Below are positions 1 through 64,000 of a DNA stretch of 64,000 nt, piece by piece. The translations under genes were made by a program, and so were the position numbers. Within the stretch, counting starts at the first letter, position 1, and every line of letters begins with the position of its first letter. Source of the DNA: a virus (Duplodnaviria; Caudoviricetes); the IMG/VR virus record IMGVR_UViG_3300026442_000101; one strand, given 5' to 3'. The notes beneath the pieces are model-generated. The model searched no databases. It saw only the letters and a list, made by a program, of their open reading frames with translations, and was not told the DNA's origin.

Positions 1-1082
1 TAATAGTCGAGGCTGGTCAAGTGGGACTCAACGTTCTCCACCAGTTTACCGGTACCGAGCTGGTCACCGAAGAGCACATAACCCATCCAGATCTTCCAAC
101 GCTCATCTCCCATCAACTCGTCGATATCCGTTACCTCAGGGAACAGATCGACAGTGTAGAAGAACGCACGAGCGTAGGACATCGTCAGAGGGTTGGTGCG
201 ATCTTTAGGGATCAACATCGCCATCGGAGATTTGATGGTGCTATACAGCACTTTCTGCTTGAGGGCAGACGGCCTGACATGAGACGAGGTAACGACCGTG
301 AACTTGTCAAGATCGTAACCCTGCTCCTGTACCTGCCTGATGATCTCCGCCTGAATTTTGTCAGGTTCACGAAGCTCATCAGGAACGAAGACCTTGGTGA
401 GCTGCACCTCGGTTCGAGCAAACCGGCGGAACGTTTCAGCCATTCCGTACCGACAGAACAGATAGTGAGGCAAAGTACTAACTGCCTTACCAAGCGATAA
501 TGTATCACTCTGCCCAGTTCGGTTATTAGCGCCGCCGCTATTGTGCAACCAAGACCACGCCACGTAATCCGAAACATCCTCCCCATTGACTCGGATCGTG
601 TGGATGATTTGTTTGAATGTTACCGGAGCGCGGGACATCCGGATGAACACGTAATCAGGCCCAATACTCAGACCTGGATCCATCAACACTGTACCAATCC
701 CGAACTGCTTACCTGCGATCATCGTCAGGGAACCCCGACGGGCATAAGGCAGGAAGAAGTACCGTGGGATGAGCTTGGTCTCATCACACAGGAATTGGTA
801 TTTGACCAGGTACACGTCGGTCGTGGCCAGATCGATAGACGGCTGACCACGATCCGAACGGGACATCGAGGATGCCATTACAGCGATCGCTTCTTGCGGA
901 CTACAGATTTCCGAATGCGAGAACGAGAAGTTATCCGGGAATCCCGGCTCCGCGCACGCAATGTACTGATCGATTTCCTCCTTAGCTCTCCGGAGGTCCT
1001 TGAATGCCAGACCGTCCAGGATATCCTGGTTGAAGACTGGCATGTCCTCCTGGCACTCATCGAACAATTGATAGTCAGGCAT
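1..1082 (-). CDS. Non-virion RNA polymerase beta-subunit part (phiKZ gp123-like), runs off the left edge
   Basis: Not in the ORF track because it has no stop in the window. Translated by hand from ATG at 1082 (MPDYQLFDECQEDMPVFNQDILDGLAF...TTDVYLVKYQF...FFLPY...LPHYLFCRYG...), open for 360 codons. Sequence style and position next to the capsid/DnaB block match gp123. Confidence 0.75.
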   Translation of the reverse strand, partial: MPDYQLFDECQEDMPVFNQDILDGLAFKDLRRAKEEIDQYIACAEPGFPDNFSFSHSEICSPQEAIAVMASSMSRSDRGQPSIDLATTDVYLVKYQFLCDETKLIPRYFFLPYARRGSLTMIAGKQFGIGTVLMDPGLSIGPDYVFIRMSRAPVTFKQIIHTIRVNGEDVSDYVAWSWLHNSGGANNRTGQSDTLSLGKAVSTLPHYLFCRYGMAETFRRFARTEVQLTKVFVPDELREPDKIQAEIIRQVQEQGYDLDKFTVVTSSHVRPSALKQKVLYSTIKSPMAMLIPKDRTNPLTMSYARAFFYTVDLFPEVTDIDELMGDERWKIWMGYVLFGDQLGTGKLVENVESHLTSLDY

Positions 1083-1101
1083 CCCCTACACCTATATCTG
1101 T

Positions 1102-2196
1102 CTAAGCTGGCTTTAGTTTTAGCAACGTCGTAGCGAAAGCGAAGATCGACGAAACGATACCCGTCGTCAGCTTTATCCAATCGCCGAAGTTGCGAGTACT
1201 CTCCTTTACATCTTCTTCGTTTGCGCGATAGCGCTGCCGCTCTTCCCTTTCACGACTTTGTTGTTGCTCGTACTGCATTTTCTCACGCCAATTCTCATGC
1301 TCCCAATCGGCGCGCTCTTTGGTACGTTCATAAGCTTTGCTGGTGAGTTCTTCTTTACGCATTTCTGCCTGACTAACCCCAGCTCTTGCCTGCTCGATTG
1401 TCTCAAACAAACAATACTTCTTATCTGCCTCTTCGAAGGACAGATGCTCATGTTCGATCGAATGACCAAATCCACCCATGTTCTTAACGACGGCTGTCCG
1501 CCTTCGTGTGACATGGATCCCGTCTAACATGTCCGGATCACGTTCGATAGGAATGTGATAAACCTCACTACCCACCATCATGAACCGATCGTGCCTGTTG
1601 CGCAGCTGCCCGTTGTCGATTGCGCGAATGGACATAACGAAAGTCTCATTCCCCAACGCTGGCAACTCTTGCGCCAAGCTAGCCTTTGCACGGCTGTTCT
1701 TACTAAATGGATGTTCCGCGAATTTCTGCTGCTCCCCAGCAAAGCAGATCGTCACATCCAGATCCTCAACATAAACAGAACCACCAGCTGCCAGAATATC
1801 CGACATATGGAATTCCATCTGCAACGTCAGGGAATAGACCAGACCTTGGAAAGGACTGGAATCTTTCGCCCGATAGAATGCGTTGATGATCGCTTGCGTT
1901 GTCTCGTCCGGAACCGTGTGTCGATCCTGAAGGTCGATGTAGGTAGCCATGAAGGCTTCCTCAGTCATCCTCCAGACGATGAACACATCCACGTACTCGA
2001 GCCTGCGATTCTTCAGATCCGGCTTCAGGATGGAGTTAACGCCAAGCCTAGACTTGATGCGAACTTCGCGAGACGTATTGTTCACCCAGCGGTACGTAAC
2101 CTCTGAATGTTCAAGACCTGCCTCGACTCCTTCCTGGTGAGTACAGCGAACTTGGTAGTTCCTAAACACTGGTGTTCGAAGACCACCACTATTCAT
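1102..2196 (-). CDS. Conserved phiKZ-like hypothetical protein (gp122 position), coiled-coil C-terminus
   Basis: 364-aa ORF between the capsid gene and nvRNAP beta; E/R/Q-rich helical tail; an alternative start at 1950 has an RBS. Confidence 0.6.
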   Translation of the reverse strand: MNSGGLRTPVFRNYQVRCTHQEGVEAGLEHSEVTYRWVNNTSREVRIKSRLGVNSILKPDLKNRRLEYVDVFIVWRMTEEAFMATYIDLQDRHTVPDETTQAIINAFYRAKDSSPFQGLVYSLTLQMEFHMSDILAAGGSVYVEDLDVTICFAGEQQKFAEHPFSKNSRAKASLAQELPALGNETFVMSIRAIDNGQLRNRHDRFMMVGSEVYHIPIERDPDMLDGIHVTRRRTAVVKNMGGFGHSIEHEHLSFEEADKKYCLFETIEQARAGVSQAEMRKEELTSKAYERTKERADWEHENWREKMQYEQQQSREREERQRYRANEEDVKESTRNFGDWIKLTTGIVSSIFAFATTLLKLKPA

Positions 2197-2265
2197 AACG
2201 ATAAATCCCCTGAGTTAAAAATTACAACGCTCCATTCTTGCTTTACCCTGCCTCATCATCTTGAT

Positions 2266-2277
2266 AATGTATCACTG
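2266..2277 (-). promoter_or_regulatory. Recurrent phage promoter-like motif CAGTGATACATT
   Basis: Copy of a motif found upstream of several minus-strand operons, often just after a terminator. Confidence 0.6.
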
Positions 2278-2311
2278 TAATCGCTTTATCCATAAAACAG
2301 CATAATGCAGC

Positions 2312-2343
2312 ATAAAGAGCGGTGGTTTCCCACCGCTCTTTAT
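2312..2343 (-). terminator. Hairpin terminator after the major capsid gene (14-bp stem, GAAA loop, TTTATG tail)
   Basis: ATAAAGAGCGGTGG-GAAA-CCACCGCTCTTTAT. Confidence 0.8.
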
Positions 2344-2365
2344 TAAACGCCTATGCCCTTACGGG

Positions 2366-4618
2366 TTAAGGAGTTACGGTGCCGCCGCCGGAGTCGTCGC
2401 CGCCACCGGTCCCACCAGTACCACCGGTACCGCCAGTGCCTGCGTCGGTGCCACCGTCGCCAGCTTCAGCTTCGGTGAGTTTGACACGAAAAGGCAGGGT
2501 CTGCTCCAGGAGCTCAGCAACGCCTTCCACGTTCACCTTGACGATGATCGGGCAGAAGTTGTAGTGCTGGAAGCGCGGCTGCACTACAGCCTCGTTCACT
2601 GGACGGCCATCACGGGTAACCGAGATGGTGGAGACCAGGGTCGGAGTCAGCAGCATTGCGCCGGAGCTCAGAGCGTCGATGCCTTCGCCATCGCGAACGA
2701 TGACCATGTACATGACGTCGCGCAGACGGGCGTCCACGTCCGATTCCAGCTGGTACTTCAGACCAGCACCCAGGGTGCGGCTGTCGCCCGAGATGGTCAT
2801 GAAGCGCTCGATCTGCTTCGAGGTCACCAGACCGAAGCGGAACGGTTGAGCAACTTCACCGCCGTCCATGTAGCGGCAGGCGTTCTCGTAGTTGGTCTTC
2901 TGCAGGATGTCGAAGGCCACCGAACGCAGGGTGTTGACCAGGACCGCAACGCCGTTCTCGACGTTGGCGACGGTTTCCTGCGACTGGGCAGTTTCCATCA
3001 GGTCGACGGTCAGTTCCTGAACGTACGGGTTGACGAGGTAACGGCCGATACCTTCGATAGGCAGGGCGTTGATCTCGAAGTCGCCAGCGGTCATCTCGCC
3101 GCGCAGGCCACCGGTCAGACGCATCAGACGCTCGTGGTAACCGATCAGGGTACCCACAGCTTCGTTGTTGATGTAGCTGGAGACCGCGAAGGTCAGCCAG
3201 TCCATCACGGTCTGGTCACGGTTTTCGCTCAGTGGGTACGGAACGAAGAACGGCGAACGCTGACGGGTCAGCAGACGCTCGGTCACGTTACGGACGTTGA
3301 GCATCAGGCCCAGGTGACGGTGGTTGGTGTTGGTCAGACGAGCGTCCGGCCACCAGCCGACTACCTTCAGTTGTGCCAGGCCATCAACGATGGTCTTGCC
3401 GACGCCGGTGCCCAGCGGGATGCGCTCGCCAGCTTCGTTCTCGATGTACATCACTTCCATGGAAGTGGTGGACACGTCGATGGTGCCGCGCTCAACATCG
3501 CTGTTGCCGTTCAGACGGGTCTTCAGACGGACGCTGTAGCCACCATCTTTGATGGTGGTGAACACCGCACCAGTCAGAGCTTCGCCCTTGTAGTTGGTGG
3601 TGTTCTTGTCGATCTTCAGGGTGGTCAGAACGAAGTTCAGCGACAGTTGACGGCCGCCTTGTTCTGGCAGCTTCACGAAGCGGCTGAATGGCAGACCCTT
3701 GGTGTCGAACACGATGGTGTCGGCGCCCAGGCCCAGGTACACGTCGGCAACGCCGATGTTACGGTCCAGTGCTTCGGTGTAGTCGGCTTGACCAACGCGG
3801 CTGATCGAGTCGGACTGACCCAGGCCGAAGATGTTGACGGTCTTGTTGACCAGCAGAGCCGAGGTCTTGACGGTACGACGACCGGAGATGTAGTCGAACG
3901 GCTCGACAACGGATTCGGCGACGAAGTTGTCTTTCGACACGTCGGCGTAGCCCGGGATCAGCTGGGTGCTGTTGTCGTGCAGTACGGTGTAGTCGATCGC
4001 CGAGTCCATGACGCGGCGCAGGCCGAAGTCGGATTCGGAACCATCCAGCTCGTGGCGCAGGGTGTTCTGCACGTAGAGGTTCGGGATGGTGATGTCGATA
4101 CCGCCTTGCTCAGGAGTCAGTGGAACGGTGCGGTACACCATTTCCATGGCCGGGCCCTGGCGCGCGATCTTGTAGTTCAGACCGATGGAGATCGGCAGGT
4201 GATCGATCAGCGACTGGTTGTCGAAGGATTCCTTCGAGTATTCGCTGTCGAATTCCATGCCGTCGGCGTGAGCGTAACGCACACCAGCGCCCAGCTGCTT
4301 GCTTTCGGTCGAGATCTGCAGGTTCAGCAGGTCGGAAGGACGCTGGGCGAACGAGGCGATGAACGAGGCTGCTGCCATACCGGCCGGGTTCTTGTAACCG
4401 GCTTCGGTGTTGCCTGGCTCGAGGACGCTTTTCAGGTTCTCGGCAACGCTCGACAGATCGACGCGGCTTTCGAAGGAACCTTCTTGCAGCCACTTGATGG
4501 CGTCAGCGCTCTCGGTGGAATAACCACCGGAGTGAATGTTTTCCTGGATCTGGGTAGCCAGCACGCCAGAGCCGGCGCCGAAGTTGCCGCCGGGCTTGTT
4601 GAGTTTGATGACACTCAT
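2366..4618 (-). CDS. Major capsid protein (phiKZ gp120-like)
   Basis: 750 aa with very strong codon bias; propeptide with S-x-E protease sites (YSTES, GSFES, YSKESFDNQ); adjacent to DnaB as in phiKZ; Gly/Thr-rich C-terminal tail. Confidence 0.9.
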   Translation of the reverse strand: MSVIKLNKPGGNFGAGSGVLATQIQENIHSGGYSTESADAIKWLQEGSFESRVDLSSVAENLKSVLEPGNTEAGYKNPAGMAAASFIASFAQRPSDLLNLQISTESKQLGAGVRYAHADGMEFDSEYSKESFDNQSLIDHLPISIGLNYKIARQGPAMEMVYRTVPLTPEQGGIDITIPNLYVQNTLRHELDGSESDFGLRRVMDSAIDYTVLHDNSTQLIPGYADVSKDNFVAESVVEPFDYISGRRTVKTSALLVNKTVNIFGLGQSDSISRVGQADYTEALDRNIGVADVYLGLGADTIVFDTKGLPFSRFVKLPEQGGRQLSLNFVLTTLKIDKNTTNYKGEALTGAVFTTIKDGGYSVRLKTRLNGNSDVERGTIDVSTTSMEVMYIENEAGERIPLGTGVGKTIVDGLAQLKVVGWWPDARLTNTNHRHLGLMLNVRNVTERLLTRQRSPFFVPYPLSENRDQTVMDWLTFAVSSYINNEAVGTLIGYHERLMRLTGGLRGEMTAGDFEINALPIEGIGRYLVNPYVQELTVDLMETAQSQETVANVENGVAVLVNTLRSVAFDILQKTNYENACRYMDGGEVAQPFRFGLVTSKQIERFMTISGDSRTLGAGLKYQLESDVDARLRDVMYMVIVRDGEGIDALSSGAMLLTPTLVSTISVTRDGRPVNEAVVQPRFQHYNFCPIIVKVNVEGVAELLEQTLPFRVKLTEAEAGDGGTDAGTGGTGGTGGTGGGDDSGGGTVTP

Positions 4619-4812
4619 CGTGATACTCCAAATAGCTATTTGGTATAATTGAGAGATCGAAGCTTCGTTTTCGGGACTGACGCCTGTCTCCTAGTAGTCG
4701 ACTACCAAAAGCAATCCCTCGTCCTGCTGGCGTATTCTTGAATTCTGTCGATCGCCATACGGCGTAATCTACATATCACCGTGATAACACACGGATTTTC
4801 CATAACATGTAT

Positions 4813-5361
4813 TTACGGTTTGGCGCTGTCGTTCTCGAGCTCTTTACTGGTGGTCATCACCTGGCTCTTGCTAGCCCCGGAGTTTTTATTTACCGAGGAT
4901 AGGAATTTATTGAACGACTTCGACGCGTAAGCCACTTCACGACCGCGATAGGTTGCCATCGCAGTGAGCAGCTCACGAATGAGATCTTTCTTGTCCGAGC
5001 CATCCTTTTCAATGAGCAGGATGCCATCATAACTATCTGGAACGATCACAAAGTGACCGAGCTCGAACTGCGGTACGGTAGCATCCTTCTGGTCGGAGCC
5101 GTAGAGCGCAAACACTGCATCGTCGGCGCTGAACTGGCCGACCTTGTCCGCTGCTGGGAATACGAAATCATCGATACCCAGAGCTTTGAAGCGAGAACGC
5201 AGCAGATGGTTGGCGACATAGTAGAGTCCGATGTCATGCGGCGATACTATGCTCTCGAAATCTTTTACGTTAGTCCCGTAATGTTCGATAGAGCCGCTCA
5301 GCCATTTTGGAATGAACCGAAGCTCGATTGGTTTGTTCATCACACACCCATTAACTTTCAA
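4813..5361 (-). CDS. Hypothetical protein (phiKZ gp119 position)
   Basis: 182-aa ORF between DnaB and the capsid gene. Confidence 0.6.
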   Translation of the reverse strand: MKVNGCVMNKPIELRFIPKWLSGSIEHYGTNVKDFESIVSPHDIGLYYVANHLLRSRFKALGIDDFVFPAADKVGQFSADDAVFALYGSDQKDATVPQFELGHFVIVPDSYDGILLIEKDGSDKKDLIRELLTAMATYRGREVAYASKSFNKFLSSVNKNSGASKSQVMTTSKELENDSAKP

Positions 5362-5379
5362 TGCCTGCGGTGAGGCGGT

Positions 5380-6921
5380 ATGGAAATCAAGCTACTGTTA
5401 GCCAAGGCCATCAGCGCCATCTATTACGCAAGTCACTCCGGAGGTCAAGATCCGGAAGCTACCTCGAACCTGATCGAACGCACTCTGGAACACCTAAGCC
5501 TTCCAGACGATCCGCTGAACTCGAACCGCGAGCACTCAGCGCTGATGCGTACACGCCAGATCTTGGTCTGGATGAAAGGTAAAGGTATCGACCACGCCTA
5601 CGATCAAAACGACCTCATGGCGAGGCTTTGTGCGTCCTGTGGGGACAATGATCGTCTATATGATCTCTTCTGCAAGAGTATCCTGGTAGTTGACGATCCG
5701 GATGCGGCAAAAGACAAGTACGATTCGATCGCACATGAACTGTACGATTTCATTGCAGTAGAAGACTTCGTCAAGCTGGCCAGGGCTGCATCCCACAAGA
5801 TCGCATTCAACCGCGACAAGATCACTGACGTAGCTCGTTTCCGCGACGAGCTGGTGCTCAAGTTGCAGGACCTGCCGCTGGCCGGTAAACGTCGCGCTGC
5901 ATCCGCTGGTCGCTGCATTGACATTGGTGATATCGAAAGCTTGACCCAAGTCTACCAGCTCGCTCAAAGCGCGATCGATCCAGATGCCATCCTCAAGCTG
6001 CCGTTCAAAGCAGCTAACCGCATGACGGGTGAGCAGGACGGCGTGCGTCGTGGTGAATGGGGTAACGTGTCGGCTCTGTCGGGTATGAACAAGTCAGGTA
6101 CACTGCTTGATGAGTTCATCTCGTTCTGTATCTTCAACACACCGAAGCTGATTGACGAAACCAAGAAGCCTTGCCATGTGTTGGCGATTCTGGAAGACAA
6201 GCCCGAACTCGTACTCCAGAAGCTCTACGTTCTGCTCATGCAGCACGAAACAGGTCTGCCTGTGATCATCCGAGGGGTAGACCCGAAAGAGATCGCACAG
6301 TACGTCATGGAGCGTCTGCAGCGCAATGGCTGGCATGTCAAGATCTTTGACTATACAGAAGGCGCTGAGGTAGACGACTGTATCGAAGACCTGCGTCAGC
6401 TGCAACGTGATGGCTACGAGATCTTCACATTCGGTTGCGACTACCCGAACCTGTTCGATAAGAGCAGCATCGTGGTGCAGGTAGCCGGTGAAGAGATCCA
6501 GCTCTGCCACCGTAAGCTGCGTAAGTTCACTGCGCCGAACAACATCTACGGTTACGCAGTGCACCAGTTGTCCACGCAAGCTAAGGAGATGTCCCGTCAG
6601 TATCCTGAAGACTACATCAAGAAGCTGCCTGGTAAGGGTTACTACGAAGGCTGTAAGAAGCTCGACACTGAGTTCGACTTCGAGCGGTTTGTAGCCAAGA
6701 CCATGCATGGTGGTCAAGCGTGGCAAGAAGTGCAGTGGGGCAAGCACCGTAAGATCGGTACGACTCCTGAGCAGGATAAGTACTACGCACTGAAGTTCCT
6801 CCCGTATCCAATGATGGGCTTCAAGTACGACTTCGATCTCGAAGAAGATCTGTCCTTCCGTAAAGTCGGCGGGCGTCTTGCAGCAGGAGCTGCCGGTCAC
6901 GAGTGGACCGATTTCGACTGA
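5380..6921 (+). CDS. DnaB-like replicative helicase (phiKZ gp118-like)
   Basis: 513 aa; Walker A-like ALSGMNKS, DYPNL Walker B region, VHQLS motif; synteny with the capsid gene. Confidence 0.85.
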   Translation: MEIKLLLAKAISAIYYASHSGGQDPEATSNLIERTLEHLSLPDDPLNSNREHSALMRTRQILVWMKGKGIDHAYDQNDLMARLCASCGDNDRLYDLFCKSILVVDDPDAAKDKYDSIAHELYDFIAVEDFVKLARAASHKIAFNRDKITDVARFRDELVLKLQDLPLAGKRRAASAGRCIDIGDIESLTQVYQLAQSAIDPDAILKLPFKAANRMTGEQDGVRRGEWGNVSALSGMNKSGTLLDEFISFCIFNTPKLIDETKKPCHVLAILEDKPELVLQKLYVLLMQHETGLPVIIRGVDPKEIAQYVMERLQRNGWHVKIFDYTEGAEVDDCIEDLRQLQRDGYEIFTFGCDYPNLFDKSSIVVQVAGEEIQLCHRKLRKFTAPNNIYGYAVHQLSTQAKEMSRQYPEDYIKKLPGKGYYEGCKKLDTEFDFERFVAKTMHGGQAWQEVQWGKHRKIGTTPEQDKYYALKFLPYPMMGFKYDFDLEEDLSFRKVGGRLAAGAAGHEWTDFD

Positions 6922-6928
6922 TCGAAAC

Positions 6929-6980
6929 AAAAAAAAAGAAAGCGAGGGAGCCGGGGCACGAAGCCCCGGTCCTTATGCTG
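6929..6980. terminator. Bidirectional terminator between convergent genes
   Basis: CCGGGGC-ACGAA-GCCCCGG; A-tract on the left, CCTTATGCTG on the right. Confidence 0.75.
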
Positions 6981-7286
6981 CTATTGCTTAGAAGCAGATT
7001 TCATCAGATTCAAGAACCCAGCCAACTTCACCGCGCGTTCCCGCCCGGCTTGGTCTAACAGCTTGAGGATGTATTCTTGAGTATCGATTGTCATCTTCTT
7101 CAACGCCAGTGCATTGTAGAGGAACAGACCGATTGGCTCGGTGAGGTAGGACTCGTCGTTCTCCTCAGCTGCCCACTGCGCCAGCCTGGCGCGCTTCTCG
7201 TACTCAAGCTTCCACTCGGCGCTGATCTCAAGCAACTTATTGGCGATCTCGAAAGCGCCATCGTCATCCCTGATCTCAAGTTTCAT
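6981..7286 (-). CDS. Hypothetical protein
   Basis: 101-aa ORF, ATGA-coupled to the upstream gene. Confidence 0.6.
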   Translation of the reverse strand: MKLEIRDDDGAFEIANKLLEISAEWKLEYEKRARLAQWAAEENDESYLTEPIGLFLYNALALKKMTIDTQEYILKLLDQAGRERAVKLAGFLNLMKSASKQ

Positions 7287-7429
7287 GCTGCTGCTCCTGC
7301 GGCTTCGGCACGTCCCTCGGCTCGCGCCTTGGCGATTACTTCTGCTCGCTCTTGAGCATTCTTGTGCTTGAGATGATTGATGTACATCCCAAGGCAGATG
7401 CCGATTGCGAGAATAGTTACTTCTTTCAT
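7283..7429 (-). CDS. Small membrane-anchored hypothetical protein
   Basis: MKEVTILAIGICLGMYIN...; GAGG RBS; hydrophobic N-terminus. Confidence 0.55.
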   Translation of the reverse strand: MKEVTILAIGICLGMYINHLKHKNAQERAEVIAKARAEGRAEAAGAAA

Positions 7430-7446
7430 TTTGACCTCCTCGGTCG

Positions 7447-7677
7447 TTAAAGAAATCGATTGAGTTCGGTCACCCATGCCTTAACTAGGTGATAGGGCGA
7501 ACTTGTGTTGTGAATTGCGATGTGGCGGATCTTGGATTTGATACTGGGGTTAGCCAGCACTTGTCGACCGATGTCGGTTTTCTTGGCTGCATCCAGATCA
7601 GCTTTAAGTTGAATCATCAACTGCCTGATCTTTTCAGCATCCTGTACGGTGCGTTCTGCGGTGCTCATGGTGCGCAT
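7447..7677 (-). CDS. Hypothetical protein
   Basis: 76-aa ORF in a tightly packed operon. Confidence 0.5.
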   Translation of the reverse strand: MRTMSTAERTVQDAEKIRQLMIQLKADLDAAKKTDIGRQVLANPSIKSKIRHIAIHNTSSPYHLVKAWVTELNRFL

Positions 7678-7862
7678 TCATCCAGAAGGCCGGCTTTGTT
7701 AGTGTCGAGCAGAACACCAGCTTCAGCGCGAAGGTTATTGTTGATACAGTCGCCCGGCCGATCGAGGATATCGAAGAGCAAGGCGACGTTAGCACAAATC
7801 ACCAACACAGCTGCAAGAGCCGTGATGGTGAGGTCTTTTGGTTTATCATCCGTGAAGGTCAT
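7665..7862 (-). CDS. Small membrane hypothetical protein
   Basis: MTFTDDKPKDLTITALAAVLVICANVALLF...; ATGA overlap with the upstream ORF. Confidence 0.5.
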   Translation of the reverse strand: MTFTDDKPKDLTITALAAVLVICANVALLFDILDRPGDCINNNLRAEAGVLLDTNKAGLLDECAP

Positions 7863-8029
7863 GCTGCACCCATGATCAATGCCACGATGGAGAGGACTAC
7901 GAAACATGGGATACCGATGATCAGGACCCACTTGAGGAAATTGTCAAGCTTTCTGAGCAGCCGCAGTTTCCTACGAGCTGCCATGCTCTCTTCAAGCTGA
8001 CGTTCCAGATCGTTGATAGCTTCGTCCAT
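7859..8029 (-). CDS. Small membrane protein (56 aa; not in ORF track)
   Basis: MDEAINDLERQLEESMAARRKLRLLRKLDNFLKWVLIIGIPCFVVLSIVALIMGAA; TAATG and ATGA overlaps on its two ends. Confidence 0.6.
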   Translation of the reverse strand: MDEAINDLERQLEESMAARRKLRLLRKLDNFLKWVLIIGIPCFVVLSIVALIMGAA

Positions 8030-8547
8030 TACAGTCCAACCTCCTTAGCGTGACGCTGGAACTCCCGGGTGAAGGAGTCCAGGATCTTCTTGGGTTTGTA
8101 ACTACCTTCCAGATCAACCTTGATCATCAGATCCTTGTTGAACTTGTAGAGCGACTTCCAGGCTGCGATACACTTGTTGTTGAACTCAGCTGCAAACTTG
8201 AGCGTAGTGAACTTGCGGTAGCACTTCTCGATTGGATCACGTACCAAGAAGAGACCGTTGATCTCACGGATCTCGTACGCCCGGCGAATACGCGGAAGGA
8301 GACGACGGGTGAAGAGCATTTCCATCGAATTCTCACGCGCTTCAACCGCCATCTCGAATGCTTCGATCGCACCATGCTTCTTAATGCTGAAGGACTTGGA
8401 AGTCCAGCCAGCAGTGTCAGAGAGAACGCTGGCAGTCCAGCGCTCTGCATCTTCCTGATAGCTCACGCCGCATGGGGCACTGAGCACCTTAGTTACGCCA
8501 GCTTCCGATACAACTACTTTACGAGCTTCGAGTTTGATTACAGCCAT
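8029..8547 (-). CDS. AP2-like DNA-binding domain protein
   Basis: GVSY...WTASV...KSFSIKKHGAIEAFEMAVEAR fits the AP2 pattern (W-x-A...F-S-x-x-K-x-G...A...A...R). Confidence 0.65.
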   Translation of the reverse strand: MAVIKLEARKVVVSEAGVTKVLSAPCGVSYQEDAERWTASVLSDTAGWTSKSFSIKKHGAIEAFEMAVEARENSMEMLFTRRLLPRIRRAYEIREINGLFLVRDPIEKCYRKFTTLKFAAEFNNKCIAAWKSLYKFNKDLMIKVDLEGSYKPKKILDSFTREFQRHAKEVGL

Positions 8548-8579
8548 TACGTTGACCTCCGCGGTCGATGGGTACAACT

Positions 8580-8930
8580 TCAATGAACGGTCTTGTGACC
8601 TGAGTACCAACCACGCTTCTGTTGCGCGATGGATGGGTTGAAACGTTTGCTGCGCGGCAAGCTACCGTTATAGTTCTCGAGGATCTGCTCGATAACTGCC
8701 GGGTTCTCACAAGTGCGGCGGAGCTCCTTCTCGAAGTCCTCGCGCTCTTTCTTGTCAGAGTAGATCTTCAGGCTACCGAAGATCCGGATGTAAATCGGAC
8801 TGCCATGATCGAAGTAGATCGGGACAGTGCCGATGCGGTGCGTCTCTGGAGGCGGATCAGAATCCCCGCAGAGAATGAGCGGATTGCCCATGATGTTGAT
8901 GGACAGTTGGGACATGGTTTGATTCCTCAT
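8580..8930 (-). CDS. Hypothetical protein
   Basis: 116-aa ORF coupled to its neighbour. Confidence 0.55.
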   Translation of the reverse strand: MRNQTMSQLSINIMGNPLILCGDSDPPPETHRIGTVPIYFDHGSPIYIRIFGSLKIYSDKKEREDFEKELRRTCENPAVIEQILENYNGSLPRSKRFNPSIAQQKRGWYSGHKTVH

Positions 8931-9418
8931 AGGGGGAATTTCTCCGGGTCAAGTTCGTTCATCCGCTGCGCGAAGTTGGAGTAGAGCGCGGTACCGCGGT
9001 CAGGTTCTCTGACGCAGATATCGAGACACTCAACGAGCGACGTTACGGGGTGACCCTCCTCAGCTGCTTTACGCAGCAAGTTAGTGACATGTGCTTCATG
9101 CTCGGTAAAGACCCGAGTCTTCTTGTAACGCTCGCTTAGGTAGACTTCACCAAGCGAGTCGAATGCGATGTAACCCCGCAGACCGGGCGCTACGATGAGC
9201 GACCGATCAGGGAGTCTTGCAGCCCACTTACGACCGATGTCGTTGCGGTTCTCCACCAGCCAACCGCCAGCATGGTTAGCTGCGCTTTCGACGGATTCAT
9301 GCTCACCAAGATTACTGAAGTGCTCGGTAAACATGAAGTGAATCATGAACAACTCTTCGGGGCTGATTGGATCAGCATCCTTTTGAATTAGTTCGATGAC
9401 GGAGATATCGTTCTTCAT
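8927..9418 (-). CDS. Hypothetical protein
   Basis: 163-aa ORF with GGAGG RBS. Confidence 0.65.
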   Translation of the reverse strand: MKNDISVIELIQKDADPISPEELFMIHFMFTEHFSNLGEHESVESAANHAGGWLVENRNDIGRKWAARLPDRSLIVAPGLRGYIAFDSLGEVYLSERYKKTRVFTEHEAHVTNLLRKAAEEGHPVTSLVECLDICVREPDRGTALYSNFAQRMNELDPEKFPL

Positions 9419-9427
9419 GGTACCTCC

Positions 9428-9712
9428 TTAAGCAGCCATTGCTTGCGGCAGGTGGAAGACTTCGCCTTCTTCAAGGGCGATGAAGTGGCAGCGCGTGATA
9501 TACTTGCGCAGGTCTTCAGCTTGACTCTCCAGCTTCTCCAGCTTAGCCAGGTCAGTTTGCAGACCAGCCCAGTCGCCGATGTAGGCGCCGACGTTGTTCA
9601 GCTTCTCTTCGAGCTGGGTAGCTTTCTGACGAAGCACTACGCGCTCGCAGGCGGCGAAAGCGATAACTTCTTTGATGGTTTCAACGTTAGCAGCGGTGAT
9701 TACTTGTTGCAT
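9428..9712 (-). CDS. Hypothetical coiled-coil protein
   Basis: MQQVITAANVETIKEV...; GAGGAGG RBS; strong codon bias. Confidence 0.65.
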   Translation of the reverse strand: MQQVITAANVETIKEVIAFAACERVVLRQKATQLEEKLNNVGAYIGDWAGLQTDLAKLEKLESQAEDLRKYITRCHFIALEEGEVFHLPQAMAA

Positions 9713-9754
9713 GATGTTAGCCTCCTCGGCTATTGATGTTAGGTTCGTGTTGAC

Positions 9755-9766
9755 TATGTATGACTG
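9755..9766 (-). promoter_or_regulatory. Promoter-like motif CAGTCATACATA
   Basis: Motif copy about 45 nt upstream of the ATG at 9712. Confidence 0.6.
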
Positions 9767-9820
9767 TAAAAATCTTGACTGCAAATAGGATGTAGAGAAA
9801 CCCTCTTATAAAGGTGCGAT

Positions 9821-10369
9821 ATGACCGGTGTAGAACTTCTTATTGGAATGATCACCGAGGCTAACCGGGCTATGCTCGAAGAGGTTAACCTCGTATTGAC
9901 TACAAAGAACATCCGCTTCACCGATCTGTACCCAGGTGAGTGGGAAGGTGGATTCAACACCAAGGTCGGGGCGACTGGTTTCGGTCCAAGACTCGAAGGT
10001 ACCCACGTCTACTATTACAACCGTCTTGACATTCAGCAAGCGTTTGTCGATATCGGCGTGGATGAGGTAGTGGCGCAGGTGGTGGGTGAAGTCACTCCAG
10101 CATCTATCCTTGCGGCACTCGCAACCAAGCACAACCTCTGGCTGCGTCTCGATGACCTGAGCGATTACACCTACGTTGATGGCGTGGCTGTCTTCACCCT
10201 CAAGCCAACGTCCTACGTGTGGCTAGGGACGCTCACCGTCACCGTTGTGAACGAACCCCTGACCTTAGGCGTCATGTTCCCCTTCAACGTCTTAAACGGC
10301 CTCGTTGAGCCTGGTGGCGTTGAGATGACTGATGGCGGGATTTACGAGGAGCTGATCCAGCAGCCGTGA
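9821..10369 (+). CDS. Virion structural paralog (tail/baseplate fibre family, YxRL domain)
   Basis: NTKV...YYYNRLDI...LxLDD motifs shared across the array. Confidence 0.7.
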   Translation: MTGVELLIGMITEANRAMLEEVNLVLTTKNIRFTDLYPGEWEGGFNTKVGATGFGPRLEGTHVYYYNRLDIQQAFVDIGVDEVVAQVVGEVTPASILAALATKHNLWLRLDDLSDYTYVDGVAVFTLKPTSYVWLGTLTVTVVNEPLTLGVMFPFNVLNGLVEPGGVEMTDGGIYEELIQQP

Positions 10370-10411
10370 ATTCTATGACCTTCTGACCATCCATCAACCG
10401 AGACTTCGTGT

Positions 10412-10948
10412 ATGGCCACCGATTACACTAAGAGTGAAGCCGACATCATTGTCGACCTCATTCGTCAGGACAATGGACGCAAGCCACTCACCAGTTCGAT
10501 GGTGACGTTCGGTACGCCAAATGTCTACATCCCTCAGCCCGGGGTGAACCGCAACACTGTCGTGGTGGTCACCGCTCGCCCCGGCCAGACGCTCGAAGGT
10601 AGCCACAGCTACTATTACAACCGGGTACCACTCCCCCAGTTTGTAAACCCCAACGTCCCGGACATCTTGGAATTCGTGATCGAAGGCGAGACCAAGCTGT
10701 CTGAACTTCTCCCTCGAATCAATGAACGCCTCAACATCAACCTTGGCGTGAGTAAGATCTTCGACCGGGACATCCCTGACTTCGAACAGATCGGTTCTGC
10801 TGGAGAAGACATCGAACTTAAGGTGACCTCCAACTCGTTGGTGTTCCTGAGCTCGATCATGATCCACGTCAAACCGGTCCTCATCCCTCTGGGCGCTGTC
10901 ATCAAGACCAAGCGCATGGACGGCCTCACTTACGCACCACCTGTCTGA
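10412..10948 (+). CDS. Virion structural paralog (YxRL domain)
   Basis: FGTP...RNTVV...YYYNRVPL...GLTYAPP. Confidence 0.7.
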   Translation: MATDYTKSEADIIVDLIRQDNGRKPLTSSMVTFGTPNVYIPQPGVNRNTVVVVTARPGQTLEGSHSYYYNRVPLPQFVNPNVPDILEFVIEGETKLSELLPRINERLNINLGVSKIFDRDIPDFEQIGSAGEDIELKVTSNSLVFLSSIMIHVKPVLIPLGAVIKTKRMDGLTYAPPV

Positions 10949-10960
10949 TGCAGCATACAT

Positions 10961-10989
10961 GGGGAGGGCGACCTCCCCTAAATATGCCG
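10961..10989 (+). terminator. Hairpin followed by TATGCCG
   Basis: GGGGAGG-GCGA-CCTCCCC, then TAAATATGCCG. Confidence 0.6.
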
Positions 10990-11085
10990 TAAATGTTGAC
11001 GAATGCTATAGGGTTGGAGAAGGAAAACCAATTCTATGCATTGGCTATTTATAGCCTATCCCGAAAGCTCTCGAGAGTAATGAAG

Positions 11086-11631
11086 ATGGCCGACAATCTG
11101 ACCCTTGCGCCCAAAGAGGTGCTTTGCGCCCTCATCAACCGCAACAACACCGCACAGGGTGCCGCGCTGACTCCTGAACTGGTAGACTTCGGTCTCCCGA
11201 CTCAGTCCGCCGGCGCCAAGAACACCGACATCACCGTAACCGCCAAAGTAGGCTCCGGTTACACTGGTGCTGAAGTCATCAACTATGACCGCGTCCACCT
11301 GCAGACCGACGTGGTCAACGCCTACGTGGCATCCGCTGCAGGTCGCGACGTAGTCTTCGCTGTTGGCAATGCTGTCAAGATCTCCGACATGATCGCCGAG
11401 ATCAACTCGCGTCTGGCTATCAACCTGACCCCCGACGACTACGTTGACGCCACCCTGCCTGAGTTCACCGGTGTGGCCAACGAAGAGTTGGACGTCCAGG
11501 TTACTGCCAAGGCCGACTCGCTCTGCTACCGCGGCAGCTTCACCTTCAAACTGAAGGCTGAGGACATCCCGCTGAGCGAAGTGATCGTGACCAAGGTCCT
11601 GAACGGCCTGACCTACGCGCCTCCGGCCTGA
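11086..11631 (+). CDS. Virion structural paralog (YxRL domain), probably abundant
   Basis: MADNLTLAPKEVL...FGLP...NTDI...YDRVHL...GLTYAPPA; strong codon bias; the track start at 10993 is probably too early. Confidence 0.7.
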   Translation: MADNLTLAPKEVLCALINRNNTAQGAALTPELVDFGLPTQSAGAKNTDITVTAKVGSGYTGAEVINYDRVHLQTDVVNAYVASAAGRDVVFAVGNAVKISDMIAEINSRLAINLTPDDYVDATLPEFTGVANEELDVQVTAKADSLCYRGSFTFKLKAEDIPLSEVIVTKVLNGLTYAPPA

Positions 11632-11715
11632 TGGGTCTCCGATCAGACATAAGCACGGACGAGGGGAGGGCACACCCCTCCCCTCGTCCTGTCTGCCCGC
11701 GCTAGGAGATGCGTT

Positions 11716-12519
11716 ATGTTTCTGTTACCAGGCGGATCGGAGCAGGCTCTGGTCGACGCCATCAATGCCGTAAACGAACTGCCGACTCCACTTGCCCCCG
11801 ATGACCTGTATCTAGGCAAGTTCACCCCAGTGCCTAACGGCCAGCCGGGTGAGATCTCGCTACCTGTAGTGGCGATGTACAACAGCGACTTCGAAGGCTA
11901 CGTTCGGTTCACGTACAACCGCCTTGATCTCGGCAAGGTCTACGGTACTGTAAAGCCGTCGATCAGACGTGTCGGTTATCCGACCCTCTACAGGTTGCTG
12001 CCGATCATCAACGAGACGCTGGGTCTTTCTCTCACCGAGAACGACGTGGTCGATATCTCGATCACCTGGCTCAACGATAACGAGCAGATCAACATCCCGA
12101 TCGTGGCGAAAGCCGAATCGCCGGTGTATGAAGGTCAGTTCGTAGTCGAGTACGTCCGCGTACGTCCAGAGCTTGCCACCATCGTCTTCCGCGACCTCGA
12201 CGTGCTGAAGCACCCGATCGATCCTGCGCTAGGTAAGAAGTCTATTGCCATGCACACCTGGTCGATGGACTTCACCGATTTCCAATCGGAACTCCTCCTT
12301 CGAAACGGTACGTGGTGGGATATCACTCGCGTCAGGAGAGTGATGGATAAGTTCGGCATGCCTAACTGGCCGCAGGTGCCGACTTCGCCGTGGATTTCTG
12401 TACAGTCCACCAAAGACGTCCCGACTGCCAACAAGTCGTTCACTCACGTTATCGTACAGCGGGATGTCAATCTGCCGGATATGGTTGGCGACGCTTACAT
12501 TCATTTCAACCGTAGCTAA
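11716..12519 (+). CDS. Virion structural paralog, two-domain (YxRL plus HxN-ending C-domain)
   Basis: YNRLDL; ends GDAYIHFNRS. Confidence 0.7.
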   Translation: MFLLPGGSEQALVDAINAVNELPTPLAPDDLYLGKFTPVPNGQPGEISLPVVAMYNSDFEGYVRFTYNRLDLGKVYGTVKPSIRRVGYPTLYRLLPIINETLGLSLTENDVVDISITWLNDNEQINIPIVAKAESPVYEGQFVVEYVRVRPELATIVFRDLDVLKHPIDPALGKKSIAMHTWSMDFTDFQSELLLRNGTWWDITRVRRVMDKFGMPNWPQVPTSPWISVQSTKDVPTANKSFTHVIVQRDVNLPDMVGDAYIHFNRS

Positions 12520-12530
12520 GAGGCTCGCTC

Positions 12531-13361
12531 ATGGCCTTGTATAATGATCCACTCGACACTATCTTGGAGTCGATCAAGACGCTGAACAACGGCGTCTCGC
12601 TGGGGCGTGACGAGTACAACTATTCGGCACCTGGCGTAATCCCAGTAGAAGCCTCCGGCGTCAACACCACCATGACCATTACCTCGCCTGGACCGCAAAG
12701 TCCGTATGCGGGCGAAGTCACGGTGAAACACATCCGCTTGAATCTGGCTGACCTGCTGGTCCTGATCCCTTCTGAAGTAGCGGTGAGCGGCGTGACTACC
12801 ACGCTCGCTTTCGCCCAACAGCTGAACAGCATCTACGGTTTGGCTTTCACTGAAGACGACATCGTCAACGAGCCGGTCGCTCTACCGAACGGTACCGGTC
12901 AGATCACCCTGACCGCTGTAGCTACCTCTCGCGGCTGGATTGGTTCCGTTACCTTCAACGTGGTGCCTGGTCGTCAGAAGCTCGATGAGCTGATCACCGT
13001 CACCCGACTGGATGGCCTGAATTATCCTGACCCGTACGAAGGTAAGCCTTTCGGCAACGCCTACAGCTACTGGCGCGATTATTCGGCGCGCTACAACCTG
13101 CTGGATGTTCTCGTAGCGGGAGAGGGCGGGGATCTGGTGAATGTCAAAGACGCCCTCGTCTACATCACCGGTGACGCGTGGGTTACTGAGGGTTCCAGTC
13201 GTTACTCTCTGGAAGGTACCGAGATTCTCTACGTCGGTCCGACGTCTGGTTACCTTGAGACCAACCAAGCCTACGCCAAAGTCGTGGTGGTGAAATTGGG
13301 TACTGCGTGTCTCGGTTTCTCCGGACGCATGTTCCTCCACTACAACCTGCCAGTTACGTGA
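12531..13361 (+). CDS. Virion structural paralog, two-domain
   Basis: HIRLNL; LDGLNYP linker; ends GRMFLHYN. Confidence 0.7.
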   Translation: MALYNDPLDTILESIKTLNNGVSLGRDEYNYSAPGVIPVEASGVNTTMTITSPGPQSPYAGEVTVKHIRLNLADLLVLIPSEVAVSGVTTTLAFAQQLNSIYGLAFTEDDIVNEPVALPNGTGQITLTAVATSRGWIGSVTFNVVPGRQKLDELITVTRLDGLNYPDPYEGKPFGNAYSYWRDYSARYNLLDVLVAGEGGDLVNVKDALVYITGDAWVTEGSSRYSLEGTEILYVGPTSGYLETNQAYAKVVVVKLGTACLGFSGRMFLHYNLPVT

Positions 13362-13369
13362 GGTGAGAG

Positions 13370-14146
13370 ATGGATAGCGCTGAGAAACTCCGTCAGTTAC
13401 TCAACGACGAGCAGCTGCCACCAAAGCTCTTCACCGAGCGCAACCTGATCATGCGCATCCCGGAAGCCGATGTCGGTGAGGGGTGGAACACCAAGCTGGA
13501 ACTTGAAGGCATCCCGGGTCGCGGCTACTACGGTACCGATGAGGTCTTCTATAAGCGTATCCCGCTTGAGCTGATCCAACGCGTCACACCGCTGCGTTCT
13601 GTCGCTGCCCTGACGCCACAGCTCGTGGTAGACCTCTTCAACGCCAGTACTGGCGCATGGCTGATCCTTGACGACCTTGAGGAGTTCACTCCTCCAGAGT
13701 TGGCTGACGGCGAGAGTGGGTCGGTTACCATCACGGCTAAGTCCACTTCGTTGGGCTTCACCGGTTCGGCGTTGATCAATCTTGAGTACGGTCGTTCGTG
13801 GCTGGATTCCGTAGTCGCATCACGTAACCTCAATGTCCTGACGCATCCCATCAAGGTCGACTATCGAAAGTCGGCCCGCATGCTGACGTGGTCGAAAGAT
13901 TTCACGTCGTTGCGCGATTCCATGCTGCCGGTTAAAGGCATTTATGCCGACTGGGAGATCTTCAGCGCTGCGTGTGGTGAAATGGGTATCCCGACTTGGG
14001 TTCGCGCCAGCTGCACTGATTACCCGACTTCAGCCATACCCGACAGCAACCCCGCTTTCCATCGTGTAGTCATCCAACGAAACGTGGTGAGTGGTGGAAT
14101 GATCGGGGATCTGTACTTCCATTACAATGTCCTCGAAGAGATGTGA
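13370..14146 (+). CDS. Virion structural paralog, two-domain
   Basis: WNTKL, YKRIPL; ends GDLYFHYN. Confidence 0.7.
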   Translation: MDSAEKLRQLLNDEQLPPKLFTERNLIMRIPEADVGEGWNTKLELEGIPGRGYYGTDEVFYKRIPLELIQRVTPLRSVAALTPQLVVDLFNASTGAWLILDDLEEFTPPELADGESGSVTITAKSTSLGFTGSALINLEYGRSWLDSVVASRNLNVLTHPIKVDYRKSARMLTWSKDFTSLRDSMLPVKGIYADWEIFSAACGEMGIPTWVRASCTDYPTSAIPDSNPAFHRVVIQRNVVSGGMIGDLYFHYNVLEEM

Positions 14147-14149
14147 CCC

Positions 14150-15097
14150 ATGCCTCTTTACAAAAAGCCCTCGAAAGACTTGGTGTACGACCTCATCAAC
14201 GAGGCGAACCCACAGCTTGAAATTCCAGCCTCGGCACTTAACGTGTCGCTCGGTGTGCCGGCAGCCATTGCCGGTACGTCCTGGCCGGCAAACAACACCA
14301 ACATCGTTCTATCCCCAGCGCCAGGCAGCGGCGACTTCATCGGTCGCCAGACCGTCAGCTACCGTCGCCTGGATCTGTCGGCCTTGTTCCGTGGCCAGAC
14401 CATCCTGATCAAGAAATTCAAGTCTACCGCCAGCTCCAGCTCGGGCACTTTGATGTACACCGTCTATCAGCTGTTGGCGGACATCAACTCTCGGTACGGG
14501 ATGAACCTGACCGAAGACGACGTCAACAATGCCAACATCCTACGGGGCAGTACCCTGGAAGACGGGCAGTACACCACTACCGTTACAGTGAGCACCAAAG
14601 CGACCTCGCTCGGTTATACCGGCAGCTTCTCTCTGAAGTGGCTGAACACCAAGCAGTCGTTGGAAGACATGATTACTGTCCGCACGCTGGGCGGTCGTCT
14701 CTTCCCGGGCGGTAACGACTTCAGTGGGGCGCACAAAGAAATTCTCGCCATGGCCGGTTACGGTATCGATGGCAGCGATGCACTTCGTCGAACCAGCTCG
14801 ACCTGGAACGGTACGGCTACGTCAGGAGTCGTCGCCGCAGCGCACCAAGTGTGGCTGTCCGCCATGCTGGATGATATCAACATCAAGTGCGGCACCAGCT
14901 ATAAATGCACCAACGGCGGATCGTACCTGACCACCAACGAGTTCTTCGGCATGAACTACACGATCGTAGTCCTGCCGCACGCCAACTACCCGGACGCGAA
15001 TACGACAGACTTCAACCGTCTGTTCATCATCACCGCGCCGGCGAACTGTCCATGGGCGGTTGGTGATCTGTACGTCCACGCCAACTACCCGTTCTAA
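14150..15097 (+). CDS. Virion structural paralog, two-domain
   Basis: YRRLDL; ends GDLYVHAN. Confidence 0.7.
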   Translation: MPLYKKPSKDLVYDLINEANPQLEIPASALNVSLGVPAAIAGTSWPANNTNIVLSPAPGSGDFIGRQTVSYRRLDLSALFRGQTILIKKFKSTASSSSGTLMYTVYQLLADINSRYGMNLTEDDVNNANILRGSTLEDGQYTTTVTVSTKATSLGYTGSFSLKWLNTKQSLEDMITVRTLGGRLFPGGNDFSGAHKEILAMAGYGIDGSDALRRTSSTWNGTATSGVVAAAHQVWLSAMLDDINIKCGTSYKCTNGGSYLTTNEFFGMNYTIVVLPHANYPDANTTDFNRLFIITAPANCPWAVGDLYVHANYPF

Positions 15098-15110
15098 GGA
15101 TAGGTGAACC

Positions 15111-15986
15111 ATGAGTTTCCTCACTCCGTCCAGACAGGACATTTTGAACTACGTCAACTTGGCGAACAGTACCTCGTACGTGTTGGCTGACGTGACGTTC
15201 GGTACGCCTGCGCCGACCGAAGGTAGTTGGCAGGGCAACGTTACCGATAAGAACACCGTCGTCCGCATCACTGCGGCTGCAGGCGGTACGTTCCAGGGCA
15301 GCGCGGTTGTCGTTTACGATCGCCTCAATCTGGCGAGCCTTGCGAACATCAAGGGTTTCAAGCCCCGCGTTACCGCGCCAGCGACCACGCACGATCTACT
15401 CGCGTCGATCAAGTACTTCACCGGCTTGAGCTTGTCGGTCAATGACATCGAAGCTACCCCAATGACCGACAATGGCAACGGCACCTATTCCGGTACCCTG
15501 ACTGCCAAAGCTGGATCGTGGGGATGGTACGGGAGTCTGCCGATCACTGTGCAGAAGGGCGGCGATCGCCTGAGCGACATCATTACCGATGTTACGCTCG
15601 ACGGCCTGAACTACCCGACGACGTCGGATCAGGAAATCTACGGGGCACTCTACATGTACCCGTACGACATGACCCCATACTTCAACACTCTGATCGATCT
15701 GGAAGACGGCGTAGCGCTTACCACCGAGCAGGTCAATGCCTTGGTGTTGGCGTTCAACGCGGTGGACGTTTCGTCCGGTAAGGGTCTGTGGACTGGTAGC
15801 GGTGCTGCCACTACCTGGACGCTGGGCGGTGCCAAGTGTGTGCGTAACGGCCTCAACGGCTCCGACCTGCCAACCAACCCTGGCTACAAATACGTGGCTG
15901 TGATCGAATTGCGTGCTGACGTCACCACTCCTCGCGGCGTGATGTACCTGCACTACAACGACTACACCGATCCTAACGCCGTTTAA
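15111..15986 (+). CDS. Virion structural paralog, two-domain
   Basis: YDRLNL; LDGLNYP; ends GVMYLHYN. Confidence 0.7.
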   Translation: MSFLTPSRQDILNYVNLANSTSYVLADVTFGTPAPTEGSWQGNVTDKNTVVRITAAAGGTFQGSAVVVYDRLNLASLANIKGFKPRVTAPATTHDLLASIKYFTGLSLSVNDIEATPMTDNGNGTYSGTLTAKAGSWGWYGSLPITVQKGGDRLSDIITDVTLDGLNYPTTSDQEIYGALYMYPYDMTPYFNTLIDLEDGVALTTEQVNALVLAFNAVDVSSGKGLWTGSGAATTWTLGGAKCVRNGLNGSDLPTNPGYKYVAVIELRADVTTPRGVMYLHYNDYTDPNAV

Positions 15987-16030
15987 CATCCAGCGGGTCC
16001 CTTCGGGGACCCTTCGCTAAGGAGCGAGTT

Positions 16031-17056
16031 ATGTTACGAGCTATGCTCGGCTTCGACCACTGTCCCCGGAACGTGGCCAACAGCTGGATTGCCAACTCCG
16101 GCTATTCGATCGAACGCTATTACCTGGACACTGGTGTCGGTCGTGACATCATCGTCGATAACAATGCCAAGTTGTCCATCTCTGCCGGCAACACTGCTGG
16201 CCGTACCTTGCACGTCCTGAACCTCAGTCAGTTCCTGGTCCCGAACGCAGCCAACAGCTTTGTATTCGGCTATCGGGCGAAGATGGAGACGGCCGGCGGT
16301 GCGGTTGGTGACTGGGCGCTATGGGTGGATTACCAGCGTGGTAACACTGGCGCAACCATCCTCAACCTCGGCCATATTTTCGGCACTGTTACGGCCGGTG
16401 TCGAGGCGTACATCGAGATCGTCATCCTGACGTCCGGCGCTGTAGAGTTCTGGAAGGACGGTGTGCTGGTCAGTTACAACGCTACTCTTTTGAGCGGCAT
16501 GATTGCTCAACTGAAAGCTGGTAACTTCTCCCTCGTCTTGCTGGCAGCTACCGCCAACACCCCTGCCGTGATTTCGTATCGCGACTTCTACTTGCTCGAT
16601 GACGTGCCTGGCGATGGTTTCACTTCCCGTCTTGGTTCCCGCGTCGTACGACCGGTCACTATTGACGCTGTTCCGGTGTCTACCGGCTGGAGCGCAACGA
16701 ACTCGCAGACTCCGCTGGAGATCCTCAGTGCACCGATCGATACCGCGAGTCCAGGTCTTCTGACCTCGTCCGTGGGCGCTCAGGCGCTTGAGGTGAGTTT
16801 GAAGTCGACCATCCCGGCCAACACCAAGGTGGAAGCGATTCAGCTCATGGCGGGCGCACTAGGCAGCACTGCGGCTTCTCGCCTAGGTTTCTCTCTGAAG
16901 GATGCTAACGGGGTTACTTCTCGTCGAGTAGTCACGCCAAGCACCACCCTCAAGTACGGTTTGCCGACCGGCTGCTGGACTCGTAGCCCGAGTGGACAAG
17001 AGTGGACCAACGCCACCATCGATAGCACGTCGCTGGTGATCACCCCTGATCTGTGA
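16031..17056 (+). CDS. Putative lectin-like (ConA/LamG-like beta-sandwich) tail protein
   Basis: Beta-rich; YIEI...G.VEFWKDG, YRDFY...RLG and WTxxxI motifs shared with 18959 and 20087. Confidence 0.55.
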   Translation: MLRAMLGFDHCPRNVANSWIANSGYSIERYYLDTGVGRDIIVDNNAKLSISAGNTAGRTLHVLNLSQFLVPNAANSFVFGYRAKMETAGGAVGDWALWVDYQRGNTGATILNLGHIFGTVTAGVEAYIEIVILTSGAVEFWKDGVLVSYNATLLSGMIAQLKAGNFSLVLLAATANTPAVISYRDFYLLDDVPGDGFTSRLGSRVVRPVTIDAVPVSTGWSATNSQTPLEILSAPIDTASPGLLTSSVGAQALEVSLKSTIPANTKVEAIQLMAGALGSTAASRLGFSLKDANGVTSRRVVTPSTTLKYGLPTGCWTRSPSGQEWTNATIDSTSLVITPDL

Positions 17057-17066
17057 GTAATCGGCT

Positions 17067-18095
17067 ATGACGATTTCCGTTCGTAACGCGCTGGGTTATG
17101 CATTAACCCGGCCAGCCGGGACCAACACTCTGCGTAACGTCATTGGTTACGCGCTGACGTTACCGGCAGCTGATGCAGTCGTGAAAGGCGGCGACGTAAA
17201 TCTGCTGGCTTCTCGCGAGCAGATGTTGTACCAGCTCGTTGTCAAGAGCAACCCCAAGATGGCCAGCTACGCCGCTACCGACATTGCCTTCAGTAGCGTC
17301 ACTGCCATGAACGCCACTATAGCTCCAAGCGGCGGCTCGTCGCTGATGCCGGATACTTCGGCGATCGTGAAGGCAGCAGGCTCCGGTAGTATGATCGGAC
17401 AGCAGACCGTCTATTACCGCCGCATCGACATCAGCAAACTGTTCAAGGGCAGGACGCTGACGTTGAAGGTGCCCTACGCCATGGGCACGACTGCGATTAC
17501 GAGGGCTCAGGCTCTAGACTTCGCTGCTCAGCAGTTTGGCATCAGGATCCCTACCGATGACGTTAACTTCACGTCTTGGTCGTTCCCTGCAAACAATAGC
17601 CTCAGTATAGTCGGAACGAGTCCTTGTTTCAAAGGGACGCTGATCATCAGGGTTGAGCGCGATAAACAGCTCCTGAGTTCGGTGGTTGGGGATCGAACCT
17701 TTGCCGGCCGGTCTTGGCCAGATGCGATGATCGACGTGGGCGATGGAACCAAGCCGCAAGGCGAACTGCTGTTGTACGACATCGATTACAGTTCCCAGAA
17801 ATCGGTATTGAACAACCTATCTTCTGGCACAGTTCCTGACGTCAACACCACCGGGAGTCTTGCTGCTGCGATGAACGCAGTACCTAACAACTCAGGGTAC
17901 GCGTTTGGTAATCAGCGGTGCGATACCCCGCCTGGGATCTTACTGGCGCGAGCGACACGGTATACGCTGCCTAACGCAGCAATTCCCGAGGCCAACTCGG
18001 CGCAATACAATCGCTGTGTTGTTATCGAAAACGTCGATTACCCGCAGTATCCGTCGTGGTGGGCGGGGAAGATCATCCTTCATTACAATGTCTAA
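17067..18095 (+). CDS. Virion structural paralog with 2 N-terminal RNxxxYAL repeats
   Basis: VRNALGYALT / LRNVIGYALT; YRRIDI; ends GKIILHYNV. Confidence 0.7.
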   Translation: MTISVRNALGYALTRPAGTNTLRNVIGYALTLPAADAVVKGGDVNLLASREQMLYQLVVKSNPKMASYAATDIAFSSVTAMNATIAPSGGSSLMPDTSAIVKAAGSGSMIGQQTVYYRRIDISKLFKGRTLTLKVPYAMGTTAITRAQALDFAAQQFGIRIPTDDVNFTSWSFPANNSLSIVGTSPCFKGTLIIRVERDKQLLSSVVGDRTFAGRSWPDAMIDVGDGTKPQGELLLYDIDYSSQKSVLNNLSSGTVPDVNTTGSLAAAMNAVPNNSGYAFGNQRCDTPPGILLARATRYTLPNAAIPEANSAQYNRCVVIENVDYPQYPSWWAGKIILHYNV

Positions 18096-18106
18096 CGGGG
18101 CAACCT

Positions 18107-18601
18107 ATGTCAGTTTATACGGAATCCAGGGCTGATGTGATCGACCTGTTCCTGAAAAAGACTGGCTTGTCGATCCCGACGGCTGACCTCATCGTCAGCC
18201 GTCCGAAGGTGAACGATGATCCAGCTCGCCCTACAACCAACACCCAGGTCAAGTTTACGGTGGCGGATACCAACGCCAGCTACAGTGGTAGCGAGGTATT
18301 CCACTACAATCGGCTAGACTTGGCCAGGTTGGCAAACTACCCAGCGCCGGACTACCCGCCGATTACTAACGTCGGGGTGTCGGTATACGCGCTGCTAACG
18401 CAAATCAAAAACGCCATGGGGTTATCCTTCACCCCTGACGATTTGGTGGAGACGTTCGTGACCGGTACCGAAGGTAACACGTCCATCCTCCTCAAAGCCA
18501 AGACCACTTCGCTGGGATGGATCGGTGAGTTCAACCTACCGCTCGGTGTTCCGCCGCTGCTGAGCAGCATCTTCGTCAAAGACTTCGTTCTCTGGAGCTA
18601 G
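18107..18601 (+). CDS. Virion structural paralog, N-domain only
   Basis: MSVYTESRADVIDLF...TNTQV...YNRLDL. Confidence 0.7.
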   Translation: MSVYTESRADVIDLFLKKTGLSIPTADLIVSRPKVNDDPARPTTNTQVKFTVADTNASYSGSEVFHYNRLDLARLANYPAPDYPPITNVGVSVYALLTQIKNAMGLSFTPDDLVETFVTGTEGNTSILLKAKTTSLGWIGEFNLPLGVPPLLSSIFVKDFVLWS

Positions 18602-18603
18602 TA

Positions 18604-18948
18604 ATGGCTAACGATATCAATTGGGTCCGTTACGGATTCCACATCAACGACCCGGCCGTCAAGCCTGTCGCTGAGCAGTTCGAGACCGGTGAAATCGTCG
18701 ATATCGAGAAAGGTCAGTTGCTCGCTGATCTGATGAACGAGATCGATAAGAAGGAAGGTAAGGGTCAGTGGGTCAGTAATGACGAACTGCCCGGCAACTT
18801 CAACTTCAACGGCTGTTACGTCGACCACCGCGGGCCGAACAGCTTCAACTATCCGACCAAGGGTACCATGCAGAACGTGTTGATTCTGTCGTTCCCCTCC
18901 TCGGCTGTACAGCCGGTTGGTCGCATCTACATTCCCTACAACGACTAG
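18604..18948 (+). CDS. Virion structural paralog, C-domain only
   Basis: Ends GRIYIPYND, like the C-domains of the two-domain paralogs. Confidence 0.6.
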   Translation: MANDINWVRYGFHINDPAVKPVAEQFETGEIVDIEKGQLLADLMNEIDKKEGKGQWVSNDELPGNFNFNGCYVDHRGPNSFNYPTKGTMQNVLILSFPSSAVQPVGRIYIPYND

Positions 18949-18958
18949 GAGTTGAGTC

Positions 18959-20044
18959 ATGCCTATTCTTTCTGTTGAAGGGATGTTGGATGCCCTCCCC
19001 GGCGCCGGTCACAACAGTGCGAGCGTCGGTACGGCATTGCTTGGCAGTCCATACCTGATCTTCGCAAACTCTGCCGCCACCTTCAGTGAGGTGACCATCT
19101 CCAAGGATGTGAACGGTTGGCTGAACACCCGCACAGGCCCAGCCACCGGCACCACGACGCAGACCACCAAGTACTGCGGCATCAGCCGACTCCTTTCTGA
19201 CTACACGACGATTGCGGCGAGCACGTACCTTTACGGCGGGGTGCGTCTGAAGGTATTCGTCAACGCCACCCAGCTTCCAATCGTAACGCTCCATGACCGG
19301 AAGAGTCTTCCGAATACCCCCTCGAACCAGGTGGTCATCTTCAACTATCAGGATATCCCGGGCGGTGTGGTGGCTGGTCAAGAGTACTACTTCGAATGGG
19401 CCATCGATATGGCTGCCGGTAAGGTGTATCGTCGCCTTGATGGCAATCGTATTGCCGACGTTACCCTATCGGCCGCTAACATCACTGCGCTACTAGCGCA
19501 GGGGTTTGGTATCTGCTACGGCTTTGCGGCTGGTTACTCCGTGGCGATGTCCACTGTGGTCGGATACAGCATCAAAGACATCTATGTCGGCGAGAAAGTG
19601 GCTGGCGAGACTGTCGACTGGCTGGGGCCTCGCTCTGTGGTGCCTGTCGACTTCAACGCGTTGGATTCGCAGTGGCTTGCCAGTGCCGGCACACCGCTCA
19701 GCGCACTGCAGACCCCGATCAACGATAGCGCTTCGCTAAACGCGCCGTCGGTCACTTCCGATGTGGCGGGTACCCCTGGTACGTTCACCATGAACACCCC
19801 AGCGGTTACCGGCATTATCAATGCCGTAACGCTCACAGGCCTGGCCAAGCGGCAAGCAGGTTCGTTGGGCGGTCTGAAGGGCGCTATTAAGTCTGGCAAC
19901 AACCAGATCGATGGTCAGCCCAAGAACCTGGATCTTACCTACACCTACGTCACCCTCGGTCTGTATCCTAAGGCCCCAGGTAACGTGTCGTGGACTAAGG
20001 AACTACTGGGTTCGCTCAGCACCATCGTCACGCCGAGTAACTAA
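18959..20044 (+). CDS. Putative lectin-like tail protein
   Basis: Paralog of 16031 and 20087 (EYYFEW...G.VYRRLDG, IKDIY...WLGP, SWT). Confidence 0.55.
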   Translation: MPILSVEGMLDALPGAGHNSASVGTALLGSPYLIFANSAATFSEVTISKDVNGWLNTRTGPATGTTTQTTKYCGISRLLSDYTTIAASTYLYGGVRLKVFVNATQLPIVTLHDRKSLPNTPSNQVVIFNYQDIPGGVVAGQEYYFEWAIDMAAGKVYRRLDGNRIADVTLSAANITALLAQGFGICYGFAAGYSVAMSTVVGYSIKDIYVGEKVAGETVDWLGPRSVVPVDFNALDSQWLASAGTPLSALQTPINDSASLNAPSVTSDVAGTPGTFTMNTPAVTGIINAVTLTGLAKRQAGSLGGLKGAIKSGNNQIDGQPKNLDLTYTYVTLGLYPKAPGNVSWTKELLGSLSTIVTPSN

Positions 20045-20086
20045 ACATCGCACGGGGAGTGGCGACACTCCCTACGAGGATTTCCC

Positions 20087-21223
20087 ATGCGCGGATTCAA
20101 CATCATCGGTCTCAATCACCTCCAGAAAGGCAAGCTCGGTGACATGAACGCTTGCTACGGATTTGGTTCCAGTCAATGGGAGCCGGTCGCCATTCGCAAC
20201 GCGACGAGCCAGGGTCAAGTTGGGTTGTACGTCAATACTGCCAACAAGCTGGTGTTTGCAGTAAACGACACGGTCGGAACAACCAAGGCCGGCTGCACTC
20301 AAATCAAGCTGTCTAAATTGATCGATAACGCAGCCGACGTCGCTGAGCTTACCATCGGTATGCGTCTTGATGCTGCGCCGTATACGCCGTCCATCACCAG
20401 CGCTTATCCACTGGTCTGCCTTTATGCGATACAGCCCGCTGTCGGCGCTACCAACGGACCACAATCCACTCTCGTGATACAGCCTTCTGCTAACGTCGCT
20501 GCAGCGTCTGGTTACTACGAGTTCGTATTCACCCTAACCGCCGTAGGTGCCGGCGGTGGTAGGATCGACATCTATCTGGATAAAGTCTTCCAGGGCTACA
20601 CCACGTTGGCATCCACGATCGGTCGAACCAACATTGGTAACTACTACCTCAGCTTCGGTCGTATGGCTATGGTTTGCTATAACAGCACGACTCCTGGGCT
20701 CGGTGGTGCGGATACGGTGCTCTTCACCATGGAGGACATTTACTGCGTGTACGACACCGTCGTTCAAGATGGTAGTACCCGTAAAGGTCCGATGAAGATC
20801 CGCCCTCTGGACGTCGATACCAACAACGATGTCGCGTGGCAGACTTCGGACGGCAGTGCTCGTGCAGCGTGCTTGAACCTCGCCGATCACCACGGCACTA
20901 TCTTGACGCCGTATGTCCTGTCCCCACTCGACATGACGGCCATCAAACTCAGACGCGTCACTACGCCGATCAGCGACAGCGACAAGATCCTCTGCATTGC
21001 TGGAGCGACTAGCGCTTCTCGTGACGTAGGGCAGTCAGCGAACATCTCGGCTAAGTGGAAGTTCAACTCTTCGGAATCGGCAGCTACCAGCTATCTGCCC
21101 ACTTCCGGAGACTACACCACGCAGAAGGACTTCCCGCTAGTCACTCTCCAGGCCATGCCGGACGGCTCACCCTTCACCAAGGCCAAGTTGGCTGACCTCG
21201 AGATGGTCCTGACTCCGGTATAA
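20087..21223 (+). CDS. Putative lectin-like tail protein
   Basis: Paralog of 16031 and 18959 (YYEFVF...IDIYLD, MEDIY...RKGP). Confidence 0.55.
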   Translation: MRGFNIIGLNHLQKGKLGDMNACYGFGSSQWEPVAIRNATSQGQVGLYVNTANKLVFAVNDTVGTTKAGCTQIKLSKLIDNAADVAELTIGMRLDAAPYTPSITSAYPLVCLYAIQPAVGATNGPQSTLVIQPSANVAAASGYYEFVFTLTAVGAGGGRIDIYLDKVFQGYTTLASTIGRTNIGNYYLSFGRMAMVCYNSTTPGLGGADTVLFTMEDIYCVYDTVVQDGSTRKGPMKIRPLDVDTNNDVAWQTSDGSARAACLNLADHHGTILTPYVLSPLDMTAIKLRRVTTPISDSDKILCIAGATSASRDVGQSANISAKWKFNSSESAATSYLPTSGDYTTQKDFPLVTLQAMPDGSPFTKAKLADLEMVLTPV

Positions 21224-21233
21224 CGAGGTCGTC

Positions 21234-21944
21234 ATGCCGCAAATCAAACTTAGGAACGCCCCACTCTACGTGGGTATGGTGGGCGATGCGCGAGTTAAGT
21301 TGCGTAACGCCCCGATGTATGTGGCGGTTCAGAGCCCACCTGTGGTAGAGTTCCGTAGCGTCAGGGCCTACGCTTTGACTCAACCAGCGAACACCACGCA
21401 GTTACGTAATGTTCGGATGTACGCGCTGGTGCAGATGGCGCCGCTTACCTATCTTGCCAAGGCAGGCGCGGTAGCTCTCCTCGAGGCTATCAACAAGGAA
21501 CATTCCAAAACCCTGACTGCGGAGCAGGTGTATTTCGAGAATCCCCAACCTCTGGCTGGTGATGATCACTTCAACTCGCAGATCACCATGAAGCCACATG
21601 CGGTGTTCCCGTATTCTGGACAAATGGTGTTCCGGTATAACCGATTCGTCATCGCTGACTTCTTCGCAGGTAAGGATACCAGTACCCTGCCAGCAGGTAG
21701 TCAGACCACCATCCACGGACGACTGGCGGCTATCAATAGTACGTTTGGGTGCTCGTTATCGACGACTGATGTCGTGAACGCTCCAGTGGCAGCTAATACC
21801 ACAGGCCTCACGCTCACCATCGCTACCACGAGTATTCTATTCGTACCAGGTAGTAAGATGTTCATCGGACAGTCGTTACCAGCCGACGATCTCTCGGTCA
21901 AGGCTCCGGTAACCGATCTCGGTGGTTTTGATGCAGAAGGCTAA
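21234..21944 (+). CDS. Virion structural paralog with 4 N-terminal R(N/S)xxxY repeats
   Basis: LRNAPLYV, LRNAPMYV, FRSVRAYAL, LRNVRMYAL; YNRF; ends VTDLGGFDAEG. Confidence 0.7.
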   Translation: MPQIKLRNAPLYVGMVGDARVKLRNAPMYVAVQSPPVVEFRSVRAYALTQPANTTQLRNVRMYALVQMAPLTYLAKAGAVALLEAINKEHSKTLTAEQVYFENPQPLAGDDHFNSQITMKPHAVFPYSGQMVFRYNRFVIADFFAGKDTSTLPAGSQTTIHGRLAAINSTFGCSLSTTDVVNAPVAANTTGLTLTIATTSILFVPGSKMFIGQSLPADDLSVKAPVTDLGGFDAEG

Positions 21945-21952
21945 GTAGACAG

Positions 21953-21984
21953 CATACAGCCCCGGCGCGAGCCGGGGCTGTATG
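21953..21984. terminator. Bidirectional hairpin between convergent structural genes
   Basis: CATACAGCCCCGGC-GCGA-GCCGGGGCTGTATG. Confidence 0.8.
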
Positions 21985-21994
21985 TCGCTTGGGA

Positions 21995-22519
21995 TTAACC
22001 CTCGGCGTCGAAGCCGTCCAGGTCAGTCACGGAAGCTGCTTCGTTCAGAGGAACGTCAGCGTCCGGTACGGACAGAACAGCAGCGAAGGTGCCGGTGTAC
22101 AGCAGGCTGCCAGCGTCGGCAACAACATCGGCCGAACCGTTGGTGTCTTCGTCAACCGGGCGAACGATGTTCGACAGGCTGATTTCCGATTCGATCAGAC
22201 CCAGCGCGGTAGCGACCTTGGTCAGGACCTGTGCGTCGGTATCGCCTTCAGCGATGACCACAGGGATGGCCTTGGCAGTAGCGATACCTTCGCCAGCAGT
22301 CAGCGCCCGACGGGTGTAGCTGAAGGTCTGGGTGCCGCTGAAGCCTTGGTTGTCGACAGCGGTGTAGGTGATGCTGGTGTTGCGACCACCAGTGCCAGCT
22401 TCGCTGACAACCGAGCCAGGAGTGATCTGGGCGGCGGTAGCGTTCAGGCTGGGGTTAGCAGCGTTGATCAGTGCCAGGACGTTAGCCGCGGCAGTGATGG
22501 CGATATTGACTTTAGCCAT
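21995..22519 (-). CDS. Virion structural paralog (YxRR domain), probably abundant
   Basis: GRNTSI...FSYTRRAL; ends VTDLDGFDAEG; codon bias like the capsid gene. Confidence 0.7.
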   Translation of the reverse strand: MAKVNIAITAAANVLALINAANPSLNATAAQITPGSVVSEAGTGGRNTSITYTAVDNQGFSGTQTFSYTRRALTAGEGIATAKAIPVVIAEGDTDAQVLTKVATALGLIESEISLSNIVRPVDEDTNGSADVVADAGSLLYTGTFAAVLSVPDADVPLNEAASVTDLDGFDAEG

Positions 22520-22571
22520 GATGTTGAACCCTTCATGTTTGCGGTTAGGGACAGTCCTAACATAGCATCAG

Positions 22572-22615
22572 CGGCATAAGCCCCTACACCAGAGCCGTGA
22601 AGCCTGGTGTAGGGG
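22572..22615 (-). terminator. Hairpin plus TATGCCG ending the 620-nt non-coding unit
   Basis: CCCCTACACCAG...CTGGTGTAGGGG, then CTTATGCCG. Confidence 0.7.
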
Positions 22616-22619
22616 AATG

Positions 22620-23240
22620 CTCAAGGATCAGAAAGGCAACTACCCGACAATGGATACCTGGGGAGGAGATGCGCGGCTGCTACGCGCTCCATCGTCGTTA
22701 GGTCGACCAAGACTTTTGTCGCCCTTATCTCCGTTTCAGTGAGGTCAATACCCACCCATCAGATCGCCTATAATAGACGTGCACATCCATTACAAGCATC
22801 TGAAGGCTGCGTACTACGAGCCGCGTTGGTCGGCAGTCCATTTCCGTCTTTTACGATCATCGCTTCAGCCCACTGGACTGCGGGTCGAACCCGGAGCAGC
22901 GGTCCACTAGACCGACGGAGCGTGACGGCGTACCACGATTAACTGCCAAGCGCGAACATCGTGCAACAACTTGAGTACTCCTTGAAGCGTTGGCGTGCTT
23001 AACGAGTCCCCCGTACCCTTCGAAACTCTAATCACCGGCCAGGGGTCAGAGAGTCTCTCATATACTCCAATAGTCCAGGGTGAGGTTATTGGAGATGCCC
23101 TAAGGCATATCAAACACAAGAGTGTTTCACGCCATGTTTAACGTCTTGCGATCATCAGTGATAAGACGATCAGAGGACCAGCTGCCTTAGACAGTCAGGC
23201 GGCCAGCGAGGGAGTCCGGGATGCGCGGCTGGTCCTCTGA
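22620..23240 (-). ncRNA. Putative ~620-nt structured non-coding RNA
   Basis: No credible ORF; many hairpins; 13-bp 5' stem; 12-nt terminal direct repeat; upstream GTATTATAT element; downstream terminator. Confidence 0.6.
23108..23163 (-). ncRNA. Putative type I hammerhead ribozyme
   Basis: UAUCA-CUGAUGA-(23-nt stem/loop II)-GAAA-CAC-UCUU-GUG-UU^UGAUA; all invariant core nucleotides are present, and stems I and III are Watson-Crick. Confidence 0.65.
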
Positions 23241-23263
23241 TATAATACTTTCATGTTTCGTAA

Positions 23264-23971
23264 TTATTCACGGATAGTTCGCACCATGTACTCGTTGGTC
23301 ATCTTGATGACGTTACCTAACTTAGTAGCCGCGTTGATGCGCTGGCAGAACTCTTTGAGGATCGGTCCACCGGACTGGGATTTACAGTTGAAGGTCAGTT
23401 GGATCATGCCGGCGAAGATACGGACTTCGATAAGCGGCACCGGCAGCAGGGTGGCTTGGATCACCTTGCCGTCGATATCGGTACGATATAGCACGTAATG
23501 GTAATCGAGATCACGAGTGCTATCAAGTACGACTTGGTTGATGCCGTAGAGGGCTTGCCGTATCGCATCACGATCGGCAGTGTCGGTGTCGTTAAACACT
23601 ACGCTGATACTTCCGCCAGTATCCTCACCACCAACCGAGACTACCTGCATACGCAGCAGGGCGTTAATGACATCACGATTGGCTTTGAGGTGATCCATGC
23701 TCGAGTCGAACTGTAACGCAGTGATCGCTAAGCTCGTGTCCACGCGGCGTGGTACGTTCTGTTCCTTGATGACGATCTCGACTTTACTGCCATCAAGGCT
23801 AGTCCAGTTACGGATATCCTCGCCAACGAGGTTGCGCTCTGCACGCAGATCCTCGCTGGTGATCTTAACCTCGTGACCGTACTCCTGCATCAGAGCACGC
23901 TCGATGATTGCCATGACGTGACTTTTACCGACGCCGGTCGAACCTTTAACGATGACTTCGAGCTTTTCCAT
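23264..23971 (-). CDS. Hypothetical protein with N-terminal P-loop-like motif
   Basis: VIVKGSTGVGKS at the N-terminus; no clear Walker B. Confidence 0.55.
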   Translation of the reverse strand: MEKLEVIVKGSTGVGKSHVMAIIERALMQEYGHEVKITSEDLRAERNLVGEDIRNWTSLDGSKVEIVIKEQNVPRRVDTSLAITALQFDSSMDHLKANRDVINALLRMQVVSVGGEDTGGSISVVFNDTDTADRDAIRQALYGINQVVLDSTRDLDYHYVLYRTDIDGKVIQATLLPVPLIEVRIFAGMIQLTFNCKSQSGGPILKEFCQRINAATKLGNVIKMTNEYMVRTIRE

Positions 23972-24341
23972 TGGCTGCGATCTCTCTTTTGATGTATGAC
24001 CATTTGTTCATGATGCCCGCCGCAGCGCCGAGCGCTACGTCATGACAATCATTGTATTCAAACGCTACCTCCCTGAGACCAGGTCGTAGGGCTCCGACCT
24101 GCTTGTCGTCACGCTTAGCTTCGAGGACGACACAGTAGACCTCGTGTTTGACGAGGTGCGCCACGTACCGGGCAGCGTCACGCCACAGCTTGTTAGGGAC
24201 ATCATGGCAGGTCATCTTACGGACCTCATTGAGATAACCCTCAACCTTTAAGATGAGGACGTATTCGTCGCCAAGGAGTCGAAGTAAGTCTCGAGGTATT
24301 TGATGCCGCACACAGTCCAGCAGAAATGCTTCCAGTTCCAT
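23946..24341 (-). CDS. Hypothetical protein
   Basis: 131 aa with GGAGG RBS. Confidence 0.6.
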   Translation of the reverse strand: MELEAFLLDCVRHQIPRDLLRLLGDEYVLILKVEGYLNEVRKMTCHDVPNKLWRDAARYVAHLVKHEVYCVVLEAKRDDKQVGALRPGLREVAFEYNDCHDVALGAAAGIMNKWSYIKREIAANGKARSHR

Positions 24342-24419
24342 GACGACCTCCGTTTATTCATTACATAGCCGTCATTGTTAAATGTATACGAACGGCATAA
24401 AGACCCGGCCGAAGCCGGG

Positions 24420-24665
24420 CATCTTGATCTTCATGTTGCCCGTCGTTGTACATGCGCATCCGGCTAGAGGCAGCGAACCGCCCGATAGGTTTCAGCTACA
24501 AGCATTGATAGGCGCGTTCAGCCTCAGGAAGAACGCTAAGGGGTGGCGTTGCCGCCATTGGGGTTCCATTCCTCAGGGAGCTGGACGAAACGGACGTCCT
24601 TACTGTGAGTTCAAGATCTAAATTGTGAAAGAGCTCAGAGAACAACTTGTGAGGGCATTCTCTAC
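24420..24665 (-). ncRNA. Putative ~245-nt structured RNA
   Basis: Closing stem ATCTTGA/TCAAGAT; GGCG-GCAA-CGCC and GGCGG-TTCG-CTGCC tetraloop hairpins; TATG at the 5' end; hairpin+TTTATGCCG at the 3' end. Confidence 0.45.
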
Positions 24666-24748
24666 ATAGTATATTGACATCATCCGTAAGTATTCACGCA
24701 AAAAAAAAAGAAAGTAGCACAGCCCGGCTTTCGCCGGGCTGTATGCTG

Positions 24749-25072
24749 TCAGTCTTTGCGACGTCTGAAGGATGTGATTGCTTTCTTGATGTAGGAGAGG
24801 TTCTTGATCTCGGAATACGGGACCGAGTTCTGCCGACAGAAATCTCTGTAGGCGATCAACTCCTCCATCTTCGAAAGCTGCACGTAGTGACTGATCTCAC
24901 CATCGGGTAGATAGTGGCGGATATAGATCATGTCGTCCTTGTGCTTACTTGGGTCAGCAGCTTCCCAGATGAGTCGCTCCTTACCGTGGATCGTATCTAC
25001 GAAGAGGTGGACGACAGTGCCGTCCTCATCCCCGTAGTGATCCTGACTGTGCTTGATGTACGGCTGTGTCAC
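24749..25072 (-). CDS. Hypothetical protein
   Basis: 107-aa ORF (GTG start) overlapping its neighbour by 4 nt. Confidence 0.55.
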   Translation of the reverse strand: MTQPYIKHSQDHYGDEDGTVVHLFVDTIHGKERLIWEAADPSKHKDDMIYIRHYLPDGEISHYVQLSKMEELIAYRDFCRQNSVPYSEIKNLSYIKKAITSFRRRKD

Positions 25073-25374
25073 GTAACTACCTCGTAGACTTTGTTGTACA
25101 GATCACGGATCTCCTTGAGGACCCGATCGCGATCACCTTTGTAGTCATGCGAGATGATTGTCTGCATGAGCCACGCTTCTGCCGCAGTGAGCTTGCGCTC
25201 GATATCTGCGATCTTCTCCAGGATCTTCTTGTGAAGAAACTCGATCTCCTCATCGATCTTCTTCTTATCCGCCTCGGTCCGAGGAGTTGGTTTGTATCGC
25301 TGGTAAGCTGCGTAACCTCCACCAGTGATCACGCCAGCTGCTATCAGAGCGGCTACTAACTTTGCTGCGTTCAC
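25069..25374 (-). CDS. Membrane-anchored coiled-coil hypothetical protein
   Basis: N-terminal hydrophobic segment; GGAGG RBS. Confidence 0.6.
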   Translation of the reverse strand: MNAAKLVAALIAAGVITGGGYAAYQRYKPTPRTEADKKKIDEEIEFLHKKILEKIADIERKLTAAEAWLMQTIISHDYKGDRDRVLKEIRDLYNKVYEVVT

Positions 25375-25383
25375 GGTTACCTC

Positions 25384-25722
25384 CTAGCCTACATTAGGCA
25401 TGACGATAAGTTTGATGACCTTCAGCTGATCCTGGATGCTCTCCAGTTCGGTAGGCGACAATTTGTCGAGTTCGCCCGTGGTGCTCTGGACAGTCAGCTT
25501 AGCAAGGAAATCTACCTGGACATCGCTCAGCAAACCGCTGCCATTCAGGTTGACGAACAGGCTGATCATCTGAAGATCCACAATGATCGAAGTGACTTTC
25601 ATCTTGGCGAGAGTTCTGTCTTCGCTTTCCTTTGTAGCTTTGATGGACTTGTAGGCTGCGTAACCCAGACCACCAACGATTGCACCCAGAGCAGCGATAC
25701 GGACGATATTACCAAAGTTCAT
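25384..25722 (-). CDS. Membrane-anchored hypothetical protein
   Basis: MNFGNIVRIAALGAIVGGLGYAAYK...; GAGGAGG RBS; N-terminal segment similar to 25069. Confidence 0.6.
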   Translation of the reverse strand: MNFGNIVRIAALGAIVGGLGYAAYKSIKATKESEDRTLAKMKVTSIIVDLQMISLFVNLNGSGLLSDVQVDFLAKLTVQSTTGELDKLSPTELESIQDQLKVIKLIVMPNVG

Positions 25723-25761
25723 TGCGCGACCTCCTCGGTCATTGAGATTGTTCATCGCGAC

Positions 25762-25773
25762 AATGTGTGACTG
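25762..25773 (-). promoter_or_regulatory. Promoter-like motif CAGTCACACATT
   Basis: Motif copy between a terminator and the ATG at 25722. Confidence 0.6.
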
Positions 25774-25834
25774 AAAAATAGTTAAATGCGGCATATACCC
25801 CACCACCGGCGGAGCGACCGGTGGTGGGGATCTA

Positions 25835-26061
25835 TGTTGGTTCACACTTGGGGCTGAGTGGTCACCCCACAGAGTTCGGCTTGTCCTCACGACGCTGAAC
25901 TCTGCAGGCTGTGCACTCTAGGCACTAGCTAGACTCCGACGGACCCGCGACCGTCGTAGCCTAAGGTCGGAGAGGACTCCCGACCACGGTGATCCAACGA
26001 TGGGAGTGTGCACACCGTTGGATTAAACTGAATCCATTCGCCCGAAATAATTCAGTCTAAC
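25835..26061 (-). ncRNA. Putative ~230-nt highly structured RNA
   Basis: Six consecutive hairpins whose G-U pairs work only on the minus strand; GTATTATATG directly 5'; hairpin+TATATGCCG 3' (25789-25829). Confidence 0.65.
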
Positions 26062-26078
26062 ATATAATACATCACATG

Positions 26079-26495
26079 TCACCAGTTGAACATCTTACTC
26101 CTCTCCGATGCATTAGCCTCGACAGTGTATTCGTCGAAAGGCTTGGCATTTGCGTATGCACGTTTAGCTGTAGGGAGGAACCCTGCGGCTTTGTATGCGC
26201 GGATGCTTGAAGCATTCTTCGGTTCGATCCAGGCTCTCATGCGCTTACCTTGACGAAATGCGCGAATGAAGTCTGCTGCCACACCTTTACCCCGATATTC
26301 GGGGAGGATGTAAATAGAGCCTGTCCGCCAGTAGCCGTCCGGCTCTTGGAATGGTACAGAGAATCCCACGACCTTCCCCTCGAAGTACAAGGGTTCGATA
26401 TTTTCCATGTGGTTCTTAAGTGCGGCAGGGCCTAAGAATGGATCCTTCAAGGCTTTGTCCACGAGCGCTTTAAGCTCAGGTGTTATAGTCGCCAT
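26079..26495 (-). CDS. GNAT-family acetyltransferase
   Basis: IYILPEYRGKGVA (motif A) and N..SIRAYKAAGF (motif B). Confidence 0.85.
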   Translation of the reverse strand: MATITPELKALVDKALKDPFLGPAALKNHMENIEPLYFEGKVVGFSVPFQEPDGYWRTGSIYILPEYRGKGVAADFIRAFRQGKRMRAWIEPKNASSIRAYKAAGFLPTAKRAYANAKPFDEYTVEANASERSKMFNW

Positions 26496-26599
26496 GATCC
26501 TACTCTCAATATACTTGACCATACGATAAGTTTTAACGAACACCCCCTATACAAAAAAAGAAAGCACACCAGGGCCTTGCGGCCCTGATGTGTTTAGTC

Positions 26600-26926
26600 T
26601 TACTTGATCACGCTAAGAGTCGGTGGGTGCGAACTCTTTCGGAACCATGCTGTCCACGCCGCTTTGAAGGACGGAAATCGGTCCTTGGTTACCTTACGGC
26701 CAAAGCGGTCAGTCAGCACATAACCAGCATCATCCAGTTGGTTGAGCAACCAGGCGACACCATGACTCGCGCCAGCATTATAAATGTTCACTTCTTCTGG
26801 CGTGTCGATGATTTCGGTGATGTTATCGCCGACGTCTGCGATCTTACCTCGGAAGCCGTGAACAAGCGCAGCCGCAGACTCTGCTCGGTAAGCGTCCCAC
26901 ATGAGTTCTTCAAGCGGAGATTTCAT
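26600..26926 (-). CDS. Hypothetical protein
   Basis: 108 aa, TGATG-coupled to the upstream gene. Confidence 0.55.
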   Translation of the reverse strand: MKSPLEELMWDAYRAESAAALVHGFRGKIADVGDNITEIIDTPEEVNIYNAGASHGVAWLLNQLDDAGYVLTDRFGRKVTKDRFPSFKAAWTAWFRKSSHPPTLSVIK

Positions 26927-28239
26927 CAGTCTTCCTCAGAATCGACTTGATCAGTGGTGGTCAGATGGGTTAGCCAGCGGCAAAGATTGTGCTGCACATC
27001 TTCGTCACTCAACTGACTGGTCAGACGACCGGTCATACACATCGGAATGCTGATGGTCGGCATCAGGCCGCGATCGATCAGGTGGACATTCATCACCCCA
27101 TGTCGAGTACAGTTCACCGATACGCCAGTGATGTATTCGGCGAACTCGCAGATTGCGTTACGCATCTCTTCCATGAGACGCTCCATGACCTTCTGTGCGA
27201 TCTCATCACCGTAAGGGACGCCGATGGTATCCATCAAGGTGGTGAAATGCGGGATGAAAGTCGCGCCGTTATACACGACGTTGAGCGTGTCGAGGTTGAG
27301 TTCGGACATCGTCGACAGAGTCGCGCGGTAGATGCGGTTGAGGATGTGTCGATATTCCGGATCCGAAGCTTCGATAGTTTCATCGAACGACTTCACGATG
27401 ATCTCCGGCCCGAAGGTGGTTGGGATGCCACTGAAAATCCTGACCAACTCACCGAACGTAACGTAACCGTCCGAAGCGAACTGCGTATCGCGACTGAGCC
27501 TGTCGAGGAACATGACGTGACTGAGTGGTCGAGTTTCCGTCGCGTAACTCATCTGCTCCAAGGTATCATGAGGAGCTGCGTCGAGGTCGAACTCTTTCGC
27601 AACACCGTCGTATGCCCGCAGGATCTCGTCCAGCCATTCTCTCGAAGACTCGGTGAGTACCGGCACCAGTCGCACCGTAGTCGGAACGCCAGTCAGGTTG
27701 AGTGCAGGGCTACCTATCCGAGTGTGTGCTCCTAACACCGCCTCGGAGATCGTACGGTTGATGAGGTCGCCCGGACGAAGGCTGTAGAGTCTCTCATCGA
27801 TGCGATGAGTCGGCGGGACGACGTGGTCATCAGTGATCGTCTGCACGAGAGGACCATGCGGTGTGTTGAGCTGACGATAGGTAGTCACGCGGTCGAAGTA
27901 CAGCTTGGCATCGTGATCGACCAACCCACCCATGCTGACGACACTGGCGTCTTCAGTGAAGCCCGTAACGACAGCAGTCTGCTTACCGAACCCTGGACCA
28001 CCGACATTGCTCTCCATGGTCAGGGTGAACGCGTAGCGCGGTTGATCGTTGCCGCCCGGGATGGTGACTTCCCGCCCGTCGCGCAATGAGATCGACAGAG
28101 CGTCGTCGATCAGTTCGTCACGTTGGATATGACAACGCATACCTGGAGTGAGAATCGGATAAGCGACCAGCTTTGGAACTGGGCTCAGCTGGCGGAAGTT
28201 GATGGAGACAGCATCGTAGGTTTCGATCTGAATATGCAT
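26926..28239 (-). CDS. Probable homolog/paralog of the phiKZ nvRNAP sigma-like subunit gp68
   Basis: Collinear motifs RYAFTLT..GFT..D..LYFDRVT..LRPGDL..S..WL..IL..Y..FL..L.RD....GYVTFGEL match my recollection of gp68; not verified by a search. Confidence 0.6.
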   Translation of the reverse strand: MHIQIETYDAVSINFRQLSPVPKLVAYPILTPGMRCHIQRDELIDDALSISLRDGREVTIPGGNDQPRYAFTLTMESNVGGPGFGKQTAVVTGFTEDASVVSMGGLVDHDAKLYFDRVTTYRQLNTPHGPLVQTITDDHVVPPTHRIDERLYSLRPGDLINRTISEAVLGAHTRIGSPALNLTGVPTTVRLVPVLTESSREWLDEILRAYDGVAKEFDLDAAPHDTLEQMSYATETRPLSHVMFLDRLSRDTQFASDGYVTFGELVRIFSGIPTTFGPEIIVKSFDETIEASDPEYRHILNRIYRATLSTMSELNLDTLNVVYNGATFIPHFTTLMDTIGVPYGDEIAQKVMERLMEEMRNAICEFAEYITGVSVNCTRHGVMNVHLIDRGLMPTISIPMCMTGRLTSQLSDEDVQHNLCRWLTHLTTTDQVDSEED

Positions 28240-28285
28240 TATAAAGCTCCGGCATAAGTGGGGCGGTTTCCCGCCCCTAATTAGA

Positions 28286-28900
28286 TTACATGTTGTCGAT
28301 CAGGCGGCGTTGTTCGGCGAGCTCATCGCCGAATACATCAAGATACATTTTCGGATATCGCGCATAGCCAGCCGCTGCACCAAACTTCTCTTTGATGTGC
28401 TCGATCGCAGGCTTCATCGCTTCGTTGCGACTCATCCCTTGATTCATGCGATACAGCACAGCGCGTTCAACCATCAAACCGATGTTCCCTGGTAACTCTC
28501 GATCAGCTGAAGCCATCAGCTCCGCGAACATACTCGGATACCCGCCCTCGTACGACGCTCGGTGATACTGACATCCAAGCGCCACCTGTTCTCGATCGGT
28601 GATATCCAACTCAGTGATCATCTTGTAATCAGTGCTGCGCACCCACTCAGCGCTCAGCAGATGGTGGTTGTGTCGCTGATGAGCAAACATATCGTGGAAG
28701 TGCGCGACCAGCATGATCAGCTTGGGATCATACCCCAACCCTAACCGATCGTTGATTACATTCCCGCACAATTCAACCCGAGTGAAATGATCTACTCGAT
28801 GCGCTTTGTCATTGACTTCCCACGCCTTGGTGAAGTCTTCGATAACCTTGTTTCTTAATTCATCAAGCATTGCGTTATCCTTTCGGATGTTGTTGTTCAT
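28286..28900 (-). CDS. HD-domain phosphohydrolase
   Basis: HRVDH...HFHDM...HHLLS...HRAS...AD pattern; probable start at about 28870. Confidence 0.75.
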   Translation of the reverse strand: MNNNIRKDNAMLDELRNKVIEDFTKAWEVNDKAHRVDHFTRVELCGNVINDRLGLGYDPKLIMLVAHFHDMFAHQRHNHHLLSAEWVRSTDYKMITELDITDREQVALGCQYHRASYEGGYPSMFAELMASADRELPGNIGLMVERAVLYRMNQGMSRNEAMKPAIEHIKEKFGAAAGYARYPKMYLDVFGDELAEQRRLIDNM

Positions 28901-28991
28901 GACTACAATGTAGTATTCAAATTCGTTTGACTGCGCGATACCAATTTTATGTCAACTCTTTCTTTCACCACAGATAAATTCGGAGTCATCT

Positions 28992-31900
28992 ATGTTTGCA
29001 GGAATCAAAAGAAGGCTGGGACTGGTGGAAGTCACCACCACCCCGACCTATATCGTGGTGGAAGGATTCAGTACCTTATCGTTCACCAAGGACATGTATC
29101 GCGTATGGGGTAACAACACCATCGCCAAGTACATGTTCTCTCAAGTACGGTCGAGCGAATTCAAGCTGCGACACTTCTTCGGCCTCGACTTCCTCTACAT
29201 CTGCCGTCGCCTCTACGACGAGAAATACACCAGCATGCCAAAGCGTATCCTGGGTAAGATCATCGAGGAGCTCGAAGAGAAGACCTGGCTCGGCCAAGTC
29301 GGTAAGGACATCACTCCGATCACTGACATCAGTGTAGCCGACAAGACCGTAAGCTTCACCCTGAAGCCATTCCAGCGTGAGTTCGTGGAAGTGTTCGGGA
29401 AGATGGTCCCAGCCTACCGTCTGAAGGGCTACATGCTCGATGCAGGTGCAGGTACCGGTAAGACCGTCACAGACCTCGTTATCGCAGCGTCCCTGCATGC
29501 CAACAAGGTAATCATCGTCACGCCAAAGAACGCCGCAGAGCGCGTCTGGGAAGCTACCATCAAGGACATCGTCCTGAAGAAGCAACCCTACTGGCTGTCG
29601 GTGGGTAACAAGCCGCCTAGCGTCAACGACTACTACTTCATCTGCCACTACGAGTCGCTCGAGCAGATGCTGGCGTTTGTCAAGGCAAACCCACAGGCGT
29701 TCAAGAACACTTTCGTCATCCTTGACGAGTCGCACAACTTCAACCGCATCGCATCGGACCGTACCCAGTTCTTCATCGAGCTGTGCAACCTCCCTCAGGT
29801 TACCTACAACCTCTGGGCTTCTGGTACCCCGATCCAGGCGCTGGGCACTGAGTGCATCCCGTTCCTGAAGTGTGTTGACCCGCTGTTTGACAGCTACTGC
29901 GAAGAAGCCTTCCGTAAGATCTACGGTCGTGACGCTAAGCGCGCTAACGACATCCTGCGTAACCGCATCGGTCACCTCAAGTATCACGTACCTCAACAGG
30001 ACGTGGTCCATACCGAGGTTATCGTTGAGACCGTCAAAGTCTCGATGCCTAACGCGAAGGATTACACCCTCGAGAACATCGGTAAGCTGCTGCGTGAGTT
30101 CATCGACAAGCGTCGTGAGCATTACGCCAAACACCGACTGGACTATGTCAAGTTCTACGAGGATGGCCTGAAGGTCTTCAAGCAGACGCTCAAGACTGAC
30201 CAGCAGAAGCGTCAGTTCGAAGCGTACCAGTCTGCATTCAAAGTCATCGCCGGTCGTTTTGATCCGCAGACGATGAAGGCTGAAGCACAGCTCTGTAACC
30301 AGTACGAGCTCAAGACCATCATCCCGGTCCTGAACAATCCGCTGAAGAACAACTTCAAAGGTGCTCGTTCGGTTATCAAGTACGTCGACCTCAAGATCAT
30401 GGGCGAGGCACTCGGCACCATCGTTGGCGGTATGCGCTCGAAGTGTCACGTCGAGATGGTCAAGCACATCGACTTCAACAAGTACATCGACGACGCTGAG
30501 AAGAAGACGCTGATCTTCACCAGCTACGTCGAGGTCCTCGAGTCGGTGGCTGATATCGTCGACAGCAACGGCTATAAGTCTGGGCGCGTCTACGGCGCTA
30601 CCAACAAAGACTTGGCATCGATCGTGGGTCAGTTCTACAAAGACGAAGACCTCAATCCGCTGTGCGCTACCTACCAGTCACTCTCGACTGCGGTACCTCT
30701 CACTGCGGCCAACACGATCCTCATGATCAACCAGCCGTTCCGTGACGCTATCCGTACACAGACCATCGCTCGTGCAAACCGTCTTGGTCAGGACAAGAAC
30801 GTCTACGTGTTCGACTTCCTGCTCGACACTGGCGACATGCCGAACATCTCGACGCGCAGTAATGACATCCTGCTCTGGAGTCAGAACCAAGTGTCGCAGA
30901 TCCTTGGCGTGAATAACGTCGACGTGGATACGCTGGCATTGGAATCCGCGTCCGTTGATGAGTACTCGACTGAGGTGTTCGATCTGCTTGTCGACGCTGG
31001 TGACCTGCTCGCACAAATCCTCGGTATTGACAAGTTCCTTGACCGCATCGGGGCTCGTACGAACTTGACTAACCAAGGCCGGACAGGTTGGGGTAACGAA
31101 GCTTACTCGAAAGAGAGTGTGGGCTTTGATGTCCCGCATTACCTGTACCACGGCTCGATGTATAAGCAGGGCGAACTCATGCCTGGCTTCCAGCGCTCCG
31201 GTGAGCTGGTTCGTTGGGATGGCGTGGAGTCGAACGAGTGGCTGTACGCAACCACCGATCGTGAAGATGCGATCATGTTGGGGATTGGCTCGGCTCTTGA
31301 GAAAGAGTTCCGTGTCGATCGATATTCGTACGATGCCAAGACTCGTAAGCTGGTCATTACCTCGCCGGACAACATCACTCCCGCTGACGTCAGAAAGGCC
31401 CAGGTCTTCCTGTACACCATCAAGGGTGAGAACTCTGACGAGTGGCTGCCGAACTTCAATCAGCAGAACGGCATCGAGAACGAGTATAAGACCCAGAACA
31501 CTATCGATGAATCGATCATCAAGACCGAGCAAGTCGATATCAGTAAGGTGCTCGCCAACTACCGTCTCGAGATCGTCAAGTCGAAAGCGGAATACTCGAC
31601 CGAAAGCTTCTCGCAGGTGATGAGTAACCTGAAGAAGATGATCTTCGGCGATAATCGCGAAGACAAGAAGAAACACCTACCGACTAAACCTTGGATGAGC
31701 ACCAAGGAAATTAAAGCGCTGCTTGAATACATCGATGATTACTTCGGCAACGATTCCTGGCTGTCTAAACAACAGTTCAACGTCGACGTCCCAAGTAACG
31801 GCATCATCCAGGCGTTGTCGTACGACGGTAAGTTCACGACCACCAATCCGATGTCGGCTATCAATGGTCATCTCAATGACTACAAGACGAAGGCTGCCAA

Positions 31901-32471
31901 GTTTGCGTCCCAACTCAAAGAGATGGACAGTGCGGTGCAGCGGGTTTACGGCAAGTATGAGAAACCACTCATCGCCGCTGCCAAGGCTGATCAGCACGAC
32001 AAGTTTGAAGAGCTGATCAGAGAAGCGGTCAAGGCCTACGACGACATCCCGGTGCCGATGGCCAAGATGACTCCCGTCAAGGTGATCGGCAGTGTCGAGG
32101 TCTACTTCGACAAGAACGACCGCTGGATGTTTGGCGGTAACGTTGAGGGTAAGGAAACTGAGGTCAAGTCCCCTGCCCGCATTCCGGCACTCGATCGCAA
32201 CGGCTTTATCGCTGCGGTTAAGATCATCCGCGAGTGCTTGAAGATGCGCGAAAGCAGTGACTTCTATCAGTCATGGCTGGACTTCGAAGATGGTAGTGAT
32301 TTCTCGAATGTAATCCATGAGTACGACGAAATGCTGTACATGGATTACTACGATCAATACTACCACCAGACCGTAGGGCAAGCCATCGTCGAAGGGTTCC
32401 CTGATTCTTCCTCTGTTGGTGGTGATGTCATCATTGCGTTGATGGCCTGGATGGAACGCAGTATCAAGTAA
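28992..32471 (+). CDS. Virion SF2 (SNF2/DEAD-like) helicase fused to an ART-like domain and a head-protein-like domain
   Basis: DAGAGTGKT, ILDESHN, SGTP and QTIARANRLGQ motifs in aa 1-640; then LALES/YSKES; LYHGS..L.PG..LYAT..ENEY; YSTES; C-terminal domain. Confidence 0.8.
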   Translation: MFAGIKRRLGLVEVTTTPTYIVVEGFSTLSFTKDMYRVWGNNTIAKYMFSQVRSSEFKLRHFFGLDFLYICRRLYDEKYTSMPKRILGKIIEELEEKTWLGQVGKDITPITDISVADKTVSFTLKPFQREFVEVFGKMVPAYRLKGYMLDAGAGTGKTVTDLVIAASLHANKVIIVTPKNAAERVWEATIKDIVLKKQPYWLSVGNKPPSVNDYYFICHYESLEQMLAFVKANPQAFKNTFVILDESHNFNRIASDRTQFFIELCNLPQVTYNLWASGTPIQALGTECIPFLKCVDPLFDSYCEEAFRKIYGRDAKRANDILRNRIGHLKYHVPQQDVVHTEVIVETVKVSMPNAKDYTLENIGKLLREFIDKRREHYAKHRLDYVKFYEDGLKVFKQTLKTDQQKRQFEAYQSAFKVIAGRFDPQTMKAEAQLCNQYELKTIIPVLNNPLKNNFKGARSVIKYVDLKIMGEALGTIVGGMRSKCHVEMVKHIDFNKYIDDAEKKTLIFTSYVEVLESVADIVDSNGYKSGRVYGATNKDLASIVGQFYKDEDLNPLCATYQSLSTAVPLTAANTILMINQPFRDAIRTQTIARANRLGQDKNVYVFDFLLDTGDMPNISTRSNDILLWSQNQVSQILGVNNVDVDTLALESASVDEYSTEVFDLLVDAGDLLAQILGIDKFLDRIGARTNLTNQGRTGWGNEAYSKESVGFDVPHYLYHGSMYKQGELMPGFQRSGELVRWDGVESNEWLYATTDREDAIMLGIGSALEKEFRVDRYSYDAKTRKLVITSPDNITPADVRKAQVFLYTIKGENSDEWLPNFNQQNGIENEYKTQNTIDESIIKTEQVDISKVLANYRLEIVKSKAEYSTESFSQVMSNLKKMIFGDNREDKKKHLPTKPWMSTKEIKALLEYIDDYFGNDSWLSKQQFNVDVPSNGIIQALSYDGKFTTTNPMSAINGHLNDYKTKAAKFASQLKEMDSAVQRVYGKYEKPLIAAAKADQHDKFEELIREAVKAYDDIPVPMAKMTPVKVIGSVEVYFDKNDRWMFGGNVEGKETEVKSPARIPALDRNGFIAAVKIIRECLKMRESSDFYQSWLDFEDGSDFSNVIHEYDEMLYMDYYDQYYHQTVGQAIVEGFPDSSSVGGDVIIALMAWMERSIK

Positions 32472-32520
32472 TATAGGGGCGGACTACGGTCCGCCAACCT
32501 TAACAACAGCGAGTATCAAC

Positions 32521-33600
32521 ATGCAAACTCTCCTGAGCGATATCCTGAATACCTACGGCGTCGAGTCGGGTCTGATCACTCCAGAACCCGCCGTTGTCGA
32601 GATCCCGCCTGATGACAACGACACCATCGACGGCGACCTGTCTCAGCTGATCGAGCACAGCGCTAACGAGATCGATCGCGGCGTGGCGCTGGTGCAGTCG
32701 CTCGACTCGATGTCCGAGCGAGTGGAAGCTGGCGACATCACCGAAGCTGCGATGGAAAGCTATCGCTTCAACTTGGAATGTTTGCTGCGCTCCAGCGGCC
32801 TGGGTATCCCGGTTGACCTGATTGCCCCTTCGTTCGAAGCGGCGGAAGCCGACAAGAAGACCGTGGGTCAGAAAGTCAAAGGCGCCATCGACGCTGCCAT
32901 CAAATGGATCCGCGAAAAGGTCAAGGCGCTGCTTGCCCTGTTCACTCGCGGTAGCGCCAAGACCAAAGCCAAGGCCGAAGAAGCGAAGAAGGCCGAGGAA
33001 GACGCAAAAGCGTACGCGAAGAAGTACTCCGACGATGGCATCAAGCGCCTGGCTTCTGACGGCTTCGCCGAGAAGTACAAATCGCAGGAAGGTTCGGGCG
33101 TCAAGGTCAAGTCGATGAAGCGCCTGCCGGGCTGGATGGTCAAAGGCGACCAGATCAACTGGGGTGAGCTGGACAAGATCATCGCCGTTTGCAATGGCAC
33201 TCAGGTCAAGAACCTGATGCAGGGCGAAGTGAAGGGCGGTACTCCTGATCACTTCCGGACCGAGATCGGCCACATCATGGCCTCGTTCCCAGCCAACGGC
33301 AATGGCGACGACAACAAGCAAGAGTACGAAGTGGATATTCCGAAAATCGCGGAGTACATCGGCAAGTTCACCGCGTGCATCGTCAGCATCCACGGCCAGT
33401 CCGAAGACCTGCAAGGTACCATCAAAGGGATGGAGAAACGCATCGCGCGCTTCGAGTCCCAAGGTCGCGAGATGAAGCCTGAGGAGAAGAAGCAAATCCT
33501 GGACGACATCCAGGTATTCAGCATGGCAGTTGCTGCCGCTGACCGCATCATCATGCGCCCAGCGTTGGTACTGAAATGGCTGAAGGGCATCCTCGCCTAA
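32521..33600 (+). CDS. Inner head protein (phiKZ-type, propeptide with x-x-E sites)
   Basis: Acidic propeptide YGVES..AAMESY..SFEA, then K..I.AAIKWIREKV helix typical of phiKZ inner-body proteins. Confidence 0.7.
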   Translation: MQTLLSDILNTYGVESGLITPEPAVVEIPPDDNDTIDGDLSQLIEHSANEIDRGVALVQSLDSMSERVEAGDITEAAMESYRFNLECLLRSSGLGIPVDLIAPSFEAAEADKKTVGQKVKGAIDAAIKWIREKVKALLALFTRGSAKTKAKAEEAKKAEEDAKAYAKKYSDDGIKRLASDGFAEKYKSQEGSGVKVKSMKRLPGWMVKGDQINWGELDKIIAVCNGTQVKNLMQGEVKGGTPDHFRTEIGHIMASFPANGNGDDNKQEYEVDIPKIAEYIGKFTACIVSIHGQSEDLQGTIKGMEKRIARFESQGREMKPEEKKQILDDIQVFSMAVAAADRIIMRPALVLKWLKGILA

Positions 33601-33607
33601 AAAAAAC

Positions 33608-33644
33608 AGCATAAGGCCCCGGCAAACGCCGGGGCTCTATGTCG
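33608..33644. terminator. Bidirectional terminator
   Basis: CAGCATAAGGCCCCGGC-AAAC-GCCGGGGCTCTATG between convergent genes. Confidence 0.75.
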
Positions 33645-33935
33645 TCAATTCAGAAGTAACCAACTAGGCCGATCCTTCCGGAACTTACGTTCTTCTTTCT
33701 TCGCCTCACTCACATCTACGGCAGGGTAGAACCTCACCTTGATGTCCTCCCTCGGCCCATAGACGCGCTGCAACCTAGGACAGTTCATCTTGCCGTCTTC
33801 CAGATCACGCTTGATCTTGAGTAAGGCGGTTTGCATCTGAGTGGACGTACCGGTGTAGACCTTTCCGGTATCGACCATCTCGATAACGAAGAAGCCCGGC
33901 ACATCCATGTCTGTCTTTAGGTGCAGCTTTCTCAT
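33645..33935 (-). CDS. Degenerate GIY-YIG-like protein
   Basis: GFFVI...GKVYTGTS...RLQRVY; the catalytic Arg position appears to be Ala. Confidence 0.55.
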   Translation of the reverse strand: MRKLHLKTDMDVPGFFVIEMVDTGKVYTGTSTQMQTALLKIKRDLEDGKMNCPRLQRVYGPREDIKVRFYPAVDVSEAKKEERKFRKDRPSWLLLN

Positions 33936-33945
33936 CTAATCCTCT

Positions 33946-34368
33946 CTATACAGCAAACTTCTCAGAGGTGGTCGAGAAGTTACGTTTGGCGAAGAGGCGA
34001 ACACCGGCGTAGAAGATCCATGCCCGCCATTTAGCGATACCCTCAGCCCGTAGAGCGCGATAGAAGATCTGATCACACTCCTTACGGGTTGGGTAATAGA
34101 ACCGACCAGGCTCCACCTCAATCCCGTACCCGCTATACAGCCAGTCGTGGATGGTGGCGCTCTTGTCCCCGTAACTCATGAGCAGAGCGTAGAACAAGAA
34201 CGTGAGGATGTTGTACAGGGCATCGATCGAAGCGTAGTCGGTAACGAAACCTTTCCTCGCAGTGATGAGACCCAGACCACTCTGGTCGTTGAAGCTGAAG
34301 TCATCGAGGAGCAGATTTTCCTGACGACTCAGTTGACGTGTGTCGAAGTTACTGAACAGCTTAGCCAT
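33946..34368 (-). CDS. DUF1353-family protein
   Basis: GFVTDYASI...A.IHDWLY...D.IFY.AL...G...W....Y.GVR. Confidence 0.8.
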   Translation of the reverse strand: MAKLFSNFDTRQLSRQENLLLDDFSFNDQSGLGLITARKGFVTDYASIDALYNILTFLFYALLMSYGDKSATIHDWLYSGYGIEVEPGRFYYPTRKECDQIFYRALRAEGIAKWRAWIFYAGVRLFAKRNFSTTSEKFAV

Positions 34369-34408
34369 GGTGATGATCCGTCAATGCCCTATAGTGGGCA
34401 TACGAATA

Positions 34409-34870
34409 TCACCGGAAGTCAGGATGTGGGGTGTTTTCCTTCTTCCGGTCCATGACCCAACAGAACCAAAGGAACCCGACGAGAACGGTACAGATCGCCG
34501 AAACTATAACGGCTACAAACCACCATGGGGTACTGGTGACGTTAGGGTCGAACTTATAGCGCACTACGTTGATGTCGTAAACGATCCCACGTTTACCTGA
34601 CTTGTACGTCTGATAGACACCGCCGCTTATCGGATGTTCGAAGCCCGCTTTGGTCTTCTTATCGACGAAGTAGCCCATCCAGTTTTCTTCTAGATGACTC
34701 TTGGAACCGCTCAAGTAGCTCCACGCTTGAGTCAGTTCCGCGGAGCGCACAACCCGTTCGGTCGGATAACTTGATTTACCGTCGGCGTAATTAGTCAGCC
34801 AGATGAACCCAACGAGCAGAATCGCATAAATGCAGTCCACCCAATACATCTTTTTATTCTTCCCAAGCAT
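34409..34870 (-). CDS. Two-TM membrane protein
   Basis: Hydrophobic segments at the N- and C-termini. Confidence 0.6.
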   Translation of the reverse strand: MLGKNKKMYWVDCIYAILLVGFIWLTNYADGKSSYPTERVVRSAELTQAWSYLSGSKSHLEENWMGYFVDKKTKAGFEHPISGGVYQTYKSGKRGIVYDINVVRYKFDPNVTSTPWWFVAVIVSAICTVLVGFLWFCWVMDRKKENTPHPDFR

Positions 34871-34971
34871 GGTAGTCTCCTTGTAGTTATAGCACAGGGC
34901 GGTTTTGTAACAAAAAAAAAGAGGGCGGTTTCCCGCCCCTAAAGGGGATGTCCAGTCTGACCTTTCGGTCG

Positions 34972-35226
34972 CTAAAGTACTTGGCCTTGACGGCCGAGTT
35001 CATTCACTACGAATTTGTAGATGTCACCCTGCATACCCAACAGCTCCTTACGGCGCATGTCGATGTAGTCGACTTGAACGTGCGGACTCGTGCCGAAACG
35101 TTTCAACGCATCGGCTTTATAGCTCAACTCCTGTGCCTCTTCGAGCAAGTTGTTGAAGAACTCGTCCGGGTCCTCGTCATCTACGTCACCTCGGTAGTGA
35201 CTTATCTTGAATAACTCTGCCATCAC
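34972..35226 (-). CDS. Hypothetical protein
   Basis: 84 aa; followed by a hairpin and T-tract. Confidence 0.55.
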   Translation of the reverse strand: MMAELFKISHYRGDVDDEDPDEFFNNLLEEAQELSYKADALKRFGTSPHVQVDYIDMRRKELLGMQGDIYKFVVNELGRQGQVL

Positions 35227-35234
35227 ATTTTCCT

Positions 35235-35414
35235 TTATGCTGCCAAGGCGGCTTCGGCCTCATCGATCTTTGCAGACCAGTGGTTAGCTTCGTCAGAGTT
35301 AACGCCGTGGTTACGCATGGCGCGTTCGAACAGCTTCTCAGCCATCCGCTTTTCCCTCAGGAGGGAATCGGTGACTTCGTTGCTGCGGGTGTTACCAAAC
35401 AGGAAATTAAGCAT
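35235..35414 (-). CDS. Hypothetical protein
   Basis: MLNFLFGNTRS...; GGAGG RBS; promoter motif at 35485. Confidence 0.55.
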   Translation of the reverse strand: MLNFLFGNTRSNEVTDSLLREKRMAEKLFERAMRNHGVNSDEANHWSAKIDEAEAALAA

Positions 35415-35484
35415 CGCGATTACCTCCTTCGGTGTTATGCGATTGGTGTTCCTTGAGCCGTCATGTTGCACAACTCACGCTGAG

Positions 35485-35496
35485 TATGTATGACTG
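35485..35496 (-). promoter_or_regulatory. Promoter-like motif CAGTCATACATA
   Basis: Identical 12-mer to the copy at 9755. Confidence 0.6.
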
Positions 35497-35516
35497 AAAT
35501 TCTTTTTAATGCGATT

Positions 35517-35810
35517 TCAGGCACGCTGCCGATGCTGGCAAGTATTGAGATGGACTAACTGTTTCTCGAGCAGTATATCGATGGAGTCAGAAATCTCGCG
35601 CATCTTACCCATGACCTCGCGGATACGATCGGTAATCTCGGTCGTATCTTCGTGGCGCATTTGCATTTCCTGACGTTCAGTCGACAACTGCCCGTATTTA
35701 GCATCCAGAGCCAAACGACGACTACGCAGGTCCGCTACGGCACGGCCGTAGTCTACGCTTTGTTGTACGAAGTCTTCGTCGTAGCTGACTACCTGGTTAA
35801 CATGTGACAT
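35517..35810 (-). CDS. Hypothetical coiled-coil protein
   Basis: 97-aa ORF. Confidence 0.55.
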   Translation of the reverse strand: MSHVNQVVSYDEDFVQQSVDYGRAVADLRSRRLALDAKYGQLSTERQEMQMRHEDTTEITDRIREVMGKMREISDSIDILLEKQLVHLNTCQHRQRA

Positions 35811-36256
35811 AGATAAAGCTCACTCTCATCTGTAGTGGTTTGGTTAAGTGCGAATTCCAGATTGTGCTCAAAGTAGGCGTGTTCAGGAATCGCATCTGCG
35901 ATGCAGCTGTACTTAAAGCACAGCCTGTCCTCTAATCGGACGATCTTGATTTGCTCGCTGTCTCCAGCCTTGCGGAAGTAGTACCAGCGTCTGAAGCGTT
36001 GTGCAGCAGTGATGCACTTCGCGATAGCGAGAGCGTCAACATCCAGCAGCTTCATCAGAAGGACGCCTTCTGAAACGGTTGTTGGCTTTCCAGCGACTTG
36101 GGGCTCGAGCACTTTGTCGCTTACAGTCCAATGACCGCACCGCCAAATGAAACAATTATCTTCCTTGTCCGCATACTTCGGCAAAGGTCCTAGGCTCTCT
36201 GCAGCGGCGGCATTATGTGTTATCACATGGTAGAACATAGGGCCACCTATTATCAC
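35789..36256 (-). CDS. Hypothetical protein
   Basis: 155-aa ORF downstream of a promoter motif (36273-36284). Confidence 0.55.
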   Translation of the reverse strand: MIIGGPMFYHVITHNAAAAESLGPLPKYADKEDNCFIWRCGHWTVSDKVLEPQVAGKPTTVSEGVLLMKLLDVDALAIAKCITAAQRFRRWYYFRKAGDSEQIKIVRLEDRLCFKYSCIADAIPEHAYFEHNLEFALNQTTTDESELYLCHMLTR

Positions 36257-36330
36257 GGTTCATCCTGTCGATTATGTATGACCGAATAAACTTTAACAGC
36301 ATATAGGCCGGGGATTACCCGGCCTATATG

Positions 36331-36663
36331 TCATTTGCAAACGCCTTCCTTACAGGTGAGGATGTTGACCTCATCTTTCTTGAGGGCGTTGTAGTTGCGC
36401 GTATTATCCAAGCGGATGTTGCACGCACCCACCAGACCGATCTGTTTGATGTACAGACCGCTCCAGAAGTCCACCTGCTCCTGGAGAGACATCTGACGGT
36501 ATTCATCAGGTTCTGCCGGAGAGAGTACCGGACAGTCTTTCAACCACCGATCGTCGATGACAGCGTACTTGGTGACGGTACGCTCTACGATGACCTCTTT
36601 GACCTTGGGAGCACAACCTGTGATCAAGATCGAGAAACACGCTACGGACAGAATCCTGAACAC
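36331..36663 (-). CDS. o-spanin (Rz1-like lipoprotein)
   Basis: Signal peptide with lipobox ITGC; Pro-rich CPVLSPAEP; directly after the i-spanin. Confidence 0.75.
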   Translation of the reverse strand: MFRILSVACFSILITGCAPKVKEVIVERTVTKYAVIDDRWLKDCPVLSPAEPDEYRQMSLQEQVDFWSGLYIKQIGLVGACNIRLDNTRNYNALKKDEVNILTCKEGVCK

Positions 36664-36666
36664 TTG

Positions 36667-37122
36667 CTACTTCTCCTTAGGCTCACACCGCGGGTCGGAT
36701 GGAGCTACCTTGCAGTAAGCCTGCCATGTGATTTCGATCTCTACCGGGATACCCCTGAAGGTATTCGGATTCGATCCGTTGGACTGATCAGCCAGTTTGC
36801 TTTCCAGTTTCTTCCGTTCAGCCACCGCTTTGGCTAGCTTGACGCCTAACTCATCAACCGAGCCCAGCAGATCAGTGGTTTGCTGATCGATTGCTTCCTC
36901 GGTCTTCCTGCGGTCCTCATCGTCCTTGACGCGTCTGATGAGTTCCTGGTTGACACTGGCGTTGATCTCGAGCAAGTTGGCGACCTTCGCCTTTTCCTCA
37001 GCCAACTCCGTGGTCATGTTGCGGTAGGTATCCACCGCATAGCCGATGCCGAAATAGGCACCGCCCAGTACCGCCGCAAGTAAGAGTAGCCAGACCCACT
37101 TGGGAATCAGTTCCAACTTCAT
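36667..37122 (-). CDS. i-spanin (Rz-like)
   Basis: N-terminal TM, long coiled coil, C-terminal Cys pair. Confidence 0.75.
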   Translation of the reverse strand: MKLELIPKWVWLLLLAAVLGGAYFGIGYAVDTYRNMTTELAEEKAKVANLLEINASVNQELIRRVKDDEDRRKTEEAIDQQTTDLLGSVDELGVKLAKAVAERKKLESKLADQSNGSNPNTFRGIPVEIEITWQAYCKVAPSDPRCEPKEK

Positions 37123-37131
37123 GACGTTACC

Positions 37132-37809
37132 TCACTGTTCGATGACGAGCTTACCGTACTGTTCGCATACCAGCCTGTGGCCTTGCGAATCCAGCAGAGG
37201 GTGGACAAACGTGTTGCCCCGCAGCTGGTAATCGAGAGCAGCCATTTCAGCGATCAGAGACGGTGGTACGTCCCATGGCGCTTTCATGGCTTTAATCTGC
37301 TCTTCAGTAGGTTCGAGGTGAACGTCGATGCGATGGTTCAGTTCCAGTGGTCCTGCCTTGTACAAGCGGCAGAGGATCATTGGCGGCTGTGGTTCGAACA
37401 TCTTGTCGCTGTCGATCCGAATACTAAACAGATAACCATCGATCTCACGAACGACCTCAGCCACCACCGCCAGTACGTGCTTCGACCGGAACTGTCGTGG
37501 CGCCTGGTTGAAGGTGACGTTGCCGATCCACGGCAGGTCGGAGTAATGGACGTCTTCAAGATCTGGGATATCCTCTAAGCTACCTGCTGCCGTCTTCTTC
37601 TCTTGCCTGACTACACGAATGCGGCGGCGCATCACGTCGGACTTATTGTCGGGCAGACCCCAGTAAGAAATCTCTGCAGACTTCTTCTTGCGCAGCACTT
37701 CGAACACACTGCTGTTCGCGATGGCGATTTCACGGTGACCGGCGGTTTCCTCTACGGGAATATAGATCACCTTGATCGCTGTTTTCTTTGCTGCCTGCAA
37801 CATATTCAT
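37132..37809 (-). CDS. Hypothetical protein
   Basis: 225-aa ORF with RBS. Confidence 0.6.
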   Translation of the reverse strand: MNMLQAAKKTAIKVIYIPVEETAGHREIAIANSSVFEVLRKKKSAEISYWGLPDNKSDVMRRRIRVVRQEKKTAAGSLEDIPDLEDVHYSDLPWIGNVTFNQAPRQFRSKHVLAVVAEVVREIDGYLFSIRIDSDKMFEPQPPMILCRLYKAGPLELNHRIDVHLEPTEEQIKAMKAPWDVPPSLIAEMAALDYQLRGNTFVHPLLDSQGHRLVCEQYGKLVIEQ

Positions 37810-37831
37810 GCCCCATACTCCTAAAGCAGCC

Positions 37832-38449
37832 TTAAGTCAGGCTGCTGTTGTAATGTTCCGCAATAGCGGTTGGTGAAAATTCTGTTCCCCACGCCTTGAA
37901 GATGACGAGCACTGTGTCGTCGGTGGCGGTCTCGATGGTCACGATCCTACACTCAAGCTTGAAGGCGATTTCTTGCAGCAGTTGCAACAGACCCGCGGAG
38001 GGTCCGCCGAACAGACTATTAGTGTTCGGAATCGGAGCTACTGGAAAGAACATGGCGACATGTGGATCGCCATAGAACTCGTAGCCGTCGACATGCGTGA
38101 CTTCGATCGTACGAACGCTGAGTCCGCCTTGGAAGTCCATCGAGTTGTTGCTGACCTTCCACTCTAGATTCGGCTTGTTGAGCAAGTCCCGGATCATCGT
38201 GTAGACAGGCTCTGACAGATGGTTGAAAGTACCCTTACTCCAGCCGTAAGCCAGGAACTGAGGAGAGGTTTCTTGCTCCTCCCCATCGATACCTATCCGT
38301 GCCATAATCAGCGGGCGCTGTACCCGCTTGATTGCAGGTTCAGGTTCTGGTTCCGGAGGTACGGTTGGGAGAAACGTCACAGTGGCTCGGAACAATGGAC
38401 GGTTAAGGAGCCTGGTCGCGGTAGCCCAGATGTCTTTCAATGCTTTCAT
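37832..38449 (-). CDS. Hypothetical protein
   Basis: 205-aa ORF. Confidence 0.6.
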   Translation of the reverse strand: MKALKDIWATATRLLNRPLFRATVTFLPTVPPEPEPEPAIKRVQRPLIMARIGIDGEEQETSPQFLAYGWSKGTFNHLSEPVYTMIRDLLNKPNLEWKVSNNSMDFQGGLSVRTIEVTHVDGYEFYGDPHVAMFFPVAPIPNTNSLFGGPSAGLLQLLQEIAFKLECRIVTIETATDDTVLVIFKAWGTEFSPTAIAEHYNSSLT

Positions 38450-38475
38450 AGCGATGTGCCACCTTACAGTAGAGA

Positions 38476-38685
38476 TCAGTCGAAGCCGTCGAACGCATCG
38501 CCCAGACCATCCATCGCTTCGCCAACGCCGCCCGGTGCGTAAGCGATGACGGCGATGATGATATCAATCACGATCATGATGGTAATCGCGATCCACGACC
38601 ATTCGCGGATGTGGTGCGTGCCGAGGATGAACCCTTCGACCAGGAAGACGATTGCCCAGGCGAACAATACGCTTAACAGTTTCAT
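38476..38685 (-). CDS. Small two-TM membrane protein
   Basis: Hydrophobic 69-aa ORF, ATGA overlap. Confidence 0.6.
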   Translation of the reverse strand: MKLLSVLFAWAIVFLVEGFILGTHHIREWSWIAITIMIVIDIIIAVIAYAPGGVGEAMDGLGDAFDGFD

Positions 38686-38972
38686 TTGTGCTCCTTACGG
38701 ATAGGCACTACCTTTCCAGGCGCTGGCGACACTGACTTGAGGTGTTTGTTCTCACGCTTCAGGCGCTGAAACTCGTTGTAATCGTCGATCGACTGTTGGC
38801 GACGATGGTCGAAGAAGACGAACGCCAAGCCAATCACCCAGAGTAGGGCGAGCGTCATCTTCCCGAACCCATCCCACTGACTGATGTCGGGAGTGGCTGC
38901 GACAAACATGCCGATCACGTAGGTGATCGCAGTGACCGATAAAGCGTAGATGAAATGTTTCATAGCTAACAC
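38682..38972 (-). CDS. Two-TM membrane protein
   Basis: Hydrophobic helices plus a basic tail. Confidence 0.6.
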   Translation of the reverse strand: MLAMKHFIYALSVTAITYVIGMFVAATPDISQWDGFGKMTLALLWVIGLAFVFFDHRRQQSIDDYNEFQRLKRENKHLKSVSPAPGKVVPIRKEHK

Positions 38973-39283
38973 GCCAAGGCTTGTTGGTTTAATTGTGCCA
39001 TCGCAGCGACATAGCGCTGCGATTGGTCGAGGGTCATGGCCACCGTATCCAGATTGATCGTAACCATAAACTCTCGAGTTATAGGCGAATACTCGACTAA
39101 GACCTTGCGCATACCGCAGTAACGCTTGACGGCATTGCGCAGTTGGTCAGTGACGCGTTTGAAGCACAGAGAATCAGCACCCAGCCTGAACTTGCGTTCT
39201 ACCTGACCTGTCTTACTGCACAGGTTGATCGATACGTCAATGCAAGCGTTGATTTCACTGTCGAGTCGTTCAGTGTGGGACAT
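38966..39283 (-). CDS. Hypothetical protein
   Basis: 105-aa ORF with RBS. Confidence 0.55.
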   Translation of the reverse strand: MSHTERLDSEINACIDVSINLCSKTGQVERKFRLGADSLCFKRVTDQLRNAVKRYCGMRKVLVEYSPITREFMVTINLDTVAMTLDQSQRYVAAMAQLNQQALAC

Positions 39284-39292
39284 TCCTTTACC

Positions 39293-39463
39293 TCACAGAG
39301 AGGTCTCGTAAATCTGCCATTCACCGACAGTCATCTTGAAGATGGCTAGGCGCGGGATATCCGAGACGGGTAAGTTGACGAGTTTGGCGAGGGCTTCTTC
39401 GCCCTCTACCTTAGACCACTGGTTAGTGGTCTTGTTGTAGACCTTGAACTTACGTGGACGCAT
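39293..39463 (-). CDS. Small hypothetical protein (56 aa; not in ORF track)
   Basis: MRPRKFKVYNKTTNQWSKVEGEEALAKLV... fills the gap after dcd. Confidence 0.5.
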   Translation of the reverse strand: MRPRKFKVYNKTTNQWSKVEGEEALAKLVNLPVSDIPRLAIFKMTVGEWQIYETSL

Positions 39464-39464
39464 G

Positions 39465-40208
39465 TCAAGTCCTTGCGAGTGTGGTTCCGCGCTGCCCTTG
39501 GTATTTACCGCCTTTGTCTTTGTAGCTGATTCTGCAGACTTCAGAGACAGTGTGGAACAGCAGCTGAGCGATACCGCAGCCGAGGTACACGCGGGTTGGG
39601 CTGTTGGTCATCGAAGCGATCTCGAGAACCAGCTCGCCTTCCCATTCCGGCTCCAGCGGGGTAACTAGCTGAGACAGGCCAACGCGGGCATAGGTGGACT
39701 TGCCAAGGCAGGTCACCAGCAGGTCACGCGGAATAACGAAGTATTCGACGGTGTGGGCCAGCGCCAGACTGTTAGGCGGCAGGATGAAGTAGTGCAGACC
39801 GAACTCTTCATCGAAGTGGATCACCGGGTCCATGAGCTGGTCGCCATACGGCCGCATCGGATCGACGATCTCACCGGTGAGGTTGGTGAACAGCTTGATA
39901 CCGTCGGCCTTGATGCGAATGTCGTAGCCGTAGGAGCTGGTGCCCCAGCTGATGATCTTGGTACCCTTCTCGTTGAAGCGGTTAGCCTCTGGAGAGAACG
40001 GCCAGATCATGGGCCGCCAACCGAAGCGGGAGCAGTCCTCGTCATCCTTTGGAGTCTCCAACCCCATCCAGCGACGCTTCTCCATATTCGCCACGATCTC
40101 TGGCGTATGGGTGACGCCCGGAATGATCGGTTCCCAGAAACCATCGCGACGCATGAAGTGGTTAGGGCGCATGCAACGCGCCTGAATTTGACGATCGGAC
40201 AGCAGCAT
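39465..40208 (-). CDS. dcd: dCTP deaminase
   Basis: SSYGYDIR, GKSTYARVG, PLEPEWEGELVLE and KYQGQRG motifs. Confidence 0.9.
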   Translation of the reverse strand: MLLSDRQIQARCMRPNHFMRRDGFWEPIIPGVTHTPEIVANMEKRRWMGLETPKDDEDCSRFGWRPMIWPFSPEANRFNEKGTKIISWGTSSYGYDIRIKADGIKLFTNLTGEIVDPMRPYGDQLMDPVIHFDEEFGLHYFILPPNSLALAHTVEYFVIPRDLLVTCLGKSTYARVGLSQLVTPLEPEWEGELVLEIASMTNSPTRVYLGCGIAQLLFHTVSEVCRISYKDKGGKYQGQRGTTLART

Positions 40209-40217
40209 CGGTTATCC

Positions 40218-40700
40218 TTAAGGTTTTCTATGCCGTTTATTGGGATTGATCTTCGCAAACATGTTTGCGATATGCTCGTTCCAATGACGGACGTGTCTGA
40301 ATATTTTGACCAGCTCTTTCGCATCGGTCATTGTGATTACGTGCTTGGTAGCAATGTTCTTGAGCTTGAAATAAGCCTCAGTGGACATAACAACCTGATT
40401 AGGATTGTAGTTCCGGTTACGGCGGCGATAGGATACAACGATACCATCACAACCAATGTGGCGAACTAGCGCTGCCAGATTGGGGACGCTATCGACAGCC
40501 TCGTTTAACCGCCTGGCGACTTTGACAGGGTAGTCACCGTCCAGCACTTCCAGCGTGCCGCAGACGTGCATCATGGCAGCCATGAAATGCTGGTCTTCCA
40601 TCTTCTCCATCTGTTCGCCGGACGGATGCTTAACCAGTCGGGTGATTTTCAGGCCGATGGACTTATGATACAGTTCGATCTGAACGTCGTAAGTTTCCAT
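40218..40700 (-). CDS. Hypothetical protein
   Basis: METYDVQIEL...; downstream of a terminator. Confidence 0.55.
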   Translation of the reverse strand: METYDVQIELYHKSIGLKITRLVKHPSGEQMEKMEDQHFMAAMMHVCGTLEVLDGDYPVKVARRLNEAVDSVPNLAALVRHIGCDGIVVSYRRRNRNYNPNQVVMSTEAYFKLKNIATKHVITMTDAKELVKIFRHVRHWNEHIANMFAKINPNKRHRKP

Positions 40701-40764
40701 ACTTTCATTGCTCTTGGTATTTAAGTACACAAAAAAGAAAGGGTCGGTTTCCCGACCCAATCGT

Positions 40765-41664
40765 TTACATCTCAGCCAGACGATGGATAGCGTCTTCCAT
40801 CTCCATGTCGGGGTTCTCATCGAGAAGCTGGCGCATCTGATCCGTTACGGGAGTCTTGCTGATCGGAATCCGAATCACCTCACCGCCGGTGACGGTACGC
40901 TCGACAGGCGCAGTGAGTTGTTTGACTTCTTGCGGTGCGGAGGAGGTGTGCTCCGATTCCACTGCCTGTCGCCACTTGTTGCGGTTACGCTCCTTGAGAT
41001 CTTCGCAGCGTTTGGCGATGGACTCGTGATGTTCTTCCAGAGTCTTGTGCGTCTTCAGCTTGAAGCGGAACTTCTCCACTTCACGCGTCATGCACGGCTC
41101 GCAACGCCCGCACGCTGTAGCGCCCTTACGGGCATTGGTAGTCGGTAGTTCACAGACCCAGGTAGCAGCGTAGATCTCTGGTGGGAGATCGCGCATCATG
41201 GCGAACTTGGTAGTGTGTCGCAACGGGAACTTCAAGGGGACGACATCACCTTTCTTGGTGAAACGCCACATGGCATTCCACGCCTCGATCATCGAGTGCA
41301 TCTCTTGCAGCGTGTCATCGTCAGCGCAATAGCCGATGTTGACCGAGGTGTGGACATCGGGATCGACCATCTCGATTGCAGCTACCATCCAAGGTAGCGC
41401 TTGACGCCACTTGGCTTTAGGCGTCGCCGACAGATTGACCTTCGACAACACACGCCCGCCGCCATGCGGATACCAGCCTGGCCAATACTCTTTGATCAGG
41501 CTGATGATCTCCCCGCGGGAGTCCTCTTCGACGGAAGACTTATTGCGACCCTGGGCGCCGTCAGCGTAGATGTAGTCGACCTGAGTTCCTGCCTCTGCCA
41601 TTTCCCACATGAGGTAAGTGGAGTCCATCCCACCAGAGAAGAGGACGAGTGCACGCTTAGCCAT
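40765..41664 (-). CDS. QueC-like PP-loop ATPase with Zn-binding Cys cluster
   Basis: ALVLFSGGMDST; C-x13-CGRCEPC; the canonical QueC VPxRN motif is not visible. Confidence 0.75.
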   Translation of the reverse strand: MAKRALVLFSGGMDSTYLMWEMAEAGTQVDYIYADGAQGRNKSSVEEDSRGEIISLIKEYWPGWYPHGGGRVLSKVNLSATPKAKWRQALPWMVAAIEMVDPDVHTSVNIGYCADDDTLQEMHSMIEAWNAMWRFTKKGDVVPLKFPLRHTTKFAMMRDLPPEIYAATWVCELPTTNARKGATACGRCEPCMTREVEKFRFKLKTHKTLEEHHESIAKRCEDLKERNRNKWRQAVESEHTSSAPQEVKQLTAPVERTVTGGEVIRIPISKTPVTDQMRQLLDENPDMEMEDAIHRLAEM

Positions 41665-42074
41665 TACAGACCACCCTGACCGATGAATACTTCGAAGGAG
41701 TGAATGTCGCCTTCAGGCGTACGCTTCATGGTCTTGAGCCAGCCATTGAGAACGGTCAAGCCGCTCAGAGCGACGCTCTGCACCAGGGAGGCGTAAACGT
41801 CATCGCCTTCGAGCTTAATGACTGCATTGCTCAGGCCCACGCCGCTGCTTTCGAACACGCCAGGCATGCGCGGGTTAGCAGCTTCGAAATCAGGAGTCCA
41901 GCATTCCATACGGCATGCCTTGGTAGGGCAAGTCGCGTTACCGAGTTGATCAGTTGGCAGGAACAGTTTGATGTTAGGGTTCTTGAACGCACCTACGAAC
42001 TTCTTGCGGGGATCGATCAGGACGCGTTTCTTCTGGAAGTTTGCTTCGGTAACTTGTGGACGGTAGGACATCAT
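41664..42074 (-). CDS. Hypothetical protein
   Basis: 136 aa, TAATG-coupled to the queC-like gene. Confidence 0.6.
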   Translation of the reverse strand: MMSYRPQVTEANFQKKRVLIDPRKKFVGAFKNPNIKLFLPTDQLGNATCPTKACRMECWTPDFEAANPRMPGVFESSGVGLSNAVIKLEGDDVYASLVQSVALSGLTVLNGWLKTMKRTPEGDIHSFEVFIGQGGL

Positions 42075-42136
42075 GTCACTCCTAATTAGTTAGTGGCGGT
42101 GAGACTCTCACCGCCGGGGTTTTGTATTGCTGGGAA

Positions 42137-42709
42137 TTACTTGCTTTCGAAACGGACGTCGACGCCGTAGTAGTTGATGTGGAACGCCATGCCTTCCAGA
42201 CCGCGGTAGGCGCGGTTTCTGGTAACGGTGAGAGTGATCTCATCAGTTTCCGGCAAGAGGTCCACCCAAGCCAGCATCTTCTCGAGCTGACCATTGTCGG
42301 CATTCAGCGCCAGTAACTTGATGCCTTCGCGAACTTTGGCAACGCCGGAGTATTGATAACACTCCACCTCGGCTGTCGGATTCTCAACGACCGGTAGACG
42401 CCGAATGGCCGTGAGGTATTCCAGAGCTTTCGGTAGACTCCAGGCGTGAACCATGTGATCGCTCTTGGTGACATCATCGTCAGTGACGCTGCCGCGACGG
42501 GAAGTCTTCGACCAATCAATCGAGATGACGCGCTTCCGCCAGCCGATGCGGATCTGGCCCTCTTCAGTGCTGACGAGATACCACGGATACTGCTTACGCA
42601 TGTCGTCGTAGTTCGGATGGTCGGGCCAGTAATCGTTCTCGATCTTCTGGAACTCAGTGGGCTCGTAACCTGCGAGGTTGAACAGGGCCGCTACTTCTAC
42701 TACTTGCAT
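42137..42709 (-). CDS. Conserved phage hypothetical protein
   Basis: IENDYW..PW..V.T..G.I.IGWRKRVISIDW motif. Confidence 0.6.
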   Translation of the reverse strand: MQVVEVAALFNLAGYEPTEFQKIENDYWPDHPNYDDMRKQYPWYLVSTEEGQIRIGWRKRVISIDWSKTSRRGSVTDDDVTKSDHMVHAWSLPKALEYLTAIRRLPVVENPTAEVECYQYSGVAKVREGIKLLALNADNGQLEKMLAWVDLLPETDEITLTVTRNRAYRGLEGMAFHINYYGVDVRFESK

Positions 42710-42719
42710 GCAACTCTCC

Positions 42720-42974
42720 TTAGTGAATATAGATGGTGACTTCGAGCATTTTGTTGTGGGCAGCCTGGGCCTTATAGTTGATGGTGGTGCCTTCAACTTC
42801 TACATCTGCGAACTCGTTCTCTTCGCAAACGAGCTTCTCGTCGATTTCGATTTCGACATCTTCGTTGAAGTGGCCAGTCGCAACCAGATGGGCTTTGACG
42901 TCGATGGAACCTTCATGACCAACTGGGAAACTGATAGTCATGCTGGTTACTTTGAATGCTTGTTGCAGTGTCAT
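42720..42974 (-). CDS. Hypothetical acidic protein
   Basis: 84-aa ORF with GGAG RBS. Confidence 0.55.
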   Translation of the reverse strand: MTLQQAFKVTSMTISFPVGHEGSIDVKAHLVATGHFNEDVEIEIDEKLVCEENEFADVEVEGTTINYKAQAAHNKMLEVTIYIH

Positions 42975-42984
42975 GATGCTCTCC

Positions 42985-43335
42985 TTAGTGCAGGGTTGTC
43001 TTTTCTTCTGGGACGATGATCAGTTCGACCCGAATTGGATACATTCCAGCCTCACCTTCGCCGACCTTAAGGCCCAAGTCGTAGCGAGGTCCCATGTCGT
43101 CGAATGCTTGGTGGTACTTTCCTGAGAATAGGCCGAACTGTTTACCGAACTGTAGTTTGAACTCATCGCGCAGCACGCGCACGAATTGTTCTTCCTGCTC
43201 GCTGAACTGATCTGCCGTGCTCATTCCCAATGTGACGAGTGTATTGACAATCCTCGGAACCAGCTTCTCCGAGAATACCTTCAACTTCTCCTCATCAGGC
43301 ACGATCAGTTCAATCCGAAATGTCTCTTTAATCAT
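42985..43335 (-). CDS. Hypothetical protein
   Basis: 116-aa ORF. Confidence 0.55.
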   Translation of the reverse strand: MIKETFRIELIVPDEEKLKVFSEKLVPRIVNTLVTLGMSTADQFSEQEEQFVRVLRDEFKLQFGKQFGLFSGKYHQAFDDMGPRYDLGLKVGEGEAGMYPIRVELIIVPEEKTTLH

Positions 43336-43386
43336 CCTAAATCCTTATTCAGGTGCGGCATAAAGGCGGGATTACTCCCGCCCAAT

Positions 43387-43923
43387 TTACCAGGTCAGCA
43401 TCTTGGACTCAGTGGATAGACCCACCTTAGTCCCAGACTTACTCAAAATTCTTGCGAGGTTCTTCTCACGCTGCTCATCAGTAAATGCGGTGTTCGAATC
43501 CCACGCCCATTGCAGCAGGCCTTGTCTCTGCACAGGCCGGCAGTTCTTATCGGCCAGCGTACAGTTAGCTTTGATCTGCCCCATGTGCCTGGCTACAAAG
43601 CTATTCCATCGACCGATCTGCCAATCGTCTTCCTTACCTAGGCGACGACCCATGAAGTAATGGCAGTACCATTCGAACCAACCAGACTTATCGGTCTTGA
43701 TCCAACCGTTAGCGCGCCAGACAGAAAGAGGTTGTCTGGATTTGACGCCGTAGAAGTTCAGGCTTATGTCCGGACTATCTTTGGGACCTAATACTCTCGG
43801 ATATTTCTTCCAAGCCTCAGGTACCCCTTTGACGCTATTGATGTATTTGCCTTCGAAGACGCCCTTCTCGAGCATCTCTTGCGGCGTAAAACTTGGTGTA
43901 AACTTAGGGTTCCATGACGCCAT
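43387..43923 (-). CDS. Conserved uncharacterised protein (TPxEML/GWF.WYC/GRR family) with C-terminal STESKMLTW
   Basis: FTPQEMLEKGVFEGKY..YGVKSRQ.L..W...GWI..GWFEWYC.Y..GRR..D..QI.RW..F.RH; AT-richer codon usage than neighbours. Confidence 0.7.
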   Translation of the reverse strand: MASWNPKFTPSFTPQEMLEKGVFEGKYINSVKGVPEAWKKYPRVLGPKDSPDISLNFYGVKSRQPLSVWRANGWIKTDKSGWFEWYCHYFMGRRLGKEDDWQIGRWNSFVARHMGQIKANCTLADKNCRPVQRQGLLQWAWDSNTAFTDEQREKNLARILSKSGTKVGLSTESKMLTW

Positions 43924-44257
43924 GACGAGAGTCCTTTGAATTAGGTTTCATGTTATTGGCGGCATAGAGGTAGAAACGTGCCACCTCCTATTCTGAAACC
44001 CGCTCTGGCGGTCCCACTATCCTTGATCAAGGAATAGCGGCGATCCCAGTTACGCCTTCATATTTAGGAGGTGACGGTGCTTCTATACTCGACGGTCTGT
44101 GAGCGCAAGCCAGAGTGTTGCTTCATCTCCCGCTACCCAACAGATTGTCGCCGTGGTATCGCGGCATCACACAGACGCCTAATTTGAGCGGTCATCCCGT
44201 CTCTTGGTTGACTATCTACGCTTATCAGTGGGGTGGGTGATTAAAGTCCCAAAGGCG

Positions 44258-44521
44258 TCAGGGAGTCTGGGCCATGCCAAACCGAGTCCAGATCTCGGCG
44301 GCGTGACTGTGGGTGCCAAGGAATCGCCCCGATGATTGCCACGACCACGAACATCCGCCGATCATGCGGAGAACGTATTCGAGGTAATCGTCATCTTCCT
44401 CCCCGTCAGTGCAGCAATCCTCTTCCTCGTAGGTGGGTATCTGGAGGTAGCGGTTGAAGCGTTTGACGGAGAGTTCGAGGAGCCGGAATGCGAGACCTAA
44501 GGCGCTGAAGGATCCGAACAT
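44258..44521 (-). CDS. Hypothetical acidic protein
   Basis: 87 aa with phage-like codon usage; TTATATG element upstream. Confidence 0.4.
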   Translation of the reverse strand: MFGSFSALGLAFRLLELSVKRFNRYLQIPTYEEEDCCTDGEEDDDYLEYVLRMIGGCSWSWQSSGRFLGTHSHAAEIWTRFGMAQTP

Positions 44522-44585
44522 CCAAACCCTTAATGCGGCGGCAGTGCTTTACATATAAGGCAATGTGCCAGTAAAAAGTTACGGA

Positions 44586-45023
44586 CTACCCTACCTTAGT
44601 TCCCCAACCGATGTTGTTGATCACATGTCGGGAAGATGCTTCCGGCTCTGTGTTATCCAACCACCACCATTTGGTGTCGCCTGTCGCGATATGTACGACA
44701 ACCGCAGCTTCGTACCACCGACCGCCCGCTTCGAAGCGCTTCCTGCCGTAGCAGAACTCGCCATCGCTTTTGAGAGGGATCTTCACATTAGGGTGGATTA
44801 CCGAGTTATCCCCAACCTTCATGCCTTTCGGTACGATCGCTGAGATCCCGGCGACGTAGCCGAATTGGGAAGCCAGTTGTCGATGCGCACCCAGCATCCG
44901 CCCTAATGCGGCGTCAAACATATTCTGCTTGTCTTCCCAGCTCGTTAATGCTGGCGGAGGTGGTGGGGTCACCTCGAATGTCGCCGAGGGGTAATAAGGA
45001 CCACCACCATCGTCACTAAACAT
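44586..45023 (-). CDS. Hypothetical protein
   Basis: 145 aa with GGAG RBS. Confidence 0.55.
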   Translation of the reverse strand: MFSDDGGGPYYPSATFEVTPPPPPALTSWEDKQNMFDAALGRMLGAHRQLASQFGYVAGISAIVPKGMKVGDNSVIHPNVKIPLKSDGEFCYGRKRFEAGGRWYEAAVVVHIATGDTKWWWLDNTEPEASSRHVINNIGWGTKVG

Positions 45024-45138
45024 CAGCAGCTCCTTAACCAGGCAAAGCCTACGATGACTGCGACGATGCCAAAGGCGATCAATGCGCCCTTGGCTTCAGT
45101 CCAGTCGATACAGTTACAAGTCTTCCCACACCGACACA

Positions 45139-45519
45139 TCAGGCCATATTCCTGATCGTCTTCCATTCATCCACGGTGAACGTCAGAGAGATCTTAACGT
45201 TATCGCCGCGCTTGTACTGACCAGGGTGAAGCTGGTGCATGTTCTGACTCAGCCACTGTGACATCAGCATCCTGGTGATGCGTTCATGTCGAGTGCGGGA
45301 CATGGCTTCGAGCTTGTCGCTGAAGCGTTGGATGCACTTGCCGATCGGGAACGCAATGGCGGCGCTGTAGACAGCGATATAGAACATGGCCGTGGCCGGG
45401 AACTCTGGGATCGCGAGCATGATGGTGTCATTGATCACACCCATGGCGAACAACATCGCACCCAGAAGAACAAACACTAGAACGCCGATGCTGAATTTGT
45501 AGCGGAATGGAATGATCAT
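45139..45519 (-). CDS. Two-TM membrane protein
   Basis: Hydrophobic N-terminal half. Confidence 0.6.
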   Translation of the reverse strand: MIIPFRYKFSIGVLVFVLLGAMLFAMGVINDTIMLAIPEFPATAMFYIAVYSAAIAFPIGKCIQRFSDKLEAMSRTRHERITRMLMSQWLSQNMHQLHPGQYKRGDNVKISLTFTVDEWKTIRNMA

Positions 45520-45520
45520 G

Positions 45521-45736
45521 TTAGTCCCTTAATAGATCGAAGACGACGTAGAAGAATTTGCAGACGCACCAGATGATGCCGCAGAAGAGGTAGATCGGCC
45601 AGAGTACGGCGCACCCGAACGGAATCCAGGCTTCCGCATAGCGGGGATCCTTCAGGAGGTTTCCCCACATGACGGTGATTACGCCGCCGACTAGGTAAAT
45701 GAGGAGCCAGAGCTCCCCATAGGTCAGAGTGATCAA
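45521..45736 (-). CDS. Small membrane protein
   Basis: Two hydrophobic segments; WPI motif. Confidence 0.55.
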   Translation of the reverse strand: MITLTYGELWLLIYLVGGVITVMWGNLLKDPRYAEAWIPFGCAVLWPIYLFCGIIWCVCKFFYVVFDLLRD

Positions 45737-46050
45737 CGAAGACCCTCCAACAGATGTAGAGGCGCCAACTCCTCAAGCGGATGGCTGGAGTATTGGAGGA
45801 TGCGTTTCTCGAAGTTAGGGTCAGTGCCCTCGATCCACGCATAGCCTTCGAAGGTCTTCACCTCGATGGCCCAGTCAGCGGGGCCGTAATTGCTGCCCAT
45901 GATGACGCGGAACGGCGTATCGCCCAGAGCAGCGGCGGTCACGGTACGGACCTCAGCCTCAAGGAGATTGTACGCTTGGCGCAGCTGGTAACCCAGCGCA
46001 CGCTTGGTGAGCTTGCGGTTACCGCCGAAGTAGTGCTTAAGCTTGCGCAC
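45733..46050 (-). CDS. Hypothetical protein
   Basis: 105 aa overlapping both neighbours. Confidence 0.55.
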   Translation of the reverse strand: MRKLKHYFGGNRKLTKRALGYQLRQAYNLLEAEVRTVTAAALGDTPFRVIMGSNYGPADWAIEVKTFEGYAWIEGTDPNFEKRILQYSSHPLEELAPLHLLEGLR

Positions 46051-46723
46051 GGATAGGCTCCAAGGTAGCGAGGTCGTAGAAGGTGAAGTAACCCTTCTTC
46101 CAACCCTCGGTGTCGATGTGGTGGATGTTCGCTACGATCAGCGGCTCTGCTACTTTGCAGTGACCGACCACCAAGGCGCGGATATCGCGCACTGGGCGCT
46201 CATCACGGATCTGGTAGCGGTTGCGAGAACCCTGCACGGCGTTACGCACAAGCCATGCGATGCGGTGATCCTTCGAGTGGAGGTACTCCTTGAAGGTTTC
46301 CCAGGTATCGAACATCACGTCAGCGTGGACGATGCAGACCAGACCTTCTTCAGTCTCGATCTCCATCCCGATGGGCAGCTTGCCGAACGCGGCAGCCCAT
46401 TCATCTTTGTGCTCTTCTTTGAAGTTCTGGAACCACGAACCACCTTCAGAGACCCACTTGTCTACAGGGCGTTGACGCCAGTCGACGACGTACTGATCAT
46501 GGTTGCCGCGTACAGCGAAGAACCATGGCTGAGACAACCACCAGAGCGATTGGCTGCTCTGGGGTCCACGGTCTACCAGGTCGCCGACGCTGAACAGACG
46601 ATCGTACTGCTTATCGAAGCCGATCTCTTCGAGTCCCCGCTCGACACGGTCCCAGCAACCGTGGATATCGCCGATCGCAATATCGCGACCAAACTTATTT
46701 CTACCGAAGTGACGAATCAACAT
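46037..46723 (-). CDS. Serine/threonine protein phosphatase (lambda NinI/PphA-like metallophosphoesterase)
   Basis: GDIHG, GDLVDRG, RGNHD, VHA, VGH and IDT motifs. Confidence 0.9.
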   Translation of the reverse strand: MLIRHFGRNKFGRDIAIGDIHGCWDRVERGLEEIGFDKQYDRLFSVGDLVDRGPQSSQSLWWLSQPWFFAVRGNHDQYVVDWRQRPVDKWVSEGGSWFQNFKEEHKDEWAAAFGKLPIGMEIETEEGLVCIVHADVMFDTWETFKEYLHSKDHRIAWLVRNAVQGSRNRYQIRDERPVRDIRALVVGHCKVAEPLIVANIHHIDTEGWKKGYFTFYDLATLEPIRAQA

Positions 46724-46735
46724 CCGTATCCCCTA

Positions 46736-47353
46736 TTAGAAGTAGTAGTTCGACTTACCGATGCGTTTGTTGAATTTCCCTGCGACACCACGTTCTACCT
46801 CGATGCTTTGACGAGTGCCTGAGAAGCCCCTGGTCTTGAACAGGACGACTTCGCATGCAACTCGCTCTATGTTAAGGAAGTTCATCAGAGCGTGAGCGGC
46901 GGCTGCCACCATCTCATGCTCGTTTGCAATTATCCACGCCCTGTCCTCGACGACGTCCTTGCGGTAGTGTTCGACGGGATGCTTGTTACCATCCTGTTCT
47001 CGCATTACCTTAGGGTCCCGCAGCTGTATGTCCAGAGGGATAGCTTCGCCCTCATAGATCACAAAGCCAGGTCGCCCCATCTTCGAGATCTCGGTCGAGC
47101 ATTCATACAGATCGAGCAGGCCGTCGGCAAGGAAATAGACCATCTCTTTACGGCCAGGGGCGTCGATGACTTTATTGACCATCGCTTCCTGGACAGAGCG
47201 GGTGCAGCGTTTGGATAACTTGATGAGTTTCTTCTTCTGTTCCTTCTTATCTTTTACGTATTCGACTATCAGCGCCATGCGCAGTAACGCGTCGAGTGGA
47301 TCGTAAGCCATGACACGAATTCCTAAGTTGACATCTATTCTATAATGTGTCAC
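46736..47353 (-). CDS. Hypothetical protein
   Basis: About 190-205 aa; promoter motif at 47344-47355 suggests a start at about 47310. Confidence 0.55.
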   Translation of the reverse strand: MTHYRIDVNLGIRVMAYDPLDALLRMALIVEYVKDKKEQKKKLIKLSKRCTRSVQEAMVNKVIDAPGRKEMVYFLADGLLDLYECSTEISKMGRPGFVIYEGEAIPLDIQLRDPKVMREQDGNKHPVEHYRKDVVEDRAWIIANEHEMVAAAAHALMNFLNIERVACEVVLFKTRGFSGTRQSIEVERGVAGKFNKRIGKSNYYF

Positions 47354-47355
47354 TG
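47344..47355 (-). promoter_or_regulatory. Promoter-like motif CAGTGACACATT
   Basis: Motif copy just downstream of a terminator. Confidence 0.6.
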
Positions 47356-47516
47356 TAACAAAATAAAAGAGATCAAAATGCCGGGGCGATTAAGCCCCGG
47401 CATCTATGCTGTTAGCCCTTGTCGTTATTACCGTATTTATCGTACAGGGCTTTGAGTCCGTAAAGACCCAGTCCAATGATTACAACCCAGCCTACAAATG
47501 TAGCCATGGTGTACTC

Positions 47517-47855
47517 CTATTCCAAACTGCTGATGTCGATAGCGTGAGCCTGGGCGATACCCACTGCTGGGACCTCCGAGGCTGCCCGCTGATAGGTACT
47601 GATGATTTCACCCGCGGTTTCAGCACCGAGGATGTGGAGCATGAACGAGTAGATCGAGATATCGATCCAAGCGTTCTCGCTGTCATGCTTGCTGATCAGT
47701 TCAGCAATCTCGCCCATCAGGTAGCGCGCAAGCACTTCCTGGTTAGCTTCATCACGAAACAGATCCAGCGGAACCTTCTGCTTCTCAGTGAGGTATTTGA
47801 AACGTTCCAGCAACTCACCGCTGAACTTCGCAGAGAGGAATTCGAGAATATCCAC
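47517..47855 (-). CDS. Hypothetical protein
   Basis: 112 aa with GGAG RBS. Confidence 0.55.
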   Translation of the reverse strand: MDILEFLSAKFSGELLERFKYLTEKQKVPLDLFRDEANQEVLARYLMGEIAELISKHDSENAWIDISIYSFMLHILGAETAGEIISTYQRAASEVPAVGIAQAHAIDISSLE

Positions 47856-47864
47856 GAGGACTCC

Positions 47865-48068
47865 TTAGAAGAAGCCGAGGTCTATGCCGCCGGCCTTGAT
47901 GTTGATTATTGGACTGCCGTTAAAATAGGTGAGGATCATCTCCACATCTGGCGTGGCGATAATGATCGATTCGGCGTCCGTGAACTGATCAGGGGTGATC
48001 GCCTGTTCCTCGAGCAACTCGAGGAGACGATCATTGATCTGCTTAGCCCCACGAATTACTTCAGACAT
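47865..48068 (-). CDS. Hypothetical protein
   Basis: 67 aa with GGAGG RBS. Confidence 0.55.
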   Translation of the reverse strand: MSEVIRGAKQINDRLLELLEEQAITPDQFTDAESIIIATPDVEMILTYFNGSPIINIKAGGIDLGFF

Positions 48069-48080
48069 AGCGATTACCTC

Positions 48081-48614
48081 CTACTTACAGAATTCGCGAT
48101 CGGTGAATACCGTTCGCTTATTACCGACCATGATTACATACTGATCGGCGTGTTCGATAGGGAGATTACCGAACTCTCCCTTACTTGCATTCTTCCACCA
48201 CCATGACCCATCTTTCATCAGACCGATGACTTCGGTATCATCGCCTGTGAGTTTGATAGTGGTCTTCTCGGTAGTCTCCAGCTTGTTCATGTGACGGTAC
48301 GCGCCGTAGAAGTCGATGAAGGGCTGACCGAATGTTCTGGTGCCGTTGACGGTGGCGTCATTCTTGGTAATCTTGCAGTCCACTGGGTACGACAGATAAC
48401 CAGTCTTCTTGGTATCCCAGCCGATCCAGCCGATAGCGCCAATCATGATGATCCCAGCAATGGTGACCATCAGGTAGACACGCAACATGAAGAGTCTGGC
48501 GTTCTGTAGAACATCGCGATGCTTCTGCACCATCTTGTCGCGTGAGGCGATTCCCGCATCGAGTACGACTACGTGGGAATCTTCGTTATTGCTTGGGAGG
48601 GCTTCTGTGGACAT
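48081..48614 (-). CDS. Single-TM membrane protein with periplasmic domain
   Basis: TM at aa ~40-65, two Cys. Confidence 0.6.
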   Translation of the reverse strand: MSTEALPSNNEDSHVVVLDAGIASRDKMVQKHRDVLQNARLFMLRVYLMVTIAGIIMIGAIGWIGWDTKKTGYLSYPVDCKITKNDATVNGTRTFGQPFIDFYGAYRHMNKLETTEKTTIKLTGDDTEVIGLMKDGSWWWKNASKGEFGNLPIEHADQYVIMVGNKRTVFTDREFCK

Positions 48615-48618
48615 CGTG

Positions 48619-49119
48619 TCACTCCTGGGTGATTCGTAAGCTATCGCTTACCGGTTGGGCTGGTAGACGTCCTTCGCTGAAGACGCAGGTCATCAAGTCA
48701 GGTACTTGCTCAAAGATACCCGGCAGGTATTTATTGAAACTGACGCAGTGGAGCAGGCGGAGCTTCTCATAAGCAGCTTTCGCCCTAGGCGGCTGACACA
48801 GTTTGAACTCGGTGACCGCTTTGTCTAATTCACAGATATCTATCCATCCCCTGGTAAACATCTTATCGACGTTTTGAACCAAGTTAGTCAGGCGCTGGAC
48901 TTCCCAAACGTCATTATGGTCGTTCGGTTCCGGGAAGACAATCTGGTCGGTAATGCGCGCACGGCCGATTGTCCTTACCCGCCGATGCTGACCCGGTTCA
49001 GGTGCTGCGATACGGCCCATGGCCTGTAACGCTTGGAAGACATCGGCCACGGTTGTATCTTTATCTAGGGGCGGTTCTTTCTTTGCCCAGTTGATTTCGA
49101 TGAGTCCGAAGAGCTTCAC
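48619..49119 (-). CDS. Conserved phage hypothetical protein
   Basis: IDIC.LD...AY..L.LLHC motif. Confidence 0.55.
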   Translation of the reverse strand: MKLFGLIEINWAKKEPPLDKDTTVADVFQALQAMGRIAAPEPGQHRRVRTIGRARITDQIVFPEPNDHNDVWEVQRLTNLVQNVDKMFTRGWIDICELDKAVTEFKLCQPPRAKAAYEKLRLLHCVSFNKYLPGIFEQVPDLMTCVFSEGRLPAQPVSDSLRITQE

Positions 49120-49174
49120 GGTAATCTCCTGTTTGCGGAATAAAGGCCGGGTGGTTTCCCACCCGGCTCAGGCA

Positions 49175-50836
49175 TCACTCTGGACGGTCGATGATGTAAT
49201 CGGCTTTACCGAATTCAGTCTCGACACGGATGATGAACGGTGCGCCTTGTGCAGGGCGCAGGCCGATGGCCGGACGCTCTACGTCAAGTTCCAGCGAACC
49301 GCCGTCAGAGAACGCGCTGATCACACGCTCCACTTCCTTGAACTCGCGACGCAGCAGTTCGTTGAAGAGGCAGAGCTTGCGGGGGTTGCGTTCTTTCAGG
49401 CCTTCCAGCACGATGATGTCACCGGCGTACTTCGCAGCAGCCTCACCGCCAGTCCAGGTACCAGGGATCGGCAGGACGCCAGCCACGTCATGGAACACGT
49501 TAGGAGCCATGTTGTACTGACGCATGTCGACCATTTCGGAGCTGGTGTACCAGCAGAACGGGTTGCGGTTGTCCTCGTGGTCGTAGAAGAAGATACGACC
49601 AGAGTCTTCCTTCACCGGCGCGGTAACGCAGAAGAAGTTACCTTGGACGATGGCGGGACGAGCCTGCATGGTGCGAGCGTTAGGCAGAACCTTCTCGCAG
49701 AACTTCTCCCAGGTCATGGTCACCGCCGGAGCGATGTGTTCCTTGATCTGCGGCTTGGCTTCTTCCTGCTTGGTGGTCAGGCTGCCGAACAGCTTCTTCT
49801 CAGGCTGCTTGACTTCGATCGGGTTTGGCGACCAGGTGAAACGATTGGCCACTTCGTCGATCTTCGCCAGGCGGCGCAGCAGGTCTTCTTCGCCCAGGCC
49901 CAGCTCTTCGAAGATCTGACGAGCACGCTCGACGTTACCTTCGGAAGGAGCAGCGGTCTGCTGACGGTAGTTGACCGGATCGATCTGCTTGATGAACGCA
50001 CGCTTGGCCATCTCGGTGGAGCGACCGTTGACGATCGGATCCAGGAGCATGGAAGCCACGACGTTGGTGCCGACGCGCGGGAAGGTTGGGTTGATGGCCA
50101 TGCCTTCAGCCACTGCACGCCAGATGTAGTTGCGCAGCAGGGTGTCCTTCAGACCCAGGTCGTCTTTCGCCTTGACCACGCCGTGGAACCACTTCAACAG
50201 TTCGGTGTGCTTGAGAGCGATCTGACCGCAGGATTCGGAGATCACGACCGCGGCAGCGATAGCTTTCAGCGGGTAGTTCTTGATCGCGTTTTCCAGCAGG
50301 GTGAAGTTCTCAGCGTAACGGCCGATGTTCTCGGCAACGTTGCTTTCGGAACACACCTGACGCACCAGATCTTTCGGCAGGAAGTAGTGCGACCACTTCA
50401 CCGCTTCGCCGTTCTGCTGACCGTCGGTCAGTTCTTCGCCCCAGCTGGCGTGCTCGGTCCAGAAGTAACCGGCAACGCCCTGACGACGTACGAAGGTTTC
50501 CACAGCCTTGGTCGAGGCGCGGTATTCTTCAGGCACGGCGTTGGAGTCCCAGAATGCCGGAACGGTACGGCCTTCCGGAGTGATGAAGACCAGGTGGCCG
50601 AAGCGTTCGAAGAACAGACGGCAGCTGGTGCACTTGTTGTGCTTCTGGAGCTCTTCCGGGAAGGCCTGACGGTAGACAGTCGACAGACCTTTGCCGCGGG
50701 TGGAGTACAGATGCGGGCCGAAGCTTGCGAAGTTTTCCTTGAAGGTCTGGATCGCCAGAGCTTGGGCCTTGTGGAAATCAGCACCGGAGGCCGACAGAAC
50801 CTCGGCTACGGAGTTACCAACTACTTCTTGAGTCAT
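49175..50836 (-). CDS. Large conserved hypothetical protein with N-terminal HNCxxC motif
   Basis: 553 aa; LQKHNKCTSCRLFF.RFG.L...WSH; very strong codon bias. Confidence 0.7.
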   Translation of the reverse strand: MTQEVVGNSVAEVLSASGADFHKAQALAIQTFKENFASFGPHLYSTRGKGLSTVYRQAFPEELQKHNKCTSCRLFFERFGHLVFITPEGRTVPAFWDSNAVPEEYRASTKAVETFVRRQGVAGYFWTEHASWGEELTDGQQNGEAVKWSHYFLPKDLVRQVCSESNVAENIGRYAENFTLLENAIKNYPLKAIAAAVVISESCGQIALKHTELLKWFHGVVKAKDDLGLKDTLLRNYIWRAVAEGMAINPTFPRVGTNVVASMLLDPIVNGRSTEMAKRAFIKQIDPVNYRQQTAAPSEGNVERARQIFEELGLGEEDLLRRLAKIDEVANRFTWSPNPIEVKQPEKKLFGSLTTKQEEAKPQIKEHIAPAVTMTWEKFCEKVLPNARTMQARPAIVQGNFFCVTAPVKEDSGRIFFYDHEDNRNPFCWYTSSEMVDMRQYNMAPNVFHDVAGVLPIPGTWTGGEAAAKYAGDIIVLEGLKERNPRKLCLFNELLRREFKEVERVISAFSDGGSLELDVERPAIGLRPAQGAPFIIRVETEFGKADYIIDRPE

Positions 50837-50895
50837 TATTACAGTCCTTGTTTGCGGGATTTACATCTAATGGTCTTGCTGCTTATCTTTTTACA

Positions 50896-51465
50896 TCAAT
50901 TGCCGATCAGGTCTTTGATGGCCTTCAGGCGTTCAATCACAGCTTCCTGTCCGGGGAAGTCGTGGTTTGGCAGATCGCGAGCCCAGTAGTAGCTCAGGCG
51001 CGGGTCTGCCAGAGCTGCAATATGGACCATGACACCGCCGATGTTGGTGTACAGGAGTTCATCGCCGAGAGACTTACTGTCCTTGAACTCGACGTCACGC
51101 GCTCTCCAGTAAAGCTGGAACCCCCCGGTATCACAGCTGTGGAGAATCGCGTTGAGCTGCTGCTCTACGGTATCGAACTCAGACTCGATAGGCACCAGCA
51201 TGCGGCGGGTAGGCTTAGCCAGACCAAGGCGCAGGATCAGCTGCTGGCCGGTGTGTTGGTTCACCAGGTACAGGTGGTCCATGACCGGGAAGTCTTTGTT
51301 GGACGGATCACGGAACAGCGCATGCCAGCCGTGGGCAAGGTTGCTCTGCACGTAACCATCGCCGGTGAACTCAGGGATGGTGCCTGGAGTCATCGCTACG
51401 CCTTCAGCGACGCGTACGTCAACGAAGTCAGTATTCTTTTGCTCGTGGTGCAATCGATCGATCAT
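50896..51465 (-). CDS. Hypothetical protein
   Basis: 189 aa with GGAG RBS. Confidence 0.6.
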   Translation of the reverse strand: MIDRLHHEQKNTDFVDVRVAEGVAMTPGTIPEFTGDGYVQSNLAHGWHALFRDPSNKDFPVMDHLYLVNQHTGQQLILRLGLAKPTRRMLVPIESEFDTVEQQLNAILHSCDTGGFQLYWRARDVEFKDSKSLGDELLYTNIGGVMVHIAALADPRLSYYWARDLPNHDFPGQEAVIERLKAIKDLIGN

Positions 51466-51491
51466 GTAACTCTCCTAATGTGGAATGTCAA

Positions 51492-51995
51492 TTAATAGCC
51501 GCGACGTCTAACGCGCGGATCGTGGGCTTTAGCAGAACCCTTCTTGGCATGAGCTTTACGCTCGCTACCGGTTTCTCCAGTCAACAATGTACGACCAGAA
51601 TTCCGTTTACTGGGAATGCCGAGTACGAATTGCTTCGAGTCCGGGTTGATGGAATCGATGAGTTGCTTGAAGCCTTCCATCGGATCCCTGGTCAGCCCGT
51701 CCAGCGCATCTATCATGTCGTCGACGTCAGGTGGAGCGATCAGGCCAGGATACTTCCGCCCGCGATGCAGAGCTAGGATCTGCTGCATGTTCACCATGGC
51801 GTCGAGGTGCTTCTCTTCCTCGACTACGATCACGATGTCTTGGACTGACTTACTTTCGAGCGCCAACTCATCGAGGATAGTGTTCGCGATGTAGCGACGA
51901 CCCTCAGCGCCCGGACCTGTCAGGATGATTCGACAACTTCCGCTAGAGGTGAGGGCTTTGATCAGTTCCTGAATCTTTGCTGCATTCATAACCAC
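51492..51995 (-). CDS. Hypothetical protein
   Basis: 167 aa; degenerate P-loop-like IILTGPGAEGR. Confidence 0.5.
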   Translation of the reverse strand: MVMNAAKIQELIKALTSSGSCRIILTGPGAEGRRYIANTILDELALESKSVQDIVIVVEEEKHLDAMVNMQQILALHRGRKYPGLIAPPDVDDMIDALDGLTRDPMEGFKQLIDSINPDSKQFVLGIPSKRNSGRTLLTGETGSERKAHAKKGSAKAHDPRVRRRGY

Positions 51996-52046
51996 CTCGA
52001 CAAAATAAAAAACCTGCCCGGTTACCCAGGCAGGGATACAAATCGT

Positions 52047-52775
52047 TTATTGCTCAGGTGGAGTTTCACCTTTGGTTTTCGGCCAGTATACGTCACCTAG
52101 TTCCTGAGCCACTTGGTAGACATCTGCGCCAGTGCCGATCCAGAAAACTCGCGCGCATTTGCGACGTTCTGGACGCATCGGTCGGAACCGCCACGACAGA
52201 GCACAGACGATGCCGAGTCTGTATTCATGCTCGGCATCGGGTAGACGCTCTGCAACGTATTGAATGGCCGCAGCGAGGAACCGAGCTTTAGAATCAGGAA
52301 CAGAAGCAAATGCACCGAACCAGCCAAAGTTATCCCACGACTTTACTTCATCGAAGAATGGCGTCAGTAGCTCCTTCGCCCGCGCAAGTCGCTTCAAACG
52401 TTCGGCTGTGATTTCATCAGCCAGAACACCTGGGTCTTTACGGCCGAAGTTACGATTGGCGATGAAATCAGGATCTGAGTTGAAGGCAGCAGCTTCCTGC
52501 CTGTCCTTATAACCCATCGCCTGATAGATCATCAATGATGCTCTCATGTATTTGATCTTGCGTTCAGACAGATCGCGGATCTTTCGAGCAGCCTCGTTGA
52601 TAACCCTCTCAGAGACCTTTTCCAGTAAGACGATCTGAGCGATGATACCGCTTACGTCACCATCTACTTCGGGCGGAGGTTCTACCTCGTACCCATTGCG
52701 GGACTTGAACGCCTCCTCATGTTCCTTAAGGTTTCTGGAGAGGTTCTTAGCGGTCAATACTTCCCGGCGCATCAC
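52047..52775 (-). CDS. Hypothetical protein
   Basis: 242 aa with GGAGG RBS. Confidence 0.6.
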   Translation of the reverse strand: MMRREVLTAKNLSRNLKEHEEAFKSRNGYEVEPPPEVDGDVSGIIAQIVLLEKVSERVINEAARKIRDLSERKIKYMRASLMIYQAMGYKDRQEAAAFNSDPDFIANRNFGRKDPGVLADEITAERLKRLARAKELLTPFFDEVKSWDNFGWFGAFASVPDSKARFLAAAIQYVAERLPDAEHEYRLGIVCALSWRFRPMRPERRKCARVFWIGTGADVYQVAQELGDVYWPKTKGETPPEQ

Positions 52776-53238
52776 GCACCTCCTTCAATTCGGTTTCAAG
52801 CATTTTGCCGCCTTTGTAAAACAATGCAGCGAAACACCTGGATGTCTCAAGGTGGATGGTCACGACGATTTTATAATCGGCTCGACGCAGCATAGCGATG
52901 GTCACACTTTCGCAATATCCATCGGACTGTCGTCCTACGATCATGTAAGCATTGCCTAAGGCGAGGACTTGGTCATTGAAATCACGTAACACGTAATGCC
53001 AAGGACCGCCATTAACTTCGACGACGGTCAGCTTGATCCCGAAGTTCATGGCAACGGCAGCGTCAACATTACCGCTGAACTGTCGGCGGGCTTTAGGTCT
53101 GGTCACTTCAGGAGCTTCTCGGAACGCCTTCTCGAGACGGTCCATTCGTAACTGGGTTGCGCTGATGTGATGCTTCAGCACTGATAGAGCTGTTTGCCAA
53201 TCCAACTCCAACTCCATTTGTTGTTCAGCCATCATCAT
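52747..53238 (-). CDS. Hypothetical protein
   Basis: MMMAEQQMELEL...; RBS. Confidence 0.55.
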   Translation of the reverse strand: MMMAEQQMELELDWQTALSVLKHHISATQLRMDRLEKAFREAPEVTRPKARRQFSGNVDAAVAMNFGIKLTVVEVNGGPWHYVLRDFNDQVLALGNAYMIVGRQSDGYCESVTIAMLRRADYKIVVTIHLETSRCFAALFYKGGKMLETELKEVRDAPGSIDR

Positions 53239-53386
53239 CCCCTTAATTCGTACGCTTGATGATCTGCTCAGCAATCCGGTCGCCGAGCGGTTCCTGTTTG
53301 CCTAATTCGGAGATACCGTACAGGCCAGCTACCAGGCAGAGAGTGAGAAACAGTCGACGAACCAGATTGTTCATGTGCAAATTCCT

Positions 53387-53908
53387 TTATGCGATAGTAG
53401 ACATTAGTGTTTCGTGATCAGCGCCTTCCACCTTCCATTCAAGGAGCGTGATGAGACGCGAGTAATCGAGTTGCTTGACTTTCTCGATGTCGCCTTCGTG
53501 ACCTTCGCAGATGATGCCGATGATGGCGCCACGCTTGACGCCGCTACCGAGGAACATCGGCAGGCCCATGTCGATGACGCGAGCATTACCGCCAGAGAGA
53601 TGCTGTACTTTACTTACCAGCGCGTCTCGATATTCCGGCTGTAGCTGCTTGGCTTGCAGTAACGCCGCATAGCCAGCCGCCTTGACCAGGTACTTCATTT
53701 CTTCTTCAGTACCGGTGTAAACGGTGTCGTCGATGCAGCCCAATACCTTGACGCGATTGACCAGCCGGGTTTCGGTGAGTTCGAGGATTTCGCTATTCCA
53801 GCCGATATCGCATTCGAGCAACTGACTCAACGCACCCCAAGGCTGATCGGTCTTCTTCGACTTGTAGGTCTCACCGTCTTTCGTACGGATCAGATCAATG
53901 GCGATCAT
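53387..53908 (-). CDS. Hypothetical protein
   Basis: 173 aa, ATGA overlap. Confidence 0.6.
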   Translation of the reverse strand: MIAIDLIRTKDGETYKSKKTDQPWGALSQLLECDIGWNSEILELTETRLVNRVKVLGCIDDTVYTGTEEEMKYLVKAAGYAALLQAKQLQPEYRDALVSKVQHLSGGNARVIDMGLPMFLGSGVKRGAIIGIICEGHEGDIEKVKQLDYSRLITLLEWKVEGADHETLMSTIA

Positions 53909-54324
53909 GCAGACTCACCCAACTTGATGATGCGGTTAGGGAGAGTTTCGTCTTCGGTCGGGTTCTTTGGTGCGAAGGCAAGGCCGCCCAACACTTCGTT
54001 GATTTTCTGAAGACGCTTACCTTCTCGACGAGTCGAATAGACCTGGAAGTTCCAGCTGCCGAATTGGACTTCTTTCGGCATTGGGTGGCAGTAAGGCGTG
54101 CTCTCGACCACGTTCTCCAGAACACCGAAGATAGCGCGTGTTTCCTTGTCTTCGTTCCAGAGCTTCTTCAGCACCTTTGGACTGACCGGCTTGTCAGTGC
54201 TGAAGTTGAAGATGATGGTGACGTCGTCAGCGCCTTTGGTGTAGATGCACTTACCCTTCGGATTGAAGGAGTCAGTGAACACGGTAATGTTGATGTCGCC
54301 AAGTTTCTTTTCGTAGTTGCTCAT
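53905..54324 (-). CDS. Hypothetical protein
   Basis: MSNYEKKLGDINITVF...; AAGGA RBS. Confidence 0.6.
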   Translation of the reverse strand: MSNYEKKLGDINITVFTDSFNPKGKCIYTKGADDVTIIFNFSTDKPVSPKVLKKLWNEDKETRAIFGVLENVVESTPYCHPMPKEVQFGSWNFQVYSTRREGKRLQKINEVLGGLAFAPKNPTEDETLPNRIIKLGESA

Positions 54325-54334
54325 GATTGTTTCC

Positions 54335-54628
54335 TTATACGTCGAGGTGGGAGAATGGTGGTTTGCCGTCATCGCTGAACGCGAGATGTACGCGGCCGAG
54401 TTCGAGATAGTCTTTGACCAGAGGACCGTAGCGGTCATCGGCCTTTACGCGGGCAGCCCACTCGGCAGCGGTTTCGCCGACCTTAGGGGTGACTACGATG
54501 CTCAGATGCTGCGGACGTTTGGTCAGCGCCTCTGGCGACAGGGACGTAACCGCGACAGGGAATACGTCGAAGAAGCCAGCTACGAAGTTAACGCCCTTAG
54601 TGTTAACGGATACGATGAGAGTTTTCAT
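54335..54628 (-). CDS. Hypothetical protein
   Basis: 97-aa ORF. Confidence 0.5.
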   Translation of the reverse strand: MKTLIVSVNTKGVNFVAGFFDVFPVAVTSLSPEALTKRPQHLSIVVTPKVGETAAEWAARVKADDRYGPLVKDYLELGRVHLAFSDDGKPPFSHLDV

Positions 54629-54662
54629 GCGAGTTCCTTCTTTAAGAAAAAGTGCTGCTTAC

Positions 54663-54703
54663 AAAAAATAAAAGGCGGGGGATTTCTCCCCCGCTTTATG
54701 CCG
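54663..54703. terminator. Bidirectional hairpin terminator
   Basis: AAAAAATAAAAG-GCGGGGGA-TT-TCTCCCCCGC-TTTATGCCG. Confidence 0.7.
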
Positions 54704-54705
54704 TG

Positions 54706-55596
54706 TTACTGAACGCGCTGTTGACGCACGTTTTGCACGATGGCCTTATCCAGCGACTTGCGCAGGAGGCGAACATCTTTCTTGTCCAGACCGTCGAACA
54801 GCTCGTTGTTGTAGACGATCTGAGCATTGACGCAGTAGGTATCGGGCTTCAGACGGGTGGAGGTCTTCAGGCCGTTGGTCTGCTTGTCGGTCAGTTCACA
54901 GGTGGAGTACAGCTGACCACCGATGGCGTCTTTCACGCCCTTGAAGCTCGAGACATCGATCTCGCCGATGGTCAGGTCTTCTTTGAACTCGCCAGTGATT
55001 TCAGAGCTGATGTTGCCAGGGCGACCAATGTAGACCATGCCAGCGATTGGGATGTCGTTCTTGGCACGACGCACCTTGCCGTCAGCAGCAGCCTTCGCAG
55101 CCGAGAACCAGTCGTCGAAGACGATGATGTTCAGGTCTTTGAAGTCCTTGTCGACGTTACCGAAGTTACGCAGGGTCACTTCAGCACCGGAACCTTCAAC
55201 AACGGCGATGCCTTTGTTCTTGTGTTCCTTGTCGGACATGTCACCGAAGTCGCTCACGCCACCCTTACCGAACAGCCAGTAGATGGCTTCCTTGTGGGCG
55301 TCGCTGACGGCGATGTCAGACGGCAGGGGACGGGAGATCACGGCGTCAGCTTGCAGAATGGCGACATCGCAGTCGCCGTCCTTCAGCATCTGGGCCGAGG
55401 ACACCGAGCCTTCAGTCGACAGCACCTCAACCTGGACCTTGGCTGCTTTGGCGACATCATTGGCGATCTGCTTGGCAAACGACTCGTAGAAGCCGCCTTC
55501 TGCACCGCCGCAGAAGTTGAGGGTTTTGCCTTCGATAGCGAGGGCGTTGAACGACATGGCCATCATGGCCAGTGCGGCGACGAGCATCTTCTTCAT
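54706..55596 (-). CDS. TAXI-family TRAP transporter solute-binding protein (periplasmic)
   Basis: Signal peptide; G...GG.Y....I, STEGSV..A..L..G..DVAILQAD motifs. Confidence 0.8.
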   Translation of the reverse strand: MKKMLVAALAMMAMSFNALAIEGKTLNFCGGAEGGFYESFAKQIANDVAKAAKVQVEVLSTEGSVSSAQMLKDGDCDVAILQADAVISRPLPSDIAVSDAHKEAIYWLFGKGGVSDFGDMSDKEHKNKGIAVVEGSGAEVTLRNFGNVDKDFKDLNIIVFDDWFSAAKAAADGKVRRAKNDIPIAGMVYIGRPGNISSEITGEFKEDLTIGEIDVSSFKGVKDAIGGQLYSTCELTDKQTNGLKTSTRLKPDTYCVNAQIVYNNELFDGLDKKDVRLLRKSLDKAIVQNVRQQRVQ

Positions 55597-55626
55597 GTTT
55601 TACTCTCGAGTGGTACTGCGGGTGGG

Positions 55627-55764
55627 TTAATTGAAAAGCTTGTAAGCGCCGTACACCGCCAAGCAGACGATGACTAGGCCAGCGGTGAAAAGCCAGCCTT
55701 GCAAAACGCATTGGCACGGCTGGCGTTTACATTCGCAGCAGTAGACGTGATCACGACGAGACAT
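55627..55764 (-). CDS. Small Cys-rich membrane protein
   Basis: MSRRDHVYCCECKRQPCQC plus a TM helix. Confidence 0.5.
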   Translation of the reverse strand: MSRRDHVYCCECKRQPCQCVLQGWLFTAGLVIVCLAVYGAYKLFN

Positions 55765-56359
55765 CGCAATCCTCCACCAGTGCGTTGATATCGAACTGCA
55801 CGTCGATGAGCAAGTCTCGCCCTTTGACGTACCCCTGGATGTCGAACATGCCCCCGCCCTCTTCGACGTCGACGTAGACAACATCGAGTTCGTTCTCGAT
55901 GAACAGTCTGACACTGCTCTCGATGAACATCGCCACGGCCGGATTGAGCCGTCCGTAGTCTTCGAGCAGATCGGCCAGCAGCTCTTCCAGCATGCTGTAA
56001 TCCGGCATGGCTTCGACGTCATCTGGACGATTCTGACGGGTGGCTTGAAGCGCCATGAAGCAATCGTGCTCTGGACGAACTTTAGTACGCCACAGAACAG
56101 CTACGCTTTCGCCGACGTTCTCCAACTTGCCGGTAGTATCCGAATCACGGGAGATTATTGCGGTATAGATCGCATGCTGCTCACGATACTTCCCATCAGC
56201 AAACTCGCGCTGAATCTTGCCGGCGATCGACCAAAGCGGATTATCCGGGAACAACTCAACTGCTTCTTCAAAAGCGACCGCATAGTCGAGCTGCGTTTTA
56301 CCGGCTGTGTCGACTTCGCGTTTCTTCTGGAAGCGATCCGTGCTAGCGATTACTGTCAC
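55751..56359 (-). CDS. Hypothetical protein
   Basis: 202 aa with GGAG RBS. Confidence 0.6.
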   Translation of the reverse strand: MTVIASTDRFQKKREVDTAGKTQLDYAVAFEEAVELFPDNPLWSIAGKIQREFADGKYREQHAIYTAIISRDSDTTGKLENVGESVAVLWRTKVRPEHDCFMALQATRQNRPDDVEAMPDYSMLEELLADLLEDYGRLNPAVAMFIESSVRLFIENELDVVYVDVEEGGGMFDIQGYVKGRDLLIDVQFDINALVEDCDVSS

Positions 56360-56597
56360 GGGTGTTTCTCCTGAAATGACTACGACTTGCCAAGATCACC
56401 CCATACCCGACAAGCATCATCAGGAAGAACGACAGGAGGATTGCAGCCATAGCCTCGCTGGTGTCAAACTTCGGATGATGCTTATCAACACAACCGTCCC
56501 ACGCAGGTCGTTGGATCGACGTTACGTACTTAGGGCTGTACGGGATACAGCATGCGGCTTCGAGGCATTGCTTGAATGCCTCGTCACCTTTACTCAC
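56343..56597 (-). CDS. Small membrane protein
   Basis: One TM, ATGA overlap. Confidence 0.5.
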   Translation of the reverse strand: MSKGDEAFKQCLEAACCIPYSPKYVTSIQRPAWDGCVDKHHPKFDTSEAMAAILLSFFLMMLVGYGVILASRSHFRRNTRDSNR

Positions 56598-56953
56598 GAC
56601 AGGGTTTCTTCGCCGCGTGCGATGCGAGCGATCTGAGCGTCATCACGCTCCTGCTTGAAGGCGTGTTGCTCTTCTTCAGTAGCGATGACGATCTTGCTGC
56701 CATTGACGAACACGTCGGCACCGTTCTCGATCGCTTCGACAGCAGCGTTGAGAGCGATGTCCAGGTTGTTGTCCATCAGGGAACTGATGGTCTGGCCGGT
56801 AGTGATGACGTCGCCCTCGCACTGGCTGGTTTGACCGCCGATGATCACCTTGGTGATGACCTTCTTGCCGTTGTCCACGATATCGTGAGTAACAGCGGTA
56901 GCCAGAGCCAGCAGGCAGTCGACGGAATAGACTTTGGTTTCGGCGTTGCTCAT
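56594..56953 (-). CDS. Hypothetical protein
   Basis: 119 aa, strong codon bias. Confidence 0.6.
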   Translation of the reverse strand: MSNAETKVYSVDCLLALATAVTHDIVDNGKKVITKVIIGGQTSQCEGDVITTGQTISSLMDNNLDIALNAAVEAIENGADVFVNGSKIVIATEEEQHAFKQERDDAQIARIARGEETLS

Positions 56954-57222
56954 GGGGACTTTCTCCGTTTGGGGTGTCGTACGTCACGTACGACTAGGGT
57001 GATGAAACCGATGATTATTGCGATGACGATCAAGTACAGCCAGGCGCGTTCATGGAACTCCCTGTTGGCTATCTCGATGTCACGACAATAGTTGTATTGC
57101 TTGATGTCAGCGATGCTGGTGCTCGTCGTTGGCACTTTCTTCAAGACGGGCTCGCAGTCGATAGACGGTTCACGAGGCTTATCGTCACCGCCGAGGACAA
57201 AGTACCAGACGACGATGCTCAT
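56950..57222 (-). CDS. Small membrane protein
   Basis: Cys pair plus C-terminal TM. Confidence 0.5.
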   Translation of the reverse strand: MSIVVWYFVLGGDDKPREPSIDCEPVLKKVPTTSTSIADIKQYNYCRDIEIANREFHERAWLYLIVIAIIIGFITLVVRDVRHPKRRKSP

Positions 57223-57488
57223 CAGCTGATTCCTTCTTTAGGGACGGGAGCGAAGCGAGTTTCGTCCTCGATCTCCGCCTGGCCGCGTTGCCAGAGTGGG
57301 TTCTCGTCATCGACCGGCAGACCAGGCTTGGCGTAGCCATAGGCCCATTCACCGGTTTGTTCGAGTCGGACATGATGCAGTTCAGGAGTAGTAACGATCA
57401 CGTACTCCTGTCCTTTGTAGTGTTTGAGAATCTGCCCGGGAGTATACTTACAAGCTGGCATGATGAATCTCCTGATTGGGTTGCCCAT
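57222..57488 (-). CDS. DUF1653-like protein
   Basis: ILKHYKG.EY.I....E.TGE..YGY....W.R....RF. Confidence 0.7.
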   Translation of the reverse strand: MGNPIRRFIMPACKYTPGQILKHYKGQEYVIVTTPELHHVRLEQTGEWAYGYAKPGLPVDDENPLWQRGQAEIEDETRFAPVPKEGIS

Positions 57489-57518
57489 ACCAAGTAAATG
57501 CCCAGTAAAGAAACACGA

Positions 57519-57890
57519 CTACTTCTGGTACGGCATATCGAAGCCGATGTAGAGCACGCAGTCCGCGTAGTCACTTTCACCCACCACTTCGGCTTTGGCA
57601 GCCGCTGGCGAGTTGAAGATCTTGGTCACGTTGGCGATAGCCATCGGTACCATTGCGCGGTAGCCGTCATCTTGCAGATGTTCGGGCTTCATCAAACCCA
57701 GCAGCACCGAGTCCATACCTGCGTTCTCAGCACGAGCAGCTACTGCGCCCTTACTGATGTCAGCCACCATCTTACAATCCTCAGTGGTGACTCTGTGGTA
57801 TTCGAATTCCGGAAGGCTATCGTCATAGTGCGGCATGGCGTTAGCGATAACAGCGGTCAGCATCAATGCCGAAAAGATTGCAACTTTCAT
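57519..57890 (-). CDS. Secreted/periplasmic hypothetical protein
   Basis: Sec signal MKVAIFSALMLTAVIANA; Cys pair; promoter motif at 57933. Confidence 0.65.
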   Translation of the reverse strand: MKVAIFSALMLTAVIANAMPHYDDSLPEFEYHRVTTEDCKMVADISKGAVAARAENAGMDSVLLGLMKPEHLQDDGYRAMVPMAIANVTKIFNSPAAAKAEVVGESDYADCVLYIGFDMPYQK

Positions 57891-57997
57891 GTAGTCCTGA
57901 TCCTAGTGGTTGGTTTGGTTATTCACTTCCAAAATGTGTGACTATCTAATTCTTAGATAGGCAAAAAAAAAGAAGCGGGGCAAGAGCCCCGCATCAA

Positions 57998-58699
57998 TTA
58001 CTTCTCGGCCGGGGCTTCGTCAGCACGGATGAACGAAAGTGGGATCGCCATCCCGTTAGGGAACCTGTACGCTACCAACGCTCTACATACGGCCACCGAA
58101 TACGATTGGCAGTTTTCAGCAAAGCGAGTTTCATCGTCGATCCAAGCCCGCGTGTACTGGCCTTCCGGATCCCGGCGAGTGCGGAACTGCGTGTTGATGT
58201 TGTTATTGATGGCGATGTGTGCCGCCATGTTCACACTGCGGGATGGATTGAAGCCGTAGGTGTGGTTGAACTCAAGTTCTTCCTCATCCGGGTCCGGCGC
58301 ATCGTAGGAGATGAACGGAGGTTCACCTTCGCGATCCTCATGTAGACGAATCGTACCCCGGCCGTAATACGGCTCGGTCCAATTCAGCGCTACGGCCACC
58401 GCATAGTCCAGCGCTTTACCGCCCAGACCGTTTGGGAGAACCCAGACCAGCGGGTCTTTCAACGGCTCGACCACCAGCGAAGTAATCGTGACGATCTGAC
58501 GGCGTTCGCCACGACGGCGAGCATCGGCGAATTCGGTAGAGAAATCGAACACCAGCCTATCGATTGAATCGTAAGCCAGCGGTCCAGCATTATTGAACTG
58601 GAAACGCAACATCGCGTCGCGACGCTCGATATTACCATCGCTGTATTGCACCATCAGGCGCGGCAGCTTGTCTGGCGTATCAAACAGTTCTGCAATCAT
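57998..58699 (-). CDS. Hypothetical protein
   Basis: 233 aa coupled to the AAA ATPase. Confidence 0.6.
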   Translation of the reverse strand: MIAELFDTPDKLPRLMVQYSDGNIERRDAMLRFQFNNAGPLAYDSIDRLVFDFSTEFADARRRGERRQIVTITSLVVEPLKDPLVWVLPNGLGGKALDYAVAVALNWTEPYYGRGTIRLHEDREGEPPFISYDAPDPDEEELEFNHTYGFNPSRSVNMAAHIAINNNINTQFRTRRDPEGQYTRAWIDDETRFAENCQSYSVAVCRALVAYRFPNGMAIPLSFIRADEAPAEK

Positions 58700-59862
58700 T
58701 TACCACCTCCTTTAAAACGACGATGCTGACCGGGCGGTGGAGCGCCCCATGGATCGTTTGGGTCACTGTGCAGGTGCGGTTCATCATCGTCATGACGGTA
58801 ACGCTTCATCTTCGACGAATTGGTTGCGCGCTGTTTATACGGCGACAGATTGCGATTGACCTTGATGGTGATGGTTGGGCTGATCACCACACGCCATTCG
58901 CTTTCATCAGCGGCAGTCTCGACCTTGGAGGCCGTGAGCCATTCGAACTTACCACTGTCGACGATCTCGTTGGACTTCGGATCGCGCAGTTCGAGAACGA
59001 TAGTGCCATCATCCTCATGCACGAAACGACTGTCGCCTTTGAACGCCTCACCGTTGTGCAGGATCTCACGCAGGTTGTAGTTCGCGTACACTTCGTCAGG
59101 TACGTTGTGGATCTTGAGCTCTTGCTTGAAGGCCTTCAGATCCTTGGCGCCGGTGGCCACCTTCGCTACCACTCGCAGCATGTCAAAGCTGATGCGGTGA
59201 CACTTGCAGTAGTCGAGGATGTATGCCAGGATAGCCGGCTTGAGCTGAAGCTCTTCGATCACTTCGAGGATGGCATCTTCCTGCATGCCTTCGTAGTTGA
59301 TCTTGTACAGGAAGCGGCCAGGGCGGTGGATCATGTAGTCGCTGAGCTCGTGGACATGGTTGGAGGTAACGATGAACATCACCCCTTCCAGATCCGAGTC
59401 GCTGAACAACGTCAGCATCTTATCGCGAGCTTCTTCTTCGTAGTACTTACCGAACTCATCGAAGTAGACGACGCACTTACCCATCGCCAGGATCAGGCGC
59501 TTGATCACCGAGGCCGGGATGGCGCTGGTAATCATGAGACACGGCCGCTTGAACTTCTCGATCACCGAGTTGATGGTGTCTTCAGCCAGCAACGACTTAC
59601 CCGCACCTTTCAGACCGGTCAGCAAGATACCGGTGGTGCCCTTGGCCTCACCGTAGGTTCTGATGAAGCTGGTCTTGTAAGCATCGTGCTGACCATAGCG
59701 CTTGGTCGGAACCTTGAACTTTTCGCGGTCCTTGATCAGGATGACTTCTTCATCCTTGGTCCCTACACGGTAGACCATTGGAGCGACTGCGTCGATCTTG
59801 TTGTGCAGGTTGATATTGCTGAGCGTTACGTATGGGCCTTCATCGGCCAGAATGGTTGGCAT
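58696..59862 (-). CDS. AAA+ ATPase
   Basis: GILLTGLKGAGKS, VYFDEFGK, VTSN and RPGRF motifs. Confidence 0.9.
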   Translation of the reverse strand: MPTILADEGPYVTLSNINLHNKIDAVAPMVYRVGTKDEEVILIKDREKFKVPTKRYGQHDAYKTSFIRTYGEAKGTTGILLTGLKGAGKSLLAEDTINSVIEKFKRPCLMITSAIPASVIKRLILAMGKCVVYFDEFGKYYEEEARDKMLTLFSDSDLEGVMFIVTSNHVHELSDYMIHRPGRFLYKINYEGMQEDAILEVIEELQLKPAILAYILDYCKCHRISFDMLRVVAKVATGAKDLKAFKQELKIHNVPDEVYANYNLREILHNGEAFKGDSRFVHEDDGTIVLELRDPKSNEIVDSGKFEWLTASKVETAADESEWRVVISPTITIKVNRNLSPYKQRATNSSKMKRYRHDDDEPHLHSDPNDPWGAPPPGQHRRFKGGGK

Positions 59863-59871
59863 CTTGTTTCC

Positions 59872-60714
59872 TTACACGAGTTCGACGATATCGAGATGAT
59901 CGATGCGGTTACGCTTGAAGCTTGCCGCGTTAGTGTGACCGCCGCCGCCGTGTTGTTCGGCAATGGTGGCGACGTTAACGTCAGAGCTCTTGAGCGAACG
60001 CAGACGGTAGTAACGGAACTTGGCGTCTTCGTACCAAGTGATCGAGAACGGCGAGTTGTACTTCTTGATCAACTCTTCACCGACGCGGCTGCCGTTGTAG
60101 CGCGGCACGTTCGACATCGGAATGTTCTCATAGCCAGCGAAGCTGACCAGGAAGCTTTCTTCCAGATGTCGGCCGATCTGCTGATCTTCCATCGCCACCA
60201 GCGGCTGCCCTACATCAATCAGATGTTCGGTATACGCATGAGCGTAAGTCACCGAATCGATTTCGATAGGCAAGGTGGCAAAGCCTGCGATGAAAGCTCG
60301 GGTATCAGGCAGCTTGTAGTTCCACAGGTCGTGGTCTTCCACAAGGTCGACAATCGTCGGCCGCGGCTGATTGGGGAAGATGATGTCCCACGCCAGACCT
60401 GCACCAGACCGGGTCATGTCAAGACGCAGGTCGAGGTTGTTCGGATAGCCCGCCTTCTCGAAGTATTCGTCGATACGTTCGATGGCCGTCTCGTGATGAT
60501 CGAGCACAGTGACCATCTTCGCCTTATCGCACATCTCAGCGAGGACGTTCGGCGGATAGGAGAAGTCGAGGATGATGACCGTACGGTCGGTAACGTCGGG
60601 TGGGTTATCACCATAAGCTGCGGCGATGTAGTCGGCATCATCACCGTACTTGTTGCGAGCTGCCCATGCGGCAACGACGCCGTCGAAACAGTCAGCGTGG
60701 TAGATTACAAGCAT
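59872..60714 (-). CDS. DHH/DHHA1 phosphoesterase
   Basis: YHADCFDG, ILDFS, LDHHET, DHDLW and GGGGH motifs. Confidence 0.9.
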   Translation of the reverse strand: MLVIYHADCFDGVVAAWAARNKYGDDADYIAAAYGDNPPDVTDRTVIILDFSYPPNVLAEMCDKAKMVTVLDHHETAIERIDEYFEKAGYPNNLDLRLDMTRSGAGLAWDIIFPNQPRPTIVDLVEDHDLWNYKLPDTRAFIAGFATLPIEIDSVTYAHAYTEHLIDVGQPLVAMEDQQIGRHLEESFLVSFAGYENIPMSNVPRYNGSRVGEELIKKYNSPFSITWYEDAKFRYYRLRSLKSSDVNVATIAEQHGGGGHTNAASFKRNRIDHLDIVELV

Positions 60715-60764
60715 TACAGTCTCCAGTTTGCCTTATGTCAGAACATAAGGCATTGGGTTAGATT

Positions 60765-61403
60765 TTAACCGTTATCGGTCGCTTGGTTCATGGGTTCCGC
60801 GTAACCCATGCTCTCATCAACTTCAGATTGCAACCGATCGGTCATGCGTTCGCGCCTTTCTTCGGTAGTGATCTTGCGGATGGGAGGCTTGAGGTTGTGG
60901 TCCTCCGTGAAACCTTTGGCATGCAGCAGCGCCAAGATATCTTCGACCTTCCAGATCTCGTAAGGCGGTAAGCCGCCGAGCGAACACTTGCGCAGCAGTT
61001 GACCCGCTTCGTCAAGGCTCTTTGTGATGTGAACAGCCATGGTCATCTGTTCTTCAAGCTTACTGGCAGCTCCGCGGACGTAGGTAACGCCTTGCCCGTA
61101 ATGTACGCGGCGGCGCAGCATGTACGTCTTGTGTTCTTCGCTTTTGTTGGGTACGCGGAACTCGTAGAGCTTTCCGCTAGGCGTCAGGATATTGCAGACG
61201 TTGGCGACTTCAGCCTGGCGGATCTCATCGATAGTGCCATCGAAGTAATCGTAGATCACCGGCCAGTTGCATTCCAGCGGGATGATTAACCCGTACTTGG
61301 TAATCAGCGAATCGATCGACACCTTGGTGTATAGATCGTTAGGTTTCAAGATGCCGGTCTGGAGGAAGATCTCGTTGTCTTTGAATACAGTTACGTTTGC
61401 CAT
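60765..61403 (-). CDS. Hypothetical protein, possibly a degenerate Ntn-hydrolase fold
   Basis: MANVTVFKDN.. start parallels the neighbour MSLIIYKDG..; TAATG-coupled. Confidence 0.5.
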   Translation of the reverse strand: MANVTVFKDNEIFLQTGILKPNDLYTKVSIDSLITKYGLIIPLECNWPVIYDYFDGTIDEIRQAEVANVCNILTPSGKLYEFRVPNKSEEHKTYMLRRRVHYGQGVTYVRGAASKLEEQMTMAVHITKSLDEAGQLLRKCSLGGLPPYEIWKVEDILALLHAKGFTEDHNLKPPIRKITTEERRERMTDRLQSEVDESMGYAEPMNQATDNG

Positions 61404-61993
61404 TACTTAGCGATCCTTGGGACTCGAGGCTTACGGGCACGTTTACGGGTAGGCGCTACTTCTACCGGCGCTGGCTTCGCAGGTGGAGTGATCAGCGGCA
61501 ACAGGTCGCTCTGGCCGATGACATCAACCACCGTACCTACCTCAGGGTTGAGCTCACCTACTGAGATGATCGTGTCTGTGACTGACAGGCCGTGGGCCAA
61601 GCCGACGTATCCCATCCATGCACCGTTACCTCGACATTGGGTGGTTTCGTTCAGATGGGTCCAGCGGTAACCATCAACGCACCACGCGTCAGTGGTGGTC
61701 ATTACGAAATAAGTGCGGTCGCCCAGGAATGCTTCCCGCTGTTCCTCGGTGAACTCAGGGCCGACGTTCTTCTCAGCCGCTTCCCAGCCCATCAGTACGA
61801 TGCTGAATATATCCATCGCAATCTGAACGCTTTCAGGATGGATGTTGTCCCCACAGAAAGCTACAGCCATGCGCTTGGTCTTGCAGACGTACAGCTTCCG
61901 CATTTCCTGAAGGTTGGAATAGGTGGTGTAAGGCTGGACAACACCACAGCGATCAGCGCCGAGGACTCCATCCTTGTAAATGATCAACGACAC
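61403..61993 (-). CDS. HslV/proteasome-beta-like (Ntn-hydrolase) protein
   Basis: MSLIIYKDGVLGADR..RKLY..AVAFCGD..RGNGA..AHG.S...I....NPEVG.VV resembles phage HslV-like proteins; N-terminal Ser in place of Thr. Confidence 0.55.
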   Translation of the reverse strand: MSLIIYKDGVLGADRCGVVQPYTTYSNLQEMRKLYVCKTKRMAVAFCGDNIHPESVQIAMDIFSIVLMGWEAAEKNVGPEFTEEQREAFLGDRTYFVMTTTDAWCVDGYRWTHLNETTQCRGNGAWMGYVGLAHGLSVTDTIISVGELNPEVGTVVDVIGQSDLLPLITPPAKPAPVEVAPTRKRARKPRVPRIAK

Positions 61994-62062
61994 ATCTATC
62001 TCCTTACAAAATAAAACGACATAAAGAGCAGGGTCTTTCGACCCTGCTCTCGCTTGTGCTGC

Positions 62063-62350
62063 TTAAAGGTCCGGGCGCAGTGCCGTCGAACCTTGACCCT
62101 GCTTCGGAGCCGGTGCCTTGTAGGTCGGTGCGGTGCTGCGGGTCACTTTGCCGTCGGTGCCGAAGTAGATACGGGTGCCGATGGTTTCGGTGATGGCGGT
62201 ATCGCCGACCAGGACCGATTCCATGGAATTGTCACCGAATACCAGGCTGGCGCCTTGGTCGCTCAGATGCGCCAGAGTAGCGTAGGTTTCGCCGTTCTCG
62301 GTGGATAGCTTGGCGATTTGTTCAGCGGTCAGTTGCATGTGAAGCTCCAT
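62063..62350 (-). CDS. Hypothetical protein
   Basis: About 93 aa, strong codon bias; promoter-like variant at 62381. Confidence 0.6.
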   Translation of the reverse strand: MELHMQLTAEQIAKLSTENGETYATLAHLSDQGASLVFGDNSMESVLVGDTAITETIGTRIYFGTDGKVTRSTAPTYKAPAPKQGQGSTALRPDL

Positions 62351-62405
62351 TGCAGTTGGGTTGGTGTTGCTCTATACGGTAATGTGTGGTTGTGATTAGT
62401 TACAG

Positions 62406-62933
62406 TCAGTTGACCCGAAGGATCACTTGATCACGACCACCGCGTTGAGCCAGCCATTCGTAGAACTGCGTATACTTCATATTGCAGAAGAAGTAACTGG
62501 CATCGTCGACGATGATGAGCTTTGCTGGGGGAATAGGATCGGGCAGACCTTTCTTCCGATGCAGGATCGAGCGCTTTACTTCGTATGGCGTACACACACG
62601 AACGCTTTCTAATTCTGCACGGGGATACCCGATGAAATCAGGGTTCTCGTTCGCACAGTTCTGGATCAGCATCTTCTTGATCCTGAGGTTCGGTACGATG
62701 TAGAGCGCCTCACCTACCAGGTTGAAGATCTGAGCCAAAGCTCTGGTACGGCCGGTCTGACGTGGGACGAAGAACCCCACAGTCTTCCAGTCACGCAACC
62801 AGATGTCGTCTGGAGGAGCTGCCCTTCTGTACTGTTCCTCGAACCACTCCTGTTCGGCGTGGAATGGCGCCAGCAGGCTCTGTACCATCTCCTTCGGATT
62901 GAAGGGAGGTTGTGAGACCGTTTTCTTACTCAT
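62406..62933 (-). CDS. Hypothetical protein with degenerate P-loop (RQTGRT; IIVDD)
   Basis: Walker A/B-like remnants. Confidence 0.5.
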   Translation of the reverse strand: MSKKTVSQPPFNPKEMVQSLLAPFHAEQEWFEEQYRRAAPPDDIWLRDWKTVGFFVPRQTGRTRALAQIFNLVGEALYIVPNLRIKKMLIQNCANENPDFIGYPRAELESVRVCTPYEVKRSILHRKKGLPDPIPPAKLIIVDDASYFFCNMKYTQFYEWLAQRGGRDQVILRVN

Positions 62934-63349
62934 CTTGTAATCTCGCCTTTATATTCAAACGGTAAGTTCGCCTTCTCAGCGATCTTCCGTAAAACGTTTA
63001 TGCTTAAGTGTCGGTGACAGAACTTACCGGGACTACAATAGCACGCAATGGCCACCTCACTGTCTCGTCCCAATTCGAGCAGATCGTAGAAAGACCGACG
63101 CCAACTACCGTACCGATCGCGTAATAGCGCTAGGTATTGTTCGGTATACATCTCGTCGGTTATGAGCTCGCCCTTGTGGTTCATGACCATCGTCCAAGTG
63201 GGTGCGAGAAACTCGTACTCCACAGCTGACTTTACCGTGGTATCGGCCAGGATGATTCCCCTATCCTGCACCAGTCTCCACTGGCTAATCTGCGCTGTCC
63301 AAAAGGCCATGCTAAGCTCCGGTATTCTCTGACATACATTTGCCAGCAT
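62930..63349 (-). CDS. DUF488-like protein
   Basis: LAPTW...Y...Y..LL....IACYC..G.FCHR. Confidence 0.7.
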   Translation of the reverse strand: MLANVCQRIPELSMAFWTAQISQWRLVQDRGIILADTTVKSAVEYEFLAPTWTMVMNHKGELITDEMYTEQYLALLRDRYGSWRRSFYDLLELGRDSEVAIACYCSPGKFCHRHLSINVLRKIAEKANLPFEYKGEITR

Positions 63350-63362
63350 AAATGAAAGTTTA

Positions 63363-63395
63363 CGGCATAAAGCCGGGATCTATCCCGGCAGTATG
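63363..63395 (-). terminator. Hairpin plus TTTATGCCG
   Basis: GCCGGGA-TAGA-TCCCGGC, directly after the tRNA-like element. Confidence 0.7.
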
Positions 63396-63398
63396 TTT

Positions 63399-63530
63399 AG
63401 GCCCCGAGCGGGAGATTTGAACTCCCCACCAACTAATAAACGACGGACACGGGAAAGTGCGTCAGGCATGAAACCCTTTCCAGTATATCGTATCGCAGTT
63501 CGCCGGAGTAGCGCCAGCCGCTAGCCAGGG
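63399..63530 (-). ncRNA. tRNA-like element with a non-canonical central domain
   Basis: Perfect T-arm GGGAG-TTCAAAT-CTCCC followed by GCTCGGG pairing with 5' CCCTGGC (1 mismatch); TAGCG/CGCTA D-arm-like hairpin; about 80-nt insert; no normal anticodon arm. Confidence 0.5.
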
Positions 63531-63537
63531 ATGATCG

Positions 63538-63726
63538 TTACAGGAACTTGGGCTTTTCCTTAGTCAGGCAAGCCGCCGGGAAGCCGGTAGCGCGAACTTC
63601 ACCATCGGCCATCCAACGAACCACCGTGTGCTCGTCTTCCTCATCATAACGCTCGACGGTCAGTTCCGGAGAACCGCTTTTGAGGTAGACGACATCACCT
63701 GGTTCGAACTTGGTAGCTTCGCTCAT
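63538..63726 (-). CDS. YodC-family (DUF2158) protein
   Basis: F..GDVV.LKSG.P.LTV....V.W......F....L. Confidence 0.8.
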   Translation of the reverse strand: MSEATKFEPGDVVYLKSGSPELTVERYDEEDEHTVVRWMADGEVRATGFPAACLTKEKPKFL

Positions 63727-63744
63727 GCCGGTATCCTGTATTGT

Positions 63745-63948
63745 TTAGAAATCGGAGAAGGTGCGCATGAAGATGGACTCAGCAATGGTCCAGATCTTCC
63801 CTGCCGGTGCATCATGGGTAGGCTCCACATTTGTGTAGACCACCATCGGCCAAGAGCAATCTTGCCCATGTTGCGCCTTATACAGGACTTTGAATCGCAG
63901 TCCGCTAGGAGACTTGTAATCCACTCCTTCTTCATACGACTCAAGCAT
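63745..63948 (-). CDS. DUF1653-like protein
   Basis: Y....G..F.VL..AQH......MVVY.N......IW......F...F. Confidence 0.55.
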   Translation of the reverse strand: MLESYEEGVDYKSPSGLRFKVLYKAQHGQDCSWPMVVYTNVEPTHDAPAGKIWTIAESIFMRTFSDF

Positions 63949-64000
63949 TGCACTCTCTCCTAATAGGTCTCCAACATACCCAGTGTATCGCCTATTGTAT

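Follow-up and report, generated by a model that had tools for sequence, protein, structure and literature searches.

A tRNA-shaped RNA gene was found on the minus strand of the window, the 64-kb stretch of DNA that was analysed, which comes from an uncultured phiKZ-like jumbo phage. We put the probability at roughly 0.55 that this is a functional gene for a stable, non-decoding tRNA-shaped RNA of ~131 nt, which would be the last member of a row of anticodon-less tRNA scaffolds. Because the RNA has no anticodon stem-loop, it cannot decode; a 5-bp anticodon stem with a 7-nt loop and U33 was absent in any register, as judged from both the sequence and the fold. The parts of the gene and its immediate surroundings are as follows.

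63530–63399, minus strand: tRNA-shaped RNA gene (position 1 is 63530; predicted RNA ~131 nt)
63524–63530, minus strand: 5′ strand of the acceptor stem, CCCUGGC (positions 1–7)
63509–63523, minus strand: U8-A9 and reduced D arm, UAGCG-GCUGG-CGCUA (positions 8–22)
63504–63508, minus strand: CUCCG, a 5-nt linker joining the D arm to the long arm (positions 23–27; 1 nt in a tRNA)
63428–63503, minus strand: irregular hairpin of 76 nt at the position of the anticodon arm, as predicted in the minimum-free-energy fold (positions 28–103)
63476–63481, minus strand: GGAAAG, 5′ strand of the arm's most stable helix (positions 50–55; pairing probability with CUUUCC 0.97–1.0)
63452–63457, minus strand: CUUUCC, the 3′ strand of the same helix (positions 74–79)
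63410–63426, minus strand: canonical T arm, GGGAG-UUCAAAU-CUCCC (positions 105–121)
63400–63409, minus strand: 3′ strand of the acceptor stem, GCUCGGG (122–128), discriminator G129 and CC (130–131)
63367–63389, minus strand: GC-rich hairpin GCCGGGA-UAGA-UCCCGGC (7-bp stem, 63389–63372) followed by UUUAU, beginning 9 nt past CCU
63538–63726, minus strand: upstream gene, DUF2158, 62 aa, an insertion found in the window phage only
62930–63349, minus strand: downstream gene, DUF488-N3a, an open reading frame of 139 aa (126 aa in its database form), located 3′ of the RNA gene in four of four lineages

All of the segments named in the initial annotation (the acceptor strands, the D arm, GGAAAG, CUUUCC, the T arm and G-CCU) were located on the minus strand as it had described them. 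The T arm possesses equivalents of G53-C61, U54, U55, C56 and A58, and is the sole T-arm-like site on the minus strand of the window. In the acceptor stem, six of the seven pairs are formed, with a U4:C125 mismatch and a G5:U124 wobble, and the minimum-free-energy fold shifts the register of this stem, such that U124 is bulged, G129 pairs with C1, and seven pairs result. The D arm is predicted to consist of a 3–5-bp stem and a 5-nt loop with GG at its end, and a single G at position 104 separates the 76-nt arm from the T arm. The junction linkers of the RNA are 0–2/5/1/0, as compared to 2/1/5/0 in a tRNA. Because of this non-tRNA-like junction and the D loop of only 5 nt, an L shape of the RNA is not assured.

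The earlier statement that a canonical T arm and the acceptor end are kept agrees with these observations, as the T arm is canonical and the 3′ end is CC(A). The accompanying statement that no CCA is encoded is correct for the window, in which 63399 is a U and the 3′ end reads G-CCU (positions 130–132), but does not extend to the three related lineages, in which an A at this position yields an encoded G-CCA. A terminator had also been proposed ~12 nt downstream. The 7-bp GC hairpin is present 9 nt after CCU, but the U tract that follows it is too short, and the hairpin was not accepted in a terminator scan of the minus strand. Its stem is kept among the lineages, with a different tetraloop in each of them (UAGA, GCAA, UCGC, and GCGA). 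The hairpin is, at best, a weak candidate for a terminator or a processing hairpin.

For the 76-nt arm, which is ~3 times longer than an anticodon arm, the predicted fold contains the helices GC/GU, AACUG/UAGUU, ACGAU/GUCGU, AUAC/GUGU, GGAAAG/CUUUCC, GU/GC, and UCA/UGA, closed by the loop UGCC. The pair probabilities across these helices were 0.66–1.0 in the partition function, in which GGAAAG/CUUUCC behaved as an ordinary nested helix with a probability of ~1.0. The initial annotation had instead described a pseudoknot-capable domain, in which CUUUCC lies in the loop of a GACG-CAC/GUG-UC-CGUC hairpin. When this hairpin was forced, the folding energy was −37.8 or −35.8 kcal/mol, as compared to −48.2 kcal/mol for the nested fold. 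The cost of 10–12 kcal/mol exceeds the gain from the 6-bp GGAAAG/CUUUCC duplex, which could return only −5.5 kcal/mol to a pseudoknot, and the knot would need connecting loops of 1 nt, as read by eye from the geometry. The pseudoknot was thus rejected in favour of the nested 76-nt hairpin, which is favoured by ~10 kcal/mol and needs no knot, and the folding model suggests that a plain nested hairpin describes the insert better than a pseudoknot domain does. The predicted fold of the whole RNA rests on thermodynamics and on analogy with the sister elements described below, and it draws no support from covariation, because the RNA hardly varies.

The RNA was not recognized by the standard detectors. 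ARAGORN with default settings called no tRNA or tmRNA in the window, and its intron, mitochondrial, and tmRNA options made no credible call on the RNA gene. In the Rfam search, nothing reached the gathering thresholds, and nothing was found at E ≤ 10 in a 451-nt search around the site, with RF00005 and RF02553 included. Compared with a canonical tRNA, the RNA has the T arm (5-bp stem and UUCRANY loop), and lacks both the anticodon arm and a match to the family model. Ordinary tRNAs could be aligned end to end with R1, the covariance model built from the RNA, with marginal scores. The missing anticodon stem-loop, together with the negative ARAGORN and Rfam results, bears out the earlier statement that this is not a standard tRNA.

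The tRNA-like shape by itself is not beyond chance. The fold z-score against shuffled sequence was −1.16, indicating that the RNA is not more stable than shuffled sequence. In addition, a random 64-kb sequence is expected to contain ~0.66 copies of the motif, taken as a T arm with a 7-mer after it that can pair, in at least six of seven positions, with a stretch 40–200 nt upstream. The RNA gene is raised above chance by its conservation and its genomic context.

The RNA gene was found in the IMG/VR contigs L001, L002, and L003, in the Logan contig L016, and in L012 and L013, which are 246-kb contigs of the window phage itself. Four lineages were compared: the window phage, L001, L002/L003, and L016. 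The flanking DNA is 78–81% identical between lineages, whereas the RNA gene is identical in L001 and L002/L003, and carries one change in L016, U95 to A, in an internal loop of the arm. Variable sites among the four lineages amounted to 1 of 129 in the RNA gene, as compared to 17 in the next 130 nt downstream and 18–26 per 65 nt in the coding flanks, with a variability of 13–40% across the flanks. A binomial estimate against the intergenic rate of 0.13 gave P ~3e-7 for this conservation. In sliding windows over the alignment of 7–10 kb, the RNA gene was the top-ranked 130-nt block in all three pairwise comparisons, and, by eye, the true tRNAs nearby are less conserved. The U:C mismatch in the acceptor stem is kept in all lineages.

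The homology starts with A(−2)U(−1) (63532–63531), just before C1, despite the unrelated upstream context in the relatives, and variation resumes directly after CC, with G-CCA-AAC in the relatives and G-CCU-AAAC in the window. The edges of conservation thus coincide with the ends of the predicted RNA, and these alignments show very strong purifying selection on its sequence. Recent exchange of this cassette between the lineages could partly lie behind the near-identity. The contrast between a nearly letter-perfect RNA gene and neighbouring DNA that differs by ~20% indicates that the RNA is very probably a working tRNA look-alike that is unable to read codons.

The phage is a phiKZ-like jumbo phage; Pfam and PHROG scans revealed genes for a PhiKZ-type capsid protein and for a divergent DnaB-like ATPase, along with many PHROG-only genes. 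The same scans, applied to the ~50 open reading frames of the window, detected no Ro60/TROVE protein, RNA ligase, kinase-phosphatase, or CCA-adding enzyme. Just past the end of the window, on the same strand, L012 carries genes for tRNA-Ile, Tyr, Asn, and Gln, all with an encoded CCA, followed by a conserved stretch of ~300 nt free of open reading frames and then by a row of anticodon-less tRNA-shaped genes. In L002, the tRNA set consists of Ile, Asp, Tyr, Asn, and His, and thereby includes all four queuosine-family tRNAs. We also rejected an attachment-site reading, in which the RNA gene would be the 3′ fragment of a tRNA left at the end of a prophage: its 5′ half pairs with its 3′ half, there is no integrase in the scanned open reading frames, and the phage is phiKZ-like.

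The row comprises seven further anticodon-less tRNA-shaped RNAs (b–h) on the same strand just beyond the window, and the RNA gene studied here is the last in it, split from f/h by one or two small genes. The sisters b and c are double-headed: each has an outer tRNA body, the anticodon stem of which continues into another tRNA body that is circularly permuted. In d, e, and f, the scaffold is normal, and the anticodon loop is swapped for a structured insert of 18–59 nt. The sister h occurs in the window phage alone, and the window contains its last 39 nt. The RNA gene and its sisters have in common a 7-bp terminal stem, U8, a D loop with GG, a T arm, and an N-CC 3′ end, which in the sisters takes the form N-CC(C)-UAUU instead of CCA. 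The RNA differs from the sisters in its shortened D arm, its 5-nt linker, and its trailer, which is CCUAAAC or CCAAAC instead of CC(C)UAUU.

For the sister d, 6 of 31 predicted pairs exhibited compensatory changes among the four lineages, and one pair was broken. For the sister f, 6 of 35 pairs exhibited compensatory changes among the four lineages, and none was broken. The changes in f all fall within the tRNA scaffold, and the first 46 nt of its 59-nt insert are invariant, a pattern that fits a scaffold carrying a putatively functional insert. The comparison of lineages shows that d and f are real RNAs, the predicted scaffold and insert helices of which have been kept via compensatory changes. 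The insert helices of d and e covary, which indicates that these inserts are kept as structure.

Homologues of the RNA gene outside this one phage lineage were not found in the databases scanned. BLAST against 50,697 phage records returned no significant match, and exact-pattern scans of IMG/VR returned only three contigs, all of the same lineage. A loop-anchored pattern recovered the same lineage and random matches only from JGI metagenomes, and pattern scans of 185,579 species genomes returned one random match at most. No homologue was identified with model R1 in 36 loci and five whole jumbo-phage genomes (DT01, RSL2, FLC6, FLC9, and LucasX). A scan for the T loop of the family with the CCTATT trailer gave multiple matches in this lineage only. 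When synteny was followed via the DUF488 neighbour, there was a gap in identity from 77% to 56%, and the more distant relatives were without the RNA gene.

On our preferred reading, that of a stable, non-decoding tRNA-shaped RNA, the RNA would be transcribed together with the upstream genes. RNase P would then cut at U(−1)/C1, where the U at −1, the 12-bp acceptor/T minihelix, and the G-CC 3′ end are all present; for RNase P, the main determinants are an acceptor/T minihelix of 12 bp and a 3′ end of the form RCC. The 3′ end would be trimmed by exonucleases, and its CCA then completed by a host enzyme. The tRNA elbow and ends may provide tRNA-like stability and access to tRNA-binding proteins, and the 76-nt arm, or else the invariant surface as a whole, would carry the specific activity, exerted via a putative protein partner. 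The RNA may serve as a tRNA mimic that cannot be cleaved or as a binding module on a scaffold. As for antisense targets, complementary 10–12-mers in the window and the upstream locus occurred at chance level.

The most plausible setting for such an RNA is tRNA-centred host takeover or counter-defence, as suggested by the tRNA cluster rich in the Q family and by the sponge gene in the operon. The latter is a Sequestin-family gene, which lies directly upstream of the sister f in the same operon as the RNA gene; a preprint describes the Sequestin family as phage sponges for immune signals (bioRxiv 10.1101/2025.07.12.664507). For the decoy against anticodon nucleases or ribosome-linked defences that was proposed in the initial annotation, and which may operate here, this gene and the tRNA cluster are circumstantial evidence. 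In this setting, a more specific proposal can be made tentatively, namely that the RNA is one of eight tRNA-scaffolded effector RNAs that form a counter-defence set, and that the target blocked or sequestered by its arm is an immune nuclease directed at tRNAs or an immune signal. The tRNA body would then provide processing, stability, and access to host factors, and the grafted arm would do the blocking or sequestering. In the literature search, no tRNA-shaped RNA inhibitor of bacterial immunity was found.

YrlA RNAs also consist of a tRNA-like domain and a long stem, and the YrlA of M. smegmatis is cut by RNase P and receives CCA (PMC4201824). Like the phage RNA, members of this family (RF02553) combine a tRNA-like module (T arm, D arm, and acceptor-like stem) with a long stem at the anticodon position, and occur in phages. 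The RNA might accordingly be a Y-RNA-like partner of a Ro60-type ring protein, in which the tRNA-like module stabilizes, the long stem binds the protein, and the ends have been moved to the acceptor, but we regard this as unlikely. The sequence GGCGAA at positions 27–32, at the foot of the arm on its 5′ side, fits the core of the YrlA motif GNCGAAN0-1G, and the sisters b and c give weak matches to RF02553, at 25–38 bits against a threshold of 69. However, the core is followed by CUG and not by N0-1G, which leaves a partial match only, and chance alone would place a 5-base motif in 132 nt ~0.12 times. The RNA itself showed no match to RF02553 at E ≤ 10, and its topology is the reverse of that of YrlA, which ends in the long stem with its acceptor closed by a loop, whereas the phage RNA ends in the acceptor stem. 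For an RNA of the YrlA type, a Ro60/Rsr (TROVE) gene would be expected on the same strand at a distance of up to ~4 kb. In addition, TROVE/Ro60 was found neither among the neighbouring genes and the ~50 open reading frames of the window nor among the Pfam matches for the 6 kb upstream, which together cover ~70 kb of the 246-kb genome.

The position of the RNA gene in the operon raises a different question, that is, whether it acts in cis, either as a stabilizer or processing signal at the 3′ end of the upstream mRNA or as a leader or attenuator of the DUF488 gene, and not as a trans-acting RNA. In the relatives, the RNA gene directly abuts the stop codon of phrog_9138; it is always upstream of the DUF488 gene in this lineage, and the conserved hairpin and a leader of ~90 nt, 87% conserved, follow it before the DUF488 start. 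Conversely, the DUF488-N3a genes of the more distant phages L014, Erwinia AH06, and L004–L008 lack a counterpart on their upstream side, none of the seven sister RNAs is linked to one particular gene, and no convincing alternative pairing between the RNA and the hairpin was seen by eye. These observations make a cis-acting role improbable.

For an interrupted tRNA gene, excision of an intron or insert would generate a decoding tRNA. ARAGORN, with introns allowed and its threshold lowered to 80%, indeed proposed a tRNA-Gly(CCC) with a 42-nt intron, and the sisters d and e reach the Rfam tRNA threshold when their inserts are treated as insertions. However, the ARAGORN model appears only below the default threshold and depends on a poor D stem plus a variable arm of 22 nt, and no excision that we could read by eye restores a 5-bp stem, a 7-nt loop, and U33. 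The RNA is too short for a group I intron, matches no Rfam intron family, and contains no 3-4-3 bulge-helix-bulge in its fold, and the covarying insert helices of d and e also speak against excised sequence. This reading is very improbable and was rejected, since no anticodon stem-loop is restored and no known intron type is present.

An equally slim chance is left to a decaying tRNA pseudogene or a functionless leftover of cassette shuffling. The truncated D arm, the acceptor mismatch, the plain fold z-score, and the failure of the tRNA finders are what would be seen in such a remnant. The region also gains and loses cassettes between repeated CCTATT trailers: e is missing in L016, and h, framed by a 12-nt direct repeat, is confined to the window phage, its spot being taken by a different insert in L016. 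Nevertheless, a decaying gene was rejected by the conservation across the four lineages, in which the RNA gene is the most conserved block, near-invariant between flanks that vary by 13–40%, and keeps even its acceptor mismatch everywhere. The initial annotation had reckoned with a decayed tRNA pseudogene, or with relatives that carry a normal tRNA at this place and do not keep the insert. With 1 variable site in 129, the gene is instead a real and selected one, and the relatives carry the same element, insert included.

The tRNA-like domain of tmRNA resembles the phage RNA in that the acceptor stem and the T arm are kept and a long helix takes the place of the anticodon arm, whereas the phage RNA has a D stem, unlike the tmRNA domain, and has neither pseudoknots nor a detected tag frame. 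One-piece tmRNAs are more than twice as long as its ~131 nt, and many tmRNA tags begin with Ala-Asn. A miniature tmRNA-like ribosome-rescue RNA, composed of a tRNA-like domain and a short tag frame, is hardly credible: the frame from G28 (GCG AAC ... GCC UGA) does give 13 codons (ANCDTIYWKGFHA) and a stop with an Ala-Asn start, but it is buried in stable helices, an open frame of 13 codons arises in ~50% of cases by chance, the alanine determinant G3:U70 is replaced by C3-G126, the RNA has less than half the length of known one-piece tmRNAs, and ARAGORN made no tmRNA call even at relaxed settings and Rfam gave no match, as is consistent with the earlier view that the RNA is too short for a tmRNA.

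For the preferred reading, a functional, non-decoding tRNA-shaped RNA, the closest classic analogue is RNAC of phage T4 (species 1 RNA, 139 nt), with a similarity in architecture and position only. Both are RNA genes of 130–140 nt that lie on the tRNA strand and close a phage tRNA cluster at its distal end. In RNAC, as in the RNA described here, a canonical T arm (CCGGG-UUCGAAU-CCCGG) is directly followed by a 3′ strand complementary to the 5′ end, and long hairpins without an anticodon loop lie between. Unlike the RNA described here, RNAC lacks a D arm, and its end as annotated does not carry CC(A); the host and the phage family differ. Model R1 found no match in the T4 tRNA region, and there is no sequence similarity to T4 rnaC. 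RNAC is still without an assigned function (PMC3014915; PMC9697503).

A synthetic parallel also exists for the preferred reading. In the engineered "tRNA scaffold" RNAs of Ponchon and Dardel, a foreign RNA that replaces the anticodon loop is reportedly processed and protected by the cell. These constructs share with the phage RNA a body of acceptor, T, and D arms and a structured insert at the anticodon position; they are synthetic, whereas the phage design is natural and the junction of the RNA is also remodelled.

Overall, the RNA joins the poorly understood stable RNAs of phage tRNA regions, a class that includes RNAC and RNAD of T4, and the uncultured phiKZ-like phage represents an extreme case, with a whole row of tRNA bodies that are unable to decode. 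Its conservation, the highest in the region, makes this RNA well suited to a search for the binding partners of such RNAs. Recent work shows that defences which cleave tRNAs are countered by phage tRNAs (e.g., PMC10264068, PMC11555353), and a tRNA mimic that cannot be cleaved, if true, would add a new twist to the conflict over tRNA cleavage. It would likewise match, as a natural design, the synthetic tRNA-scaffold constructs. If the RNA is the structural partner of a phage protein, it would represent a new class of phage RNA-protein particle.

The RNA cluster of the window's phage extends beyond the window end, and its components were located in the 246-kb contig of the same phage (L012) and in contigs of related lineages (L002, IMG/VR; L016, Logan):

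L012:2781-3187 and L002:4796-5582, normal tRNA genes of the lineage
L012:3188-3487 and L002:5134-5509, ORF-free stretch of ~300-375 nt that separates the normal tRNA genes from the tRNA-shaped RNAs
L012:3490-3795 and L002:5733-6050, two 'double-headed' RNAs, each ~150 nt
L012:4333-5058, L002:6305-7033 and L016:1200-1922, 241-aa gene within the RNA cluster
L012:5202-5349, element h, an anticodon-less RNA of ~148 nt, of which the window holds 64000-63962 (minus strand)

Normal tRNAs for Ile, Tyr, and Asn are encoded both in L002 and in the window phage, with Asp and His added in L002 and Gln added in the window phage. Colicin-E5-type anticodon nucleases target the queuosine family of tRNAs, whose four members are those for Tyr, Asn, Asp, and His. 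The ORF-free stretch, which had no match in Rfam, is highly conserved in its 3' two-thirds, terminating in GCGCUUAUUC, and looks like another structured RNA.

In the double-headed RNAs, the outer tRNA body has an anticodon stem that runs on into another tRNA body; this inner one is circularly permuted, and a loop closes its acceptor. The inner bodies matched Rfam YrlA weakly (37.7 bits or less), and the junctions carry extra, lineage-specific hairpins.

Element h, whose 3' end (GUUGGAG-A-CC-UAUU) forms the final 39 nt of the window, is confined to the window phage; a 12-nt direct repeat (TGGAGACCTATT) flanks it, and CCCAGCAAUGGGG occurs within the element. At the same position, L016 carries a different tRNA-like insert. 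L016 also lacks element e, a sister anticodon-less RNA, the absence being exact between two copies of the trailer CCTATTC (compared with L012:4216-4305). The gain and loss of RNA cassettes seem to be mediated by the repeated 3' trailers.

Two features immediately flank the anticodon-less RNA that lies last in the row (the main RNA):

Window 63538-63726, minus strand, DUF2158 gene (62 aa), just upstream of the main RNA
Window 63398-63350, minus strand, spacer from the main RNA to the DUF488-N3a gene

The DUF2158 gene is an insertion peculiar to the window phage, and in L001, L002, L003, and L016, which represent related lineages, the stop codon of a phrog_9138 gene adjoins the main RNA gene. 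The spacer (~87% conservation) contains three TATG motifs, UUUAUGCC, UUUAUGCUGG, and UGUAUGUC, and may be a phage promoter region; phiKZ late promoters are centred on TATG. Two Logan contigs from one related phage (L017 and L018) start only 6 nt upstream of the GC-rich hairpin 3' of the main RNA, and the bases preceding the hairpin there (TATCG) are unlike those of the other lineages, reflecting either an assembly break at the RNA gene or a different upstream sequence.

Elsewhere in the window, two genes lie near each other (39465-41664, minus strand):

Window 39465-40208, minus strand, dCTP-deaminase-like gene
Window 40765-41664, minus strand, 299-aa ORF with a weak QueC match at its N-terminus

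These may be parts of a nucleotide or 7-deazaguanine modification module.

The 241-aa gene within the RNA cluster matches PF21825 (Sequestin) in precomputed Pfam assignments. Members of the Sequestin family are reported to be phage sponges for immune signalling molecules (bioRxiv 10.1101/2025.07.12.664507). This match suggests that the operon is a counter-defence island.
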